The notes below the pieces were generated by a model. It saw nothing but the letters and a program-made list of their open reading frames with translations, searched no databases and was not told the origin of the DNA. DNA of 64,000 nucleotides, taken from the NCBI RefSeq assembly GCF_000027125.1, contig NC_017626.1; one strand, written 5' to 3'. This document shows, piece by piece, positions 1 to 64,000 of the stretch; the stretch's first letter is position 1; each line of letters begins with the position of its first letter. The position numbers were made by a program, and so were the translations under genes. The DNA comes from Escherichia coli 042 (lineage in GTDB: Bacteria; Pseudomonadota; Gammaproteobacteria; Enterobacterales; Enterobacteriaceae).

Positions 1-248
1 TCACGCTCAATGGCGTTGACCTGGTCGCATTTTTCCTTCGACAGTTTCATATTGGGAAAAACGGTTTTTCCATCCACCACTGTGGCACCCCGACAGATGG
101 TCCATATGCCAGAACCATCGCGGTATGCCATTGTGTGGTTACCTTCTTTTTCGTCCAGAAACTGGTCAAGTATCTGAGGAGCAGATGCGCCAGCACCAAT
201 CAGCGCCAGAACGGCAGCCGACAGGCCGTATCTGATTTTTGTGTTCAT
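1..248 (-). CDS. rrrQ: Prophage lysozyme RrrQ, N-terminal part (gene continues beyond window start)
   Basis: Reverse translation begins MNTKIRYGLSAAVLALIGAGASAPQILDQFLDEKEG; start codon at 246-248 on minus strand; matches recalled Qin lysozyme. Confidence 0.8.
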   Translation of the reverse strand, partial: MNTKIRYGLSAAVLALIGAGASAPQILDQFLDEKEGNHTMAYRDGSGIWTICRGATVVDGKTVFPNMKLSKEKCDQVNAIER

Positions 249-556
249 AGATATTTATGATGAGGACGCTCGTGCTTATTGGCAGGATTTTCAATCTTAA
301 AGGAGTACTGATGCTGCAGATAAGACTCAACTTTTTCTGACAATTTTTCTGCTACTTCCAGGAAGACTTGCCGGACGCTCCTTCTGGCTGCTGCCTCATA
401 AAACTCCAGCGCAGCTCCTTCAACACGGTCCATGGCGACATCTAGGTCAAAAATTTCACCGTCAAAGCGTTCTTTGTCCTGTAAGGCTACAGTTACCGTA
501 ACTTTATTCTCAAAATTACGGACTCCTTTCACAACCAGTTCATAGTCTTGAGTCAT
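245..556 (-). CDS. ydfR: Qin prophage protein YdfR (103 aa)
   Basis: ORF track 103 aa; position between holin and lysozyme; stop overlaps rrrQ start. Confidence 0.65.
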   Translation of the reverse strand: MTQDYELVVKGVRNFENKVTVTVALQDKERFDGEIFDLDVAMDRVEGAALEFYEAAARRSVRQVFLEVAEKLSEKVESYLQHQYSFKIENPANKHERPHHKYL

Positions 557-560
557 TGGA

Positions 561-776
561 TTACTCTCCTCTCGCAGCCTTACGCCTGTCTTCTTTAATC
601 TTGAAATAAAGATTTGTCAGATACGTCAGCAGGCCAAAAACCAGGCTACCCAGCACACCGATTGCAGCCCACTGTGACGGAGTTACTTTATCGAGTAACT
701 GCAATGCCCAGAAACCAGCATTACCCGCCGATGTGCCATAGGCAACACCTGTTGTTAACTTATCCATTGATTTCAT
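561..776 (-). CDS. essQ: Phage holin-like protein EssQ (71 aa)
   Basis: Translation [28 protein letters not shown]... with one TM segment; ATG at 774-776; upstream of lysis genes. Confidence 0.8.
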
Positions 777-995
777 ATCCTCACCCCGATGTACACGGAT
801 GGTGCAATATGTTTGAAAAGATCGGAGTCTACGGGGTAGTTTTGACAGCACACGTTGTTCTCAACGGCGCTAAAAAAACATACACATTAAAAATGTGGGT
901 AATTATTTTGAAAGAAAGTCATATATAAAATAATAATACGAGAAATGTTTTCATATTTAGTGTACTGTATACGGCCATTTATACAGGAAAAGCCT

Positions 996-1166
996 ATGTC
1001 AGAACGTAAAAACTCAAAATCACGCCGTAATTATCTCGTTAAATGTTCCTGCCCAAACTGCACCCAAGAGTCAGAACACAGTTTTTCAAGAGTACAAAAA
1101 GGTGCCCTTTTGATCTGCCCTCATTGCAACAAAGTATTCCAGACAAATCTTAAAGCTGTAGCCTGA
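996..1166 (+). CDS. Hypothetical small zinc-ribbon protein (two CxxC pairs)
   Basis: MSERKNSKSRRNYLVKCSCPNCTQ...ICPHCNKVF; AGGAAAA SD-like upstream; followed by hairpin near 1230-1252. Confidence 0.4.
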   Translation: MSERKNSKSRRNYLVKCSCPNCTQESEHSFSRVQKGALLICPHCNKVFQTNLKAVA

Positions 1167-1529
1167 TTGATTTTATTAGTAACAAGTATTTTTTATATTT
1201 TAATAATATATTTAAAGCAGATAATAAAAAACCCGCCTGAGCGGGTTTGAGATTGTGGTGCTTTTTGTGGGAGTCATCCACTTACGCACTTTGTTTTGCC
1301 ATGCCAGCAGTTAGCTTCTGCTGTAAAACTATTCATGCAGCAAACCTGCACTTCACCACAATGGTTAGCATACTTTTCCTGATTAAGATTTTGCCAAATA
1401 TGCTAGCCATTGTTTCATGTATTGGACCTCCTTACTTTTTATTAAAGAGATCCAATATTCACTACTCTGTCCGTATCTCTACTCAGGCATCAGCCTTCTT
1501 CGTTATCGTATACAGACGAGCGATGAATT

Positions 1530-1745
1530 TTAATCAGTAATGATGACATTTGCTGCTGCAGGACCTTTAGCACCACTCTCTATAGAGAAGGTAACCTTTT
1601 GACCTTCAAATAAGGTTCGATAATTATCATTCTGAATCGCAGAAAAATGCACAAACACATCTTTACTACCATCAACAGGAGAAATAAAGCCGAAACCTTT
1701 ATCAGCGTTAAACCATTTTACTAAACCAGTCATTTTATTTGACAT
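1530..1745 (-). CDS. cspB: Cold shock protein CspB
   Basis: Full-length CSD protein [21 protein letters not shown]...; recalled identity. Confidence 0.95.
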
Positions 1746-2045
1746 TCTACATTCCTTAACTTGAGCCTTTCGGCATAAATGGTTTGCATAACAGAAACGA
1801 CTTCGTACTTAATTGGAGAGACTCAAAGAAGGAATAAGTGAATAACACCTGAAATGAGAACTGCTTTAGTAAACTACTTCGTATATCGTCTGTTCTTCAA
1901 ACCGACGCAATCATTAACGCATAGTTGAACATATGAAGCAATGTTTATTTTAGACATCCAGCCATCTTCAACCCCATCAAAAAACTATAGCTTTCTTCAG
2001 GAACGTGTGTATAGTGCGCCAAGTTATCAGTATTAAGGAATTTTT

Positions 2046-2258
2046 TTGTCCCGTAAAATGACAGGAATTGTCAAAACCTTTGACGGCAAAAGCGGCAAGG
2101 GTCTTATCACCCCATCCGATGGTCGTATCGATGTCCAGCTTCATGTTTCAGCGCTCAATCTCCGCGATGCAGAAGAAATTACCACCGGATTACGCGTGGA
2201 ATTTTGCCGGATAAATGGTCTGCGTGGCCCTTCAGCTGCCAATGTTTACCTTTCATGA
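2046..2258 (+). CDS. cspF: Cold shock protein CspF (TTG start)
   Basis: [23 protein letters not shown]...; divergent from cspB as in K-12. Confidence 0.9.
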
Positions 2259-2550
2259 GCTATATTAAAGCTTTAATTTCAGGCCCCATCGGATCACACA
2301 TGGAGAGTTTTTATGAATAACCCCGTCTGTCTTGATGACTGGTTGATTGGCTTTAAAAGCTTATGCTGTACTTTGGCCGTAATAGCTCTGCTAATAATAT
2401 AATAAGCAGACTCATTGTGTTTAGGGACATTGTACTGGAAGAAAACATTTTAAACATCAGGCAAATAACCAAGTCACCAGCTAAATAATAAGTTAACAGA
2501 CATGAGTCCCGGGATGAGATTCAACATTACCATTGCCCCATTTAAAGCAC

Positions 2551-2574
2551 AAAACCCGCTCATCAGCGGGTTTT
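2551..2574. terminator. Bidirectional Rho-independent terminator between cspF and quuQ
   Basis: aaaaCCCGCTcatcAGCGGGtttt hairpin flanked by A and T tracts. Confidence 0.55.
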
Positions 2575-2679
2575 CTACTTTTTCTTAACGTCGGGTATAC
2601 AAAGCCCATCGTTGAAAAAATTTTATCCATATTTTTTGAAAAATGCAAACATCATGTCGCCATCTTCAGCAAAAATCAT

Positions 2680-3432
2680 TTATCTCGTCACCTTCCTCAA
2701 TTGCGCTTCCGCGTATGCTTCTTCCTGCCAGCACTTTGTTACCAGTTTACCAATGACGTCCGCATACCCCTTATACCACTGATAATCGGTCAGGTCTGGT
2801 ACCAGCTTCTGGACATGACGTCGTGCCAGCGTGGTCGGTAAACGACTAAACCGGTTTCCATTACAACGCCCACAAATCTTATATACCGGTACGCCATGAA
2901 ACCGGGTTCTTTTTTCATCCAGAACAATCCCTTTACCCTTACACCCTCTGCACGCTGTGCTGGCTTCGCCCTTACCATGGCAATGCTGACATAGTTCCTT
3001 CACCCATTCTTCCTTGATTACAGATTCCCCGCGTCTGTAGTGTTTCACCACTTCGCGCAATACATTATAAAATCCCGTACCTGAACAATGCTCACAGCGA
3101 GCCTTACTTGCCGCAGACCTGGAGTAATCAGCAAAGGCAAAACTCACGAGGTAAGGAATAATCTGTAACCGGATTTCTTCACTCAATTTGTTCAATGTCG
3201 GGTTATCCAGTGCCATCGCGTAATTTAGCAGGCCTTCAATCGCAAACTGAGGGTCCTGAACACCAACTTTTGCCAGAAATAAGGCCAACCCAAGTGGTGC
3301 TTTCGACTGCACCATCCCCTGCGCTGCCATTACATCCGTAATTGTTAAACAACCGGTGCCTGTCGCTGGAGCGTCATCGCTCAATTTTGGAGATTTTGGG
3401 GAGTAATATTTTGGTAAGGCTTCAAGGTTCAT
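2680..3432 (-). CDS. quuQ: Late-gene antiterminator Q homolog QuuQ (250 aa from MNLEALPKYY)
   Basis: Cys-rich zinc-binding region CEHCSGTG...CQHCHGKG...CRGCKGKG...CGRCNG typical of Q proteins; recalled identity. Confidence 0.85.
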   Translation of the reverse strand: MNLEALPKYYSPKSPKLSDDAPATGTGCLTITDVMAAQGMVQSKAPLGLALFLAKVGVQDPQFAIEGLLNYAMALDNPTLNKLSEEIRLQIIPYLVSFAFADYSRSAASKARCEHCSGTGFYNVLREVVKHYRRGESVIKEEWVKELCQHCHGKGEASTACRGCKGKGIVLDEKRTRFHGVPVYKICGRCNGNRFSRLPTTLARRHVQKLVPDLTDYQWYKGYADVIGKLVTKCWQEEAYAEAQLRKVTR

Positions 3433-3445
3433 GCTCGTTCTCCAC

Positions 3446-4534
3446 TTACGCCAGTACGCCAATTGCCAGCGCGCGATCGATAAAACGAAATATCAGCTCC
3501 AGTTGGGAGCCATACTTATCTTCAAATGCCACTGTATCCGTATGCAGCTCGTTGTGATGCTTTCTGCACAAAGGCAACACAAAGAGATCATGTGCTTTTG
3601 TTCCCATTCCGCCCTGCCCGTGACCAATCAGATGATGCGGATCGTCGGCTGGCATACCGCAGCAAGCACACGGCTGTGTCTTAACCCAACGTGTGTATTT
3701 CTCCTTAACCCAGCGGCGACGTTTAGGCAGCTTCATGAAAGATTCCGGAGACTCTGGATCAACGGTGATGCTTACCACCGTCTTTTCCTGTGGTGATTTT
3801 TGTTGCTGGTGGGCGTAAGGCAACGGTGCAAGATTTTTTGTGCGTTGTTTCAATATGCTGGTGGCGGTCTGCTCTCCCGGTACGATGTCGCTTTCGCGGT
3901 ACACCGAGCAGATTTTTTCCGCTGGTAATCCCAGCGAACGACGCGATACAGCCTCAGGTAGTGCATCCACCACCTGATTGCAGACCGCCCACCAGGATAA
4001 TTCAGCCAAAGATAATTCCCGCTCCTGCGTACCGCTTATTGCGTGACGGATGACGTCAATCACCCATGCTGTCAGATTTTGTTGAGCAAGCAGCTCCAGT
4101 GATTCCGATGTCTGGTCACGCAGTTGGTTGTCGCAGTGCCAGCACAACACCATTGCGCCGGTACCATAACGGTGAATGACTGTTTCAGTGTGATGGTAAT
4201 CGCCATTAGGCCACTGGCAGGATGTAACATGACGTAATAGCCAGTCGGACAATGCGCCAACGCCGCCAGCAGCACGAATCACCCGTTCGTTACTAAAAAA
4301 CGGCAGCAATGTTTTGTCTTCCGCCAGCGGCTGGCGAACGGCAGGAACGACTCCGGATGGCAGATTACGCATGCTTTTTGGTTCCGGTTCCACCAGCACT
4401 CGAGGATTATGAAATATCTGTATGGATTCACGGCCCGGCTTAAGGACCACCAGCCCAAGCTCAGGCACCAGAACAGGTCTAAGTAATACCCGCACGTTAC
4501 CTCCAGATCCGTTGCTGGAAAGTGCGGGACGCAC
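3446..4534 (-). CDS. ydfU: Qin prophage DUF968-type protein YdfU (start may be internal to ORF)
   Basis: 362-aa ORF with CACCGMPADDPHHLIGHGQGGMGTKAHD motif; recalled YdfU. Confidence 0.75.
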   Translation of the reverse strand: MRPALSSNGSGGNVRVLLRPVLVPELGLVVLKPGRESIQIFHNPRVLVEPEPKSMRNLPSGVVPAVRQPLAEDKTLLPFFSNERVIRAAGGVGALSDWLLRHVTSCQWPNGDYHHTETVIHRYGTGAMVLCWHCDNQLRDQTSESLELLAQQNLTAWVIDVIRHAISGTQERELSLAELSWWAVCNQVVDALPEAVSRRSLGLPAEKICSVYRESDIVPGEQTATSILKQRTKNLAPLPYAHQQQKSPQEKTVVSITVDPESPESFMKLPKRRRWVKEKYTRWVKTQPCACCGMPADDPHHLIGHGQGGMGTKAHDLFVLPLCRKHHNELHTDTVAFEDKYGSQLELIFRFIDRALAIGVLA

Positions 4535-4775
4535 GTGGTGGGCGTTCGGAATAAGGCAGCCTGACAGAGATTATCCAGTGCCGATAGTCGAGACTGAGAG
4601 CTTTCTTAACCTCGAACCCGCGCCTGCGGTAAGAATGAATCAGCCATTCGGCCTGTTCTGCAGTGCATGGAGGGTGCTGGAACCATTCAGACTTGAATGC
4701 GTGAGAATACCGCCCGTGCGTGCAGGCAAGAACGGGCGAATTATCAGAATTGTAATATTTTGCGTTGCGTGCCAT
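4497..4775 (-). CDS. rem: Small prophage protein Rem-like
   Basis: 92-aa ORF immediately upstream of ydfU in K-12 order; identity by position and recollection only. Confidence 0.45.
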   Translation of the reverse strand: MARNAKYYNSDNSPVLACTHGRYSHAFKSEWFQHPPCTAEQAEWLIHSYRRRGFEVKKALSLDYRHWIISVRLPYSERPPRASRTFQQRIWR

Positions 4776-4841
4776 CGGTTTTCTCCGGTGGCACGGTGTT
4801 ACTCAGCGGGAGTTCAGCCCCGCGCAAGATTGTAGATGAGT

Positions 4842-5093
4842 TTATTCTCCTGAAAAAGCAGAAAAGCCAGCTTTTATTCCGATCTCTTTCAATGCCTGTA
4901 ATGAAGTGACAAACTCACCTTCGCGCAAGATAAATCCGTCCGTGACCCGAGCATCCACAAAATTAATTAACGCAGCCCCATTCTTTCGCAAACACATAAT
5001 GCGGTAATGACTAACAAGATTTCCATTTTCAACGCACACAGCATAGAGGCCATCTTCACAAAAAATTTTACGCAGTTCTTCGATGTTCATCAT
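4842..5093 (-). CDS. Hypothetical protein (83 aa)
   Basis: ORF only; lies downstream of the hokD terminator; no recognisable motif. Confidence 0.3.
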   Translation of the reverse strand: MMNIEELRKIFCEDGLYAVCVENGNLVSHYRIMCLRKNGAALINFVDARVTDGFILREGEFVTSLQALKEIGIKAGFSAFSGE

Positions 5094-5220
5094 CAGAATC
5101 CTTCCGGATAATTAGCTCTCCCCTTTAAGGGACCATCCCTCTTATCCCTGCGCGCTACTTAAGTATTTTTGATTCTATTCCGGCACCGTCCAGAACTTCA
5201 AACGCGTTGAAAATAAAAAC

Positions 5221-5240
5221 AAAAACCCGCCGAAGCGGGT
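5221..5240 (-). terminator. Rho-independent terminator downstream of hokD
   Basis: ACCCGCcgaaGCGGGT hairpin preceded on + strand by A-tract (T-tract on minus strand). Confidence 0.5.
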
Positions 5241-5309
5241 TAAGTGCGGGTGCGTTGAGGATGCCTGCCACATCAGAGGTGGCGAGGGATTTCTCCCCCG
5301 CCGGGTCTC

Positions 5310-5465
5310 TTACTCCTCAGGTTCGTAAGCTGTGAAGACAGCGACCTCCGTCTGGCCGGTTCGGATTCGTACCTCGCAGAGGTCTTTCCTCGTTACCAGT
5401 GCCGTCACTATGACGGTTAAACAGATGACGATCAGGGCGATTAACATCGCCTTTTGCTGCTTCAT
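5310..5465 (-). CDS. hokD: Hok-family small membrane toxin HokD (51 aa)
   Basis: Hand translation MKQQKAMLIALIVICLTVIVTALVTRKDLCEVRIRTGQTEVAVFTAYEPEE; below ORF-track size cutoff. Confidence 0.85.
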   Translation of the reverse strand: MKQQKAMLIALIVICLTVIVTALVTRKDLCEVRIRTGQTEVAVFTAYEPEE

Positions 5466-5536
5466 AGCCTGCTTCTCCTGTCAACGCAAAGCAGAAGTGT
5501 CACCTTCGGTGCGAAACAGAGATGTCATGCTTTGGT

Positions 5537-5824
5537 TCAGAGAATGCGTTTGACCGCCTCGCTATATACTTCCGAGCGTTCTCTTTTCCCAACAGAAATC
5601 ACGAAAACGACAACTTTCTCGTCTATAACCTGGTATACAAGGCGATAGCCTGAAGACCGGAGCTTAATCTTGTAACAATCAGGCATACCACGGAGCTTGT
5701 TTGCTTCAATCCGGGGTGACTCAAGTACTTCAACCAGCTTCTTTTTCAACTGTTCACGTACCGTCGAGCCCAGCTTTCGCCATTCCTTTAGTGCCCGCTC
5801 GTCAAAATCCAGAAAATACGCCAT
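5537..5824 (-). CDS. relE: mRNA interferase toxin RelE
   Basis: 95 aa MAYFLDFDERALKEWRKLGSTVREQLKKKL...; recalled identity. Confidence 0.95.
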   Translation of the reverse strand: MAYFLDFDERALKEWRKLGSTVREQLKKKLVEVLESPRIEANKLRGMPDCYKIKLRSSGYRLVYQVIDEKVVVFVISVGKRERSEVYSEAVKRIL

Positions 5825-6063
5825 CAGAGTTCATCCAGCGTCACACGTACTGGCTTAGGATTACGAAGCCGTTCTTTCACTATCTCCACAAGTTCAGCAT
5901 CTTCATCACTCAGGAGTGTCTGTTTGAACGGCAAGCGTTCATTGTCAGCGATATACTCGAGCATGAGACGAAGCGCTTCAGAAGGAGTTACACCCATTTT
6001 TTCAAGCGCGGCGTAAGAACGCGCTTTAAGTTCATCGTCAATACGCAGGTTAATGCTACCCAT
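5824..6063 (-). CDS. relB: Antitoxin RelB
   Basis: 79 aa MGSINLRIDDELKARSYAALEKMGVTPSEALR...; overlaps relE start by 1 nt. Confidence 0.95.
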   Translation of the reverse strand: MGSINLRIDDELKARSYAALEKMGVTPSEALRLMLEYIADNERLPFKQTLLSDEDAELVEIVKERLRNPKPVRVTLDEL

Positions 6064-6087
6064 GTCTTACACCTCTTGTAATTACAA

Positions 6088-6393
6088 ATGTCATTACAAG
6101 TATCGCACTACAACATGCTTAGGGCAAGTCACGAAGGAAGTCAGAAAGTAGTCGTAAGAACGGTGATCACTGTCCGCTTTGTGCCAGGAGCAGCCATTGC
6201 TAAGTCCATCCTGTATTGTGCAGGTCAGCTCGTTTTTAAAGAGTCCGGCCATCATCTTACTGGTACAGACACCATATACTTTGTGACGGTCAGGCTACAT
6301 ATGCACAACTCAACTTATTCATCTATTTTTTGCTTTAGCATGTCAGTGTTGCTTTCTCGTCGGCGGGTGAGCGGTGACCTGACCTGTCGATAA
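6088..6393 (+). CDS. ydfV: Uncharacterised Qin protein YdfV-like (101 aa)
   Basis: 101-aa ORF at the K-12 position between relB and flxA; identity by length and position. Confidence 0.45.
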   Translation: MSLQVSHYNMLRASHEGSQKVVVRTVITVRFVPGAAIAKSILYCAGQLVFKESGHHLTGTDTIYFVTVRLHMHNSTYSSIFCFSMSVLLSRRRVSGDLTCR

Positions 6394-6595
6394 AGGAACG
6401 TAACACGTTTTATGCAACACCCGCATGCGGCAGAAAATTATTGCCGAACGTTTACCCCTGTCAACAAGCTTTACTTTCTGAGGCGCGCCAGCCCGCGAGG
6501 AAAACAATCTGAACATCAAACAATTAATGACACAAGAAATACGATTAAAGATTTTTTTGTGCATGCCGATAGTGCTTTTTTAAAAGGAGAAATCT

Positions 6596-6928
6596 ATGTC
6601 TGTCACAATTCAGGGAAATACCTCAACCGTTATTTCAAACAACTCCGCCCCGGAAGGAACATCAGAAATAGCCAAAATCACAAGACAAATTCAGGTGCTG
6701 ACTGAAAAGCTTGGGAAAATCTCATCGTAAGAGGGGATGACGACACAGCAGAAAAAAGAAATGGCTGCATTGGTACAGAAGCAAATTGAAAGCCTCTGGG
6801 CTCAACTGGAGCAGTTGTTAAGGCAGCAGGCAGAGAAAAAGAATGAAGACGCGACAGTTCAGCCTGATAAAAAAGAAGAGAAAAAAGACGATACAAATAC
6901 CGCTGGCACCATTGATATTTACGTCTAA
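6596..6928 (+). pseudogene. flxA: flxA interrupted by in-frame TAA at codon 45 (6728-6730); downstream 63-aa frame retained
   Basis: Frame MSVTIQGNTSTVISNNSAPEGTSEIAKITRQIQVLTEKLGKISS-stop-EG-MTTQQKKEMAALVQ... gives 110 codons in one frame, matching recalled FlxA length. Confidence 0.55.
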
Positions 6929-7364
6929 GTGACAGCCGTATTGTGGCCCTCATCGGGCCACTTTTCGCCATCAGCCTTTTCTTTAAAGACATATTATCTT
7001 TGTATCATTTCTGATAGTTAACATTACAAGATATAAGTAATGGACGCACTCCCAATTAGTCTATTTAAATCGCCACGAGTTTAACTGACAACCCATGATC
7101 AATTATGAATTGCAACTATTTCTGTAGTCACTTTTGTGGGGACAGTCCACAAAACTGCCAACTTCCGCTTCTTGCTCTTAGCGGACATTAGCATAGGCTA
7201 TTTACCATAACGCCTCATTACGCGCACCGCCCAGACTGACTCAGCGCGTTTCTGGCATATCCCCGGTAAAACAAGTAACAAACCACCCGAAAATGAACAC
7301 CAGAAACGCGACTTAAGAATCTACCCTATGAATGGATATGCACTCAACCGAATCGATCTTGGTT

Positions 7365-8678
7365 TCAATCTTTTTTATCGGGATCAGGCTTCTTTTTAGG
7401 TAACTTCGGGGGCTTAACTTGCTGATGACTTTGCGTTCGGCGCGTAAGCCAGGGATGGTCAGCTTTAGGTTTAACATAGTATTTTGAGCGTAAATCAATA
7501 CGGGCATTATCCACTCGTTCATGGACACTCTTTTCATCATCCAGTGGTATAGGCTCCGGGCCATCAACATACTTTTCCCAGCCCAGCGCTTTCCCGTCAT
7601 ACAGAACGTTAATTTCACCGTCAAAGTTCTCGCATACAGTAACAACCGAATGCCTAAGTCGATATCCCCGGCCCTCACTGCGTACCTGAAACGCACTGCT
7701 TTTGTACTGGAAAGTGAGATTTTTAGACAGAACGCGCTTCGCCTGTAGGCTGAAGATATAACCCAGTTCCTCTTCAGAATGGTGCACATCAAGATGAGCA
7801 TTATCAGTAGTACGAGGCGACGTAGCGAACCGGTTGTTATAGGCTTCAATAAAGGTCGGCAACCATGCATTTGCTGTTTCAATATCACTGATATTCTGAA
7901 GCCGCATTTCTTTGACCAGCCTGTCCTGTAGTGTCTGATTGGCGCGCTCTACCCGCCCTTTTGCCTGCGGGCTGTTGGCATGGATTGGCTCGATGCCCAG
8001 TGTCTTTATCGCACGAGTGAACTGGGTCAGCTCACCTTCCCGCTCTGGGTTATTTACCCTGAATATACTGTGTCTATCAGAGTAGAGAGCGAGCGGTACG
8101 CCATGATCATTAAGGTAACCCCGGAGGGTTTCCATGTAAGCCCGGGTTGTTTCAGCAGGCACAAAACGCAACGCCATCAACGCACTGGTGGCATCATCAA
8201 TGAAAACGATCAGTGTACATCTGGGGCCTCGATTTTCAAACCAGTCATGAGGTGAGCCATCAATCTGGATCAGTTCACCGTAAGATGGTCGTCGCATGCG
8301 GCGTTGATATATACGGGCAATTTTACGACGGCGTTCACGCCATAACCCCTCTTCTACCATCCACTTTCTGAGAGTTTCAACGGATAAAGATAAACCGTGT
8401 ATCTCGCGCAATTTTTCGCACGCAAACGTAGGTCCAAAATCAGCGTAACGGCCTTTGAGGAGTGAAATTACTGTTGCTCTGAATTCAGTAGAAAAGGAAT
8501 TATTAGGACGCTTTCCACGTCGGTGGGAAACCAGACCAGAAGGCCCTTCATTTCTATACCGTTGCACCAGACGTTTAACCTGCCGAATAGAAATGCCAAT
8601 GCGTGCCGCAGCTTGTTCCTGAATAATCTGAAGTCGGTGGAGTTCCTTATGACTCATCGTAACAGTCTCTTTGATCAT
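7365..8678 (-). CDS. DDE (rve-type) transposase, 437 aa, IS481/ISNCY-like
   Basis: N-terminal HTH (RIGISIRQVKRLVQRY) plus integrase-core DDE region (LIQIDGSPHDWF...LIVFIDDATS...SDRHSIF...GRVERANQTL); absent from K-12 at this position by recollection. Confidence 0.7.
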   Translation of the reverse strand: MIKETVTMSHKELHRLQIIQEQAAARIGISIRQVKRLVQRYRNEGPSGLVSHRRGKRPNNSFSTEFRATVISLLKGRYADFGPTFACEKLREIHGLSLSVETLRKWMVEEGLWRERRRKIARIYQRRMRRPSYGELIQIDGSPHDWFENRGPRCTLIVFIDDATSALMALRFVPAETTRAYMETLRGYLNDHGVPLALYSDRHSIFRVNNPEREGELTQFTRAIKTLGIEPIHANSPQAKGRVERANQTLQDRLVKEMRLQNISDIETANAWLPTFIEAYNNRFATSPRTTDNAHLDVHHSEEELGYIFSLQAKRVLSKNLTFQYKSSAFQVRSEGRGYRLRHSVVTVCENFDGEINVLYDGKALGWEKYVDGPEPIPLDDEKSVHERVDNARIDLRSKYYVKPKADHPWLTRRTQSHQQVKPPKLPKKKPDPDKKD

Positions 8679-9012
8679 GAAAAATCCCCCAGAGAATTGT
8701 CTGGGGACATTTTAGAATGGTTCAAAGGGGACATTACAGCTTGGTGTTAACAATAGCCTGCTTCTCCGTGCCTTTCGGCACGTAAGAGGCTAACCTACAT
8801 GTGTCTAGCATGAAATTGGCCTCAGATTAATGTTAAGCGTCTTGCAGGACGCGTAATGTTAACTGGGGCTTTTCTCTATCTGCCGTTGGTGTCCATGCCC
8901 GAGGCAGATAGCCTCAAGCACCCGCAGTCATTCTACTTAACTAAGATTTCCCCGCAAACCGTTTTTGTCCAGCACAGTAAATATCCAACTAAACCAATGG
9001 AGTTCGCTGTAT

Positions 9013-9192
9013 TTACCGCCAGTATTCAATGCACATGACCGCCATGAACACCCCTAAAAAAAGGGCATTTATATATCCAAATATTAATATCAAAACATCA
9101 ACTTTTTCCATATACCTTGCTGTGAAGATGATGGGCATACATGATGCGAACAACCAGAACGCAACAAACAAAAACTGCAATGCGTTTTTCAT
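9013..9192 (-). CDS. Small two-TM membrane protein (59 aa)
   Basis: AGGAGG 6 nt upstream of ATG; MKNALQFLFVAFWLFASCMPIIF...LILIFGYINALFLGVFMAVM hydrophobic. Confidence 0.45.
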   Translation of the reverse strand: MKNALQFLFVAFWLFASCMPIIFTARYMEKVDVLILIFGYINALFLGVFMAVMCIEYWR

Positions 9193-9446
9193 TATTCCTC
9201 CTACAATCAATGTGCAATTACATTTAAACACACCTCAATTTGGCCGGACATATAAATATCTAAACCAGAAAAAATCACTTACATAGCGTTACAAACTCTT
9301 TAGTCTAAAGGTTCATCGTAAAACATTCCCCATACTTATCAGTCCGTTCCGCGCCAGGTAGCTCATTGCCTTATCTGGCAACCTGTAATCAGGTTTCCGC
9401 TTTTTCAGTTGGCTGGTCGTTTAACCGACATAGTTAATCCATTAAT

Positions 9447-9734
9447 CTAGTTGCCGGATGTTGGTGGATTTTCGCGTTTTAGTTGTTCATAAAAGTGCAC
9501 AGCTTTAACCAGTTCTTCTGATGTAACTGGGACTGGTGAGGCAGTGAATAAGGCCTGAATTTGATAGTTCGGCCTGTCGTTACAATCCTCTTTTTTCGGT
9601 ACATATTTCCAGTCACCAGACCACTACTTCCCCTGAAAGTCCGTAACGCCTTTTTTCACGTAGCGATATCGCCATGCCACTGGTTTTGCTTGCCCCGCCG
9701 TTTCATGCCCTTCCTGATAATTAATCTCGCTCAT
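9447..9734 (-). pseudogene. Prophage ORF with in-frame amber (TAG) at codon 37
   Basis: MSEINYQEGHETAGQAKPVAWRYRYVKKGVTDFQGK-amber-WSGDWKYVPKKEDCNDRPNYQ... reads through a single TAG at 9624-9626. Confidence 0.35.
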
Positions 9735-10344
9735 TCATCGCCCCACTCATCACAATATGCTTCGACCGGAGTTTTTCCCGCTTCATAGTCATCACGCTAG
9801 GATTCGACATCAGCAGCACTTCCACCGCGTAACTCACCATAGTCCATTAATAGTTCATCCCGCTCTTCAAAACTGATGTTATATTTAGCTGAACAAAAAT
9901 CAGCCACTTTGTTCTTCCTCATCGTCTTTTATTTCGTGGTATGAGTAATTGCAGTAGTTAAAGAAAATTTCTTATGCTCCGTCATGAATTTCCTCAGGTG
10001 TTGCGTCATCGTCCACTTCGAATACATCCTCAAAATCTCCACCAGCTATTCCCGTTTCAATAATAATTTTGAACTTTCGCATTTCACTACCGCCCTTTCG
10101 GGCGGCCTCCTGATGTTCTGAGGGTGCAGAAATCCATCCGGTTAAGGATTAAATTTTATTTACAGAACTGAATTTAATTATTCAGATATACGTATCTGTA
10201 GCCTTACGAATCTACTCACTGGATGCCTCTTTCATAAAAATAATCCAGTGGGTTTTATCGTTTTTTCCCTGTTCGTTGACAGATAACAGGTTTTCTGTCT
10301 GTCAGTGCCAGAATCTGGCTTACCGGTATTTGCGTTTCATTCCA

Positions 10345-10701
10345 TTAAAAAATCAGAACGCCGTGCGGCCTCAACACCCGAAAGGCTTCTTTAAATCTCT
10401 GTCGCGAATCATCACGCCAGGCATCTTTATTCAGCCGTCCATATTTCTTTCCCATCCAGGCGTTATCACCAACACTCTCAAGATGCGGAGGGTCTAATAC
10501 AACCATCGAAAAAGATGCGTCTGCAAATGATAATGCACGAAAATCTGCGATAATGTCAGGGCTGATAATCAAGCGTCTCCCATTGCGTAATGTGTATCCT
10601 TCTTTTCTGATATCGCTGAATATCGCCCGTTCGTCAGACTTATCGAACCAGAACATGCGGCTGCCACAGCACATATCAAGAATGGTTGCCGGTGCACTCA
10701 C
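10345..10701 (-). CDS. Small SAM-dependent methyltransferase-like protein (118 aa), probably phage DNA MTase
   Basis: Motif I-like ILDMCCGSRMFW and motif IV-like VVLDPPH; nin-like region of lambdoid prophage. Confidence 0.45.
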   Translation of the reverse strand: MSAPATILDMCCGSRMFWFDKSDERAIFSDIRKEGYTLRNGRRLIISPDIIADFRALSFADASFSMVVLDPPHLESVGDNAWMGKKYGRLNKDAWRDDSRQRFKEAFRVLRPHGVLIF

Positions 10702-11120
10702 TGCGCCACGTCCTGAAAATTACCCTGATAGAAAGCCAGTATGCGCTGCATAACTTCGCTCTTCCGGCACTCGCGACAGATTATGTTTAGGCGACTGTCG
10801 TAGCGACGTATTTCTCCGTCAGGTGATGACCAGATAAGGTCCGGATCAACCACAGCAGGTTTCTTCACCTTTGCCCTCGAGAGTTTTTTGCGGGCGTTTT
10901 GCCAGTCCTTACGCGCCTGTTCAGAGGGGAATAACCCGTAGCCGGAGTTGTATACATCGCCACTGGCTACCAGCTCTCTGGCAAGAACGCTCATCAGATA
11001 TCTAGTCGCACCTGTTTTAGCTTCCAGTTGCCGTAACGTCTCACGGCCGCTCTGGCGCACGAGTTCCACCACCTGCCATTTAATTTTTTCCCGCTCTTCT
11101 TGTGTAAAAACTTTTGCCAC
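10698..11120 (-). CDS. Hypothetical phage early protein (140 aa)
   Basis: ORF in operon with replication gene; stop overlaps downstream gene start. Confidence 0.45.
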   Translation of the reverse strand: MAKVFTQEEREKIKWQVVELVRQSGRETLRQLEAKTGATRYLMSVLARELVASGDVYNSGYGLFPSEQARKDWQNARKKLSRAKVKKPAVVDPDLIWSSPDGEIRRYDSRLNIICRECRKSEVMQRILAFYQGNFQDVAQ

Positions 11121-11160
11121 AAGTCCCCCTTAAAATTACCTCATGACCTGAAATCAACAC

Positions 11161-12126
11161 TTATCCTCTGAAACCAGGCGGAATTTCTGTATCCGGTTCA
11201 GAAATATGATTAACACAACGCTGTACAGGTGAACGTCCCAGGCGGATGACCAGTTCGTCCCATTTTTCGCGGAGCTTTGACGGGCTCATGATGTTTTTGA
11301 CCCAGAATGGATCTCGCTGAACCCGACCAAACATTTCGCAAATTTGTCTGTGGCTTCTGCCATCCAGCATCCGCATTGTGCGCACGTCATTGGCCCAGGC
11401 AGTCCAGTTAGGCTCTTTTGGTCGCATGATCTCGCCATCATCACTGGCTGCCTGTTCGTAGAGACCCACGATCCGCCCCCAGATCCACTGCGCACACGCC
11501 AAATCCTCCCTGCTACCCCACTGGCGTTTTTTCGCACTAAACACAACCGCGTCGGAGTTCCGGGTTAAAAAATCCTGTTCAGTCGTCTGCGGGTCCGGTT
11601 GCGAAGCTTCCGGACGAAAAGTGTTTTTATTCTCTGTAGTAGTCTCTGTTGTATTCTCTGTAAGATCATCAGGCCATTTTGACCCGATGACATTGGGTCG
11701 TTTTGAACCAATGGAGCGTTTCATTTTGACCTCTTCCATCGTGTCATTTTGACCTGATGGAGCGGCGCATTTTGAACCGATGGATTCGCTCAATTTGCCA
11801 CCATCTAAAAGCTCGCTCCCATAGTTGATCGTGTAGAAATTGGTCATATCGCGCTTTGATTTATTGAGCTTTTCACAACGCAAAAGCCCCAGCGTTTTCA
11901 GACTTGCAAACGCGCGCTTTAACGTTGACTCTGACCAGAATGGGAACTGTTCCAGCCATTGTTCCGTTGTGTTATAAATCCAGCGAACACCATCACATTC
12001 CATGCCGGAGTTGGTATCTCTCAACCAGTAGTGCAGTTGTTGCAAAACAATGGCTTCGTTTAAGCCAATTTTCATTGCCAGCTGCGTGTTTATAACCAGT
12101 GGGCGTTCAGCAAAAAGAAGGCTCAT
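11161..12126 (-). CDS. Putative phage replication initiation protein (HTH N-domain)
   Basis: Position downstream of cro-like dicC; N-terminal region LNEAIVLQQLHYWLRD...WIYNTTEQWLEQFPFWSESTLKRAF resembles replisome-organiser HTH domains; start chosen at MSLLFAERP. Confidence 0.5.
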   Translation of the reverse strand: MSLLFAERPLVINTQLAMKIGLNEAIVLQQLHYWLRDTNSGMECDGVRWIYNTTEQWLEQFPFWSESTLKRAFASLKTLGLLRCEKLNKSKRDMTNFYTINYGSELLDGGKLSESIGSKCAAPSGQNDTMEEVKMKRSIGSKRPNVIGSKWPDDLTENTTETTTENKNTFRPEASQPDPQTTEQDFLTRNSDAVVFSAKKRQWGSREDLACAQWIWGRIVGLYEQAASDDGEIMRPKEPNWTAWANDVRTMRMLDGRSHRQICEMFGRVQRDPFWVKNIMSPSKLREKWDELVIRLGRSPVQRCVNHISEPDTEIPPGFRG

Positions 12127-12628
12127 AATTCCATCCAGCTTTTTGTTGGTATTGCTGTCGATACGCAAGTTTGAAAGCAATTGCTTTTTCTATAAGTTCG
12201 TCAGTTTCACGATCCACTACGGCAGGATCAGCAAAAAGCAGTCCGGACTCCACCACATCGCCATATTCTTTGTTTAACCCGGCGATCATGCACGTGATGC
12301 TTTTTCCGTCAGTAATTTCACGATACAACCTGAAATCATTAATCCGGATAGCCTCCATAATTGCAGGCACTAGCGCCGTGAACTTTTCACGCTTATCCCT
12401 GGTGTCGATAGCCTTCCAGCGTTCAAATATCTTCACTCGATTAACGCCAAGCGCTCGCTGATCAATCGCGCCACCTTCATATGTGACACGCTGAACATCG
12501 ATGTTCGGGCGCTCTTTCAAAGCCCAGAATGCTTCAGTGATTAATATCGTCGCCTGCTCCTGTGTCATTCCTGGTCGACATATCCAGGCATCCAGAGCCT
12601 CACGAGCCTGTTCAGGAGTGATTTTCAT
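12107..12628 (-). CDS. Phage early protein, YdfX-like (173 aa)
   Basis: ORF directly downstream of dicC in same operon. Confidence 0.45.
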   Translation of the reverse strand: MKITPEQAREALDAWICRPGMTQEQATILITEAFWALKERPNIDVQRVTYEGGAIDQRALGVNRVKIFERWKAIDTRDKREKFTALVPAIMEAIRINDFRLYREITDGKSITCMIAGLNKEYGDVVESGLLFADPAVVDRETDELIEKAIAFKLAYRQQYQQKAGWNYEPSFC

Positions 12629-12842
12629 TGTTCAACCGCCCCGCCCGCTTCGTCTTACGATATTCATCATAAACTTTGGGATCATACTGAAGCTCCCCGC
12701 CAGATGCCTCCTGTAGACGCATCGCGCGACCTTCGGGAACTAAATCCCCTTTCCAGCTATAAAGCGAAGCCAAACGAATACCTGCTGCTTGTGCAAGTTT
12801 TGTTTTTGAACCGAAATACAAAAGAGCGTCAGTTTTAAGCAT
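12612..12842 (-). CDS. dicC: Cro-like repressor DicC
   Basis: 76 aa MLKTDALLYFGSKTKLAQAAGIRLASLYSWKGDLVPEGRAMRLQEASGGE...; divergent from dicA. Confidence 0.9.
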   Translation of the reverse strand: MLKTDALLYFGSKTKLAQAAGIRLASLYSWKGDLVPEGRAMRLQEASGGELQYDPKVYDEYRKTKRAGRLNNENHS

Positions 12843-12925
12843 TTAAAACACCTTTATTGTTAGCCATAACTAACAAGATAGATGTTAACAAAAACATAGT
12901 CAATACGATTTAGCATTAGCTAACT

Positions 12926-13333
12926 ATGGAAACAAAAAATTTAACTATCGGCGAACGCATCAGGTATCGTCGGAAAAACCTCAAACACACCCAAAGGTCT
13001 CTTGCTAAAGCCCTGAAAATCTCCCATGTGTCTGTATCACAATGGGAACGGGGTGATAGTGAACCTACAGGGAAGAACCTTTTTGCCCTCAGCAAAGTAT
13101 TGCAATGCTCACCAACATGGATTCTATTTGGCGATGAAGACAAGCAACCAACACCACCTGTTGAGAAGCCAGTTGCCTTATCCCCCAAAGAACTAGAGCT
13201 CCTTGAGCTGTTTAATGCACTGCCAGAATCAGAACAGGATACCCAGCTCGCCGAAATGCGAGCTCGAGTAAAAAACTTCAATAAACTCTTTGAAGAATTA
13301 CTAAAAGCCCGTCAGCGGACAAATAAAAGATAA
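12926..13333 (+). CDS. dicA: CI-like HTH repressor DicA
   Basis: 135 aa METKNLTIGERIRYRRKNLKHTQRSLAKALKISHVSVSQWERGD...; recalled identity. Confidence 0.95.
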   Translation: METKNLTIGERIRYRRKNLKHTQRSLAKALKISHVSVSQWERGDSEPTGKNLFALSKVLQCSPTWILFGDEDKQPTPPVEKPVALSPKELELLELFNALPESEQDTQLAEMRARVKNFNKLFEELLKARQRTNKR

Positions 13334-13499
13334 CATCATCAATGAGTTATCTTTTACCACATCAATTATGTTAGCTATAGCATACAAAATCACTTGACCG
13401 ATATGTTAGTCATGGCTAATCTTGTTTGCATCAACACACCGCACGGTGTTCTCAGCAAACAGTTCCGCTACCCCAGCGTTAAGGGGAAATGAGGTCAGC

Positions 13500-13655
13500 A
13501 TGGATACTATCGATCTTGGCAACAACGAATCTCTGGTGTACGGCGTGTTTCCAAACCAGGACGGCACGTTCACCGCAATGACGTATACCAAAAGCAAAAC
13601 GTTTAAAACCGAAAATGGTGCCCGTCGCTGGCTGGAAAGAAACTCAGGTGAGTGA
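13500..13655 (+). CDS. ydfA: YdfA (51 aa)
   Basis: MDTIDLGNNESLVYGVFPNQDGTFTAMTYTKSKTFKTENGARRWLERNSGE. Confidence 0.8.
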   Translation: MDTIDLGNNESLVYGVFPNQDGTFTAMTYTKSKTFKTENGARRWLERNSGE

Positions 13656-13656
13656 T

Positions 13657-13785
13657 ATGGATTTCGACACAATCATGGAAAAGGCTTACGAAGAATACTT
13701 CGAAGGCCTTGCCGAAGGCGAAGAAGCTCTCAGCTTCAGTGAGTTTAAACAGGCGCTTTCCAGTTCGGCAAAATCTAACGGCTGA
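13657..13785 (+). CDS. ydfB: YdfB (42 aa)
   Basis: Hand translation MDFDTIMEKAYEEYFEGLAEGEEALSFSEFKQALSSSAKSNG. Confidence 0.75.
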   Translation: MDFDTIMEKAYEEYFEGLAEGEEALSFSEFKQALSSSAKSNG

Positions 13786-13814
13786 TAAGCGAAACAGCAC
13801 CGCGAGGAATCAGT

Positions 13815-14033
13815 ATGCAGAAACGAGAACCCGTCATCATCGCGCCAGACTATACCGATGATGAACTTTATGAGTGGATGCGCCAGAAAATTAATGCAGC
13901 GCAGGATCTGAAATGGGCTAATGAAGCCAGGGCTAAGCAGGCTGAAAATCTGTCCGCTCTGGAGCAGGATATCACCAATCTGGAAAAAGCAGCGGCATTA
14001 AGCATTGCCAGAATGATTACATACCCGCGTTAG
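13815..14033 (+). CDS. ydfC: YdfC (72 aa)
   Basis: MQKREPVIIAPDYTDDELYEWMRQKINAAQDLKWANEARAKQAENLSALEQDI... Confidence 0.85.
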   Translation: MQKREPVIIAPDYTDDELYEWMRQKINAAQDLKWANEARAKQAENLSALEQDITNLEKAAALSIARMITYPR

Positions 14034-14373
14034 TAGCTAATCAACAAAGCTAAGGTTAGTAATTAAGGAGTTCTCCACGGGTGAGGTGGAGTGCGTGCGC
14101 CGGACACGGGTGCGCATCCGGAACTGACAGTTTACTGAAAGGATATTTCCCTGAAAAGTCAGACCATAACGCGAAAGCGCACGGCGAGGTAGCTGGTTCA
14201 TAGATAGCCTGTCGTTAAATTTTCGTCGACCGTGCGCTTCCGGTTGTGGCAACCCGCGAAATGGCGCGGCGGTAAGTATGGCGGGGTTATTCCTTCCCCG
14301 TTGAGGACACCGGGTTGTCAGGTTGACCATACGCTTAAGTGACAACCCCGCTGCAACGCCCTCTGTTATCAAT

Positions 14374-14431
14374 TTTCTGGTGACGTTTGGCGGTATCAGT
14401 TTTACTCCGTGACTGCTCTGCCGCCCTTTTT
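14374..14431 (+). ncRNA. dicF: DicF small RNA (ftsZ-inhibiting sRNA of dicB operon)
   Basis: TTTCTGGTGACGTTTGGCGGTATCAGTTTTACTCCGTGACTGCTCTGCCGCCCTTTTT matches recalled DicF incl. terminator hairpin plus U-tract; boundaries approximate. Confidence 0.7.
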
Positions 14432-14600
14432 AAAGTGAATTTTGTGATGTGGTGAATGCGGCTGAGCGCACGCGGAACAGTTAAAACCAAAAACAGTGTT
14501 ATGGGTGGATTCTCTGTATCCGGCGTTAATTGTTAACTGGTTAACGTCACCTGGAGGCACCAGGCACTGCATCACAAAATTCATTGTTGAGGACGCGATA

Positions 14601-14789
14601 ATGAAAACGTTATTACCAAACGTTAATACGTCTGAAGGTTGTTTTGAAATTGGTGTCACTATCAGTAACCCAGTATTTACTGAAGATGCCATTAACAAGA
14701 GAAAACAAGAACGGGAGCTATTAAATAAAATATGCATTGTTTCAATGCTGGCTCGTTTACGTCTGATGCCAAAAGGATGTGCACAATGA
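14601..14789 (+). CDS. dicB: Cell division inhibitor DicB (62 aa)
   Basis: MKTLLPNVNTSEGCFEIGVTISNPVFTEDAINKRKQERELLNKICIVSMLARLRLMPKGCAQ. Confidence 0.9.
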   Translation: MKTLLPNVNTSEGCFEIGVTISNPVFTEDAINKRKQERELLNKICIVSMLARLRLMPKGCAQ

Positions 14790-14977
14790 ATTCAGCATTT
14801 GTGCTTGTTCTGACAGTTTTTCTTGTTTCCGGAGAGCCAGTTGATATTGCAGTCAGTGTTCACAGGACAATGCAGGAGTGTATGACTGCAGCAACCGAAC
14901 AGAAAATTCCCGGTAACTGTTACCCGGTCGATAAAGTTATTCACCAGGATAATATCGAAATCCCGGCAGGTCTTTAA
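14786..14977 (+). CDS. ydfD: YdfD (63 aa), small membrane protein
   Basis: MNSAFVLVLTVFLVSGEPVDIAVSVHRTMQECMTAATEQKIPGNCYPVDKVIHQDNIEIPAGL; start overlaps dicB stop. Confidence 0.8.
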   Translation: MNSAFVLVLTVFLVSGEPVDIAVSVHRTMQECMTAATEQKIPGNCYPVDKVIHQDNIEIPAGL

Positions 14978-15069
14978 AACAGTTCCGTAATAAATATCCG
15001 GTTTCATTCTTATATGCCAGCAATGGCAGGGATTTGTTCATCCTTAAATCTGTCATGAGGTTAAAACAA

Positions 15070-17541
15070 ATGAGTAAAGTCTTTATTTGCGCCGCTATTC
15101 CTGACGAACTGGCAACAAGGGAAGAAGGCGCTGTGGCTGTAGCCACAGCCATTGAAGCTGGCGACGAACGCCGTGCTCGAGCAAAATTTCACTGGCAATT
15201 CCTGGAACATTATCCGGCTGCTCAGGACTGCGCTTATAAATTTATTGTCTGCGAGGATAAACCTGGCATACCCCGCCCTGCCCTCGATTCATGGGATGCT
15301 GAATATATGCAGGAAAACCGCTGGGATGAGGAGTCTGCTTCTTTTGTCCCGGTTGAGACTGAATCCGATCCGATGAACGTCACTTTTGACAAGCTGGCCC
15401 CTGAAGTACAGAACGCTGTCATGGTTAAGTTCGACACATGTGAAAACATCACCGTTGATATGGTTATTAGCGCACAGGAATTGTTGCAGGAAGACATGGC
15501 AACATTCGACGGACATATCGTTGAAGCGTTGATGAAAATGCCAGAAGTTAACGCCATGTATCCGGAGCTTAAGTTGCACGCCATTGGGTGGGTTAAGCAT
15601 AAATGTATTCCTGGTGCTAAATGGCCCGAAATTCAGGCAGAGATGCGCATCTGGAAAAAACGTCGCGAAGGTGAACGCAAGGAAACCGGAAAATACACGT
15701 CTGTTGTTGATCTCGCCCGCGCCAGAGCCAATCAACAGTACACTGAAAATTCAACAGGAAAAATCAGCCCGGTCATTGCTGCCATTCATCGCGAATACAA
15801 GCAGACATGGAAAACACTGGATGACGAACTGGCCTACGCTCTCTGGCCTAGTGATGTGGATGCCGGAAACATTGACGGCAGCATCCATCGCTGGGCAAAA
15901 AAAGAAGTTATCGACAACGACCGCGAAGACTGGAAGCGTATCTCGGCATCAATGCGCAAACAGCCTGATGCCCTTCGCTACGACCGCCAAACTATTTTTG
16001 GCCTTGTCCGTGAGCGTCCGATCGACATTCACAAAGATCCCGTAGCACTGAACAAATATATCTGCGAATACCTGACGACAAAGGGCGTGTTTGAGAATGA
16101 AGAAACAGACCTGGGCACTGTTGATGTTCTCCAGTCATCAGAAACACAAACTGATGCAGTGGAAACTGAGGTATCTGATATCCCAAAAAATGAAACCGCG
16201 CCGGAAGCTGAACCATCTGTAGAGCGTGAGGGGCCGTTCTATTTCCTCTTCGCAGATAAGGACGGAGAAAAATACGGTCGCGCAAACAAACTCTCTGGTC
16301 TGGATAAGGCACTGGCTGCTGGCGCCACTGAAATCACAAAAGAAGAATATTTTGCCCGAAAAAATGGCACATACACGGGCTTACCGCAAAATGTAGATAC
16401 CGCTGAAGATTCAGAACAACCAGAGCCGATAAAAGTTACCGCTGACGAAGTAAACAAAATTATGCAGGCAGCCAATATCAGCCAGCCTGACGCCGATAAG
16501 TTGCTTGCTGCATCACGTGGTGAATTTGTTGAAGGGATTAGTGACCCGAATGATCCGAAATGGGTTAAGGGGCTCCAGACCCGCGATTCTGTGAACCAGA
16601 ACCAGCATGAATCGGAACGGAACTACCAAAAAGCGGAACAAAACAGTCCAAATGCGTTACAAAACGAGCCAGAAACGAAACAGCCTGAACCAGTAGCGCA
16701 ACAGGAAGTGGAAAAAGTCTGCACCGCCTGCGGTCAGACCGGCGGCGGCAACTGCCCTGATTGTGGCGCGGTGATGGGCGACGCAACATACCAAGAAACA
16801 TTCGATGAAGAGTATCAGGTTGAAGTTCAGGAAGATGATCCGGAGGAAATGGAAGGCGCTGAACATCCACACAAGGAGAACACTGGCGGCAATCAGCATC
16901 ACAATAGCGATAATGAAACTGGCGAGACGGCAGATCACCCAATTAAGGTGAACGGTCATCACGAAATCACATCCACCAGCAGGACGTGTGACCATCTAAT
17001 GATCGACCTTGAAACCATGGGAAAAAATCCTGATGCCCCGATCATCTCAATAGGTGCAATATTTTTCGATCCGCAAACCGGAGATATGGGACCGGAATTT
17101 AGTAAGACTATCGATCTGGAAACTGCTGGCGGAGTCATTGATCGGGACACCATTAAATGGTGGCTTAAGCAATTACGCGAAGCGCAATCTGCCATTATGA
17201 CCGATGAAATCCCGTTAGATGATGCACTGTTACAATTGCGAGAATTTATCGACGAAAACTCCGGTGAATTTTTTGTTCAGGTTTGGGGAAATGGAGCCAA
17301 CTTCGACAACACGATTTTGCGCCGTTCATACGAACGGCAGGGGATCCCCTGCCCGTGGCGTTACTACAACGATCGCGATGTACGCACAATCGTTGAGCTG
17401 GGGAAAGCCATAGACTTCGATGCCAGAACGGCTATTCCATTCGAAGGTGAGCGCCATAATGCACTTGATGACGCCCGTTACCAGGCAAAATACGTTTCAG
17501 TTATCTGGCAAAAACTGATCCCGAGTCAGGCTGATTCTTAA
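15070..17541 (+). CDS. ydfE: Intact YdfE-family protein with C-terminal DEDDh 3'-5' exonuclease domain (ORF-track frame 835 aa)
   Basis: N-terminus MSKVFICAAIPDELATREEG...; C-terminal motifs MIDLETMG, WGNGANFDNTIL, HNALDDARYQAKY; central CTACGQTGGGNCPDCG zinc ribbon and acidic linker. Confidence 0.7.
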   Translation: MSKVFICAAIPDELATREEGAVAVATAIEAGDERRARAKFHWQFLEHYPAAQDCAYKFIVCEDKPGIPRPALDSWDAEYMQENRWDEESASFVPVETESDPMNVTFDKLAPEVQNAVMVKFDTCENITVDMVISAQELLQEDMATFDGHIVEALMKMPEVNAMYPELKLHAIGWVKHKCIPGAKWPEIQAEMRIWKKRREGERKETGKYTSVVDLARARANQQYTENSTGKISPVIAAIHREYKQTWKTLDDELAYALWPSDVDAGNIDGSIHRWAKKEVIDNDREDWKRISASMRKQPDALRYDRQTIFGLVRERPIDIHKDPVALNKYICEYLTTKGVFENEETDLGTVDVLQSSETQTDAVETEVSDIPKNETAPEAEPSVEREGPFYFLFADKDGEKYGRANKLSGLDKALAAGATEITKEEYFARKNGTYTGLPQNVDTAEDSEQPEPIKVTADEVNKIMQAANISQPDADKLLAASRGEFVEGISDPNDPKWVKGLQTRDSVNQNQHESERNYQKAEQNSPNALQNEPETKQPEPVAQQEVEKVCTACGQTGGGNCPDCGAVMGDATYQETFDEEYQVEVQEDDPEEMEGAEHPHKENTGGNQHHNSDNETGETADHPIKVNGHHEITSTSRTCDHLMIDLETMGKNPDAPIISIGAIFFDPQTGDMGPEFSKTIDLETAGGVIDRDTIKWWLKQLREAQSAIMTDEIPLDDALLQLREFIDENSGEFFVQVWGNGANFDNTILRRSYERQGIPCPWRYYNDRDVRTIVELGKAIDFDARTAIPFEGERHNALDDARYQAKYVSVIWQKLIPSQADS

Positions 17542-17613
17542 TGTTCAACTGTCGCCGGTTGTGACTGGTATTCTGCAACCGGCGCTCGTCTGATGTAAGA
17601 GATAAAGAAATCG

Positions 17614-17865
17614 ATGAGCGAAGTAATCATGATTGTCTCTCCCGGCAAATGGGTATCCGAAGAGCAGTTAATTGCGCTGAAAGGAATAAAAAAAGGTACG
17701 TTAAAAAAGGCCCGAGAAAAATCGTTTATGGAAGGAAGGGAATATAAGTATGTCGCTCATGACGGTATGCCATGGGATAACAGTCCATGCTTTTACAACC
17801 TGGAAGAAATTGATCGCTGGATTGAGCGCCAGGCATCAGCGAGACCAAGACGTCATCTTACTTGA
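17614..17865 (+). CDS. Excisionase-like small protein (83 aa)
   Basis: Small basic protein immediately upstream of integrase gene. Confidence 0.45.
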   Translation: MSEVIMIVSPGKWVSEEQLIALKGIKKGTLKKAREKSFMEGREYKYVAHDGMPWDNSPCFYNLEEIDRWIERQASARPRRHLT

Positions 17866-17884
17866 CTAAAAGCCACACTAACTA

Positions 17885-19180
17885 ATGAGAGAAGTTGAAA
17901 TGAAATATCCGACAGGCGTGGAAAACCATGGAGGGAAATTACGTATCTGGTTTGTTTATAAAGACGTAAGAGTCAGGGAAAATCTGGGGGTTCCTGACAC
18001 AGCAAAAAACAGGCGCGTTGCAGGTGAACTACGCTCCTCTGTTTGTTACGCAATAAAAACTGGTGTTTTCGACTATGCAAAACAGTTTCCCTCCTCACGC
18101 AATCTGGAAAAATTTGGTGAGGCCCGACAAGATTTAACCATAAAAGAACTGGCTGAAAAATTTCTGGCACTGAAAGAAACTGAAGTCGCCAAAACATCAC
18201 TCAACACATACCGTGCCGTCATCAAAAATATCCTGAGCATAATCGGTGAAAAAAATCTTGCCTCATCGATTAATAAAGAAAAATTACTGGAGGTTCGTAA
18301 AGAGTTACTGACTGGATACCAGATCCCCAAAAGTAACTATATTGTTACACAACCAGGGAGATCGGCTGTAACTGTAAATAATTACATGACAAATCTTAAC
18401 GCCGTGTTCCAGTTTGGTGTTGATAACGGTTACCTGGCAGATAATCCGTTTAAGGGGATCTCGCCATTAAAGGAATCAAGAACCATTCCGGATCCTCTTT
18501 CGCGGGAAGAATTTATCCGTCTTATCGATGCGTGCAGAAATCAGCAAGCAAAAAATTTATGGTGTGTTTCTGTTTATACTGGAGTTCGCCCTGGTGAGCT
18601 GTGTGCACTTGGATGGGAGGACATAGATCTGAAAAATGGAACAATGATGATCAGGAGAAATTTAGCAAAAGACCGTTTCACGGTACCAAAAACACAGGCG
18701 GGAACCAATCGGGTCATTCATCTTATTAAGCCAGCAATCGACGCTCTCCGGAGTCAGATGACATTAACGAGACTGAGCAAAGAGCATATCATTGATGTTC
18801 ACCTCAGAGAGTATGGCAGAACAGAAAAACAAAAATGCACCTTTGTTTTTCAACCTGAAGTGTCAGCGAGAGTAAAAAATTATGGTGACCATTTTACCGT
18901 TGACTCAATAAGGCAGATGTGGGACGCAGCGATAAAACGTGCCGGACTCCGCCATCGAAAATCATATCAGTCGAGACATACTTATGCCTGCTGGTCGCTG
19001 ACAGCTGGTGCTAACCCGGCATTTATAGCAAACCAGATGGGCCATGCAGATGCGCAAATGGTATTTCAGGTATACGGAAAATGGATGTCTGAAAACAATA
19101 ATGCACAGGTAGCTTTGTTAAATACACAGTTAAGCGAGTTTGCCCCAACCATGCCCCATAACGAAGCAATGAAAAATTAA
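17885..19180 (+). CDS. intQ: Prophage tyrosine integrase IntQ (apparently intact)
   Basis: 431-aa ORF with C-terminal tyrosine-recombinase catalytic region (…GVRPGELCALGWEDIDL…HTYACWSLTAGANPAFIANQMGHADAQMVFQVYGKW); adjacent to rspB as in K-12. Confidence 0.85.
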   Translation: MREVEMKYPTGVENHGGKLRIWFVYKDVRVRENLGVPDTAKNRRVAGELRSSVCYAIKTGVFDYAKQFPSSRNLEKFGEARQDLTIKELAEKFLALKETEVAKTSLNTYRAVIKNILSIIGEKNLASSINKEKLLEVRKELLTGYQIPKSNYIVTQPGRSAVTVNNYMTNLNAVFQFGVDNGYLADNPFKGISPLKESRTIPDPLSREEFIRLIDACRNQQAKNLWCVSVYTGVRPGELCALGWEDIDLKNGTMMIRRNLAKDRFTVPKTQAGTNRVIHLIKPAIDALRSQMTLTRLSKEHIIDVHLREYGRTEKQKCTFVFQPEVSARVKNYGDHFTVDSIRQMWDAAIKRAGLRHRKSYQSRHTYACWSLTAGANPAFIANQMGHADAQMVFQVYGKWMSENNNAQVALLNTQLSEFAPTMPHNEAMKN

Positions 19181-19367
19181 TTTAATATTTATCAAATAGT
19201 TAACACGCATGACTCTTGAAATCCATAAATTCAAGCGCAGTGCCCAGCCATCCCGATACTGCTGCTTTCACCAAATCCTTAGTGCTTCTTTCGTGTTTTT
19301 CTATTGTCATAATGGTTATCTCTAAAAAAGAGGTAAGATGCGTACTACTTACTCGCCGTTATTGGTA

Positions 19368-20387
19368 TTATTCAGAAAAAGTGAGTAAGACTTTGCAGCA
19401 ATGCTTTTGATCCTGTTCAAATAAACTAATGGCATCAGCAACATGCTGGAAATCAAACGTATGGGTAATTAGTTTTTCTGGTTTAATTAACCCTTTACTT
19501 AACCAGTCGATAACGACCGGGAATTTATTTGCATTTAAGCGTGAAGAGAAAATAGAGAGTTCTTTTCCGGTAATTCCTTGCTGAATCACTTCAGACGGTT
19601 CACTGGAGAAGCCCATCAATACAATACGTGCCGCTGGAGAAGCCAGCGTTACGGCTTCTTTCAGGATTGAAGGATGACAAGCCGCATCGATAATTAATGT
19701 CGGCTTTATGCCTTTTTCAGCGAAAATCTCGCCAAGCGGTGTCTGGCTGTTATTAATCGCCCAGTCTGCCCCGCTCTCTTTCGCTTTTTCCAGTCGTTCA
19801 TCAATGCGATCGGCAACAATCACATTCTTAACGTTATAGACGCCTTTTAATACCTGAACGATCGTCAGGCCGATTGGACCTGCACCGTAAACCAGAACGG
19901 TATCATTTTCAGTCGGTTGCCCATGACCGGTAACGTTAGCCGCAATGGTAAAAGGTTCGATCATCACCGCATATTGATCGGCCACTGCTTCAGGAATTTT
20001 CCACGCATTTTTTGCCGGCACCATGGCATATTCACTGAAACCACCGTCAGCGTGCACACCTAATACAGCCAGTGTCGTACAAACGTTCGGCTTACCTATA
20101 GAGCACGGATAGCAATGCCCACAGCTGACCACCGGATCGACAGCAACGCGTTCACCGACTCTGGCGCTTTCCACGCCTTCACCCACTGCATCAATGACGC
20201 CAAAGAATTCATGACCAATGACGCGCGGATATTTCGCAAAAGGATTATGCCCACGATAAATATGGCTATCTGAACCACAAATTCCGGCAAGTTTCACTTT
20301 TACTCGTACTTCACCCGCTGACGGGGTGGGTATTTCACGTTCGATAATTGCCAGTTGATTCGGTTTTTCAATTAAAATGCTTTTCAT
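19368..20387 (-). CDS. rspB: Starvation-sensing protein RspB (Zn-dependent dehydrogenase)
   Basis: MKSILIEKPNQLAIIEREIPTPSAGEVRVKVKLAGICGSDSHIY...; recalled identity. Confidence 0.95.
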   Translation of the reverse strand: MKSILIEKPNQLAIIEREIPTPSAGEVRVKVKLAGICGSDSHIYRGHNPFAKYPRVIGHEFFGVIDAVGEGVESARVGERVAVDPVVSCGHCYPCSIGKPNVCTTLAVLGVHADGGFSEYAMVPAKNAWKIPEAVADQYAVMIEPFTIAANVTGHGQPTENDTVLVYGAGPIGLTIVQVLKGVYNVKNVIVADRIDERLEKAKESGADWAINNSQTPLGEIFAEKGIKPTLIIDAACHPSILKEAVTLASPAARIVLMGFSSEPSEVIQQGITGKELSIFSSRLNANKFPVVIDWLSKGLIKPEKLITHTFDFQHVADAISLFEQDQKHCCKVLLTFSE

Positions 20388-20398
20388 TATCTTACTCC

Positions 20399-21613
20399 TT
20401 ACCAGTTCCACAGCGTGCCATCTTCCAGACGTGCGACTGGCAGATAAGCAGGTTCATAGGGATATTTCGCCGCCAGCTTTTCATCGAATTCGATGCCAAG
20501 ACCCGGTTTGTCTCCCGGATGCATATAGCCGTTATCGAAAGTCCAGTTGTGCGGGAAGACTTCGAGCATTTGTTCGGAATAACCCATGTATTCCTGGACA
20601 CCGAAATTGGGGACCCACAGATCAAAGTGCAGCGCCGCAGCCATGCAGACTGGTGACAAATCGGAAGGACCGTGTGAGCCAGTACGTACCTGATACAACG
20701 AAGCAAAATCGGCAATCCGGCGCATACCGGTAATTCCGCCTGCATGGGTCAGCGTGGTGCGGATATAATCGATAAGTTGCTCTTCAATCAGTTGCTTGCA
20801 GTCCCAGATGCTGTTGAAGACTTCACCCACCGCGATGGGTGTGACGGTATGTTGGCGAATGAGACGGAAGCATTCCTGGTTTTCCGCAGGCGTCGGGTCT
20901 TCCATCCAGAACATGCGATAATCTTCAATGCTTTTACCAAAGCGCGCCGCTTCAATAGGCGTTAAGCGATGGTGCATGTCATGCAGCAAATGTTCATTAA
21001 AACCAAACTTGTTACGTACCGCGTCAAACAATTTCGGCATGAAATCGAGGTATTTCTCCGTCGACCACAGCTGCTCTTCCGGCCACTGTCCTTTGGTTGC
21101 GGGTTCATAAGCCAGACCTTTACCTTTCGACATGCCGTAGGTGGTTTTCATACCAGGGATTCCGCACTGCACGCGGATGGCTTTGAATCCCAGCTCCTGA
21201 TGACGGGCATAATCATCCAGAGCTTCATCAATACTGTGACCGGTGGTATGGCAATAAACCATCACCCCTTCACGAGACGCGCCGCCGAGTAACTGGTAAA
21301 GCGGCATGTTGGCAGCTTTGGCTTTAATATCCCACAGCGCCATATCAACCGCTGAAATGGCCGACATCGTCACCGGGCCGCGACGCCAGTAAGCTCCTTT
21401 ATAGAAAAACTGCCAGATATCTTCGATACGGTGTGCATCGCGACCAATAAGCTGCGGACAAAGGTGATCCTGCAAATAAGAGGCCACGGAAAGCTCACGT
21501 CCATTGAGGGTGGCATCCCCAAGGCCCGTAATACCGTCCTCAGTGGTGATTTTTAATGTGACGAAATTACGCCCCGGACAGGTAACAAAAACTTCAGCCT
21601 TTACGATCTTCAT
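20399..21613 (-). CDS. rspA: Starvation-sensing protein RspA (mannonate dehydratase family)
   Basis: [40 protein letters not shown]...; 404 aa. Confidence 0.95.
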
Positions 21614-21818
21614 GTTCGATTCCTTGCATCGCTTGTCGTGATGCATGAAATCTACGCAACTGAGCTACTACCATACAAGTATGAAAATCGAAAAAAGCCG
21701 GAGTGATCACAAAAAAAGGCGTATATTTGCGCCGTGAATGGTTGACAAAAGATGAAATAGAATACCTTTTGTCAGCTGACACTTCCTTGTATCTTATTGA
21801 TAAAATGGATTTATGTCC

Positions 21819-22145
21819 TTACGCGCGCCCCCAGCCCGCAACAATGATCAACATGCCGCAAAGCGCAATCAACGCCCCCGTCCAGTCATAAAGACTCAGT
21901 TTCACGCCATCCACAACGCGCAGCCAAATCAATGCCGTGCAGACATAAACGCCACCATAAGCCGCGTAAACACGCCCACTCGCCGCAGGATGCAACGTTA
22001 ACAACCAGACAAACAGTGCCAGAGAAATCCCCGCCGGAAGCAACAGCCAGATACTGGCGTTTCGTTTTAACCACAACCAGGGCAGAAAGCATCCAATAAT
22101 TTCACACAGCGCAGTAGCAAAAAATAGTAACGTTGTTTTAATCAT
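21819..22145 (-). CDS. ynfA: UPF0060 membrane protein YnfA
   Basis: [28 protein letters not shown]...; 108 aa. Confidence 0.9.
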
Positions 22146-22279
22146 CTTTGTCACTTATTGACATCATGTATAGTTATAGGACGACATAATATCATCAATA
22201 TAAACATCCTCCTGGTACGTTTTGCGTTCGCAGTGGATGGTGTAGAATCACCTTTAATCATTCATACAGGGAATGAATT

Positions 22280-22621
22280 ATGAAAATTACTCTCAGCAAA
22301 CGAATTGGCCTGCTCGCTTTTCTGCTGCCTTGCGCAATGGCATTGAGCACAACTGTTCATGCCGAAACTAACAAACTGGTGATTGAGTCTGGCGACAGTG
22401 CACAAAGCCGCCAGCACGCCGCTATGGAAAAAGAGCAATGGAATGAAACGCGCAATCTGCGCCAGAAAGTGAATAAACGCACTGAAAAAGAGTGGGATAA
22501 AGCCGACGCCGCTTTTGATAACCGCGATAAATGTGAGCAAAGCGCCAACATCAATGCCTACTGGGAGCCAAATACTTTGCGCTGCCTGGACCGTCGAACT
22601 GGCCGCGTTATTACCCCCTAA
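22280..22621 (+). CDS. ynfB: Secreted protein YnfB
   Basis: [28 protein letters not shown] signal peptide; 113 aa. Confidence 0.9.
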
Positions 22622-22655
22622 CCTGTTATTGATTTAAGGAATGTAAGGACACGTT

Positions 22656-23216
22656 ATGCCAAGCGCCCACAGTGTTAAGCTACGCCCGCTGGAGCGTGAA
22701 GATTTACGCTATGTACATCAACTCGACAATAACGCCAGTGTGATGCGTTACTGGTTTGAGGAACCCTACGAAGCCTTTGTTGAACTCTCTGATCTGTATG
22801 ATAAGCATATTCACGATCAGAGCGAACGGCGCTTTGTGGTGGAATGTGACGGCGAAAAAGCCGGTCTGGTGGAGCTGGTGGAAATTAACCATGTTCATCG
22901 CCGCGCAGAATTTCAGATAATTATCTCCCCGGAGTATCAAGGGAAAGGTCTGGCAACCCGTGCCGCCAAATTAGCAATGGACTATGGCTTCACCGTTCTC
23001 AATCTCTATAAGCTGTATCTGATCGTTGATAAAGAGAATGAAAAAGCGATTCACATTTACCGCAAGCTTGGCTTTACGGTTGAAGGTGAATTGATGCATG
23101 AGTTTTTTATTAATGGTCAATATCGTAATGCTATTCGCATGTGTATATTCCAGCATCAGTATCTGGCAGAGCACAAAACACCGGGTCAGACTCTCCTGAA
23201 GCCGACCGCACAATAG
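22656..23216 (+). CDS. speG: Spermidine N1-acetyltransferase SpeG
   Basis: [41 protein letters not shown]...; GNAT motifs. Confidence 0.95.
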
Positions 23217-23218
23217 CA

Positions 23219-23929
23219 TTAATAATAATCGATAGTATTTTTGATGGTGTAAACCCGTTCGACGGCGGGTTTTACTCCTTCATCAACAATGATTAGCTGA
23301 CAGTCCACCGGATTGGCGTGACTGTCATATTCACAGCTCTGTTTTACATTACCAACCCTTTGATTATTCAGTAAAGTAACCGCTGTGTAATCTAATTTTT
23401 TGATCGGATCCGTTGATGGCGTGGCGCTGACAGATAATGTTTTGTCGTTACTTTTCGTGGTTTTACCCAGCGGATACCCCTGATCATCATAGCGATATTC
23501 CATCTGCATCTGTTTGCTGCTGGCTTTAATCACAAAGCCATTATCATCGGTTTCCCAACTCACCCCGGCAGAAGGTAATTCTGCTAGCTGGCATTTTCCC
23601 TGCAAACGAACTCTTTTCTCCAGTGTCTGGGCATCACGGTAATAATTGGCGTCCAGTACCAGGGCAACCACGGTATTATTTTCCAGATCCAGTAATTCGA
23701 GTGAATCAAAACAGCCTTCTTCCGACAAAGTCCCCGAAACACGTTTCGTCACTTCACCTTGCTCATCCATTAATGTCTGAGTGAAATCTTTTACCGGACC
23801 ACGCAGCGGATCAAAATCGAATTCATTAGAGAAACTGGCCATCTCAGGGGTAAAGGAAAGTGTTACCTCTGTGCGGTCACATCCTGTGAGGAATATCGCG
23901 AGTAAGCATGGCAGTAATTTGTATTTCAC
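23219..23929 (-). CDS. ynfC: Lipoprotein YnfC (GTG start, 236 aa)
   Basis: MKYKLLPCLLAIFLTGCDRTEV lipobox. Confidence 0.85.
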   Translation of the reverse strand: MKYKLLPCLLAIFLTGCDRTEVTLSFTPEMASFSNEFDFDPLRGPVKDFTQTLMDEQGEVTKRVSGTLSEEGCFDSLELLDLENNTVVALVLDANYYRDAQTLEKRVRLQGKCQLAELPSAGVSWETDDNGFVIKASSKQMQMEYRYDDQGYPLGKTTKSNDKTLSVSATPSTDPIKKLDYTAVTLLNNQRVGNVKQSCEYDSHANPVDCQLIIVDEGVKPAVERVYTIKNTIDYY

Positions 23930-24036
23930 AACAGTCACCAGAGAGTAGAGATGATTCTCAATCATAGTAGCAAATACAGTACTTTACACGTTAAATGCTA
24001 TGCTTAAAGAAGTTATCTTCGCGTAAGGAGCTTATG

Positions 24037-24342
24037 ATGAAACTCTCAACCTGCTGTGCCGCGCTTCTGCTCGCCCTCGCCTCACCCGCGGTACTCGCCG
24101 CGCCGGGATCCTGTGAGCGCATACAGAGCGATATATCACAGCGCATTATCAATAATGGCGTACCCGAAAGCAGCTTCACGTTAAGTATTGTACCCAATGA
24201 CCAGGTTGATCAGCCTGATTCCCAGGTCGTCGGGCATTGCGCTAATGATACGCATAAAATTCTCTACACCCGCACCACCAGCGGTAACGTCTCTGCTCCC
24301 GCGCAGTCTACCCAGGATGGCGCGCCTGCCGAACCGCAGTAA
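24037..24342 (+). CDS. ynfD: Secreted protein YnfD
   Basis: MKLSTCCAALLLALASPAVLAAPGSCERIQS...; 101 aa. Confidence 0.85.
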   Translation: MKLSTCCAALLLALASPAVLAAPGSCERIQSDISQRIINNGVPESSFTLSIVPNDQVDQPDSQVVGHCANDTHKILYTRTTSGNVSAPAQSTQDGAPAEPQ

Positions 24343-24540
24343 CACATTATCGACTGAACGCCGGATACGACACATCCGGCGATTTGAACATACAACATAA
24401 TCCCACCTTATTACTCATACCCTTCTATTGATATGGATTAATAATTCTTAACCCAAAATAGGTAGACTTCCTCTATTGTTAGCGCGCTAAATATTCAATA
24501 TATAAACTTTTATATAACGATAAAGAACAGGGAGTGAGTT

Positions 24541-26967
24541 ATGTCCAAAAATGAACAAATGGTGGGCATCAGCCGCAGAACACTCGTTAAATCTACCGCG
24601 ATAGGTTCTCTGGCGCTGGCTGCAGGCGGTTTTTCTTTACCGTTCACCCTGCGCAGTGCAGCGGCAGCGGTACAACAGGCCAGCGAGAAAGTGGTCTGGG
24701 GTGCCTGTTCCGTCAACTGTGGTAGCCGCTGTGCACTTCGTCTGCATGTTAAAGATAATGAAGTGACCTGGGTGGAAACTGACAACACCGGCAGCGATGA
24801 GTATGGCAATCATCAAGTACGTGCCTGTTTGCGCGGTCGCTCCATCCGTCGGCGTATTAATCATCCCGATCGCTTGAATTACCCAATGAAACGCGTGGGC
24901 AAACGCGGCGAAGGCAAATTCGAACGGATTAGCTGGGATGAAGCCCTGGATACTATCGCCAGTAGCCTGAAAAAAACCGTCGAACAATATGGCAATGAGG
25001 CTGTATATATTCAGTACTCTTCGGGGATTGTTGGCGGCAATATGACCCGCTCTTCACCATCAGCCTCGGCGGTCAAACGCCTGATGAACTGCTACGGCGG
25101 TTCACTCAATCAGTATGGCTCCTACAGCACCGCGCAAATTTCCTGTGCCATGCCCTACACCTACGGCAGTAATGATGGCAACAGCACCACGGATATTGAA
25201 AACAGCAAGCTGGTCGTGATGTTTGGTAACAACCCGGCAGAAACCCGCATGAGCGGCGGTGGCATCACTTATCTTCTTGAAAAAGCGCGCGAGAAATCGA
25301 ACGCCAAAATGATTGTTATCGATCCGCGATATACCGATACAGCTGCTGGTCGTGAAGACGAATGGCTACCTATTCGCCCGGGCACCGATGCCGCGCTGGT
25401 TGCGGGTATTGCCTGGGTATTGATTAACGAAAATCTCGTTGATCAACCTTTTCTCGATAAATACTGCGTCGGCTATGACGAAAAAACCTTACCCGCAGAT
25501 GCACCAAAAAATGGTCACTATGAAGCCTATATTCTTGGTGAAGGTGACGATAAAACAGCGAAAACGCCGCAGTGGGCTTCGCAAATTACCGGTATCCCGG
25601 TGGAGCGTATCATCAAACTGGCGCGTGAAATTGGCACAGCAAAACCCGCTTATATCTGCCAGGGCTGGGGACCGCAACGCCAGGCAAACGGCGAGCTGAC
25701 TGCACGTGCTATTGCGATGTTGCCTATTCTGACGGGCAATGTCGGCATCAGCGGCGGGAGTAGTGGCGCGCGTGAATCGACCTATACCATTACCATAGAA
25801 CGCCTGCCGGTGCTGGATAATCCGGTCAAAACGTCAATCTCCTGCTTCAGCTGGACGGATGCTATCGATCATGGCCCGCAAATGACGGCAATCCGCGACG
25901 GTGTCCGGGGCAAAGATAAACTGGATGTGCCCATTAAGTTCATCTGGAACTACGCGGGAAATACCCTGGTTAATCAGCATTCTGACATCAACAAAACGCA
26001 TGAAATTCTGCAGGACGAATCGAAATGCGAAATGATTGTGGTCATCGAAAACTTTATGACCTCATCGGCAAAATATGCCGACATTCTGCTGCCAGACCTG
26101 ATGACCGTTGAGCAGGAAGATATTATTCCTAACGACTACGCCGGTAACATGGGATATCTCATTTTCCTTCAGCCAGTCACCAGCGAAAAATTCGAACGCA
26201 AACCGATTTACTGGATCCTGAGTGAGGTCGCGAAACGTCTTGGACCTGACGTCTATCAAAAGTTCACAGAAGGTCGCACGCAGGAACAATGGTTGCAACA
26301 TCTGTACGCCAAAATGCTTGCCAAAGATCCGGCGTTACCGTCTTACGACGAACTGAAAAAAATGGGTATCTATAAGCGTAAAGATCCTAATGGTCATTTT
26401 GTCGCCTACAAAGCATTTCGTGACGACCCCGAGGCAAATCCACTTAAAACGCCTTCCGGTAAGATTGAAATTTATTCCAGCAAGCTGGCGGAAATTGCCC
26501 GTACCTGGGAACTGGAAAAAGATGAAGTGATAAGCCCACTGCCGGTTTATGCCTCAACCTTTGAAGGCTGGGACTCCCCTGAACGTAGTACCTTTCCACT
26601 GCAACTGTTTGGTTTCCATTACAAATCCCGTACTCACTCGACCTACGGCAACATTGATGTCCTGAAGGCTGCCTGCCGTCAGGAGGTGTGGATCAACCCT
26701 ATAGACGCACAGAAACGTGGGATTGCCAACGGCGATATGGTGCGGGTGTATAACCATCGTGGCGAAGTTCGGCTACCAGCCAAAGTGACACCACGCATTC
26801 TCCCTGGGGTTAGCGCTATGGGCCAGGGAGCCTGGCACGAGGCCAATATGTCTGGCGATAAAATCGACCATGGCGGCTGTGTGAATACGCTAACCACTCT
26901 GCGCCCTTCACCACTGGCGAAGGGAAACCCGCAGCACACTAATCTGGTCGAGATCGAAAAAATATAA
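24541..26967 (+). CDS. ynfE: Tat-exported molybdopterin oxidoreductase YnfE (DmsA paralog, selenate reductase)
   Basis: Twin-arginine leader SRRTLVKSTAIGSLALAAGGF; CSVNCGSRC 4Fe-4S motif; 808 aa. Confidence 0.95.
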   Translation: MSKNEQMVGISRRTLVKSTAIGSLALAAGGFSLPFTLRSAAAAVQQASEKVVWGACSVNCGSRCALRLHVKDNEVTWVETDNTGSDEYGNHQVRACLRGRSIRRRINHPDRLNYPMKRVGKRGEGKFERISWDEALDTIASSLKKTVEQYGNEAVYIQYSSGIVGGNMTRSSPSASAVKRLMNCYGGSLNQYGSYSTAQISCAMPYTYGSNDGNSTTDIENSKLVVMFGNNPAETRMSGGGITYLLEKAREKSNAKMIVIDPRYTDTAAGREDEWLPIRPGTDAALVAGIAWVLINENLVDQPFLDKYCVGYDEKTLPADAPKNGHYEAYILGEGDDKTAKTPQWASQITGIPVERIIKLAREIGTAKPAYICQGWGPQRQANGELTARAIAMLPILTGNVGISGGSSGARESTYTITIERLPVLDNPVKTSISCFSWTDAIDHGPQMTAIRDGVRGKDKLDVPIKFIWNYAGNTLVNQHSDINKTHEILQDESKCEMIVVIENFMTSSAKYADILLPDLMTVEQEDIIPNDYAGNMGYLIFLQPVTSEKFERKPIYWILSEVAKRLGPDVYQKFTEGRTQEQWLQHLYAKMLAKDPALPSYDELKKMGIYKRKDPNGHFVAYKAFRDDPEANPLKTPSGKIEIYSSKLAEIARTWELEKDEVISPLPVYASTFEGWDSPERSTFPLQLFGFHYKSRTHSTYGNIDVLKAACRQEVWINPIDAQKRGIANGDMVRVYNHRGEVRLPAKVTPRILPGVSAMGQGAWHEANMSGDKIDHGGCVNTLTTLRPSPLAKGNPQHTNLVEIEKI

Positions 26968-27027
26968 CCCACTACAACCATAAATTCTGGCATGACATTT
27001 TGTTTGAAAAGCAATAAGTGAGTAATG

Positions 27028-29451
27028 ATGAAAATCCATACCACAGAGGCGCTCATGAAGGCTGAAATCAGCCGTAGAAGTCTGATGAAAACCTCCGCAC
27101 TTGGCAGTCTCGCGCTGGCAAGCAGTGCTTTCACTCTGCCATTTTCCCAAATGGTCCGAGCGGCAGAGACACCGGTAGAAGAGAAAGCGGTCTGGAGTTC
27201 CTGCACCGTTAACTGCGGGAGCCGCTGTCTGTTACGTTTGCATGTGAAAGATGACACCGTGTACTGGGTGGAGTCTGATACGACAGGAGACGACGTCTAC
27301 GGTAATCATCAGGTTCGAGCGTGTTTACGCGGGCGCTCTATCCGTCGACGGATGAATCATCCTGATAGGTTGAAATATCCCATGAAGCGCGTCGGCAAGC
27401 GCGGTGAAGGTAAATTTGAACGGATAAGTTGGGATGAAGCCCTGGATACCATCAGTGATAATCTTCGGCGGATCCTTAAAGATTACGGCAATGAGGCTGT
27501 ACATGTTCTCTATGGAACAGGCGTAGATGGCGGAAACATCACCAACTCAAACGTCCCGTACCGTCTGATGAACTCTTGCGGTGGTTTTCTCAGTCGCTAT
27601 GGCAGCTACAGTACCGCTCAAATCAGTGCCGCAATGAGTTATATGTTCGGTGCCAATGATGGCAACAGCCCGGATGATATCGCCAATACGAAACTGGTCG
27701 TTATGTTCGGAAATAACCCGGCAGAAACGCGGATGAGCGGCGGTGGTGTCACTTACTACGTCGAGCAAGCCCGAGAACGTTCAAACGCACGCATGATCGT
27801 CATCGATCCACGTTATAACGACACTGCTGCCGGGCGTGAAGATGAATGGCTGCCAATTCGCCCAGGCACCGATGGCGCACTGGCCTGTGCGATTGCCTGG
27901 GTACTGATTACTGAAAACATGGTCGATCAGCCATTTCTCGACAAATATTGTGTTGGTTACGATGAAAAAACGCTGCCCGCCAACGCACCACGTAACGCGC
28001 ATTATAAAGCCTATATTCTGGGCGAAGGGCCTGACGGCATAGCTAAAACGCCGGAATGGGCAGCAAAAATCACCAGCATCCCGGCAGAAAAAATTATCCA
28101 GTTGGCACGAGAGATCGGTTCAGCAAAACCTGCTTATATTTGTCAGGGTTGGGGGCCACAACGACACTCCAACGGCGAGCAAACGTCCCGCGCTATTGCC
28201 ATGCTTTCCGTTCTCACCGGTAACGTCGGCATAAACGGCGGCAACTCAGGTGTACGCGAAGGTAGCTGGGATCTGGGGGTAGAATGGTTCCCGATGCTCG
28301 AGAATCCTGTTAAAACGCAGATTTCCGTCTTTACATGGACAGATGCCATCGACCATGGTACGGAAATGACCGCGACCCGTGATGGTGTTCGTGGAAAAGA
28401 AAAACTGGATGTCCCCATCAAGTTTTTATGGTGCTACGCCAGTAACACATTGATCAATCAACATGGCGACATCAATCACACCCATGAGGTGCTTCAGGAT
28501 GACAGCAAGTGCGAGATGATTGTTGGCATTGACCACTTCATGACGGCCTCGGCTAAGTATTGCGATATCCTGTTGCCCGACCTGATGCCAACAGAGCAAG
28601 AAGACCTTATCTCTCATGAATCTGCAGGGAATATGGGCTATGTGATCCTCGCCCAACCCGCAACCTCAGCAAAATTTGAACGCAAACCCATCTACTGGAT
28701 GCTGAGTGAAGTCGCCAAACGCTTAGGACCGGACGTTTATCAAACCTTTACTGAAGGTCGCAGTCAGCATGAATGGATCAAATATCTCCATGCGAAAACG
28801 AAGGAACGTAACCCTGAGATGCCCGACTACGAGGAGATGAAAACGACCGGGATCTTTAAGAAAAAATGCCCGGAAGAACACTACGTCGCTTTCCGCGCAT
28901 TCCGTGAAGATCCACAGGCAAACCCGTTGAAAACACCTTCGGGGAAAATCGAAATTTATTCTGAACGACTGGCGACGATTGCGGATACCTGGGAATTGAA
29001 AAAAGATGAAATTATTCATCCCCTTCCTGCGTATACCCCAGGTTTTGATGGCTGGGACGATCCCCTGCGGAAAACCTATCCACTGCAGTTAACGGGCTTC
29101 CACTACAAAGCGCGTACCCACTCCAGCTACGGCAATATTGATGTGTTACAGCAGGCCTGCCCACAAGAGGTGTGGATCAACCCTATTGATGCTCAGGCAC
29201 GCGGTATCCGTCATGGCGATACCGTGCGGGTATTTAACAATAATGGAGAAATGCTGATTGCCGCAAAAGTGACTCCGCGTATTCTGCCTGGCGTTACCGC
29301 CATCGGGCAAGGTGCGTGGCTTAAAGCGGATATGTTTGGTGACCGGGTCGATCACGGCGGCAGTATCAATATTCTGACCTCTCACCGCCCTTCACCGCTG
29401 GCAAAGGGAAACCCGTCGCACAGCAATCTTGTCCAGATCGAAAAGGTTTAA
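27028..29451 (+). CDS. ynfF: Tat-exported molybdopterin oxidoreductase YnfF (DmsA paralog)
   Basis: SRRSLMKTSALGSLALASSAF Tat leader; CTVNCGSRC; tandem paralog of ynfE. Confidence 0.95.
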   Translation: MKIHTTEALMKAEISRRSLMKTSALGSLALASSAFTLPFSQMVRAAETPVEEKAVWSSCTVNCGSRCLLRLHVKDDTVYWVESDTTGDDVYGNHQVRACLRGRSIRRRMNHPDRLKYPMKRVGKRGEGKFERISWDEALDTISDNLRRILKDYGNEAVHVLYGTGVDGGNITNSNVPYRLMNSCGGFLSRYGSYSTAQISAAMSYMFGANDGNSPDDIANTKLVVMFGNNPAETRMSGGGVTYYVEQARERSNARMIVIDPRYNDTAAGREDEWLPIRPGTDGALACAIAWVLITENMVDQPFLDKYCVGYDEKTLPANAPRNAHYKAYILGEGPDGIAKTPEWAAKITSIPAEKIIQLAREIGSAKPAYICQGWGPQRHSNGEQTSRAIAMLSVLTGNVGINGGNSGVREGSWDLGVEWFPMLENPVKTQISVFTWTDAIDHGTEMTATRDGVRGKEKLDVPIKFLWCYASNTLINQHGDINHTHEVLQDDSKCEMIVGIDHFMTASAKYCDILLPDLMPTEQEDLISHESAGNMGYVILAQPATSAKFERKPIYWMLSEVAKRLGPDVYQTFTEGRSQHEWIKYLHAKTKERNPEMPDYEEMKTTGIFKKKCPEEHYVAFRAFREDPQANPLKTPSGKIEIYSERLATIADTWELKKDEIIHPLPAYTPGFDGWDDPLRKTYPLQLTGFHYKARTHSSYGNIDVLQQACPQEVWINPIDAQARGIRHGDTVRVFNNNGEMLIAAKVTPRILPGVTAIGQGAWLKADMFGDRVDHGGSINILTSHRPSPLAKGNPSHSNLVQIEKV

Positions 29452-29461
29452 GGAGTAGCCC

Positions 29462-30079
29462 ATGACCACACAATATGGATTTTTTATCGATTCCAGCCGC
29501 TGTACTGGCTGTAAAACCTGCGAACTGGCGTGCAAAGATTTTAAAGATCTTGGCCCGGAAGTCAGTTTCCGCCGTATTTATGAATATGCTGGCGGCGACT
29601 GGCAGGAAGATAATGGCGTCTGGCACCAGAACGTGTTCGCTTATTATCTCTCCATCTCCTGTAACCATTGCGATGACCCCGCATGTACAAAAGTCTGCCC
29701 CAGCGGCGCAATGCATAAGCGTGAAGATGGCTTTGTGGTGGTTGATGAAAATGTTTGTATCGGCTGCCGCTACTGCCACATGGCTTGTCCGTACGGCGCG
29801 CCACAGTACAATGCTGAAAAAGGGCACATGACGAAGTGCGATGGTTGTTATTCGCGCGTCGCCGAGGGGAAACAACCCATATGTGTCGAATCCTGCCCGC
29901 TGCGTACACTTGAGTTCGGTCCAATTGAAGAGCTGCGCCAGAAGCACGGCACTCTTGCTGCCGTCGCGCCACTGCCGCGCGCGCATTTCACAAAACCCAA
30001 TATCGTTATCAAACCTAACGCCAACAGCCGCCCGACCGGCGATACCACTGGTTATCTGGCTAATCCGGAGGAAGTGTAA
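29462..30079 (+). CDS. ynfG: Fe-S subunit YnfG (DmsB-like)
   Basis: Four ferredoxin Cys clusters (CTGCKTCELACK, CNHCDDPAC, CIGCRYCHMACP, CDGCYSRV...CVESCP). Confidence 0.95.
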   Translation: MTTQYGFFIDSSRCTGCKTCELACKDFKDLGPEVSFRRIYEYAGGDWQEDNGVWHQNVFAYYLSISCNHCDDPACTKVCPSGAMHKREDGFVVVDENVCIGCRYCHMACPYGAPQYNAEKGHMTKCDGCYSRVAEGKQPICVESCPLRTLEFGPIEELRQKHGTLAAVAPLPRAHFTKPNIVIKPNANSRPTGDTTGYLANPEEV

Positions 30080-30080
30080 A

Positions 30081-30935
30081 ATGGGAAATGGATGGCATGA
30101 ATGGCCACTGGTTATCTTTACCGTATTGGGTCAATGCGTAGTAGGCGCGCTGATTGTTAGCGGAATTGGCTGGTTCGCCGCCAAAAATGACGCAGACCGT
30201 CAGCACATTGTTCGTGGCATGTTTTTCCTCTGGCTGTTGATGGGCATCGGGTTTATTGCCTCTGTCATGCACCTGGGATCGCCACTGCGGGCGTTTAACT
30301 CGCTGAATCGAATCGGAGCTTCTGGTCTGAGTAACGAGATTGCTGCCGGTTCAATATTTTTTGCCGTAGGCGGATTATGGTGGCTGGTGGCGGTCATCGG
30401 TAAAATGCCGCAAGCGTTGGGGAAACTCTGGTTACTTGTCAGCATGGCGCTCGGCGTCATTTTCGTCTGGATGATGACCTGCGTGTATCAAATCGACACA
30501 GTGCCAACCTGGCATAACGGTTACACTACGCTGGCTTTCTTCCTGACAGTATTGTTGAGCGGTCCAATACTTGCTGCCGCAATTCTGCGGGCAGCCCGCG
30601 TTACATTTAATACCACACCATTTGCCATCATTAGCGTTCTGGCGCTGATCGCTTGTGCCGGGGTGATTGTGCTGCAAGGTTTGTCTCTGGCGTCTATTCA
30701 CTCATCCGTACAACAAGCCAGCGCACTGGTACCAGATTACGCCTCCTTACAGGTCTGGCGTGTGGTATTGTTATGCACAGGTCTAGGATGCTGGCTTTGT
30801 CCGCTCATTCGTCGCCGTGAACCTCACGTTGCCGGACTTATTCTGGGGCTAATCCTCATACTTGGCGGTGAGATGATCGGGCGTGTGCTCTTTTATGGCC
30901 TGCACATGACGGTAGGAATGGCCATTGCAGGTTAA
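30081..30935 (+). CDS. ynfH: Membrane anchor subunit YnfH (DmsC-like)
   Basis: MGNGWHEWPLVIFTVLGQCVVGALIVSG...; polytopic; ATG at 30081 one nt after ynfG stop. Confidence 0.9.
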   Translation: MGNGWHEWPLVIFTVLGQCVVGALIVSGIGWFAAKNDADRQHIVRGMFFLWLLMGIGFIASVMHLGSPLRAFNSLNRIGASGLSNEIAAGSIFFAVGGLWWLVAVIGKMPQALGKLWLLVSMALGVIFVWMMTCVYQIDTVPTWHNGYTTLAFFLTVLLSGPILAAAILRAARVTFNTTPFAIISVLALIACAGVIVLQGLSLASIHSSVQQASALVPDYASLQVWRVVLLCTGLGCWLCPLIRRREPHVAGLILGLILILGGEMIGRVLFYGLHMTVGMAIAG

Positions 30936-30977
30936 CAAATTGGTGCGGGGCAACCCGCACATTTCAGGATGTTAGGA

Positions 30978-31592
30978 ATGACCCATTTTTCACAGCAAGA
31001 TAATTTTTCTGTCGCGGCGCGCGTGTTGGGCGCGCTGTTTTATTACGCTCCAGAGAGTGCGGAAGCCGCACCACTGGTTGCGGTACTCACCAGTGACGGC
31101 TGGGAAACTCAGTGGCCTCTACCAGAAGCGTCATTAGCGCCGCTGGTGACGGCTTTTCAGGCACAGAGTGAAGAGACTCGCGCCCAGGCCTGGCAACGTT
31201 TGTTTGTCGGTCCGTGGGCTCTGCCATCACCGCCGTGGGGGTCGGTCTGGCTGGATCGCGAATCTGTGCTGTTTGGCGATTCAACATTGGCACTTCGTCA
31301 GTGGATGCGCGAGAAAGGCATTCAGTTTGAAATGCAGCAAAACGAACCGGAAGATCATTTTGGTTCACTGCTGTTGATGGCTGCGTGGTTGGCGGAGAAT
31401 GGTCGCCAGACAGAATGCGAAGAATTGCTGGCATGGCACCTTTTTCCGTGGTCAACACGTTTTCTTGACGTTTTTATCGAAAAAGCAGAACACCCTTTCT
31501 ACCGTGCACTGGGTGAACTGGCTCGCTTAACGCTGGCGCAATGGCAATCACAACTGTTAATTCCTGTCGCGGTTAAACCACTCTTTCGATAG
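30978..31592 (+). CDS. dmsD: Tat proofreading chaperone DmsD
   Basis: MTHFSQQDNFSVAARVLGALFYYAPESAEAAPLVAVL...; 204 aa. Confidence 0.95.
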   Translation: MTHFSQQDNFSVAARVLGALFYYAPESAEAAPLVAVLTSDGWETQWPLPEASLAPLVTAFQAQSEETRAQAWQRLFVGPWALPSPPWGSVWLDRESVLFGDSTLALRQWMREKGIQFEMQQNEPEDHFGSLLLMAAWLAENGRQTECEELLAWHLFPWSTRFLDVFIEKAEHPFYRALGELARLTLAQWQSQLLIPVAVKPLFR

Positions 31593-31785
31593 GATCACCG
31601 TAATATTGCCGGATGGTGGCGATTACGCGCAATTCGGCAATAATAGGTTACAGTGTCACGTTTTTTATCTCTTAAAGCACGCACTGCTTTTGCGTCTGGC
31701 TTCTTTTGCCGCAAAATAGTCGCCCGTGTTTCATTGCCCATTTCTGCTCATGCATCATCTACACATCTATCCGGATCTGCGCACT

Positions 31786-33042
31786 ATGTTCCGCCGTCTG
31801 CTTATCGCAACAGCTGTCGGTATTCTCGCGGCCTTTGCCGTTGCCGGGTTTCGTCATGCGATGCTGCTACTGGAGTGGTTGTTCCTCAATAATGACTCGG
31901 GCAGTCTGGTCAATGCAGCGACAAATCTTTCCCCGTGGCGACGGCTTCTAACTCCGGCGCTCGGCGGACTGGCGGCGGGTTTGTTGTTGATGGGCTGGCA
32001 GAAATTTACCCAGCAACGCCCTCATGCGCCGACCGATTACATGGAAGCGTTGCAAACCGATGGGCAGTTTGATTACGCAGCAAGCCTGGTTAAATCCCTT
32101 GCCTCTCTGCTGGTAGTAACCAGCGGCAGTGCAATTGGTCGCGAAGGTGCGATGATTCTTTTAGCTGCCCTTGCTGCCTCCTATTTTGCGCAACGTTTTA
32201 CGCCACGCCAGGAGTGGAAATTTTGGATCGCCTGTGGAGCTGCGGCGGGAATGGCTGCGGCCTATCGTGCCCCGCTTGCTGGCAGTTTATTTATAGCCGA
32301 AGTGCTGTTTGGCACTATGATGTTGGCCTCTCTCGGCCCGGTGATTATTTCCGCCGTCGTGGCGTTGCTGGTTAGCAATCTGATTAATCATAGCGACGCG
32401 TTACTCTACAGCGTACAACTCTCAGTGACGGTTCAGGCTCGTGACTATGCGCTGATTATCAGTACAGGTGTGCTGGCAGGTCTGTGCGGACCACTGTTGT
32501 TAACGTTGATGAACGCCTGTCATCGTGGATTTGTAAGTCTCAAGCTTGCGCCGCCCTGGCAACTGGCACTGGGCGGGTTGATCGTGGGTCTGCTTTCCCT
32601 GTTCACACCTGCAGTGTGGGGCAACGGCTATAGCACCGTACAATCCTTTTTAACCGCTCCGCCACTGTTAATGATCATTGCCGGGATCTTCCTCTGTAAA
32701 CTGTTTGCCGTGCTGGCGAGTAGTGGTTCTGGCGCGCCCGGTGGTGTCTTTACACCGACGCTATTTATCGGTCTTGCCATTGGCATGTTGTATGGTCGTA
32801 GCCTGGGATTATGGTTCCCTGATGGCGAAGAAATGACGCTTTTACTCGGATTGACCGGGATGGCGACACTGTTGGCGGCAACCACGCACGCGCCGATTAT
32901 GTCGACGTTGATGATATGTGAAATGACCGGGGAATATCAGCTACTCCCCGGTTTATTGATTGCCTGCGTAATTGCGTCGGTAATTTCGCGGACGTTACAC
33001 CGTGACTCTATCTACCGCCAGCACACTGCGCAGCATAGCTAA
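31786..33042 (+). CDS. clcB: Voltage-gated ClC-type chloride channel ClcB
   Basis: [33 protein letters not shown]...; GREG and GxFxP-type motifs. Confidence 0.9.
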
Positions 33043-33690
33043 GCGGATGTATTGCCCCAGTTCACGCTGTTCGGCGCGCGGCAGATAAGGCAGTTCACCA
33101 ATGAGCGGTGCCGGAAGTTTTTTACCCAGCACATCAATGATTTCCGCATAATGCGCCAGTCCTGGATTGATTCGGTTAGCCACCCAGCCAATGAGCGGCA
33201 GCCCGTCGTTGGCAATCGCCTGAGCTGTTAGTAGTGCATGGTTAATGCAACCTTCCTGAATACCGACAACCATCAATACCGGCAGTTGTTCCTGCACCAC
33301 CCATTCAGAGAGTGGACGCAAATCATTCATCAGACTGCGCCAGCCGCCAGTCCCTTCTACCACGACATGATCGACTTTTTCGGTCAGGTTTGCCAGGCCG
33401 TTTGAAATGAGGGTGTAATTGATTGGGCAACTGTGCGCCACGCTACTTTCTTCTTCGCTTAACGCGATAGGATTAACTGCTTCATAAGGCAGTTCGATGG
33501 TTGAAACACTCTGCAACACCAGGGCATCTTTATTACGCAGCCCTTCGGGTGTCTCTTTGCTCCCCTTCGCTACGGGTTTATATCCCGCAACCGTTTTTCC
33601 CTGGGAGGCTAACGCTTGTAGCAATGCGCGGGAAACCACCGTTTTCCCTACAGAAGTGTCTGTACCGGTAATAAAGAAACGCTTCAGCAT
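32995..33690 (-). CDS. ynfK: Dethiobiotin synthetase paralog YnfK/BioD2
   Basis: [28 protein letters not shown]-loop; convergent 3' overlap with clcB. Confidence 0.9.
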
Positions 33691-33814
33691 CACTAACTCC
33701 ACCGTTATGCTTCACAAATATAAACTAGGAAAATAATTAACTTTGAAAGTCTAAGTTATGCTTTCCTGGCCCAAATTGAGATAGCGCAAATTTTGGTAGA
33801 ACAGTTAAAAAATG

Positions 33815-35035
33815 TTAACCCTGCAACAGACGAATCAACAAAGAACCGTTATACATCGCGTCTTTTACCAGCGCAGCCCCTGCCATCGTACCCTGGTTAG
33901 AAAACTGAGTACTCTCAACGCTAATGTGCTGACTATACGCAGGAAGGGCCTGCTGACGGATGCTGTCCGAGATGACCGGGAAGAGGATATCTGCCGCTTT
34001 ACTTAACGGTGAGCCAATCAGTATTTTTTGTGGGTTAAATAAATTCACCATGATGGCAAGAATGCGCCCGACATGCGCGCCCACCCCGGTAATGATGTCT
34101 TTTGCCAGCAGATCGCCGCGCAATGCCGCCTGACACAATGAGTCCACGGTTAACGGCTGTCCATGTAACATCGAGCTCATGGATTGATTGAGACGCAGCT
34201 GTGCCAGCTCAAGAATACTGTCCACACTGGCGATGGTTTCGAGGCAGCCGTGATTCCCGCAATAACAACGTTTCCCATACGGGTCGACCTGTGTGTGGCC
34301 TATTTCCACGAGACTACTGCTGCCTGCGTGTAGCAGATGACCATCGGTAATGACGCCCGCCCCCACGTTGTGATCGATAACCACCTGAATCACATCGCGC
34401 GCCCCGCGTGAGGCACCAAACAAGGCCTCAGCCATCGTCCATGCGCTGATATCATGCTGAATATAAACCGGTACGCCGGTATGCTGCTCCAGCGCCTCGC
34501 CGAGCGGCATCTCTTTTACATCCTCGTAGAACGGCATGCGATGTACAATACCATTTTCCGTATCAATAATTCCCGGCAAGGTAATGGCAATCGAAGTCAG
34601 ACGCTCAAGTTTTTTCTGATGGCGGATAAAAAACTGATCGATATGGGAAATAATACGATCCAGCAATGGCAAGTCATCTTTTAACGCCAGTTCCTGCGAC
34701 TCTTCCACCACCAGTTTGCTGCTCAGATCGCGCAGAGCAAGGAAAATCTCCCCGCGACTAATGCGCAGAGAAAGATAGTGCCAGGCTTCAGTTTCAACCA
34801 CCAGCCCCACCGCCGGACGGCCACGGTTCCCCGCTTCTTTGATTTCCAGCTCTTGCACCAGGTGTGCTTCGAGCATCTCACGGACAATTTTAGTGATACT
34901 GGCAGGAGCCAGTTGCGCCAGACGGGAAAGATCGATACGCGAGACTGGACCAAGCTGATCAATCAGGCGATAAACCGCGCCCGCGTTGGTCTGCTTTATT
35001 TGATCAATGTGCCCAGGCTGGTTTTCAGCAACCAC
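33815..35035 (-). CDS. mlc: ROK-family global regulator Mlc (DgsA)
   Basis: MVAENQPGHIDQIKQTNAGAVYRLIDQLGPVSRIDLSRLAQL...; 406 aa. Confidence 0.95.
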   Translation of the reverse strand: MVAENQPGHIDQIKQTNAGAVYRLIDQLGPVSRIDLSRLAQLAPASITKIVREMLEAHLVQELEIKEAGNRGRPAVGLVVETEAWHYLSLRISRGEIFLALRDLSSKLVVEESQELALKDDLPLLDRIISHIDQFFIRHQKKLERLTSIAITLPGIIDTENGIVHRMPFYEDVKEMPLGEALEQHTGVPVYIQHDISAWTMAEALFGASRGARDVIQVVIDHNVGAGVITDGHLLHAGSSSLVEIGHTQVDPYGKRCYCGNHGCLETIASVDSILELAQLRLNQSMSSMLHGQPLTVDSLCQAALRGDLLAKDIITGVGAHVGRILAIMVNLFNPQKILIGSPLSKAADILFPVISDSIRQQALPAYSQHISVESTQFSNQGTMAGAALVKDAMYNGSLLIRLLQG

Positions 35036-35169
35036 CGCATACTCCCTATATTTTCGCGCTCCGAAATAATCTGTAGGCTATGGTGAAGCACTTCAATACG
35101 TGTCGTCAAATTTTTACTTAGGCATGTGATTAACAGCACATTTTTCGGGCTTTTTCGCTGAAATTTCCC

Positions 35170-36063
35170 TCACCTGAGAGCATTCAGCAGATGAATACGA
35201 AAGTTACGCGCAGCTGGACTTTGTTCATGATGTTTCGGCCAGACCAACCACATTTCAGAAACTGCATCCTCTTCAGCAATCGGCACCCAGCGCATTTCGT
35301 TGAGCTGAACACGTTTAAATGACGCAGGCAAAATTGAAACACCCAGACCGGCGGAAACCAGACCGATGATGGTCATTGCCTCGCCCACCTCCTGAGTGAT
35401 GACGGGCGTCAAATGGTAACGTCGCATCAGTCCGAGAATATCGTCATACAGCCCTGTCCCTACATGCGGATCAAAAAAGACAAAGGGTTCTTTCGCCAGT
35501 TCAGCCAGCGTTACATTCGGGTTATTTGCCAGGGGATGATCGTGCGGGATCATCGCCATAAGCGGTTCATGGACGATGACTGCGTGTTCAAGCGTCTCCG
35601 GTAACGCTGTGTTACGCAGCAATCCCATATCCAGCGTTCCTTCAATGAGCGGGGCGATTTGCTCGCGAGTGTTCATTTCGCGGGTTTGTAAATGGACATC
35701 AGGATAATCACGGCGAAACAGCGATAACGTATCGGACACCGCCCGAATAAAAGGAGCGGACGAAGTAAAACCAATGCGCAACTCCCCCGCTTCGCCCTGA
35801 TGCAGCCTTTCAGCGCGAGCGGCAGCGTCATCCACCATAGACAGGATTTGCCGACTATCTGCAAGAAACTGTTTTCCTGCTGCCGTCAGCAATACACTGC
35901 GATTGGTCCGTGCCAGCAGTCGGGCACCGATTTGTTGCTCCAGTGCCTGAATCTGCTGACTTAGCGGCGGTTGCGAAATATTCAGGCGGGCAGCCGCGCG
36001 CCCAAAATGCAGCTCTTCCGCAACAGCAACAAAGTAACGCAGATGACGAAGTTCAATATTCAT
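35170..36063 (-). CDS. ynfL: LysR-family transcriptional regulator YnfL
   Basis: MNIELRHLRYFVAVAEELHFGRAAARLNISQPPLSQQIQALE. Confidence 0.9.
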   Translation of the reverse strand: MNIELRHLRYFVAVAEELHFGRAAARLNISQPPLSQQIQALEQQIGARLLARTNRSVLLTAAGKQFLADSRQILSMVDDAAARAERLHQGEAGELRIGFTSSAPFIRAVSDTLSLFRRDYPDVHLQTREMNTREQIAPLIEGTLDMGLLRNTALPETLEHAVIVHEPLMAMIPHDHPLANNPNVTLAELAKEPFVFFDPHVGTGLYDDILGLMRRYHLTPVITQEVGEAMTIIGLVSAGLGVSILPASFKRVQLNEMRWVPIAEEDAVSEMWLVWPKHHEQSPAARNFRIHLLNALR

Positions 36064-36169
36064 ATTTAAAACATCTTATTTGAGATTATTAATATATTAG
36101 ACAGAACAATTCCATTTTCCTACCCTATGTATAAACCTGATCCACAGGCATACTTAGCAAGGATTTCAA

Positions 36170-37423
36170 GTGAGCCGTACTACAACTGTTGATGGCGCTC
36201 CGGCAAGCGACACTGACAAGCAAAGCATTTCTCAGCCAAATCAATTTATTAAACGCGGTACGCCGCAATTTATGCGCGTCACCCTGGCGCTGTTCTCTGC
36301 CGGACTGGCAACCTTCGCACTTCTCTATTGTGTGCAACCTATCCTTCCGGTGCTTTCACAAGAGTTTGGCTTAACGCCTGCTAACAGTAGTATTTCACTG
36401 TCCATTTCAACGGCGATGTTGGCTATCGGTTTGCTGTTTACTGGCCCGCTATCCGATGCCATTGGTCGCAAACCAGTGATGGTCACGGCGCTACTGTTGG
36501 CCTCCATTTGTACGTTACTTTCGACAATGATGACCAGCTGGCACGGCATTTTGATTATGCGCGCCTTGATTGGGCTTTCGTTAAGTGGCGTGGCAGCTGT
36601 TGGCATGACTTATCTTAGCGAGGAAATCCACCCCAGTTTCGTGGCCTTTTCGATGGGGTTGTATATCAGCGGCAACTCAATTGGCGGTATGAGCGGACGC
36701 TTAATTAGCGGTGTCTTCACGGACTTTTTCAACTGGCGAATTGCTTTGGCGGCAATCGGTTGTTTCGCGCTGGCCTCGGCGTTGATGTTCTGGAAAATCC
36801 TCCCGGAATCACGCCATTTTCGCCCGACTTCACTGCGCCCTAAGACGTTATTCATCAACTTTCGTCTGCACTGGCGTGACCGGGGATTACCGTTATTGTT
36901 CGCAGAAGGCTTTTTGCTGATGGGGTCGTTCGTCACGCTGTTTAATTACATCGGCTATCGGTTGATGCTCTCTCCCTGGCATGTCAGCCAGGCCGTGGTT
37001 GGCTTATTATCGCTGGCCTATTTGACCGGTACATGGAGCTCCCCCAAAGCCGGAACCATGACCACCCGCTATGGGCGCGGTCCGGTGATGTTGTTTTCGA
37101 CGGGGGTTATGCTGTTTGGTTTACTGATGACCTTATTTAGCTCGCTGTGGCTGATCTTTGCCGGAATGTTACTCTTCTCAGCCGGATTCTTCGCAGCCCA
37201 CTCAGTAGCCAGCAGCTGGATCGGCCCCCGCGCAAAACGCGCTAAAGGCCAGGCCTCCTCGCTGTATCTGTTCAGTTACTATCTGGGGTCGAGTATTGCC
37301 GGGACGCTGGGTGGTGTTTTCTGGCATAACTATGGCTGGAACGGCGTCGGCGCATTTATTGCTCTGATGCTGGTCATTGCTCTGCTGGTCGGGACGAGTT
37401 TGCATCGTCGTCTGCACGCCTGA
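36170..37423 (+). CDS. ynfM: MFS transporter YnfM
   Basis: 12-TM MFS profile; divergent from ynfL. Confidence 0.9.
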   Translation: MSRTTTVDGAPASDTDKQSISQPNQFIKRGTPQFMRVTLALFSAGLATFALLYCVQPILPVLSQEFGLTPANSSISLSISTAMLAIGLLFTGPLSDAIGRKPVMVTALLLASICTLLSTMMTSWHGILIMRALIGLSLSGVAAVGMTYLSEEIHPSFVAFSMGLYISGNSIGGMSGRLISGVFTDFFNWRIALAAIGCFALASALMFWKILPESRHFRPTSLRPKTLFINFRLHWRDRGLPLLFAEGFLLMGSFVTLFNYIGYRLMLSPWHVSQAVVGLLSLAYLTGTWSSPKAGTMTTRYGRGPVMLFSTGVMLFGLLMTLFSSLWLIFAGMLLFSAGFFAAHSVASSWIGPRAKRAKGQASSLYLFSYYLGSSIAGTLGGVFWHNYGWNGVGAFIALMLVIALLVGTSLHRRLHA

Positions 37424-37846
37424 AAAATAAGTCCGGACTGCGGTAAATACCCATCCGGACTTATTGCCTGCTCAAACCAACGTTAATAGCCATCCTAAAA
37501 TAGACGAAGCGCCAGCCAATTCCCGCAGCGCATCTAGCGTCATCAGGATTATAAGTACCCAAATAAACGGATTCATTTTGCTGTGTGTCATTTATTACTG
37601 ATGCGCAGTTATTCTACCGCTTTGTAAGTAGTAAAATAGTTAACCTGATCAAGACTACTATTATTGGTAGCTAAATTTCCCTTAAGTCACAATACGTTAT
37701 TATCAACGCTGTAATTTATTCAGCGTTTGTACATATCGTTACACGCTGAAACCAACCACTCACGGAAGTCTGCCATTCCCAGGGATATAGTTATTTCAAC
37801 GGCCCCGCAGTGGGGTTAAATGAAAAAACAAATTGAGGGTATGACA

Positions 37847-38155
37847 ATGAAAAAAGTATTAGCTCTGGTTGTTGCCGCTGCTATGGGTCTGTCTTCTGCT
37901 GCCTTTGCTGCAGAGACTGCGACCACACCTGCTCCGACTGCGACGACCACCAAAGCAGCGCCGGCGAAAACCACACATCATAAAAAACAGCATAAAGCAG
38001 CACCTGCCCAGAAAGCGCAGGCGGCTAAAAAGCATCATAAAAATGCCAAAGCTGAACAGAAAGCTCCTGAACAAAAAGCGCAGGCAGCGAAGAAACACGC
38101 CAAGAAACACAGCCATCAGCAACCGGCAAAACCTGCTGCACAACCCGCAGCGTAA
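37847..38155 (+). CDS. asr: Acid shock protein Asr
   Basis: [21 protein letters not shown] signal peptide, Lys/Ala/His-rich repeats. Confidence 0.9.
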
Positions 38156-38247
38156 GTTATCAATAGTAATGCTGGCGCGCCCCCTCGCGCCTGAAAATTA
38201 CGGTGCTAAGCGGATAACGTTTAGCACCGCCTTTAGCGGAGGGTAGT

Positions 38248-38331
38248 ATGGTGGGCCGTTATCGCTTTGAGTTCATTCTTATCATCCTTATTTTATGCGC
38301 ACTGATTGCCGCCCGTTTTTATCTTTCCTGA
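38248..38331 (+). CDS. ydgU: Small membrane protein YdgU (27 aa)
   Basis: Hand translation MVGRYRFEFILIILILCALIAARFYLS. Confidence 0.65.
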   Translation: MVGRYRFEFILIILILCALIAARFYLS

Positions 38332-38430
38332 TCGTAGTTATCTGATTTTACTCCCACTTTCATCCCGTCCCGTCTATAGTATTTATGAGGGTTTGCTTTT
38401 AATAATCATAATTACCCACCAGAGTGTGAT

Positions 38431-39252
38431 ATGCGTACAACCATTGCTGTAGTGTTGGGTGCAATTAGTTTGACGTCTGCTTTTGTGTTTGCAGATAAAC
38501 CAGACGTTGCCAAATCGGCAAACGATGAGGTCAGCACCCTGTTTTTTGGTCATGATGATCGTGTGCCAGTGAATGACACGACCCAATCACCGTGGGATGC
38601 GGTTGGCCAACTGGAAACGGCCAGCGGCAATTTATGTACGGCGACGCTGATTGCACCCAATCTGGCATTAACGGCAGGACACTGTTTATTGACGCCGCCA
38701 AAGGGTAAAGCCGATAAAGCGGTAGCGCTGCGTTTCGTGTCAAATAAAGGTCTTTGGCGCTATGAGATCCACGACATAGAAGGCCGCGTTGATCCGACAC
38801 TGGGAAAGCGGTTAAAAGCAGATGGGGATGGCTGGATTGTACCTCCCGCAGCTGCGCCCTGGGATTTCGGTTTGATTGTGCTACGTAATCCCCCTTCTGG
38901 CATTACACCGTTGCCGTTATTTGAGGGAGATAAAGCCGCGCTTACCGCCGCATTAAAAGAGGCAGGTCGTAAAGTGACTCAGGCGGGATACCCTGAAGAT
39001 CATCTCGATACGTTGTACAGTCATCAAAACTGTGAAGTGACTGGCTGGGCGCAAACGTCGGTGATGTCGCATCAGTGCGATACCTTGCCGGGTGACAGCG
39101 GTTCGCCTCTGATGTTGCATACCGATGACGGCTGGCAATTAATTGGGGTGCAAAGTTCGGCTCCTGCCGCGAAAGATCGCTGGCGCGCCGATAACCGGGC
39201 CATTTCTGTTACCGGTTTTCGCGACAGGCTGGATCAACTGTCGCAAAAATAA
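38431..39252 (+). CDS. ydgD: Secreted trypsin-like serine peptidase YdgD
   Basis: Signal peptide; TAGHC and GDSGSP catalytic motifs. Confidence 0.9.
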
Positions 39253-39290
39253 TGTTCAAACGCTGCCCGACAGCGCGGGCAGCGTGTTCA

Positions 39291-39620
39291 TCAGGCAAGT
39301 TTCACCATGATCATTCCAGCCAACAGCAAGACCAGGCCAATCCAGCCTTTACGATTTAACCGTTGACCAAACAAGATCCAACCTGCGGCTAACGTGGCGG
39401 CAATACCAAACCCGCCCCACAATGCATAAGCGACAGACAAGTCGATCCCTTTAACGGCCTGAGAAAGCGCACTAAAGGCAGCCAGCACCGCCGACAGGGA
39501 GAGCAAGCCAAATATTTTGCGACGAAAGCCGTCAGAAAATTTCAAAAAGACGTTAGCAACGATTTCCAGCACGATTGCCAATGCCAGCCAGGCGGCGTGA
39601 ACCCATTCAAACTGCGCCAT
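39291..39620 (-). CDS. mdtI: SMR-family spermidine exporter subunit MdtI
   Basis: 109 aa, 4 TM; overlaps mdtJ. Confidence 0.95.
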
Positions 39621-39972
39621 GGTTCACCTCCAGTTCAGGTTTACGCGCTTTACGGGTACCTGATTTGATCAATACAATCCCGGCCACCAGGGTGGTTAAC
39701 CCGGCAATTTTCATCAGCGATAAACTTTCGTCGAATAACAAAACGCTAAACAAGGTAATAAATAAAATACCGATACCTTCCCACAGCGCATAAGCCACGC
39801 CTAAGGCGATTTTTTTAACGGCGAAAGAGAGAAATATATACGACAGAGAAATCATCACCAGCATTAAAATAAAGCCGCCATTTCCCTCACTGACGCTCGC
39901 CCATTTCATGGACAGCGTACCGGTAATTTCTGTAGCAATAGCCAGGCCTAATAAAATCCAATAAATATACAT
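39607..39972 (-). CDS. mdtJ: SMR-family spermidine exporter subunit MdtJ
   Basis: 121 aa, 4 TM. Confidence 0.95.
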
Positions 39973-40383
39973 TGTCCTTCTCCTGCAAGAGAATTATTTT
40001 AATTTTCGCTTAATTCAGCGAAACCAAAGTAAAGTGGTCAAGCCCCGCGCTTAGCGCAAGCTTTGGCAGAAGAAAGGACTAAAGCGCGTTGCGCCAGTGC
40101 TGCTCACCTACGAGCAAGATAGTGGATGAGGTACGAAGATGGGTAAATGTAGAAAATAACGTCCTGAACAAATTGTCCATAATATTACAATTATCCGCAG
40201 TGTTGCTTCTCGTCATCGCGGATGATAATTGTCCTCGGTAGTTGAACACGCCTGATTTGTATCATAGCTTAAGAATTAACTCAAAATATTTTCACTTCTT
40301 TACCTGAGCGGTTTGATTTTCGTTATGATGACGGAGCGAAAAAGACATTATTATTAGCAAAGGAAGAAAAAACGGGGACAAGC

Positions 40384-40530
40384 ATGGCAAAGCCGATCAT
40401 CACGCTCAATGGCCTAAAAATCGTCATTATGTTGGGAATGCTGGTCATTATTCTCTGCGGTATCCGTTTTGCCGCCGAGATCATCGTGCCGTTTATTCTC
40501 GCATTATTTATTGCTGTTATATATAACTAA
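40384..40530 (+). pseudogene. tqsA: tqsA 5' fragment (first 46 native codons, then island-derived I-Y-N-stop)
   Basis: [46 protein letters not shown] then frame leaves native sequence at 40521. Confidence 0.85.
40512..40520. repeat. attL core direct repeat TGCTGTTAT
   Basis: Identical 9-mer at 51546-51554; joining the flanks restores ...[18 protein letters not shown]... of TqsA. Confidence 0.65.
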
Positions 40531-40593
40531 TTTCACTTAACGCATTGATTTAATTAAATGATTTGCACTACAAAAAGTGCCATAAATCGCAAA

Positions 40594-40617
40594 ATGACTA
40601 CACCAGTGACTACACCG
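40594..40617. repeat. Arm-type tandem repeat ATGACTACACC-AGTGACTACACCG near attL
   Basis: Same 23-24 nt tandem motif present at 51395-51418 near attR in same orientation. Confidence 0.55.
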
Positions 40618-40934
40618 TTCGGTGCACTGTATGAAACAACGTGGAACAAATAGACACAAGAAATATACAGGCGGGTCATCTTTCCAGGGGGAAGCGCGCT
40701 AATTCATGAGGGGCGTTAATGTTGATATGGGGATCCCCATAACGGGGCTACCGGATTTTTTTTCCGGTTAACTGTTAATCAGGCTGGTGGGCTTTACCTG
40801 TTTTGTAGGAGTGGTCATTATGACCATTCAGACAATGACCTTAATCAGAACTTTTCGCTAAAAAATGACGTTGGTCACGTCGTCCGGAAAGCACAAAATC
40901 CCGTCAATTTTTAATTAACGGTTAAACCGTCTTT

Positions 40935-40980
40935 TGTCACGGCGTGTCACTGGTTGTCACTCTCCGTCACGGTATGTCGC
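40935..40980. repeat. Five GTCAC-type half-sites phased at exactly 10 bp
   Basis: tGTCACggcgtGTCACtggttGTCACtctccGTCACggtatGTCGC; GTCAC is the reverse complement of the GTGAC of the arm repeats. Confidence 0.5.
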
Positions 40981-40986
40981 TACTCG

Positions 40987-41268
40987 TTAACGCCGTAACC
41001 GCTCCGGCTTCTTCCAGTGGTACGTAATTTTCTCCGTTTCCCGATACAGTGCCACGCGGCGATTGTAGGCCAGCATTTCAAGAACGCGGATCCGTATGTT
41101 GCGCATATCCACATCATTAAGCTGGATACCATCACGGCGCATCACCTCAGCAACCACACGCGCGTAATTTTCGGCGGTCACGCTGTCCGGCTGCGTGGCC
41201 TGTTCGTCATGCTGCTGGCTGATTCCGGTAACGCGGCGGATTAATCCCAGTAGTTCGGCTTCTGTCAT
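40987..41268 (-). CDS. Hypothetical island protein (93 aa from MTEAELLGLIRR)
   Basis: ORF; start chosen downstream of cos copy 1 with GGGGG SD-like upstream; longer ORF-track N-terminus would read through cos. Confidence 0.35.
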   Translation of the reverse strand: MTEAELLGLIRRVTGISQQHDEQATQPDSVTAENYARVVAEVMRRDGIQLNDVDMRNIRIRVLEMLAYNRRVALYRETEKITYHWKKPERLRR

Positions 41269-41301
41269 TGTGCCCCCATCGCTCTGATAGTCTGGTGTCG
41301 T

Positions 41302-41366
41302 CGGGTCCTTCCTGGAATTATGGCCCGTTACGGGGCGGCGACCTCGCGCGTTTTCACTATTTATGA
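41302..41366 (+). other. Lambda-type cos site copy 1 (cosN GGGCGGCGACCT at 41333-41344), followed by ACCGGACAT repeats at 41383-41479
   Basis: cgggtccttcc...gttacgGGGCGGCGACCTcgcgcgttttcactatttatgaaaatttt closely matches recalled lambda cosQ-cosN-left-end sequence. Confidence 0.7.
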
Positions 41367-41547
41367 AAATTTTTCGGGATCCATGTCCGGTTTCTCTGCA
41401 AGTTAACCATATGAAAAATATAAAAACATGCTTTCCATGAACCGGACATGCGCAAAAAACAGACACTAAAACCGGACATCGAACCAGTTAACCGAAAGTG
41501 TGCACAAATCACATGCATTGCTGCGAGTGATTAACAAGTTATCGGCT

Positions 41548-41982
41548 TTACTGTTCTGTATCGGCTGATTGCTCCATGCTGGCACGGCGAACGCTTATGG
41601 CATGACGCCACCCAGCCAGAAAGCCAGCCATTTTATTTCGTGCCTTGCTCACATCTTCCGGTGAATAGCCGTAAATCTGCAAACCTTCATCAAATCGATG
41701 TTCTGTTTCTTCACTGGAGTACTCGTCACGCTCAGATGAAAGCAGCCTGGCAAACATAATTTTTTCCAGCGCACTGGTTTCTACGTGATATCTGATGGTC
41801 TCAAGACGGCTTTTACCTGAAGACCAAAGCAATGTATGCCCGATGTGATAACCGCCAGACTTTCCGCGATCCGCATTAAGATACGGCATCCCCTGTTTGG
41901 TCCATGCGCGAATAGTGGTTCTGTTAACCTTGAAATGTTCAGCTATTTCCTGCTGACTTACAAAACAAGCTTTATCAATCAT
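41548..41982 (-). CDS. Nu1-like small terminase / packaging-specificity protein (144 aa)
   Basis: N-terminus VSQQEIAEHFKVNRTTIRAWTKQGMPYL parallels lambda Nu1 VNKKQLADIFGASIRTIQNWQEQGMPVL winged-HTH. Confidence 0.65.
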   Translation of the reverse strand: MIDKACFVSQQEIAEHFKVNRTTIRAWTKQGMPYLNADRGKSGGYHIGHTLLWSSGKSRLETIRYHVETSALEKIMFARLLSSERDEYSSEETEHRFDEGLQIYGYSPEDVSKARNKMAGFLAGWRHAISVRRASMEQSADTEQ

Positions 41983-42049
41983 AATGTTACCTTAACTGCA
42001 TGGTTAAATATTAATCAAGTGGTGGTGGTGTCACCTTCACGGAAAAACG

Positions 42050-42115
42050 TCATAAATAGCGAAAACCCGCGAGGTCGCCGCCCCGTAACGGGCCATAATT
42101 CCAGGAAGGACCCGT
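42050..42115 (-). other. Lambda-type cos site copy 2, inverted relative to copy 1 (cosN complement at 42072-42083), 88 bp upstream of terS
   Basis: Reverse complement reads ...gttacgGGGCGGCGACCTcgcgggttttcgctatttatga; 63/65 identity to copy 1. Confidence 0.7.
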
Positions 42116-42137
42116 AAAAAAGCCGGATTTCTCCGGC
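42115..42137 (-). terminator. Rho-independent terminator ending capsid operon
   Basis: Minus strand GCCGGAgaaaTCCGGC followed by T-tract. Confidence 0.6.
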
Positions 42138-42143
42138 CTTGTC

Positions 42144-42557
42144 TCAGATGTTTTTCAGTATGCGATCGATGTCGCCGTCATCGCCCTGGTTTCTGCCATC
42201 GTATGCCATGCCAGCTGATACGGCTTGCGGGCTGTGCATGTCCATAAAGTTTTCAAAGGCTGCGGTAAGTTCCGGCGCAACCTTCGGACGTTCCTGCTCT
42301 ATGGTCATGCTAAGGATGCTTTTAGCCGTACCAACATCGATACAAGGCACGTTTGCCATTGCACGCAACAGCGGCTGATAGTCTTTATGCTCATGAAGCG
42401 CCATAATCGCATCAGCGCGCGGCTTGTCCTGCTCTTCCAGTTTGTTTAGTTGATGTACGGCCTCATAGGTTGATAAACCTCTGTCAGCCATTGCCCGCGC
42501 TTCGACTTTAAATTTACTCGCCAGCGGTAGCGTCATGATGCTTTCATTCGTTGCCAT
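42144..42557 (-). CDS. Hypothetical island protein (137 aa), last gene of capsid operon
   Basis: ORF co-directional and tightly spaced after D-like gene. Confidence 0.45.
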   Translation of the reverse strand: MATNESIMTLPLASKFKVEARAMADRGLSTYEAVHQLNKLEEQDKPRADAIMALHEHKDYQPLLRAMANVPCIDVGTAKSILSMTIEQERPKVAPELTAAFENFMDMHSPQAVSAGMAYDGRNQGDDGDIDRILKNI

Positions 42558-42569
42558 CGTTCCCCCTGC

Positions 42570-42905
42570 TTATCGGGCCAGCGGCTGAACGGATACGCCG
42601 GAACCCGCAAAGGCGGCGCATTTTTTCGCATCGGTGTCGACGCTCTCAGGCCAGTTAACGGCGGCAATATTGAATATCCCCGTCTTGTAACACTGTGCTG
42701 ATTTCTGCTTTGACGTGTCCACAGGGTACGAGGTCAGATAAACAGCCTTGCCAGATTCCTGACCATCCCACGGCTTAAACTCGCCATTGTCTGCCAGCAT
42801 CAGCGGGGTAAATTCCTGAATAACGCCAGCATCAGCGGCAAAATGTACCAACGTCGTGGATACCTGCTGACTGCCTGCAAATAACTCAATGTATGGAGTG
42901 TCCAT
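42570..42905 (-). CDS. Head decoration protein, lambda gpD homolog (111 aa)
   Basis: TPLMLADNGEFKPWDG...YKTGIFNIAAVNWPESVDTDAKKCAAFAGSGVSV parallels lambda D TPLMLDTSSRKLVAWDG...[35 protein letters not shown]. Confidence 0.8.
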   Translation of the reverse strand: MDTPYIELFAGSQQVSTTLVHFAADAGVIQEFTPLMLADNGEFKPWDGQESGKAVYLTSYPVDTSKQKSAQCYKTGIFNIAAVNWPESVDTDAKKCAAFAGSGVSVQPLAR

Positions 42906-42917
42906 AGAATCCCCCCG

Positions 42918-43973
42918 TTAACCAATTTTGACGGTAACAAATTTGCGAATATCTGCCGGTACCGGCTGCGGTGCACTGTGTGTCTGCACGTACTCAATCG
43001 CCGGATCGCCGTCCTCAATCCAGTTTTTCGGGTAAAACATGTTTTGTGTTGCGCCCGTTCTTACCGCTTCCTGATCCATTATCGCACCATAGGCCACCAG
43101 CCCTTTATTGTTGGTGTTACCCAGGACCAGCAAATCAGGCTCAAGGAAATATTTTTCGGTACCATCGCTGTCAGTGTATTTGCCGGAATAGACGATAAGG
43201 GCCAGATCACCAAGATAGCCTTTAAAGCTCACCACTTCGCCCAGGTTTTTACAGGCCAGTTCGGCGGCGGATTCTGAACCACGGGAAAGATCGTACAGCT
43301 CACGGAATTTTTTAAAGCTGCGTAATGTGCGCCATACCTCAGCGCCCATAATCATGACGTTTGCGGGGCAACCAGCCTGATCAGCATAAAGCTCGATGTC
43401 ATAGATTGGGTCGTGCATGTCTTTATCCTGCTCGGACCATTTTTTACCCTTGGCCTGCTCTATGATGCAGTTTTCCGGTATTTTCCAGTCGATTTCATAG
43501 CGTTCTATGCCTTCGCCCTCAATGATGTTTTTTCCGGTCGTTACCGCATTCACCGCCAGCCATTCCACGCGTGCCTTAATGGCGTTTATCTGGCGGCGCA
43601 TGTTGCCAGTAATCAGGCGCATACGGCGATAGGTAGGGTCGTTAAGCTGTGCCGGATCTTCTCCAGCCATGCGCATGATGGTTTTCGTTGGATCGATTTC
43701 GTGCTTTGGCTTCATGTAGCCAGGTTTGATTGTGCTGGTTTCGTACCCTTTATCGCGCTGAACCTGGCTACCCACCATAGGCGAACAAAACGCCGACATG
43801 GTGACTTCTTCAATGTCCAGGGTATCCAGCATGATGTTTTGCGTGCTGAATGTCGCCACGTTCGGGAAAAACAGCGTGGTAAACAGAGGGCTGAATTTAA
43901 AATCCGCAATATCCCCGCGATTCAGGTACATGAAAAGCTGGTTAGTGTTAAGTGCCGTTGCTTTGCCTGCCAT
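42918..43973 (-). CDS. Major capsid protein, lambda gpE homolog (351 aa)
   Basis: KPGYMKPKHEIDP, DPTYRRMRLITGNMR, VSFKGYLGDLALIVYSGKY, YPKNWIEDGDPA align along recalled lambda E. Confidence 0.85.
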   Translation of the reverse strand: MAGKATALNTNQLFMYLNRGDIADFKFSPLFTTLFFPNVATFSTQNIMLDTLDIEEVTMSAFCSPMVGSQVQRDKGYETSTIKPGYMKPKHEIDPTKTIMRMAGEDPAQLNDPTYRRMRLITGNMRRQINAIKARVEWLAVNAVTTGKNIIEGEGIERYEIDWKIPENCIIEQAKGKKWSEQDKDMHDPIYDIELYADQAGCPANVMIMGAEVWRTLRSFKKFRELYDLSRGSESAAELACKNLGEVVSFKGYLGDLALIVYSGKYTDSDGTEKYFLEPDLLVLGNTNNKGLVAYGAIMDQEAVRTGATQNMFYPKNWIEDGDPAIEYVQTHSAPQPVPADIRKFVTVKIG

Positions 43974-44179
43974 TATTCACCCCCATAATTTTTATGCATC
44001 CCAAGCGCCGCAAGTAAATAAGAGCGTACAAGTGAACCTATCGACGGCTCCGGCGTCATCAGCGGATCCAGTCCAGCCGCAACGCCAGCTTCATAGTTTT
44101 TTTTGTGGCGCTGCTTGAGCACCTCCACGATTTCGGGGCTTATGTACACCGAAACACCGCCTTTTTTCTCTTCAGCCAT
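43973..44179 (-). CDS. Small protein upstream of capsid gene, possible ribbon-helix-helix fold (68 aa)
   Basis: MAEEKKGGVSVYISPEIVEVLKQRHKK; GAGGA SD; stop overlaps capsid start. Confidence 0.35.
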   Translation of the reverse strand: MAEEKKGGVSVYISPEIVEVLKQRHKKNYEAGVAAGLDPLMTPEPSIGSLVRSYLLAALGMHKNYGGE

Positions 44180-44208
44180 AGTAAGAAATTCCTCTTCGAC
44201 TAAAAAAA

Positions 44209-44236
44209 TCATAACTGGATGTTTATCCAGTTATGA
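44209..44236. promoter_or_regulatory. Perfect 12-bp inverted repeat TCATAACTGGAT-gttt-ATCCAGTTATGA in capsid-operon promoter region
   Basis: Seen directly; 30 bp upstream of operon start; second palindrome ATTGCATtttATGCAAT at 44248-44264. Confidence 0.5.
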
Positions 44237-44388
44237 TTATAATCAGAATTGCATTTTATGCAATGATATTGAGTTATGTTGCAAATTATGAAATGATTAT
44301 CCCGATCACGAACGCCAGTGCATCCAAAAACCTCATATGCAAAAGCCCGATAAGAACCCTCTGACCTTATCGGGCTTTTTTTGGGCGC

Positions 44389-44410
44389 AAAAAAGCCGGA
44401 TTGCTCCGGC
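44389..44410 (-). terminator. Rho-independent terminator after 74-aa gene
   Basis: Same GCCGGA-loop-TCCGGC module plus T-tract; preceded by second hairpin 44345-44382. Confidence 0.55.
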
Positions 44411-44430
44411 TATGTGTGCTGTGTGCTGGC

Positions 44431-44655
44431 TCAGTCTCTGATCTCTTTCAGAAATTCTATCAATGCATCTATCTGTTCAGGATTTACCGCCAGCATTTCA
44501 CCGGATAGAGCACATCTCACAAAACCATGCTGATCCTTTTCAATCAGTGCGCCCGTCTCCAGGAATGCGCGGTAATCATTGATGCTCATCGTCTCCATGT
44601 TGTCAGCATGGTATTTATCACGCTGTTTTAATATCTCATCAAATTTCATCGGCAT
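44431..44655 (-). CDS. Hypothetical island protein (74 aa)
   Basis: ORF bracketed by terminators. Confidence 0.4.
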   Translation of the reverse strand: MPMKFDEILKQRDKYHADNMETMSINDYRAFLETGALIEKDQHGFVRCALSGEMLAVNPEQIDALIEFLKEIRD

Positions 44656-44751
44656 TGTTTTTTTCCTCTGTTGTGTCTGTTTGTTTCAGATAGTAACTAT
44701 GCCTGACCGTGACGAAAACCCGGTAATGCGCCATACCGTTTCAACTGGTGC

Positions 44752-44774
44752 AAAAAAAGCCGGATTTCTCCGGC
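44752..44774 (-). terminator. Rho-independent terminator after PerC-like gene
   Basis: GCCGGAgaaaTCCGGC plus T7 on minus strand. Confidence 0.6.
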
Positions 44775-44781
44775 TGTTTGA

Positions 44782-45054
44782 TTAGCTGTCCTGGTAATTG
44801 CGCCATATTTCATCACCAGCACCATCTATACCCATTTCGGCATAAGTGCGATCGACTGCCTTTTTCAGGTCTCCGAAATTATCCGGCGGCTCCGGTGCCC
44901 TCTGTGCCTTCCTTGAACATTCCAGCCGTCGCATCGTGATGTGATGCCGTTCCTTGTCTGTCTCCACCAGCTGCATGACTTCACCCCATCGCGCCGCCGC
45001 CCTCCGGTAAAAGCCTTTCGCCTCCAGTTCCTCCGCTATGCGGTCATGTACCAT
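44782..45054 (-). CDS. PerC/Pch-family transcriptional regulator (90 aa)
   Basis: AEELEAKGFYRRAAARWGEVM resembles recalled Pch/PerC signature (…LEAQGLWRRAAARW…); GAGGGGG SD before ATG. Confidence 0.55.
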   Translation of the reverse strand: MVHDRIAEELEAKGFYRRAAARWGEVMQLVETDKERHHITMRRLECSRKAQRAPEPPDNFGDLKKAVDRTYAEMGIDGAGDEIWRNYQDS

Positions 45055-45064
45055 CGTCACCCCC

Positions 45065-45475
45065 TCAGAACGAAATATCATCACCGTAAGGGTCATCGCC
45101 TCCCGCTGGTGGCTGATTACCCTGTGTGCCTGTGGTTTTGCGTCTGTTCCCGCCTGGACGTGCCGCGCGGGCACTGATTACGCTGTCTGCGATAACCTGC
45201 CAGCCCTGCCGCGTTTCTCCGTTCTGTCCGGTCCACTGGCTTACCTGCATCGTGCCGGATACGCTGGCAACATCGCCTTTTTGATGTTTAGCCAGGAAGT
45301 CGGCCTGTTTGCCAAATGCGATGACCGATAACCATAACGTCGCCTGTCCGTCCTGTGCCTGGCTGCATGGCAAAGATACCGCCATACGCGCCAGCGTCAT
45401 CGGTGTGCCCTTGCTGGTCTGTTTTACCTGCGGGTCGTCCACCAGCCGCCCGTAAGCGGCTATCTGTGCCGTCAT
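45065..45475 (-). CDS. ssb: Single-stranded DNA-binding protein (SSB)
   Basis: OB-fold region and Gly/Pro-rich tail ending DDPYGDDISF (cf. E. coli SSB C-terminal DDDIPF). Confidence 0.8.
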   Translation of the reverse strand: MTAQIAAYGRLVDDPQVKQTSKGTPMTLARMAVSLPCSQAQDGQATLWLSVIAFGKQADFLAKHQKGDVASVSGTMQVSQWTGQNGETRQGWQVIADSVISARAARPGGNRRKTTGTQGNQPPAGGDDPYGDDISF

Positions 45476-45723
45476 AATTCCACCTCTCCGGTTTTAACGT
45501 TGATGGTTGTTACCTGTTCCGCTTCGGCAATCTCCCGTTCTGTCAGCGTGGCAAAGTTTGCCGCCGCCGTGGTCATGAATGCGCTTATCAGGTCGGGATG
45601 TTCCTTCGCGTATCCTTCCCGCGTGTGGCGGTCTATCGTTCTGATTGCCACCTTTAAGGTGTGCTCAGTCATGTCTAACGCTTTATATTTTGGCTCTGTT
45701 CTGTCTCTGCGTTTTTGGGTCAT
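45472..45723 (-). CDS. Hypothetical small protein between ori and ssb
   Basis: ORF; start uncertain (45723 or 45672). Confidence 0.3.
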   Translation of the reverse strand: MTQKRRDRTEPKYKALDMTEHTLKVAIRTIDRHTREGYAKEHPDLISAFMTTAAANFATLTEREIAEAEQVTTINVKTGEVEL

Positions 45724-45734
45724 TTCTCGCAACC

Positions 45735-45926
45735 TCTCACTTTTTCGCCTCACTTTTTCAAGCGTCTCACTTCGTCGCAGTTGGGATTTTCGGTTTTTCT
45801 ATGTGTGTGTTTCATAAGTATTTTTTTACCCCTCACTTTTGAGGATGTATACAGGTCGAAAAGTGAGGGAGAGCGGGCTAATTTTGGCCCTCTTTCTATC
45901 CCCCTCGCTTTTGCTCCTCACTTTTA
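45735..45926. repeat. Iteron array (CTCACTTTT, at least 6 copies, both orientations) with AT-rich spacer: putative island replication origin
   Basis: Copies at 45735, 45748, 45766, 45832, 45858 (inverted), 45916; directly 3' of pri-rep gene. Confidence 0.55.
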
Positions 45927-47324
45927 TAGCGGCGCTACATCATCCCCATCGATACGAATAACCCCATCTTTTTCCAGCTTGTACAGCCAGCGCCGGAAGT
46001 TTTTCATTTCATACCCCAGCTTTTTCATGTCATCACGTAACAGCGGGATCGTGCACTTGTCGCCGTTCTGTGTGCGTGAACGGATGCACCCCCATAGCGC
46101 GGTATGGTTTTCCGTCTTGTTCCCTGCCTCCTCGATGCGCTCCAGTTCAACAGGAGGGCGCGGATCATCCACCACCACCAGCGACGTGATTAATTCACCG
46201 TCAGCGTCGGTAAAAAGCTCCACCACGCGTAAGTCATATGCGGCTTCTTTGAGTTCCTCCGCGTCCTTCATTTTGGTGCATGAGATAACCAGCGCTTCGC
46301 TTCCTGCGTCCTCCCTGCGTATCCGGTATTCAGCATCCAGCGAAGCACGAAATGCACTGGAACCGCGCGCGCCTTTCGTCTCATCCTTGCCGGAATGGTG
46401 AACCACCAGCACCGTGGCCCCTGTGCGTCGTTTCAGTTCGTCACAACCACGGATAAACGCCCCCATATCACGGGAATCATTTTCATCATTCCCACCAAAG
46501 CAACGCGCCAGCGTATCCAGAATAATCATGCGTACAGGTTTACCCGTTTCCCGCTCCACCTGACGGGCAGCGATAACCATTTCATCAACATCAAGCGGGG
46601 CAGCCGGAAAGATGGGGCGGTTTACCAGATACAGATTTTTCACCTGCTCATCGTGCACAACCTCCCAGGCTTTTACACGACGCGGAACACCTATACCGCC
46701 TTCACCAACCACATAGAGAACCGCACCATGTGCAACCCTGCGGCCTCCCCACTGGCGACCAGTGGCAACATGGCACGCCCACGATCCAGCAAGGAATGAT
46801 TTATAGGACCCGCTAGCCCCGTATATGCTGCATAGCGATACCGCCGGAATAATCCCCTTAACCACGTAATCCAGTTGCGTGTCGTATCCGGTAGATCCAA
46901 CGCTCATCGGTAGCGTGGTTTTTCGCTGGTGTTTTTTTTCTTCCGCCGGCTCTTTCCCGCGCACCCGTTCCAGGTATTCGCGCCAGTTCTCCCGCATATG
47001 GCTGTGCATCCCTTCGGGGTAATAATTCGCATCAGTTACACCCGCCGCCGCCAGCTTGTGCGCAATGGCATTAATATTTGATGGCCTGATGTGGCCTGCC
47101 TTGTACAGCCGGACACAATAGCGCCCCTCGTCGATGATTCTCAGGTCTGCCAGTTCATCCAGTTGATCATCAGCCAGCACAACGGGAGGCACATTATCGC
47201 CAGCCAGTCGCCCGTCCTGTTCCTGCCACTGTTTCGCATGTGCCCAGGCATCACTACCCGCAAAAATAATGACTTCGGTCATCTTGTCGTAAGGCTGTTT
47301 TTTTAAGTTCGGTGCGCTTTTCAT
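45924..47324 (-). CDS. Primase/replicase-type AAA ATPase (RepA/AAA_25-like, 466 aa)
   Basis: Walker A GASGSYKS, Walker B MIILDTLARCFGG, VVHHSGKDETKGARGSSAF sensor region. Confidence 0.8.
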   Translation of the reverse strand: MKSAPNLKKQPYDKMTEVIIFAGSDAWAHAKQWQEQDGRLAGDNVPPVVLADDQLDELADLRIIDEGRYCVRLYKAGHIRPSNINAIAHKLAAAGVTDANYYPEGMHSHMRENWREYLERVRGKEPAEEKKHQRKTTLPMSVGSTGYDTQLDYVVKGIIPAVSLCSIYGASGSYKSFLAGSWACHVATGRQWGGRRVAHGAVLYVVGEGGIGVPRRVKAWEVVHDEQVKNLYLVNRPIFPAAPLDVDEMVIAARQVERETGKPVRMIILDTLARCFGGNDENDSRDMGAFIRGCDELKRRTGATVLVVHHSGKDETKGARGSSAFRASLDAEYRIRREDAGSEALVISCTKMKDAEELKEAAYDLRVVELFTDADGELITSLVVVDDPRPPVELERIEEAGNKTENHTALWGCIRSRTQNGDKCTIPLLRDDMKKLGYEMKNFRRWLYKLEKDGVIRIDGDDVAPL

Positions 47325-47620
47325 TTCTTGCCCCTGAATCCGTTAACCATGGTTTTCAGCTTCTGGATGTTTGCCCGTGCCCTGGCGTTGCTGGTGGGCA
47401 CGTTATGCGGCGCGGTCTGTACCAGAGAAAAATCACGCCGGAACTGATAAACAGGCATCACGCAATCATATTCGTAACCTTCACGGCGGTAGGTTACGCG
47501 CCGTTCTTCCACGTCCTTAATCATTACCGTGCCGCCGTACTGGTCGCGGTAAATATCACCGCGCGTAAATTTAGGGTGAGTGTTGCCACTGGCAGTTAAG
47601 CCAGAATATTTAAGTTTCAT
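47321..47620 (-). CDS. Hypothetical island protein (99 aa)
   Basis: ORF in tight operon; stop overlaps pri-rep start. Confidence 0.45.
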   Translation of the reverse strand: MKLKYSGLTASGNTHPKFTRGDIYRDQYGGTVMIKDVEERRVTYRREGYEYDCVMPVYQFRRDFSLVQTAPHNVPTSNARARANIQKLKTMVNGFRGKK

Positions 47621-47625
47621 TATTT

Positions 47626-47859
47626 TTATTCTCCGGTGTGCTGTTCTTTATATCTGTCGTGCAATAGATCTATTTCTTGCAGTTCCATTATTACAGGCTC
47701 AAGAAGCGTTATTAATGCTGTGGCAATTCTTGATTTTTGTTTGTCGCGTTCATTGTCGCCAAGTGTTTCAAGCCATATGCGCAATATTTCCATCATGTTT
47801 TCACTGTGAGAAAGTGCAAGAAATGCGCGGTCTATTGTTTGGTGGTAAATATCACGCAT
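47626..47859 (-). CDS. Hypothetical island protein (77 aa)
   Basis: ORF in operon. Confidence 0.4.
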   Translation of the reverse strand: MRDIYHQTIDRAFLALSHSENMMEILRIWLETLGDNERDKQKSRIATALITLLEPVIMELQEIDLLHDRYKEQHTGE

Positions 47860-48319
47860 GGCTTACATCCTCAGGAAATTTTCTTCTATAACGCGCCTCT
47901 GCCACATATTCCGCATAATCGGCGGCGATATTCAGTACATCAAGCCCCGTTGATTTATATTCTCTCGTGGAAAGTAAGAAAAAAGCCGCTCTAATAAGTT
48001 CTGGCATTGACGAAAGCGCATCAGCCGCATCATCAGGAACGCCGGAAAATTCCTGTTTCAGGGAATTAAAACGATCATCACGCATAACCCCCCCCCCATT
48101 TTCACAATCAGCAATCAGGATAGCTTTGGCCTCATTCAGCGCCGTATCAGCACTAAATTGCATGACAGCCAGTGAGTGAGGAACGAAAGCACCGGCATAT
48201 TCTGTTTCGCTGGTGGCGTGCTTATGTGCCCTGTCCGCGATAACAGAAATATCAATCAGCGCGTGCATCAGCGTTTTGATGGCTTCGGCGGCTGCGTCCG
48301 GTGTGGTTTTATTGTGCAT
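47852..48319 (-). CDS. Hypothetical island protein (155 aa)
   Basis: ORF in operon. Confidence 0.45.
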   Translation of the reverse strand: MHNKTTPDAAAEAIKTLMHALIDISVIADRAHKHATSETEYAGAFVPHSLAVMQFSADTALNEAKAILIADCENGGGVMRDDRFNSLKQEFSGVPDDAADALSSMPELIRAAFFLLSTREYKSTGLDVLNIAADYAEYVAEARYRRKFPEDVSHA

Positions 48320-48521
48320 AAAGCATCCCCTGAATATTCGTGTTAATCATTCCGGCACGTTTTGTGATTTCCTGTAATGATTCCCTTGTGGCGACAATTG
48401 CTTCATCTGGTAAGTGGTAATTACACACCACGCGACCTTTATCCACATTGACCAGTAGCTGCCCTGTGAATTTCTCACGAAACTGAATGCGGTTAAGGTC
48501 AGTAAGTGACAGATTAATCAT
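48309..48521 (-). CDS. Hypothetical island protein (70 aa)
   Basis: AGGAGG immediately upstream of ATG at 48521. Confidence 0.45.
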   Translation of the reverse strand: MINLSLTDLNRIQFREKFTGQLLVNVDKGRVVCNYHLPDEAIVATRESLQEITKRAGMINTNIQGMLYAQ

Positions 48522-48711
48522 GGCGCACCTCCTGACGAATACGGGCGGCAAATACAGCAACACAACCGGACGGGCAACGGTTACGCGCTTCGCGTTCCGT
48601 CCAGGCGGTTACGTGGATGATTTGAGATTCTCCGGCACTCAGTGCCAGAAAACGCCACACAAAGGCCGTTTGTGTGTGTACAAGGTGTGGTATATGATTT
48701 ACAGCAACCAT
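48514..48711 (-). CDS. Hypothetical island protein (65 aa), first gene of leftward operon
   Basis: AGGAG SD upstream of ATG at 48711. Confidence 0.4.
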   Translation of the reverse strand: MVAVNHIPHLVHTQTAFVWRFLALSAGESQIIHVTAWTEREARNRCPSGCVAVFAARIRQEVRHD

Positions 48712-48804
48712 AACGGCTCCTAGTTTACGTTGTTGGTTAGAAGCCCTGCGAGTGGTAACGACACTTGCGGGGCTTTGTCTTTTCATCGATTACCTTGATA
48801 AAGG

Positions 48805-48884
48805 TGTCAGCCACTATATTAGTAACGGGTGTCAGCCACGTCAATAGTGTTTTTCCGTTTTCTTGTGTGTATACTGTCAGCCAC
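48805..48884. promoter_or_regulatory. Three direct repeats TGTCAGCCAC in divergent promoter region, with TATACT -10-like element
   Basis: Repeats at 48805-48814, 48830-48839, 48875-48884. Confidence 0.5.
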
Positions 48885-48905
48885 CTAATAACGAGGAAAT
48901 CAGAT

Positions 48906-49085
48906 ATGGCAACAAAAGCAGTTAATGCAAAATCCAAAAAGCTTGAGGCTCGAGTACCACACGCAATAGCTGATGCTGTAGAAAATTTAAAGGAAGATGG
49001 CGAAAGTACAGGGCAATTTATCGTTTCGGCACTTGAAGGCGAGATCAAACGCCGCCAGCGCCGCAAGGCCAAAGAATCAGAATAA
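48906..49085 (+). CDS. Ribbon-helix-helix (CopG/Arc-like) putative repressor (59 aa)
   Basis: KKLEARVPHAIADAVENLKEDGESTGQFIVSALEGEIKR fits beta-strand/helix/helix RHH pattern; divergent from main operon. Confidence 0.5.
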   Translation: MATKAVNAKSKKLEARVPHAIADAVENLKEDGESTGQFIVSALEGEIKRRQRRKAKESE

Positions 49086-49127
49086 TCACTATCAGCGCCG
49101 TGGTGTGAGGTATTACGGCGCATTGCT

Positions 49128-49316
49128 ATGCAGGACAACACAATGACCGATAAAGAATTGACCAAAACATTATCACCGGCACGGAAAAGACGGCGCAGAA
49201 AGATAGAGCATGAATCAGAAAGATTCGCACCATGTGCTTTTGCCCTTGAGCAATTCCTTAAAGAGTACAGGGAAAAGCGCTCATTGCAGGTATGGCAACG
49301 AACTGAACCAGACTGA
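49128..49316 (+). CDS. Hypothetical small basic protein (62 aa or shorter from MTDKEL)
   Basis: ORF followed by hairpin plus T7 at ~49410-49440. Confidence 0.3.
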   Translation: MQDNTMTDKELTKTLSPARKRRRRKIEHESERFAPCAFALEQFLKEYREKRSLQVWQRTEPD

Positions 49317-49585
49317 TTGCATTGCCCACCAGCCTGATAGCGGCTATCATCCCCGTGCTTATGTTTGGGATCACACACACAAACGGCGCAGCGGGTTATC
49401 TGTTCAGAAAGGCGGCTCCATTTCGGGGCCGCTTTTTTTATACCTGAAAAACCCCAATTTTGTTGTTTTTCAGTTTCACCAGGGCGAACGAATCCCCGCC
49501 CACGTTCTGGCGTATATTCAATCTTCATGGTTATAGCTCTGTGTTCAGATGATTGATGTGTGGCGGCTGCGTGCCGCCAGCGTGA

Positions 49586-49774
49586 TTAATGAACTGCCTT
49601 GCAGCTATCCTTCCAGGCCAGAACCTCGGATAAAGACCAGCCAACGGAACGACCGCCAAGTTTACGACGTGATGGGAATTGTCCGGCCTTTTCCAGGCGG
49701 TAGCGACACGTACGGCTAAGGCCGGTTAGTTTTTCGCATTCTTTTTCACGTATAAACCGATCAGTGCTTAACAC
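49586..49774 (-). CDS. alpA: AlpA-family excision/transcription regulator
   Basis: 62 aa MLSTDRFIREKECEKLTGLSRTCRYRLEKAGQFPSRRKLGGRSVGWSLSEVLAW. Confidence 0.8.
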   Translation of the reverse strand: MLSTDRFIREKECEKLTGLSRTCRYRLEKAGQFPSRRKLGGRSVGWSLSEVLAWKDSCKAVH

Positions 49775-50048
49775 TATTGCCCCCCCTTTCGTTTCTTAAA
49801 GAGTCATCAGGTGTCTTATTGTGTCGTATTGTTCCCGCTAGAGTGATGAATGGCAAATATTGAGGATGTATGATTTACAGAAAATGAAACAGTAAGAATA
49901 AAATCTTTTAAATTCATGTTAATACAAAGGCATAAAATATTGTTTCATGCCTTTTTTCTCGCTCTTTAAAGAGTGATTCGCTAGTGTATAAAAAACCAGT
50001 GACACATTAAAAATCAGCCACTTATAAATCTGTATGCTTTTTCGCCTC

Positions 50049-50123
50049 TTGTTCGTGGTTGTTCCACATTGTTGCTCATTGTTGCACGTTGTATCTGTTC
50101 GCATATACAGTATGCGCATACTG
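50049..50123. promoter_or_regulatory. Five TTGTTSC-like repeats at ~10-bp spacing plus 16-bp perfect palindrome CAGTATGCGCATACTG (50108-50123) in int-alpA intergenic region
   Basis: Seen directly. Confidence 0.4.
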
Positions 50124-50140
50124 AAAAAACACGAAAAAAA

Positions 50141-51370
50141 TTATTTTCTTCTGGCTACTGGTAGCGTGGTTACGTTTTCATGTGTTCCCGCCAGTATCCC
50201 TAACCGCTCCGTCCACATATCCAGCGCATTGCGTTTAGCATCCAGATAACGGGAATGATTATAAACTCGCTGCATTCCTGGCATCTGGTGGCCTGTAAGC
50301 TGCTCCACGACATGCGGATCAACGCCTAAATCGTTCAGCATGGTTGTAAAGGTGCGCCGGATGTCATGCAGTGACCAGTGAGGATGATTAAGCCTCCTGT
50401 GCGCTAATCTTCCATACTGCGATACGCTGGCCTCCTGTTTCACTTCCCCCAGCAATAAGCCCGTGTGCCTGTTCTGCTCCACCAGCTGCGTGACGAACGG
50501 CAGGATCGCTTCCGGTATGGGCCGGAATATTGCGACCTTCGTTTTGCTGTGCTCCTTCGGAACGGTCCATAGCATTTCCGTAAAATCCCACTCCCCGATC
50601 TCCGATAACCTCAGTTCTACCGTTCTGGCTCCGAAGACAATCAGGAGGCGGATTAACGCGACGTAGTAAGGGGAGAATATTTTTTTGTCCAGTGCCTGCA
50701 ATAATTCGCCAAGTTCTTTGTTACTTAAGACACGTTCGCTTATATCCGGTTTTTTCCCAACGTCCGCCACGTTCAGATCGTCCAGAACGTTGCTGATTGC
50801 ATAGCGCCGCCTACGGCAGAACTTAAGCGCCTGTTTGCACGCCTGTAGCACGAATCCGGCAGTAACAGGCGTTCGCTTTGCCACCTGGTCAAAACAGGCC
50901 AGCCAGTGCCGTAGCTCGCATTTATCCAGCGGCATAGCACCAATCTGCTGTATTACGTGATTATTAAGTCGCCTTTTCAGGGCGATATAATCCACGCGGT
51001 TTTCCTTTACGTAATACTCAAGCCAGTAGGTGAGCGCATCGCCAACCGTTACCGGCTTTAACGCTTCCTGTACGGTGTAATTAAGCTCATGACGTGGATT
51101 TTTCCCCTCTGCCAGCCATGCGCGACACTGGGCGGCTTTTTCCCTGGCTGATTTCAGGCTCAGATCAGGATAACTTCCCAGCTTAATGCGTTCGGGTCGT
51201 GTCTCCCTTCCCGTTCCGGCCCTGTATGTGAAATACCAGGTCAATTTCCCTGATGTTAAATATTTCACGCTCAGGTTTCCGCCATCACTATAAAACGTGT
51301 TTTTCTCCGCTGGCTTACCATGAAGTTTCCTTAGCAAGGTATCGCTCAGTTTGTTCATTGCTCTGCTCAC
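50141..51370 (-). CDS. int: P4-type tyrosine integrase (start GTG 51370 or ATG 51358)
   Basis: 409-aa ORF; catalytic region ...HDIRRTFTTMLNDLGVDPHVVEQLTGHQMPGMQRVYNHSRY; adjacent to attR. Confidence 0.9.
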   Translation of the reverse strand: MSRAMNKLSDTLLRKLHGKPAEKNTFYSDGGNLSVKYLTSGKLTWYFTYRAGTGRETRPERIKLGSYPDLSLKSAREKAAQCRAWLAEGKNPRHELNYTVQEALKPVTVGDALTYWLEYYVKENRVDYIALKRRLNNHVIQQIGAMPLDKCELRHWLACFDQVAKRTPVTAGFVLQACKQALKFCRRRRYAISNVLDDLNVADVGKKPDISERVLSNKELGELLQALDKKIFSPYYVALIRLLIVFGARTVELRLSEIGEWDFTEMLWTVPKEHSKTKVAIFRPIPEAILPFVTQLVEQNRHTGLLLGEVKQEASVSQYGRLAHRRLNHPHWSLHDIRRTFTTMLNDLGVDPHVVEQLTGHQMPGMQRVYNHSRYLDAKRNALDMWTERLGILAGTHENVTTLPVARRK

Positions 51371-51394
51371 GTTTTACCCCCTCTTTACGAAAAA

Positions 51395-51418
51395 GTGACT
51401 ACACCAGTGACTACACCG
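51395..51418. repeat. Arm-type tandem repeat GTGACTACACC-AGTGACTACACCG near attR
   Basis: Matches 40594-40617. Confidence 0.55.
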
Positions 51419-51545
51419 ATCGTTGCACAAAGGGCTACAACGTGAAACAAGCTGGAACAAGGAAAATCACAAATCTGTTGATAATCAAAAACATAATGCA
51501 CAGCCTGAAACATTATGAAACAGCAAAAAACACCAAATGATAAAA

Positions 51546-51554
51546 TGCTGTTAT
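51546..51554. repeat. attR core direct repeat TGCTGTTAT
   Basis: Identical to 40512-40520. Confidence 0.65.
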
Positions 51555-51567
51555 TCTTAACCCGCTG

Positions 51568-52452
51568 GTGCAACACATGGTCCGCTGGCGAGTGCCGCGT
51601 GTACTGGCGGTGTCGATTTTGATGACCATCATCGTGATGGCGATGGTGTTGCTGTTAGCTTATCTGGGTTCCGCGCTCAACGAGTTGACGCGGACGTTAC
51701 CGCAATATCGCAACTCTATTATGACGCCGCTGCAAGCGATTGAACCGTTGTTGCAACGCGTAGGGATTGATGTCTCAGTTGACCAACTGGCGCATTACAT
51801 TGATCCGAACGCGGCGATGACGTTGCTCACCAACTTATTGACGCAGTTATCTAATGCCATGTCATCAATATTTTTATTGCTGCTGACGGTGCTGTTTATG
51901 CTGCTCGAAGTGCCACAATTGCCCGGAAAATTTCAGCAAATGATGGCGCGTCCGGTTGAAGGGATGGCGGCGATTCAGCGTGCGATTGACAGTGTTTCTC
52001 ATTATCTGGTGCTGAAAACAGCCATCAGCATCATCACCGGCCTGGTCGCCTGGGCGATGCTCGCCGCACTCGATGTTCGCTTCGCTTTTGTCTGGGGATT
52101 GCTGGCCTTTGCGCTTAATTACATCCCTAATATTGGTTCAGTTCTCGCAGCAATTCCCCCTATCGCTCAGGTACTGGTGTTTAATGGCTTCTACGAAGCG
52201 TTGTTGGTGCTGGCGGGATATCTGCTGATTAATCTGGTCTTCGGCAATATTCTGGAGCCGCGCATCATGGGACGTGGGCTGGGGCTTTCGACATTGGTGG
52301 TATTTTTGTCGTTGATTTTTTGGGGATGGTTGTTAGGACCGGTGGGTATGCTGCTTTCCGTGCCGTTGACAATTATTGTCAAAATTGCGCTTGAACAAAC
52401 AGCGGGAGGTCAAAGCATCGCCGTTCTGTTAAGCGATCTCAATAAAGAGTGA
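51568..52452 (+). pseudogene. tqsA: tqsA 3' fragment (lacks first ~55 codons; internal GTG/ATG present)
   Basis: [26 protein letters not shown]... continues TqsA frame to native stop. Confidence 0.85.
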
Positions 52453-52476
52453 CGGCCTCCGCAGAGGCCGTCAGGG

Positions 52477-53868
<1,392 letters not shown>

Positions 53869-53875
53869 TTACCCC

Positions 53876-55471
<1,596 letters not shown>

Positions 55472-55931
55472 TCATGTACGAGCTAAATGTTACTCCGTTA
55501 AAATAAATTAGTAACAAACGCCCTATAACGTACTGAAAATTATGCCTGTGATCTAGCGCCAAAAATCAGTATTTCGGCGTGAACTCGCAAAATATTAACG
55601 ATTCAGCCGTGATAGTGGGATAAACACCTTAGAACGCCGGATAAAGACTGATAATTGTCTTCGACGGTCGGGTAAAACGTGATATCACCCCGGCACGAAT
55701 CACTACTTAACATTAAATTAACTTATACAATTCAGTTGCTTCAGTAGTATTGATGCTGATACGGCTGTTTTTTAAGCATAGACGGTCATTTGAGCAGGAT
55801 TAAAATTGGCTTAAGGAATGTGATATGAAAAATGACGCAGACAGTTACACCGTTTAAATGCAATAATCAGCCACGTTTCTCGTTAATAACAATACCAGTA
55901 CCTGGTTTGCGCAAGGCGAAGGATTATTTTT

Positions 55932-56876
55932 ATGAAGCTTAAGAACACCCTCCTGGCGTCGGCACTGCTTTCTGCTACGGCATTCTCCGTTAACGCAGCA
56001 ACAGAACTGACACCGGAGCAAGCGGCAGCGGTTAAACCTTTTGACCGTGTAGTGGTTACCGGTCGTTTTAATGCTATTGGCGAAGCGGTGAAAGCCGTTT
56101 CTCGTCGCGCAGATAAAGAAGGTGCCGCCTCTTTTTATGTTGTCGACACTTCTGATTTTGGTAACAGCGGTAACTGGCGTGTGGTCGCTGACCTCTATAA
56201 AGCCGATGCTGAAAAAGCAGAAACTGAAAAGAATCGTGTCTTCAACGGGGTAATTGAACTGCCTAAAGACCAGGCTGTTTTGATCGAACCGTATGACACA
56301 GTTACCGTCCAGGGCTTCTTCCGCAGCCAACCGGAAGTGAACGATGCCATCACCAAAGCGGCAAAAGCGAAAGGTGCCTACTCTTACTACATCGTTCGTC
56401 AAATCGATGCCAACCAGGGCGGCAACCAGCGTATTACTGCATTCATCTATAAAAAAGATGCAAAGAAACGTATCGTCCAGAGCCCGGATGTAATCCCGGC
56501 AGATTCCGAAGCAGGACGTGCAGCTCTGGCTGCCGGTGGCGAAGCCGCGAAGAAAGTTGAGATTCCGGGTGTTGCGACTACCGCATCACCAAGCTCTGAA
56601 GTCGGTCGCTTCTTTGAAACCCAGTCATCAAAAGGCGGGCGTTACACCGTCACGCTCCCGGATGGCACTAAAGTCGAAGAACTGAACAAAGCGACCGCAG
56701 CGATGATGGTCCCGTTCGACAGCATCAAATTCTCTGGCAACTACGGCAACATGACTGAAGTCTCCTATCAGGTTGCGAAACGTGCCGCGAAGAAAGGTGC
56801 TAAGTATTACCACATCACCCGCCAGTGGCAGGAACGTGGTAATAACCTGACCGTCAGCGCAGATCTGTATAAATAA
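55932..56876 (+). CDS. ydgH: Periplasmic DUF1471-repeat protein YdgH
   Basis: Signal peptide MKLKNTLLASALLSATAFSVNA; 314 aa. Confidence 0.9.
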   Translation: MKLKNTLLASALLSATAFSVNAATELTPEQAAAVKPFDRVVVTGRFNAIGEAVKAVSRRADKEGAASFYVVDTSDFGNSGNWRVVADLYKADAEKAETEKNRVFNGVIELPKDQAVLIEPYDTVTVQGFFRSQPEVNDAITKAAKAKGAYSYYIVRQIDANQGGNQRITAFIYKKDAKKRIVQSPDVIPADSEAGRAALAAGGEAAKKVEIPGVATTASPSSEVGRFFETQSSKGGRYTVTLPDGTKVEELNKATAAMMVPFDSIKFSGNYGNMTEVSYQVAKRAAKKGAKYYHITRQWQERGNNLTVSADLYK

Positions 56877-57061
56877 CTATTCAGTTACTCCTATAAGGCG
56901 GCTTGATGCCGCCTTTCGCATTTTTAGTCACAAATTTCCCCGCGACCATTGCATGCAGACACATCTCTTCGTAAAATCCCGCGCTTCAGTGGCAAACTCC
57001 ATTTTTATGCGTTTTGCCCTAATATTTATTCTTCTTATCACGTTTTAATCACTGGATATCG

Positions 57062-58444
57062 ATGGAAAAGAAACTGGGACTGAGCGCACTCACCGCGCTG
57101 GTATTAAGCTCAATGCTGGGCGCGGGTGTTTTCAGTCTGCCGCAAAATATGGCGGCAGTTGCCAGCCCGGCAGCACTGCTCATCGGCTGGGGCATTACTG
57201 GCGCTGGCATTTTATTGCTGGCCTTTGCCATGCTGATCCTCACGCGCATTCGTCCCGAACTTGACGGCGGTATCTTTACCTATGCCCGCGAAGGGTTTGG
57301 CGAGCTAATCGGCTTTTGTTCCGCATGGGGATACTGGCTGTGCGCAGTCATCGCCAACGTCTCCTATCTGGTGATCGTTTTTTCCGCGTTAAGCTTTTTT
57401 ACGGACACGCCGGAATTGCGCCTGTTTGGCGATGGTAATACCTGGCAATCGATCCTCGGTGCATCGGCTTTATTGTGGATTGTTCACTTTTTGATCCTGC
57501 GCGGAGTGCAAACCGCTGCCAGCATTAACCTGGTGGCGACACTGGCAAAATTGTTGCCGCTGGGTCTGTTTGTTGTGCTGGCGATGATGATGTTCAAACT
57601 GGATACCTTCAAGCTCGACTTCACCGGACTTGCACTTGGCGTACCCGTTTGGGAACAGGTGAAAAACACCATGCTGATCACCCTGTGGGTTTTCATTGGT
57701 GTGGAAGGTGCCGTGGTTGTTTCTGCGCGTGCGCGTAATAAACGTGATGTTGGCAAAGCGACACTGCTGGCGGTTCTCTCCGCTCTGGGCGTTTACTTGC
57801 TGGTAACGCTGCTTTCGCTGGGCGTGGTGGCACGTCCTGAACTGGCTGAAATTCGTAACCCGTCAATGGCCGGTCTGATGGTGGAAATGATGGGACCGTG
57901 GGGCGAAATCATCATCGCTGCCGGTTTGATCGTTTCCGTTTGCGGCGCGTACTTAAGCTGGACCATCATGGCGGCAGAAGTTCCGTTCCTGGCTGCCACT
58001 CATAAAGCATTCCCACGCATTTTTGCGCGCCAGAACGCACAAGCTGCGCCATCCGCCTCACTGTGGTTGACCAACATCTGCGTGCAAATTTGTCTGGTAC
58101 TCATCTGGCTGACCGGTTCCGATTACAACACGTTGCTGACCATCGCCTCAGAAATGATTCTGGTGCCCTATTTCCTGGTCGGCGCGTTCTTGCTGAAAAT
58201 CGCAACCCGTCCACTGCATAAAGCGGTAGGTGTCGGTGCCTGCATTTATGGCTTATGGTTATTGTACGCCTCTGGTCCAATGCACTTGCTGTTATCCGTT
58301 GTTCTGTATGCGCCGGGGCTGCTGGTTTTCCTGTATGCGCGTAAAACGCATATACATGATAACGTACTGAACCGTCAGGAAATGGTGCTAATTGGCATGC
58401 TGTTAATTGCCTCAGTTCCGGCGACCTGGATGCTGGTGGGATAA
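57062..58444 (+). CDS. ydgI: Putative arginine:ornithine antiporter YdgI (ArcD-like)
   Basis: 460-aa APC-family transporter. Confidence 0.9.
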   Translation: MEKKLGLSALTALVLSSMLGAGVFSLPQNMAAVASPAALLIGWGITGAGILLLAFAMLILTRIRPELDGGIFTYAREGFGELIGFCSAWGYWLCAVIANVSYLVIVFSALSFFTDTPELRLFGDGNTWQSILGASALLWIVHFLILRGVQTAASINLVATLAKLLPLGLFVVLAMMMFKLDTFKLDFTGLALGVPVWEQVKNTMLITLWVFIGVEGAVVVSARARNKRDVGKATLLAVLSALGVYLLVTLLSLGVVARPELAEIRNPSMAGLMVEMMGPWGEIIIAAGLIVSVCGAYLSWTIMAAEVPFLAATHKAFPRIFARQNAQAAPSASLWLTNICVQICLVLIWLTGSDYNTLLTIASEMILVPYFLVGAFLLKIATRPLHKAVGVGACIYGLWLLYASGPMHLLLSVVLYAPGLLVFLYARKTHIHDNVLNRQEMVLIGMLLIASVPATWMLVG

Positions 58445-58480
58445 CGTTCATCCCATCGTTGGATAGCAAAGGAGATAACG

Positions 58481-59203
58481 ATGGGTAAAGCCCAGCCCTT
58501 GCCAATATTAATTACTGGCGGAGGTCGTCGCATCGGCCTCGCACTCGCCTGGCATTTCATTAATCAAAAGCAACCGGTGATTGTCAGCTATCGGACGCAC
58601 TATCCAGCCATTGATGGACTGATTAAGGCAGGTGCGCAGTGTATTCAAGCTGATTTTTCGACCAACGACGGTGTGATGGCGTTTGCCGATGAAGTACTAA
58701 AAAGTACCCATGGTCTGCGTGCTATTTTGCATAACGCCAGCGCGTGGATGGCGGAAAAACCGGGTGCGCCACTGTCCGACGTGCTGGCTTGCATGATGCA
58801 GATCCACGTTAATACCCCATACCTGCTCAACCATGCGCTAGAAAGATTACTGCGTGGGCACGGACACGCCGCCAGCGATATCATTCACTTTACCGATTAT
58901 GTGGTGGAGCGCGGTAGCGACAAACATATTGCCTATGCTGCAAGCAAAGCGGCACTGGATAATATGACCCGCTCGTTTGCCCGCAAGCTGGCACCGGAAG
59001 TGAAAGTGAATTCTATTGCGCCATCGCTGATCCTGTTTAATGAACATGATGATGCCGAATATCGACAACAGGCGCTGAATAAATCACTGATGAAAACCGC
59101 GCCTGGCGAGAAAGAAGTGATCGACCTGGTCGATTACTTACTTACCAGCTGCTTTGTCACCGGACGCAGTTTCCCTCTTGATGGCGGTCGTCATCTGCGT
59201 TAA
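58481..59203 (+). CDS. folM: Dihydromonapterin reductase FolM (SDR)
   Basis: ILITGGGRRIGLALA Rossmann motif, YAASKAAL catalytic motif. Confidence 0.95.
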   Translation: MGKAQPLPILITGGGRRIGLALAWHFINQKQPVIVSYRTHYPAIDGLIKAGAQCIQADFSTNDGVMAFADEVLKSTHGLRAILHNASAWMAEKPGAPLSDVLACMMQIHVNTPYLLNHALERLLRGHGHAASDIIHFTDYVVERGSDKHIAYAASKAALDNMTRSFARKLAPEVKVNSIAPSLILFNEHDDAEYRQQALNKSLMKTAPGEKEVIDLVDYLLTSCFVTGRSFPLDGGRHLR

Positions 59204-59535
59204 TGCAGCTTAATCCAGCATATAATCAACACCCATACGCTTATCCCCCAGCATGCAACAGAACCAACAAAAGCGGCGGGCAAGCGCATCATTCCGGTGA
59301 AATACCACAGCGACGCCAGGTAAACAAAATAGGGAATAATCGACCACATGCTAAAAATGATGGTTGCGCGTAAGGCTTCAATGCCGCGTTCGCTGGCAAC
59401 AATATAATGCGCGATGAGCGCAAAGGTCGGGAAAAGTGGGATCAGCCCGGCGATATAATAATTTTTCGTTTTTGCTAAAACACCAATCAACAGCACTACC
59501 AGCGCACCGAGCGCGGCTTTGATTACCAGCCCCAT
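59200..59535 (-). CDS. ydgC: GlpM-family membrane protein YdgC
   Basis: 111 aa, 4 TM. Confidence 0.9.
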   Translation of the reverse strand: MGLVIKAALGALVVLLIGVLAKTKNYYIAGLIPLFPTFALIAHYIVASERGIEALRATIIFSMWSIIPYFVYLASLWYFTGMMRLPAAFVGSVACWGISVWVLIICWIKLH

Positions 59536-59663
59536 CTTTTTACCTTAACACTTCCATAACAAGTCATCAGTAGAATACCTGATGAAACCTTGTTTAGAAA
59601 CGATTGATAGTAAGTAAAAACAGCGCGGTGTATTGTGACGTTTTTATATCTACCGTGAATAAT

Positions 59664-60383
59664 ATGAACACTATCGTATTTGTGGAAGATGATGCGGAAG
59701 TCGGTTCACTGATTGCTGCGTACCTGGCAAAACATGATATGCAGGTTAACGTAGAGCCGCGCGGCGACCAGGCCGAAGAAACTATTCTGCGAGAAAATCC
59801 GGATTTGGTGTTACTCGACATCATGCTACCAGGCAAGGATGGCATGACCATTTGTCGTGATTTACGCGCAAAGTGGTCCGGACCGATTGTTCTTCTAACC
59901 TCTCTCGATAGCGATATGAACCACATCCTGGCACTGGAAATGGGTGCCTGCGACTATATTCTCAAAACGACACCCCCTGCTGTATTGTTAGCGCGCTTAC
60001 GTTTGCATTTGCGTCAAAATGAGCAAGCCACACTGAGCAAAGGTCTTCAGGAAACGTCTCTGACGCCCTACAAAGCCCTGCATTTCGGCACGTTGACCAT
60101 CGATCCCATCAACCGCGTAGTCACCCTCGCTAACACTGAAATCTCGCTCTCGACAGCTGATTTCGAATTATTGTGGGAATTAGCTACCCATGCTGGGCAA
60201 ATTATGGACCGCGATGCATTGCTGAAAAATTTACGCGGCGTCAGTTATGACGGACTGGATCGTAGCGTGGACGTGGCTATTTCGCGGTTAAGAAAAAAAC
60301 TGCTCGATAACGCCGCAGAACCTTATCGCATTAAAACTGTGCGTAACAAAGGCTATCTTTTTGCGCCTCATGCATGGGAATAA
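59664..60383 (+). CDS. rstA: Two-component response regulator RstA
   Basis: MNTIVFVEDDAEVGSLIAAYL...; receiver plus OmpR-type winged helix; 239 aa. Confidence 0.95.
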   Translation: MNTIVFVEDDAEVGSLIAAYLAKHDMQVNVEPRGDQAEETILRENPDLVLLDIMLPGKDGMTICRDLRAKWSGPIVLLTSLDSDMNHILALEMGACDYILKTTPPAVLLARLRLHLRQNEQATLSKGLQETSLTPYKALHFGTLTIDPINRVVTLANTEISLSTADFELLWELATHAGQIMDRDALLKNLRGVSYDGLDRSVDVAISRLRKKLLDNAAEPYRIKTVRNKGYLFAPHAWE

Positions 60384-60386
60384 GCG

Positions 60387-61688
60387 ATGAAAAAACTGTT
60401 TATCCAGTTTTACCTGTTATTGTTTGTCTGCTTCCTTGTGATGTCTCTGCTGGTTGGGCTGGTGTACAAATTTACCGCCGAACGCGCGGGCAAACAGTCG
60501 CTGGATGATTTGATGAACAGTTCGCTGTATCTGATGCGCAGCGAATTGCGTGAGATCCCCCCACACGACTGGGGTAAGACGCTGAAAGAGATGGATTTAA
60601 ATCTCTCTTTCGATCTGCGTGTCGAGCCACTGAGTAAATATCATCTTGATGATATTTCCATGCACCGGCTGCGTGGCGGCGAAATTGTCGCCCTGGACGA
60701 TCAGTACACGTTTTTGCAACGTATCCCGCGCAGCCACTACGTGCTGGCAGTTGGTCCTGTTCCTTATCTTTATTACCTCCATCAGATGCGATTACTGGAT
60801 ATCGCCCTGATCGCTTTTATTGCCATTTCCCTCGCCTTTCCGGTGTTTATCTGGATGCGTCCGCACTGGCAGGATATGTTAAAACTGGAAGCAGCGGCGC
60901 AACGATTTGGCGATGGGCATCTCAATGAGCGTATCCACTTTGATGAGGGTTCGAGCTTTGAACGACTTGGCGTCGCATTTAACCAGATGGCGGACAATAT
61001 CAACGCCTTGATTGCCAGCAAAAAACAGCTTATTGACGGTATCGCTCATGAACTGCGAACACCGTTAGTGCGCCTGCGTTATCGACTGGAGATGAGCGAT
61101 AACCTGAGCGCCGCCGAATCCCAGGCGTTGAATCGCGATATCAGTCAACTTGAAGCTTTAATTGAAGAGCTGCTGACTTATGCCCGACTCGATCGCCCAC
61201 AAAACGAGCTTCATCTTAGCGAACCAGACCTGCCGTTGTGGCTGTCAACGCATCTGGCAGACATTCAGGCAGTAACGCCCGATAAAACGGTACGGATTAA
61301 AACGCTCGCGCAAGGCCATTATGCGGCGTTGGATATGCGCTTAATGGAGCGCGTGCTGGATAATTTGCTCAATAACGCCCTGCGCTACTGTCACTCAACG
61401 GTTGAAACCAGCCTGCTACTGTCGGGGAATAGAGCGACATTAATTGTTGAGGATGATGGCCCAGGGATTGCCCCAGAAAACCGCGAACATATCTTTGAAC
61501 CTTTTGTTCGCCTCGATCCCAGCCGGGATCGCTCAACCGGCGGCTGCGGGCTGGGGCTGGCAATTGTCCACTCTATAGCACTGGCAATGGGCGGTACGGT
61601 TAATTGTGACACCAGCGAACTGGGTGGTGCTCGCTTCTCGTTTAGCTGGCCGTTATGGCATAACATCCCGCAATTTACCTCTGCCTGA
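60387..61688 (+). CDS. rstB: Sensor histidine kinase RstB
   Basis: HAMP, H-box IAHELRTPL, GGCGLGLAIV G-box. Confidence 0.95.
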   Translation: MKKLFIQFYLLLFVCFLVMSLLVGLVYKFTAERAGKQSLDDLMNSSLYLMRSELREIPPHDWGKTLKEMDLNLSFDLRVEPLSKYHLDDISMHRLRGGEIVALDDQYTFLQRIPRSHYVLAVGPVPYLYYLHQMRLLDIALIAFIAISLAFPVFIWMRPHWQDMLKLEAAAQRFGDGHLNERIHFDEGSSFERLGVAFNQMADNINALIASKKQLIDGIAHELRTPLVRLRYRLEMSDNLSAAESQALNRDISQLEALIEELLTYARLDRPQNELHLSEPDLPLWLSTHLADIQAVTPDKTVRIKTLAQGHYAALDMRLMERVLDNLLNNALRYCHSTVETSLLLSGNRATLIVEDDGPGIAPENREHIFEPFVRLDPSRDRSTGGCGLGLAIVHSIALAMGGTVNCDTSELGGARFSFSWPLWHNIPQFTSA

Positions 61689-61730
61689 CACTACGCGCAC
61701 GATGGTCAAGTCACCACCATTGTGCTATAA

Positions 61731-64000
<2,270 letters not shown>

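Follow-up and report, generated by a model that had tools for sequence, protein, structure and literature searches.

Phased TTGT repeats in the int-alpA spacer and att arms of an EcCICFT073-type PICI as predicted AlpA sites

In a PICI of Escherichia coli 042, the spacer separating the integrase gene (int) from alpA carries a group of short direct repeats followed by a palindrome. Which protein would recognize these elements, and do they control the expression of alpA? A first-pass annotation of this DNA had regarded the region as the alpA promoter and had proposed that the repeats and the palindrome form a regulatory input for induction, either through AlpA autoregulation or through a helper signal. 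We analysed these elements in a 64-kb stretch of DNA that includes the whole island (referred to as the window) and compared them with those of related islands.

Phased repeats in the spacer and across the island

The island (~11 kb) is inserted in tqsA and is a classical Gram-negative PICI of the EcCICFT073 type, its architecture being the same as that of EcCICFT073 itself (locus L020). A 9-bp att core repeat, TGCTGTTAT, is present at 40512-40520 (left junction) and at 51546-51554 (right junction with tqsA); tqsA carries a split annotation in a near-identical locus. The int gene (50141-51370, minus strand) codes for a P4-type tyrosine integrase with an arm-binding domain (Arm-DNA-bind_3, 1e-18; Phage_integrase, 3e-16), and alpA (49586-49774, minus strand) for a 62-aa protein (Phage_AlpA, 5e-17). 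The other genes of the island encode a DUF4222 protein, a RepA-type helicase, SSB, PerC, a lambda E-type capsid protein and a D-type decoration protein. Two copies of a lambda-type cosN are located at 41333 and 42072, and the palindrome/array region was accordingly excluded as a cos site. An Rfam scan of the whole island (40400-51700) gave no match at E<=1. The 641-bp int-alpA segment was found in 876 of 5,426 complete E. coli genomes, and an O55:H7 strain has a 100% identical copy, linked there to a cf-PICI packaging module and a different primase.

The repeats are real and are situated, as annotated, between int (stop codon at 50141-50143) and alpA (start codon at 49774), both of which are on the minus strand. 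What had been described as five TTGTTSC-like elements at ~10-bp spacing turned out to be an array of TTGTTyC units at 50049-50095 (hereafter, the distal array) on the plus strand, antisense to both genes. Its period is exactly 10 bp over the five units, which are TTGTTCG (50049), TTGTTCC (50059), TTGTTGC (50069), TTGTTGC (50079) and TTGTATC (50089). An off-phase, sixth unit-like element, TGTTCGC, follows at 50097-50103 (plus), and its place is taken by in-phase units in the type B relatives defined below. There is no enrichment of the TTGTTSC heptamer as such, which the window contains 34 times for an expectation of 26.8. Runs of three or more TTGT with a period of exactly 10 bp, however, occur three times on the two strands of the 64 kb, all within the island, while shuffled windows had 0.005 such chains per window and none of four or more. 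Thus, the non-random feature of these repeats is their phasing and not the frequency of the heptamer.

We aligned nine E. coli spacers from islands at five integration sites (tqsA, roxA, ilvL, allE and abgR). In these, the TTGT cores are invariant and the 3-bp spacers between the units are variable; likewise, the core is nearly invariant and the spacers vary among 25 distinct homologous arrays. The 30 distinct units of those arrays gave 1.79 bits at each of positions 1-4, 0.88 bits at position 7 (C) and 0.36-0.51 bits at positions 8-10, values that are somewhat inflated because the chains were chosen by their TTGT matches. The spacers fall into two types. Type A (the window, L004, L142, L143 and L145, and by identity the EDL933-type islands) has five units and then the palindrome, and type B (L002, which is EcCICFT073, L003, L005 and L144) has six in-phase units and no palindrome. 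Arrays of five or six units, together with one IMG/VR variant in which exactly one unit is duplicated, indicate that the arrays change by whole helical turns. A small ORF running across the distal array (50034-50249, plus) was dismissed because such gain or loss of 10-bp units among the relatives would shift its frame. The distal array is conserved despite the replacement of the replication module, which is of the AAA_25/RepA helicase kind in the window and L002, of the DUF5906 primase kind in L001 and CFT073, and of the DUF927 kind in L005.

The distal array is one of about six phased arrays of a single 7-bp motif in the island. From the units we derived a matrix, with which we scanned for triplets of units spaced at 10 bp. 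All matches of >=12 bits in the window were inside the island, the best score in the remaining 53 kb being 9.7 bits; the matches in the cf-PICI L001 and in EcCICFT073 (L020) were also restricted to the islands, and the chromosomal flanks had none. In the window, these matches are the distal array and the five arrays that follow. An int-proximal att-arm array of TTGTTCC, TTGTTTC, TTGTAGC and TTGTGCA at 10 bp, with a TTGTGAT 12 bp away, occupies 51424-51472 (minus); its exact-period TTGT chain (51430-51460, minus, n=4) is just upstream of int, and the array is kept in 20 aligned loci of three clades. A weaker array of nTGTTTy units at 10 bp lies by the att core (51494-51533, minus). The left arm has TTGTGTC, TTGTTCC and TTGTTTC at exactly 10 bp (40633-40659, minus; chain 40639-40659, n=3). 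Near alpA, a proximal array on the plus strand (49809-49835) consists of a degenerate unit at 49809, TTGTGTC at 49819 and TTGTTCC at 49829, and has four units in type B spacers. Finally, a two-unit array of TTGTGTC and TTGTTTC (44671-44687, plus) is just upstream of an ORF (44431-44655) and the capsid genes. In L001, a three-unit array, TTGTTCGTGGTTGTTCCACGTTGTTCACTG, directly precedes the capsid operon, and the motif scan found no array before the capsid genes of EcCICFT073.

As the same motif is present in both att arms, by alpA and before some capsid operons, the repeats are not promoter-specific. Judged from their sequence and placement, the arrays look like a general recognition array of an excisionase-type protein.

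Palindrome, hairpin and promoter-like elements

Read in the sense of alpA, the order of elements after the int stop is a T-rich tract, the palindrome (in type A only), the distal array, a TATACA-containing block, a hairpin, two promoter-like sites (P1 and P2), the proximal array, the ribosome-binding site and alpA. The T-rich tract is a conserved A/T tract that together with the TAA stop codon of int (50141-50143) spans 50124-50143 (minus).

The 16-bp perfect palindrome, CAGTATGC|GCATACTG (= CAGTATGCGCATACTG), is present at 50108-50123 as had been described, and has no second copy in the window. Taken by itself it carries modest statistical weight, since 0.22 occurrences of a 16-mer within three mismatches are expected by chance. 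All five of the aligned E. coli spacers of type A have an exact copy, and of the 13 bp that precede it about six are variable; it is also exact, in the same arrangement, in 40 of the 40 IMG/VR contigs that carry it in this context; a looser pattern search brought up at least two further IMG/VR contigs with a central C>T variant. In the nine-spacer alignment, the palindrome is absent from the type B spacers, including that of EcCICFT073. As EcCICFT073 alpA is nevertheless activated by AlpA and induced by helper phages, the palindrome stands outside the general mechanism. It is a separate addition in one sub-lineage and is not needed for that mechanism, and the earlier view of it as a part of the regulatory input needs correction to that extent. 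The palindrome was also ruled out as an intrinsic terminator or RNA hairpin: on the int-sense strand the T-run precedes the stem, the fold z-scores are -1.4 to -1.8, and the terminator scan reports none there.

Overlapping unit 5 and the left half of the palindrome is a LexA-box-like 20-mer, ATCTGTTCGCATATACAGTA (CTGT-N8-ACAG; 50093-50112), which scored 15.4 bits and is a weak candidate. Type A spacers might by means of it carry an SOS operator, CTGT-N8-[A/C]CAG at 50096-50111, that would add an SOS gate to the spacer. The three best matches of the LexA matrix in the 64 kb all fall in the island, at 44213-44232 (22.2 bits; before the capsid operon, and in EcCICFT073 too), 49982-50001 (16.0 bits) and 50093-50112, and CTG-N10-CAG is retained in all the type A variants among the matches listed although the inner bases vary. 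However, the matrix was made from an informal set of SOS boxes, which themselves score 12.7-26.8 bits, so that the 13.2-15.5 bits of this site across the variants are at the low end of the range of real boxes. Moreover, the palindrome itself scores 5.0 bits, the region is AT-rich, and EcCICFT073 alpA is not induced by mitomycin C without a helper, although that island is of type B. We consider an SOS operator at this position to be doubtful.

A conserved hairpin is located at 49926-49954 (-12.9 kcal/mol, z = -4.3); its 12-bp stem is flanked by an A-run and, on the opposite side, by a T-run. The changes of CAT/ATG to CGT/ACG in the stem of L003 and L005 appear compensatory. The hairpin looks like a bidirectional terminator that would separate the distal array from the alpA-proximal region. 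On the alpA side of it are two candidate promoters on the minus strand, both being consensus matches only. P1, TTAACA-16-TATTCT (49895-49922), has a conserved -10 but not a conserved -35. In P2, TTGCCA-17-AACAAT (49828-49856; TTGCCA-17-CACAAT in type B), the -10 hexamer sits inside a repeat unit. On the other side of the hairpin is the most conserved block of the spacer, TTTAAAGAGTGATTCGCTAGTGTATAAAAAACCAGTG (49966-50001), which has -10-like elements TATACA on the minus strand (49985-49990) and TATAAA on the plus strand, a promoter function for which is a supposition, and to which the weak LexA-like match at 49982-50001 belongs.

Located upstream of alpA, the distal array is 275-325 bp away from the start codon; its distance is about 220 bp to the proximal array and about 1.4 kb to the att core, and a transcript beginning at the TATACA element would have the array ~70-120 bp upstream. 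Because of this distance to alpA and of the terminator-like hairpin in between, the name of alpA promoter can be given to the distal array only tentatively. In favour of the earlier reading is that the homologous EcCICFT073 fragment is activated by AlpA; it needs correcting in that the same motif is also present in the att arms.

Candidate proteins for the phased units

The att arms helped to assign the elements to proteins. We aligned the int-proximal arm of 20 loci from three clades, whose Int proteins are 53-100% identical. Counted from the core, the order is four to five nTGTT(T/C) units at 10 bp, an AT-rich stretch, four to five TTGTnnC units at 10 bp, a doublet GGTGTAGTCAnnGGTGTAGTCA at a 12-bp period, and then the int start codon. 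In the window, this doublet is the doubled 12-bp motif GTGACTACACCaGTGACTACACC at 51395-51417 (plus), a probable Int arm-type site, and a second, co-oriented copy is found in the left arm at 40594-40616 (plus). The centres of the GTGACTACACC doublets are about 89 and 144 bp from the core. In P4, the features annotated as 'attP arm sequence repeats' form tandem 12-bp doublets that lie ~75 and 134 bp away from the core; in the HE-PICIs, TGTATTGC doublets are at 81 and 132 bp, and the authors suggested that they bind four Int arm domains. The HE-PICI paper reported the TGTATTGC doublet to be absent from other PICIs; our comparison suggests that the doublet layout, but not that sequence, extends beyond the HE-PICIs. 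Based on this P4-like and HE-PICI-like geometry, we assigned the GTGACTACACC doublets to Int as its probable arm sites, which leaves the more numerous 10-bp units for another protein. The TTGT units of attP, being about 12 or more at a 10-bp period, do not have the geometry of the P4 arm repeats.

AlpA is the best candidate for that putative binder. Its AF2 model (pLDDT 86) is a winged helix of the excisionase fold, which matches the GIsul2 excisionase (TM 0.83) and also RdfS, TorI, Pukovnik Xis and BldC, the last being a MerR-like DNA-binding protein solved in complex with DNA. AlpA also matches the structure 8c3t (2e-6), for which we found no paper on its DNA sites. The sites of RDFs are typically direct repeats one helical turn apart (PMC7498355). 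Overexpression of AlpA in EcCICFT073 leads to Int-dependent excision and replication, and a PalpA fragment of that island responds in trans to AlpA from pBAD-alpA in DH5alpha, where no Int is present, by activation (PMC6092414). The AlpA of PICMIs, too, acts as an excisionase, and not as a transcription factor. When the published primers were mapped, the PalpA-lacZ fragment corresponded to 7128-7583 of L020, which has one end 33 bp inside int and the other at about codon 19 of alpA and includes both the distal and the proximal arrays. The Int and AlpA of EcCICFT073 are identical to those of L002. As a fragment with the array responds to AlpA, the autoregulation of alpA through the repeats, proposed at first reading, is reasonable, the reservation being that the motif is not promoter-specific. 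We therefore favour, with a probability of about 0.55, the reading that the five repeats are phased AlpA sites that act in the manner of those of 186 Apl or P2 Cox; the binding itself is predicted. In the literature searched, we found no DNA-binding data for any PICI AlpA, and neither AlpA operators nor these arrays were described in the PICI publications.

Divergent relatives gave modest evidence in the same direction. A word-based protein search for distant AlpA homologues gave 19 matches, and a genome scan gave 13 loci, mostly satellites at the fis site with an int-ORF-alpA layout, which are informative for the arms and not for the spacer. In a clade at the cspD site, AlpA has 58% identity and carries substitutions in its recognition helix and wing, and the core of the units has shifted from TTGT..C to GTTCG, in the arm as well as upstream of alpA; the Int doublet has stayed the same. 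This shift is modest evidence, from sequence comparison, for a shared binder other than the Int arm domain. Covariation cannot cleanly separate Int from AlpA, as both diverge together across the clades. The HE-PICI loci are of no help in this separation, since alpA directly follows int there with almost no int-alpA spacer, and we saw no clear TTGT arrays in them.

If AlpA is the binder, its protomers would bind the phased units head-to-tail, one per helical turn. In the att arms, such an AlpA filament would bend the DNA between the doubled Int arm sites and the core and thereby drive excision by Int. On the distal array of the int-alpA spacer, possibly together with the proximal array, a filament of this kind would bring about the known positive autoregulation of alpA. 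The outcome would be a switch-like commitment after a helper phage has started alpA expression. Activation might involve upstream contacts, wrapping or looping between the two arrays, or relief of silencing; which promoter AlpA would use and how it would activate it we can only infer. A model after the Pseudomonas AlpA antiterminator with its ABE was rejected. That AlpA is a large protein with an N-terminal segment that binds RNA polymerase, and it acts through a single ABE, whereas PICI AlpA has 62 aa and consists of the winged helix only; there is no element of the Pseudomonas kind (GGGACG between the -35 and the -10).

Several observations speak against the assignment of the units to AlpA. 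In the work of Fillol-Salom et al., a Pint fusion did not respond to AlpA despite the arrays just upstream of int; the published Pint reporter primers have no exact match in L020, so the presence of the arm arrays in that fusion is uncertain. The terminator-like hairpin lies between the distal array and the promoter-like sites near alpA, and the proximal array overlaps a candidate -10, which looks more like repression than activation. Other conserved blocks of the spacer, such as TTAAAGAGT, which occurs twice, could be the true AlpA target; the pre-capsid array is missing in EcCICFT073; and the joint divergence of Int and AlpA makes the covariation ambiguous.

Could the TTGT units instead be arm-type sites for the N-terminal domain of Int, with the copy downstream of int being a decoy or an Int-dependent regulatory site of alpA? 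The units are present in both att arms in direct orientation, like P'1-P'3 of lambda, Int does possess an arm-binding domain, and the motif is kept wherever the N-terminal domain of Int is kept. However, attP has about 12 or more units for four Int protomers, the geometry of the P4 arm repeats is matched by another motif, the 12-bp doublet, the PalpA fragment responds to AlpA without Int, and arrays also precede the capsid operon; we find this role for Int improbable. A further reading, in which the repeats are replication-origin iterons and the A/T tract next to them is where the DNA unwinds, was rejected as very improbable. The repeats are indeed phased and adjoin an A/T-rich tract, and the unit resembles the type I iteron of P4, TGTTCACC. 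Yet the array is unchanged whether the replication protein is AAA_25/RepA, DUF5906 or DUF927, that is, it is independent of the type of Rep, and a separate set of iterons, CCTCACTT x4, is found directly downstream of the rep gene, where the origins of PICIs have been reported.

In another alternative, an excisionase or Cox-like winged-helix protein of the helper phage binds the phased repeats and starts alpA transcription, and AlpA may bind later. Helper phages induce alpA through a factor that is not yet named (PMC6092414), and the alpA reporter of EcCIMP1 still responds to the helper in a delta-alpA mutant. P4 offers a precedent, as it has three direct repeats at 10 bp that match the cox box just upstream of vis and PLL, and P2 Cox activates PLL at those repeats. 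Crosstalk of excisionases between a PICI and its helper has been reported, and the X1 site of lambda, TATGTTGTGTTTT, has GTTGTGT in common with the type B units, which we regard as a lead only. On the other hand, no phage protein was linked to the motif in this analysis, and the inducing phages (lambda, phi80 and the CFT073 prophages) are different from one another. The same arrays are also present in the att arms, where AlpA and Int excise the island without a phage, so an island-encoded binder is needed in any case. Recognition of the arrays by a helper protein is, in our estimate, as unlikely as recognition by Int, and slightly less likely still is the specific scheme in which the helper's own excisionase or Cox-like protein is the helper signal that nucleates on the int-alpA array and AlpA then takes over the same arrays.

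Relation to known excisionase systems and significance

The predicted AlpA arrays have a close parallel in phage 186. Apl of 186 is, like AlpA, a small protein of the excisionase type; it recognizes direct repeats with a spacing of one helical turn, and it has one array at att and a second one at a promoter region (pR-pL), the same two-location layout as here (PMC7498355). The distal array by itself would correspond only to the 'second, promoter-side array' of such dual-function RDFs, the att-arm arrays being its sister arrays in the island. Apl represses pR-pL, in contrast to PICI AlpA, which activates its own promoter; the families and motifs also differ, being Cox/Apl in 186 and AlpA/MerR-like here, where the binding is predicted.

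P2 Cox binds at least six boxes at 10-11 bp spacing, and models of a filament or of wrapping have been proposed for it. It acts at attP, at Pc and at the PLL promoter of P4, just upstream of the AlpA-family gene of P4 (P4 repeats 9176-9205). Unlike AlpA, Cox is encoded by the helper and not by the satellite, its box has the consensus TTAAA(G/C)NCA against TTGTTyC here, and the helper is P2 in that system whereas the helpers here are lambdoid phages. The AlpA-family protein of the satellite P4 is Vis (ORF88), annotated as an excisionase and transcriptional regulator, which is only distantly related to PICI AlpA. The attP doublets of P4, on both arms at ~75 and 134 bp from the core, are arranged like the GTGACTACACC doublets; unlike here, no clear TTGT-like phased array was seen in P4 between the doublets and the core.

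In lambda, the winged-helix protomers of Xis line up head-to-tail on sites about 10 bp apart, which are situated between an Int arm site and the core. The X1-X1.5-X2 sites of lambda are three, on one arm, with no promoter array, whereas this island has 12 or more units distributed over two arms and the promoter arrays in addition. The doubled attP motif of the HE-PICIs, tgTGTATTGCantgTGTATTGCa, is likewise a 12-bp doublet, present in two copies of the same orientation at unequal distances from the core; its counterpart in this island is the GTGACTACACC doublets and not the TTGT repeats. The kind of element, phased sites for a dual-function RDF and regulator, is well known.

AlpA is the master switch of Gram-negative PICIs and cf-PICIs. 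The phased motif is found in the alpA control region and in both att arms, and in some islands also at the capsid operon; the arrays suggest that excision and transcriptional commitment may be coupled through one small protein, as in 186 and P2. Telling the probable Int arm doublets from the probable RDF sites would help to annotate the attP of PICIs. If the phased repeats were also read by a helper excisionase, this would be the lambdoid/PICI counterpart of the action of P2 Cox on P4 PLL.

LexA-box-like sites and the packaging operon

Candidate LexA-binding sites were scored across the 64-kb window with a matrix built from SOS boxes. The top match, at 22.2 bits, was a strong LexA-box-like palindrome, AACTGGATGTTTATCCAGTT (44213-44232), located upstream of the ORF at 43973-44212 and of the major capsid gene. 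EcCICFT073 was found to carry its counterpart, AACTGGATGAACATCCAGTT, at the equivalent position (L020 13410-13429). The box and its counterpart suggest that the packaging operon is under SOS control. Such an arrangement would be like that of SaPI operon I. The second-best match, TAGTGTATAAAAAACCAGTG (49982-50001; 16.0 bits), lies in the int-alpA spacer, within its best-conserved block, and overlaps -10-like hexamers of both strands.

Hairpins, arrays and ORFs around alpA

We observed, inside the same spacer, a conserved hairpin (49926-49954) whose 12-bp stem is bordered by an A-run and a T-run; it resembles a bidirectional terminator. The stem changes in two related loci, L003 and L005, are apparently compensatory. 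In the fis-site satellites (L006-L017), whose gene order is int, an overlapping ORF and alpA, the alpA start codon is immediately preceded by a terminator-like hairpin (GCCCTCG...CGAGGGC followed by a T-run), some 10-45 bp upstream of alpA (locus position 4001). Two GTTCG units are present inside this hairpin, 10-11 bp apart. The distal array, of TTGTTyC-like units, is of type A in the IMG/VR contig L168, where a single unit is doubled (TTGTTGCTCA x2) to give six units; array expansion is by whole 10-bp units.

Downstream of alpA, two ORFs overlap on opposite strands, at 48737-49528 (-) and 48765-49085 (+). The 263-aa ORF had no Pfam match, and the position of the 106-aa plus-strand ORF matches that of an opposite-strand gene annotated as YlcI/YnfO in the related loci L002-L005 and in EcCICFT073.

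Doublets of the att arms and cohesive-end sequences

Both att arms carry 12-bp doublets of GTGACTACACC (40594-40616 and 51395-51417). The same asymmetric geometry is seen in the annotated arm repeats of P4 (L271 3942-3965 and 4151-4174) and in the TGTATTGC doublets of the helper-embedded PICIs (HE-PICIs). According to the HE-PICI paper, other PICIs lack the doublet motif described there. An GTGTAGTC doublet is also present in the fis-site satellites.

The island has two copies of the lambda-type cohesive-end sequence GGGCGGCGACCT, at 41333-41344 (+) and 42072-42083 (-), inverted relative to each other and separated by ~740 bp. One of them is contained in the ORF at 40987-41466.

Replication region and module mosaicism

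Just 3' of the RepA-type helicase gene are four C(G/C)CCTCACTT repeats (45741-45925), probably the replication origin of the island. We compared the replication genes of the window (45924-47324), the cf-PICI locus L001 (9924-11678) and L005 (2740-4863). The int-alpA modules, identical or nearly so, were accompanied by replication genes unrelated to one another (AAA_25 helicase, DUF5906 primase and DUF927). The late region joined to them was either that of a classical PICI or a complete capsid-forming one. Mosaicism of the modules is strong.
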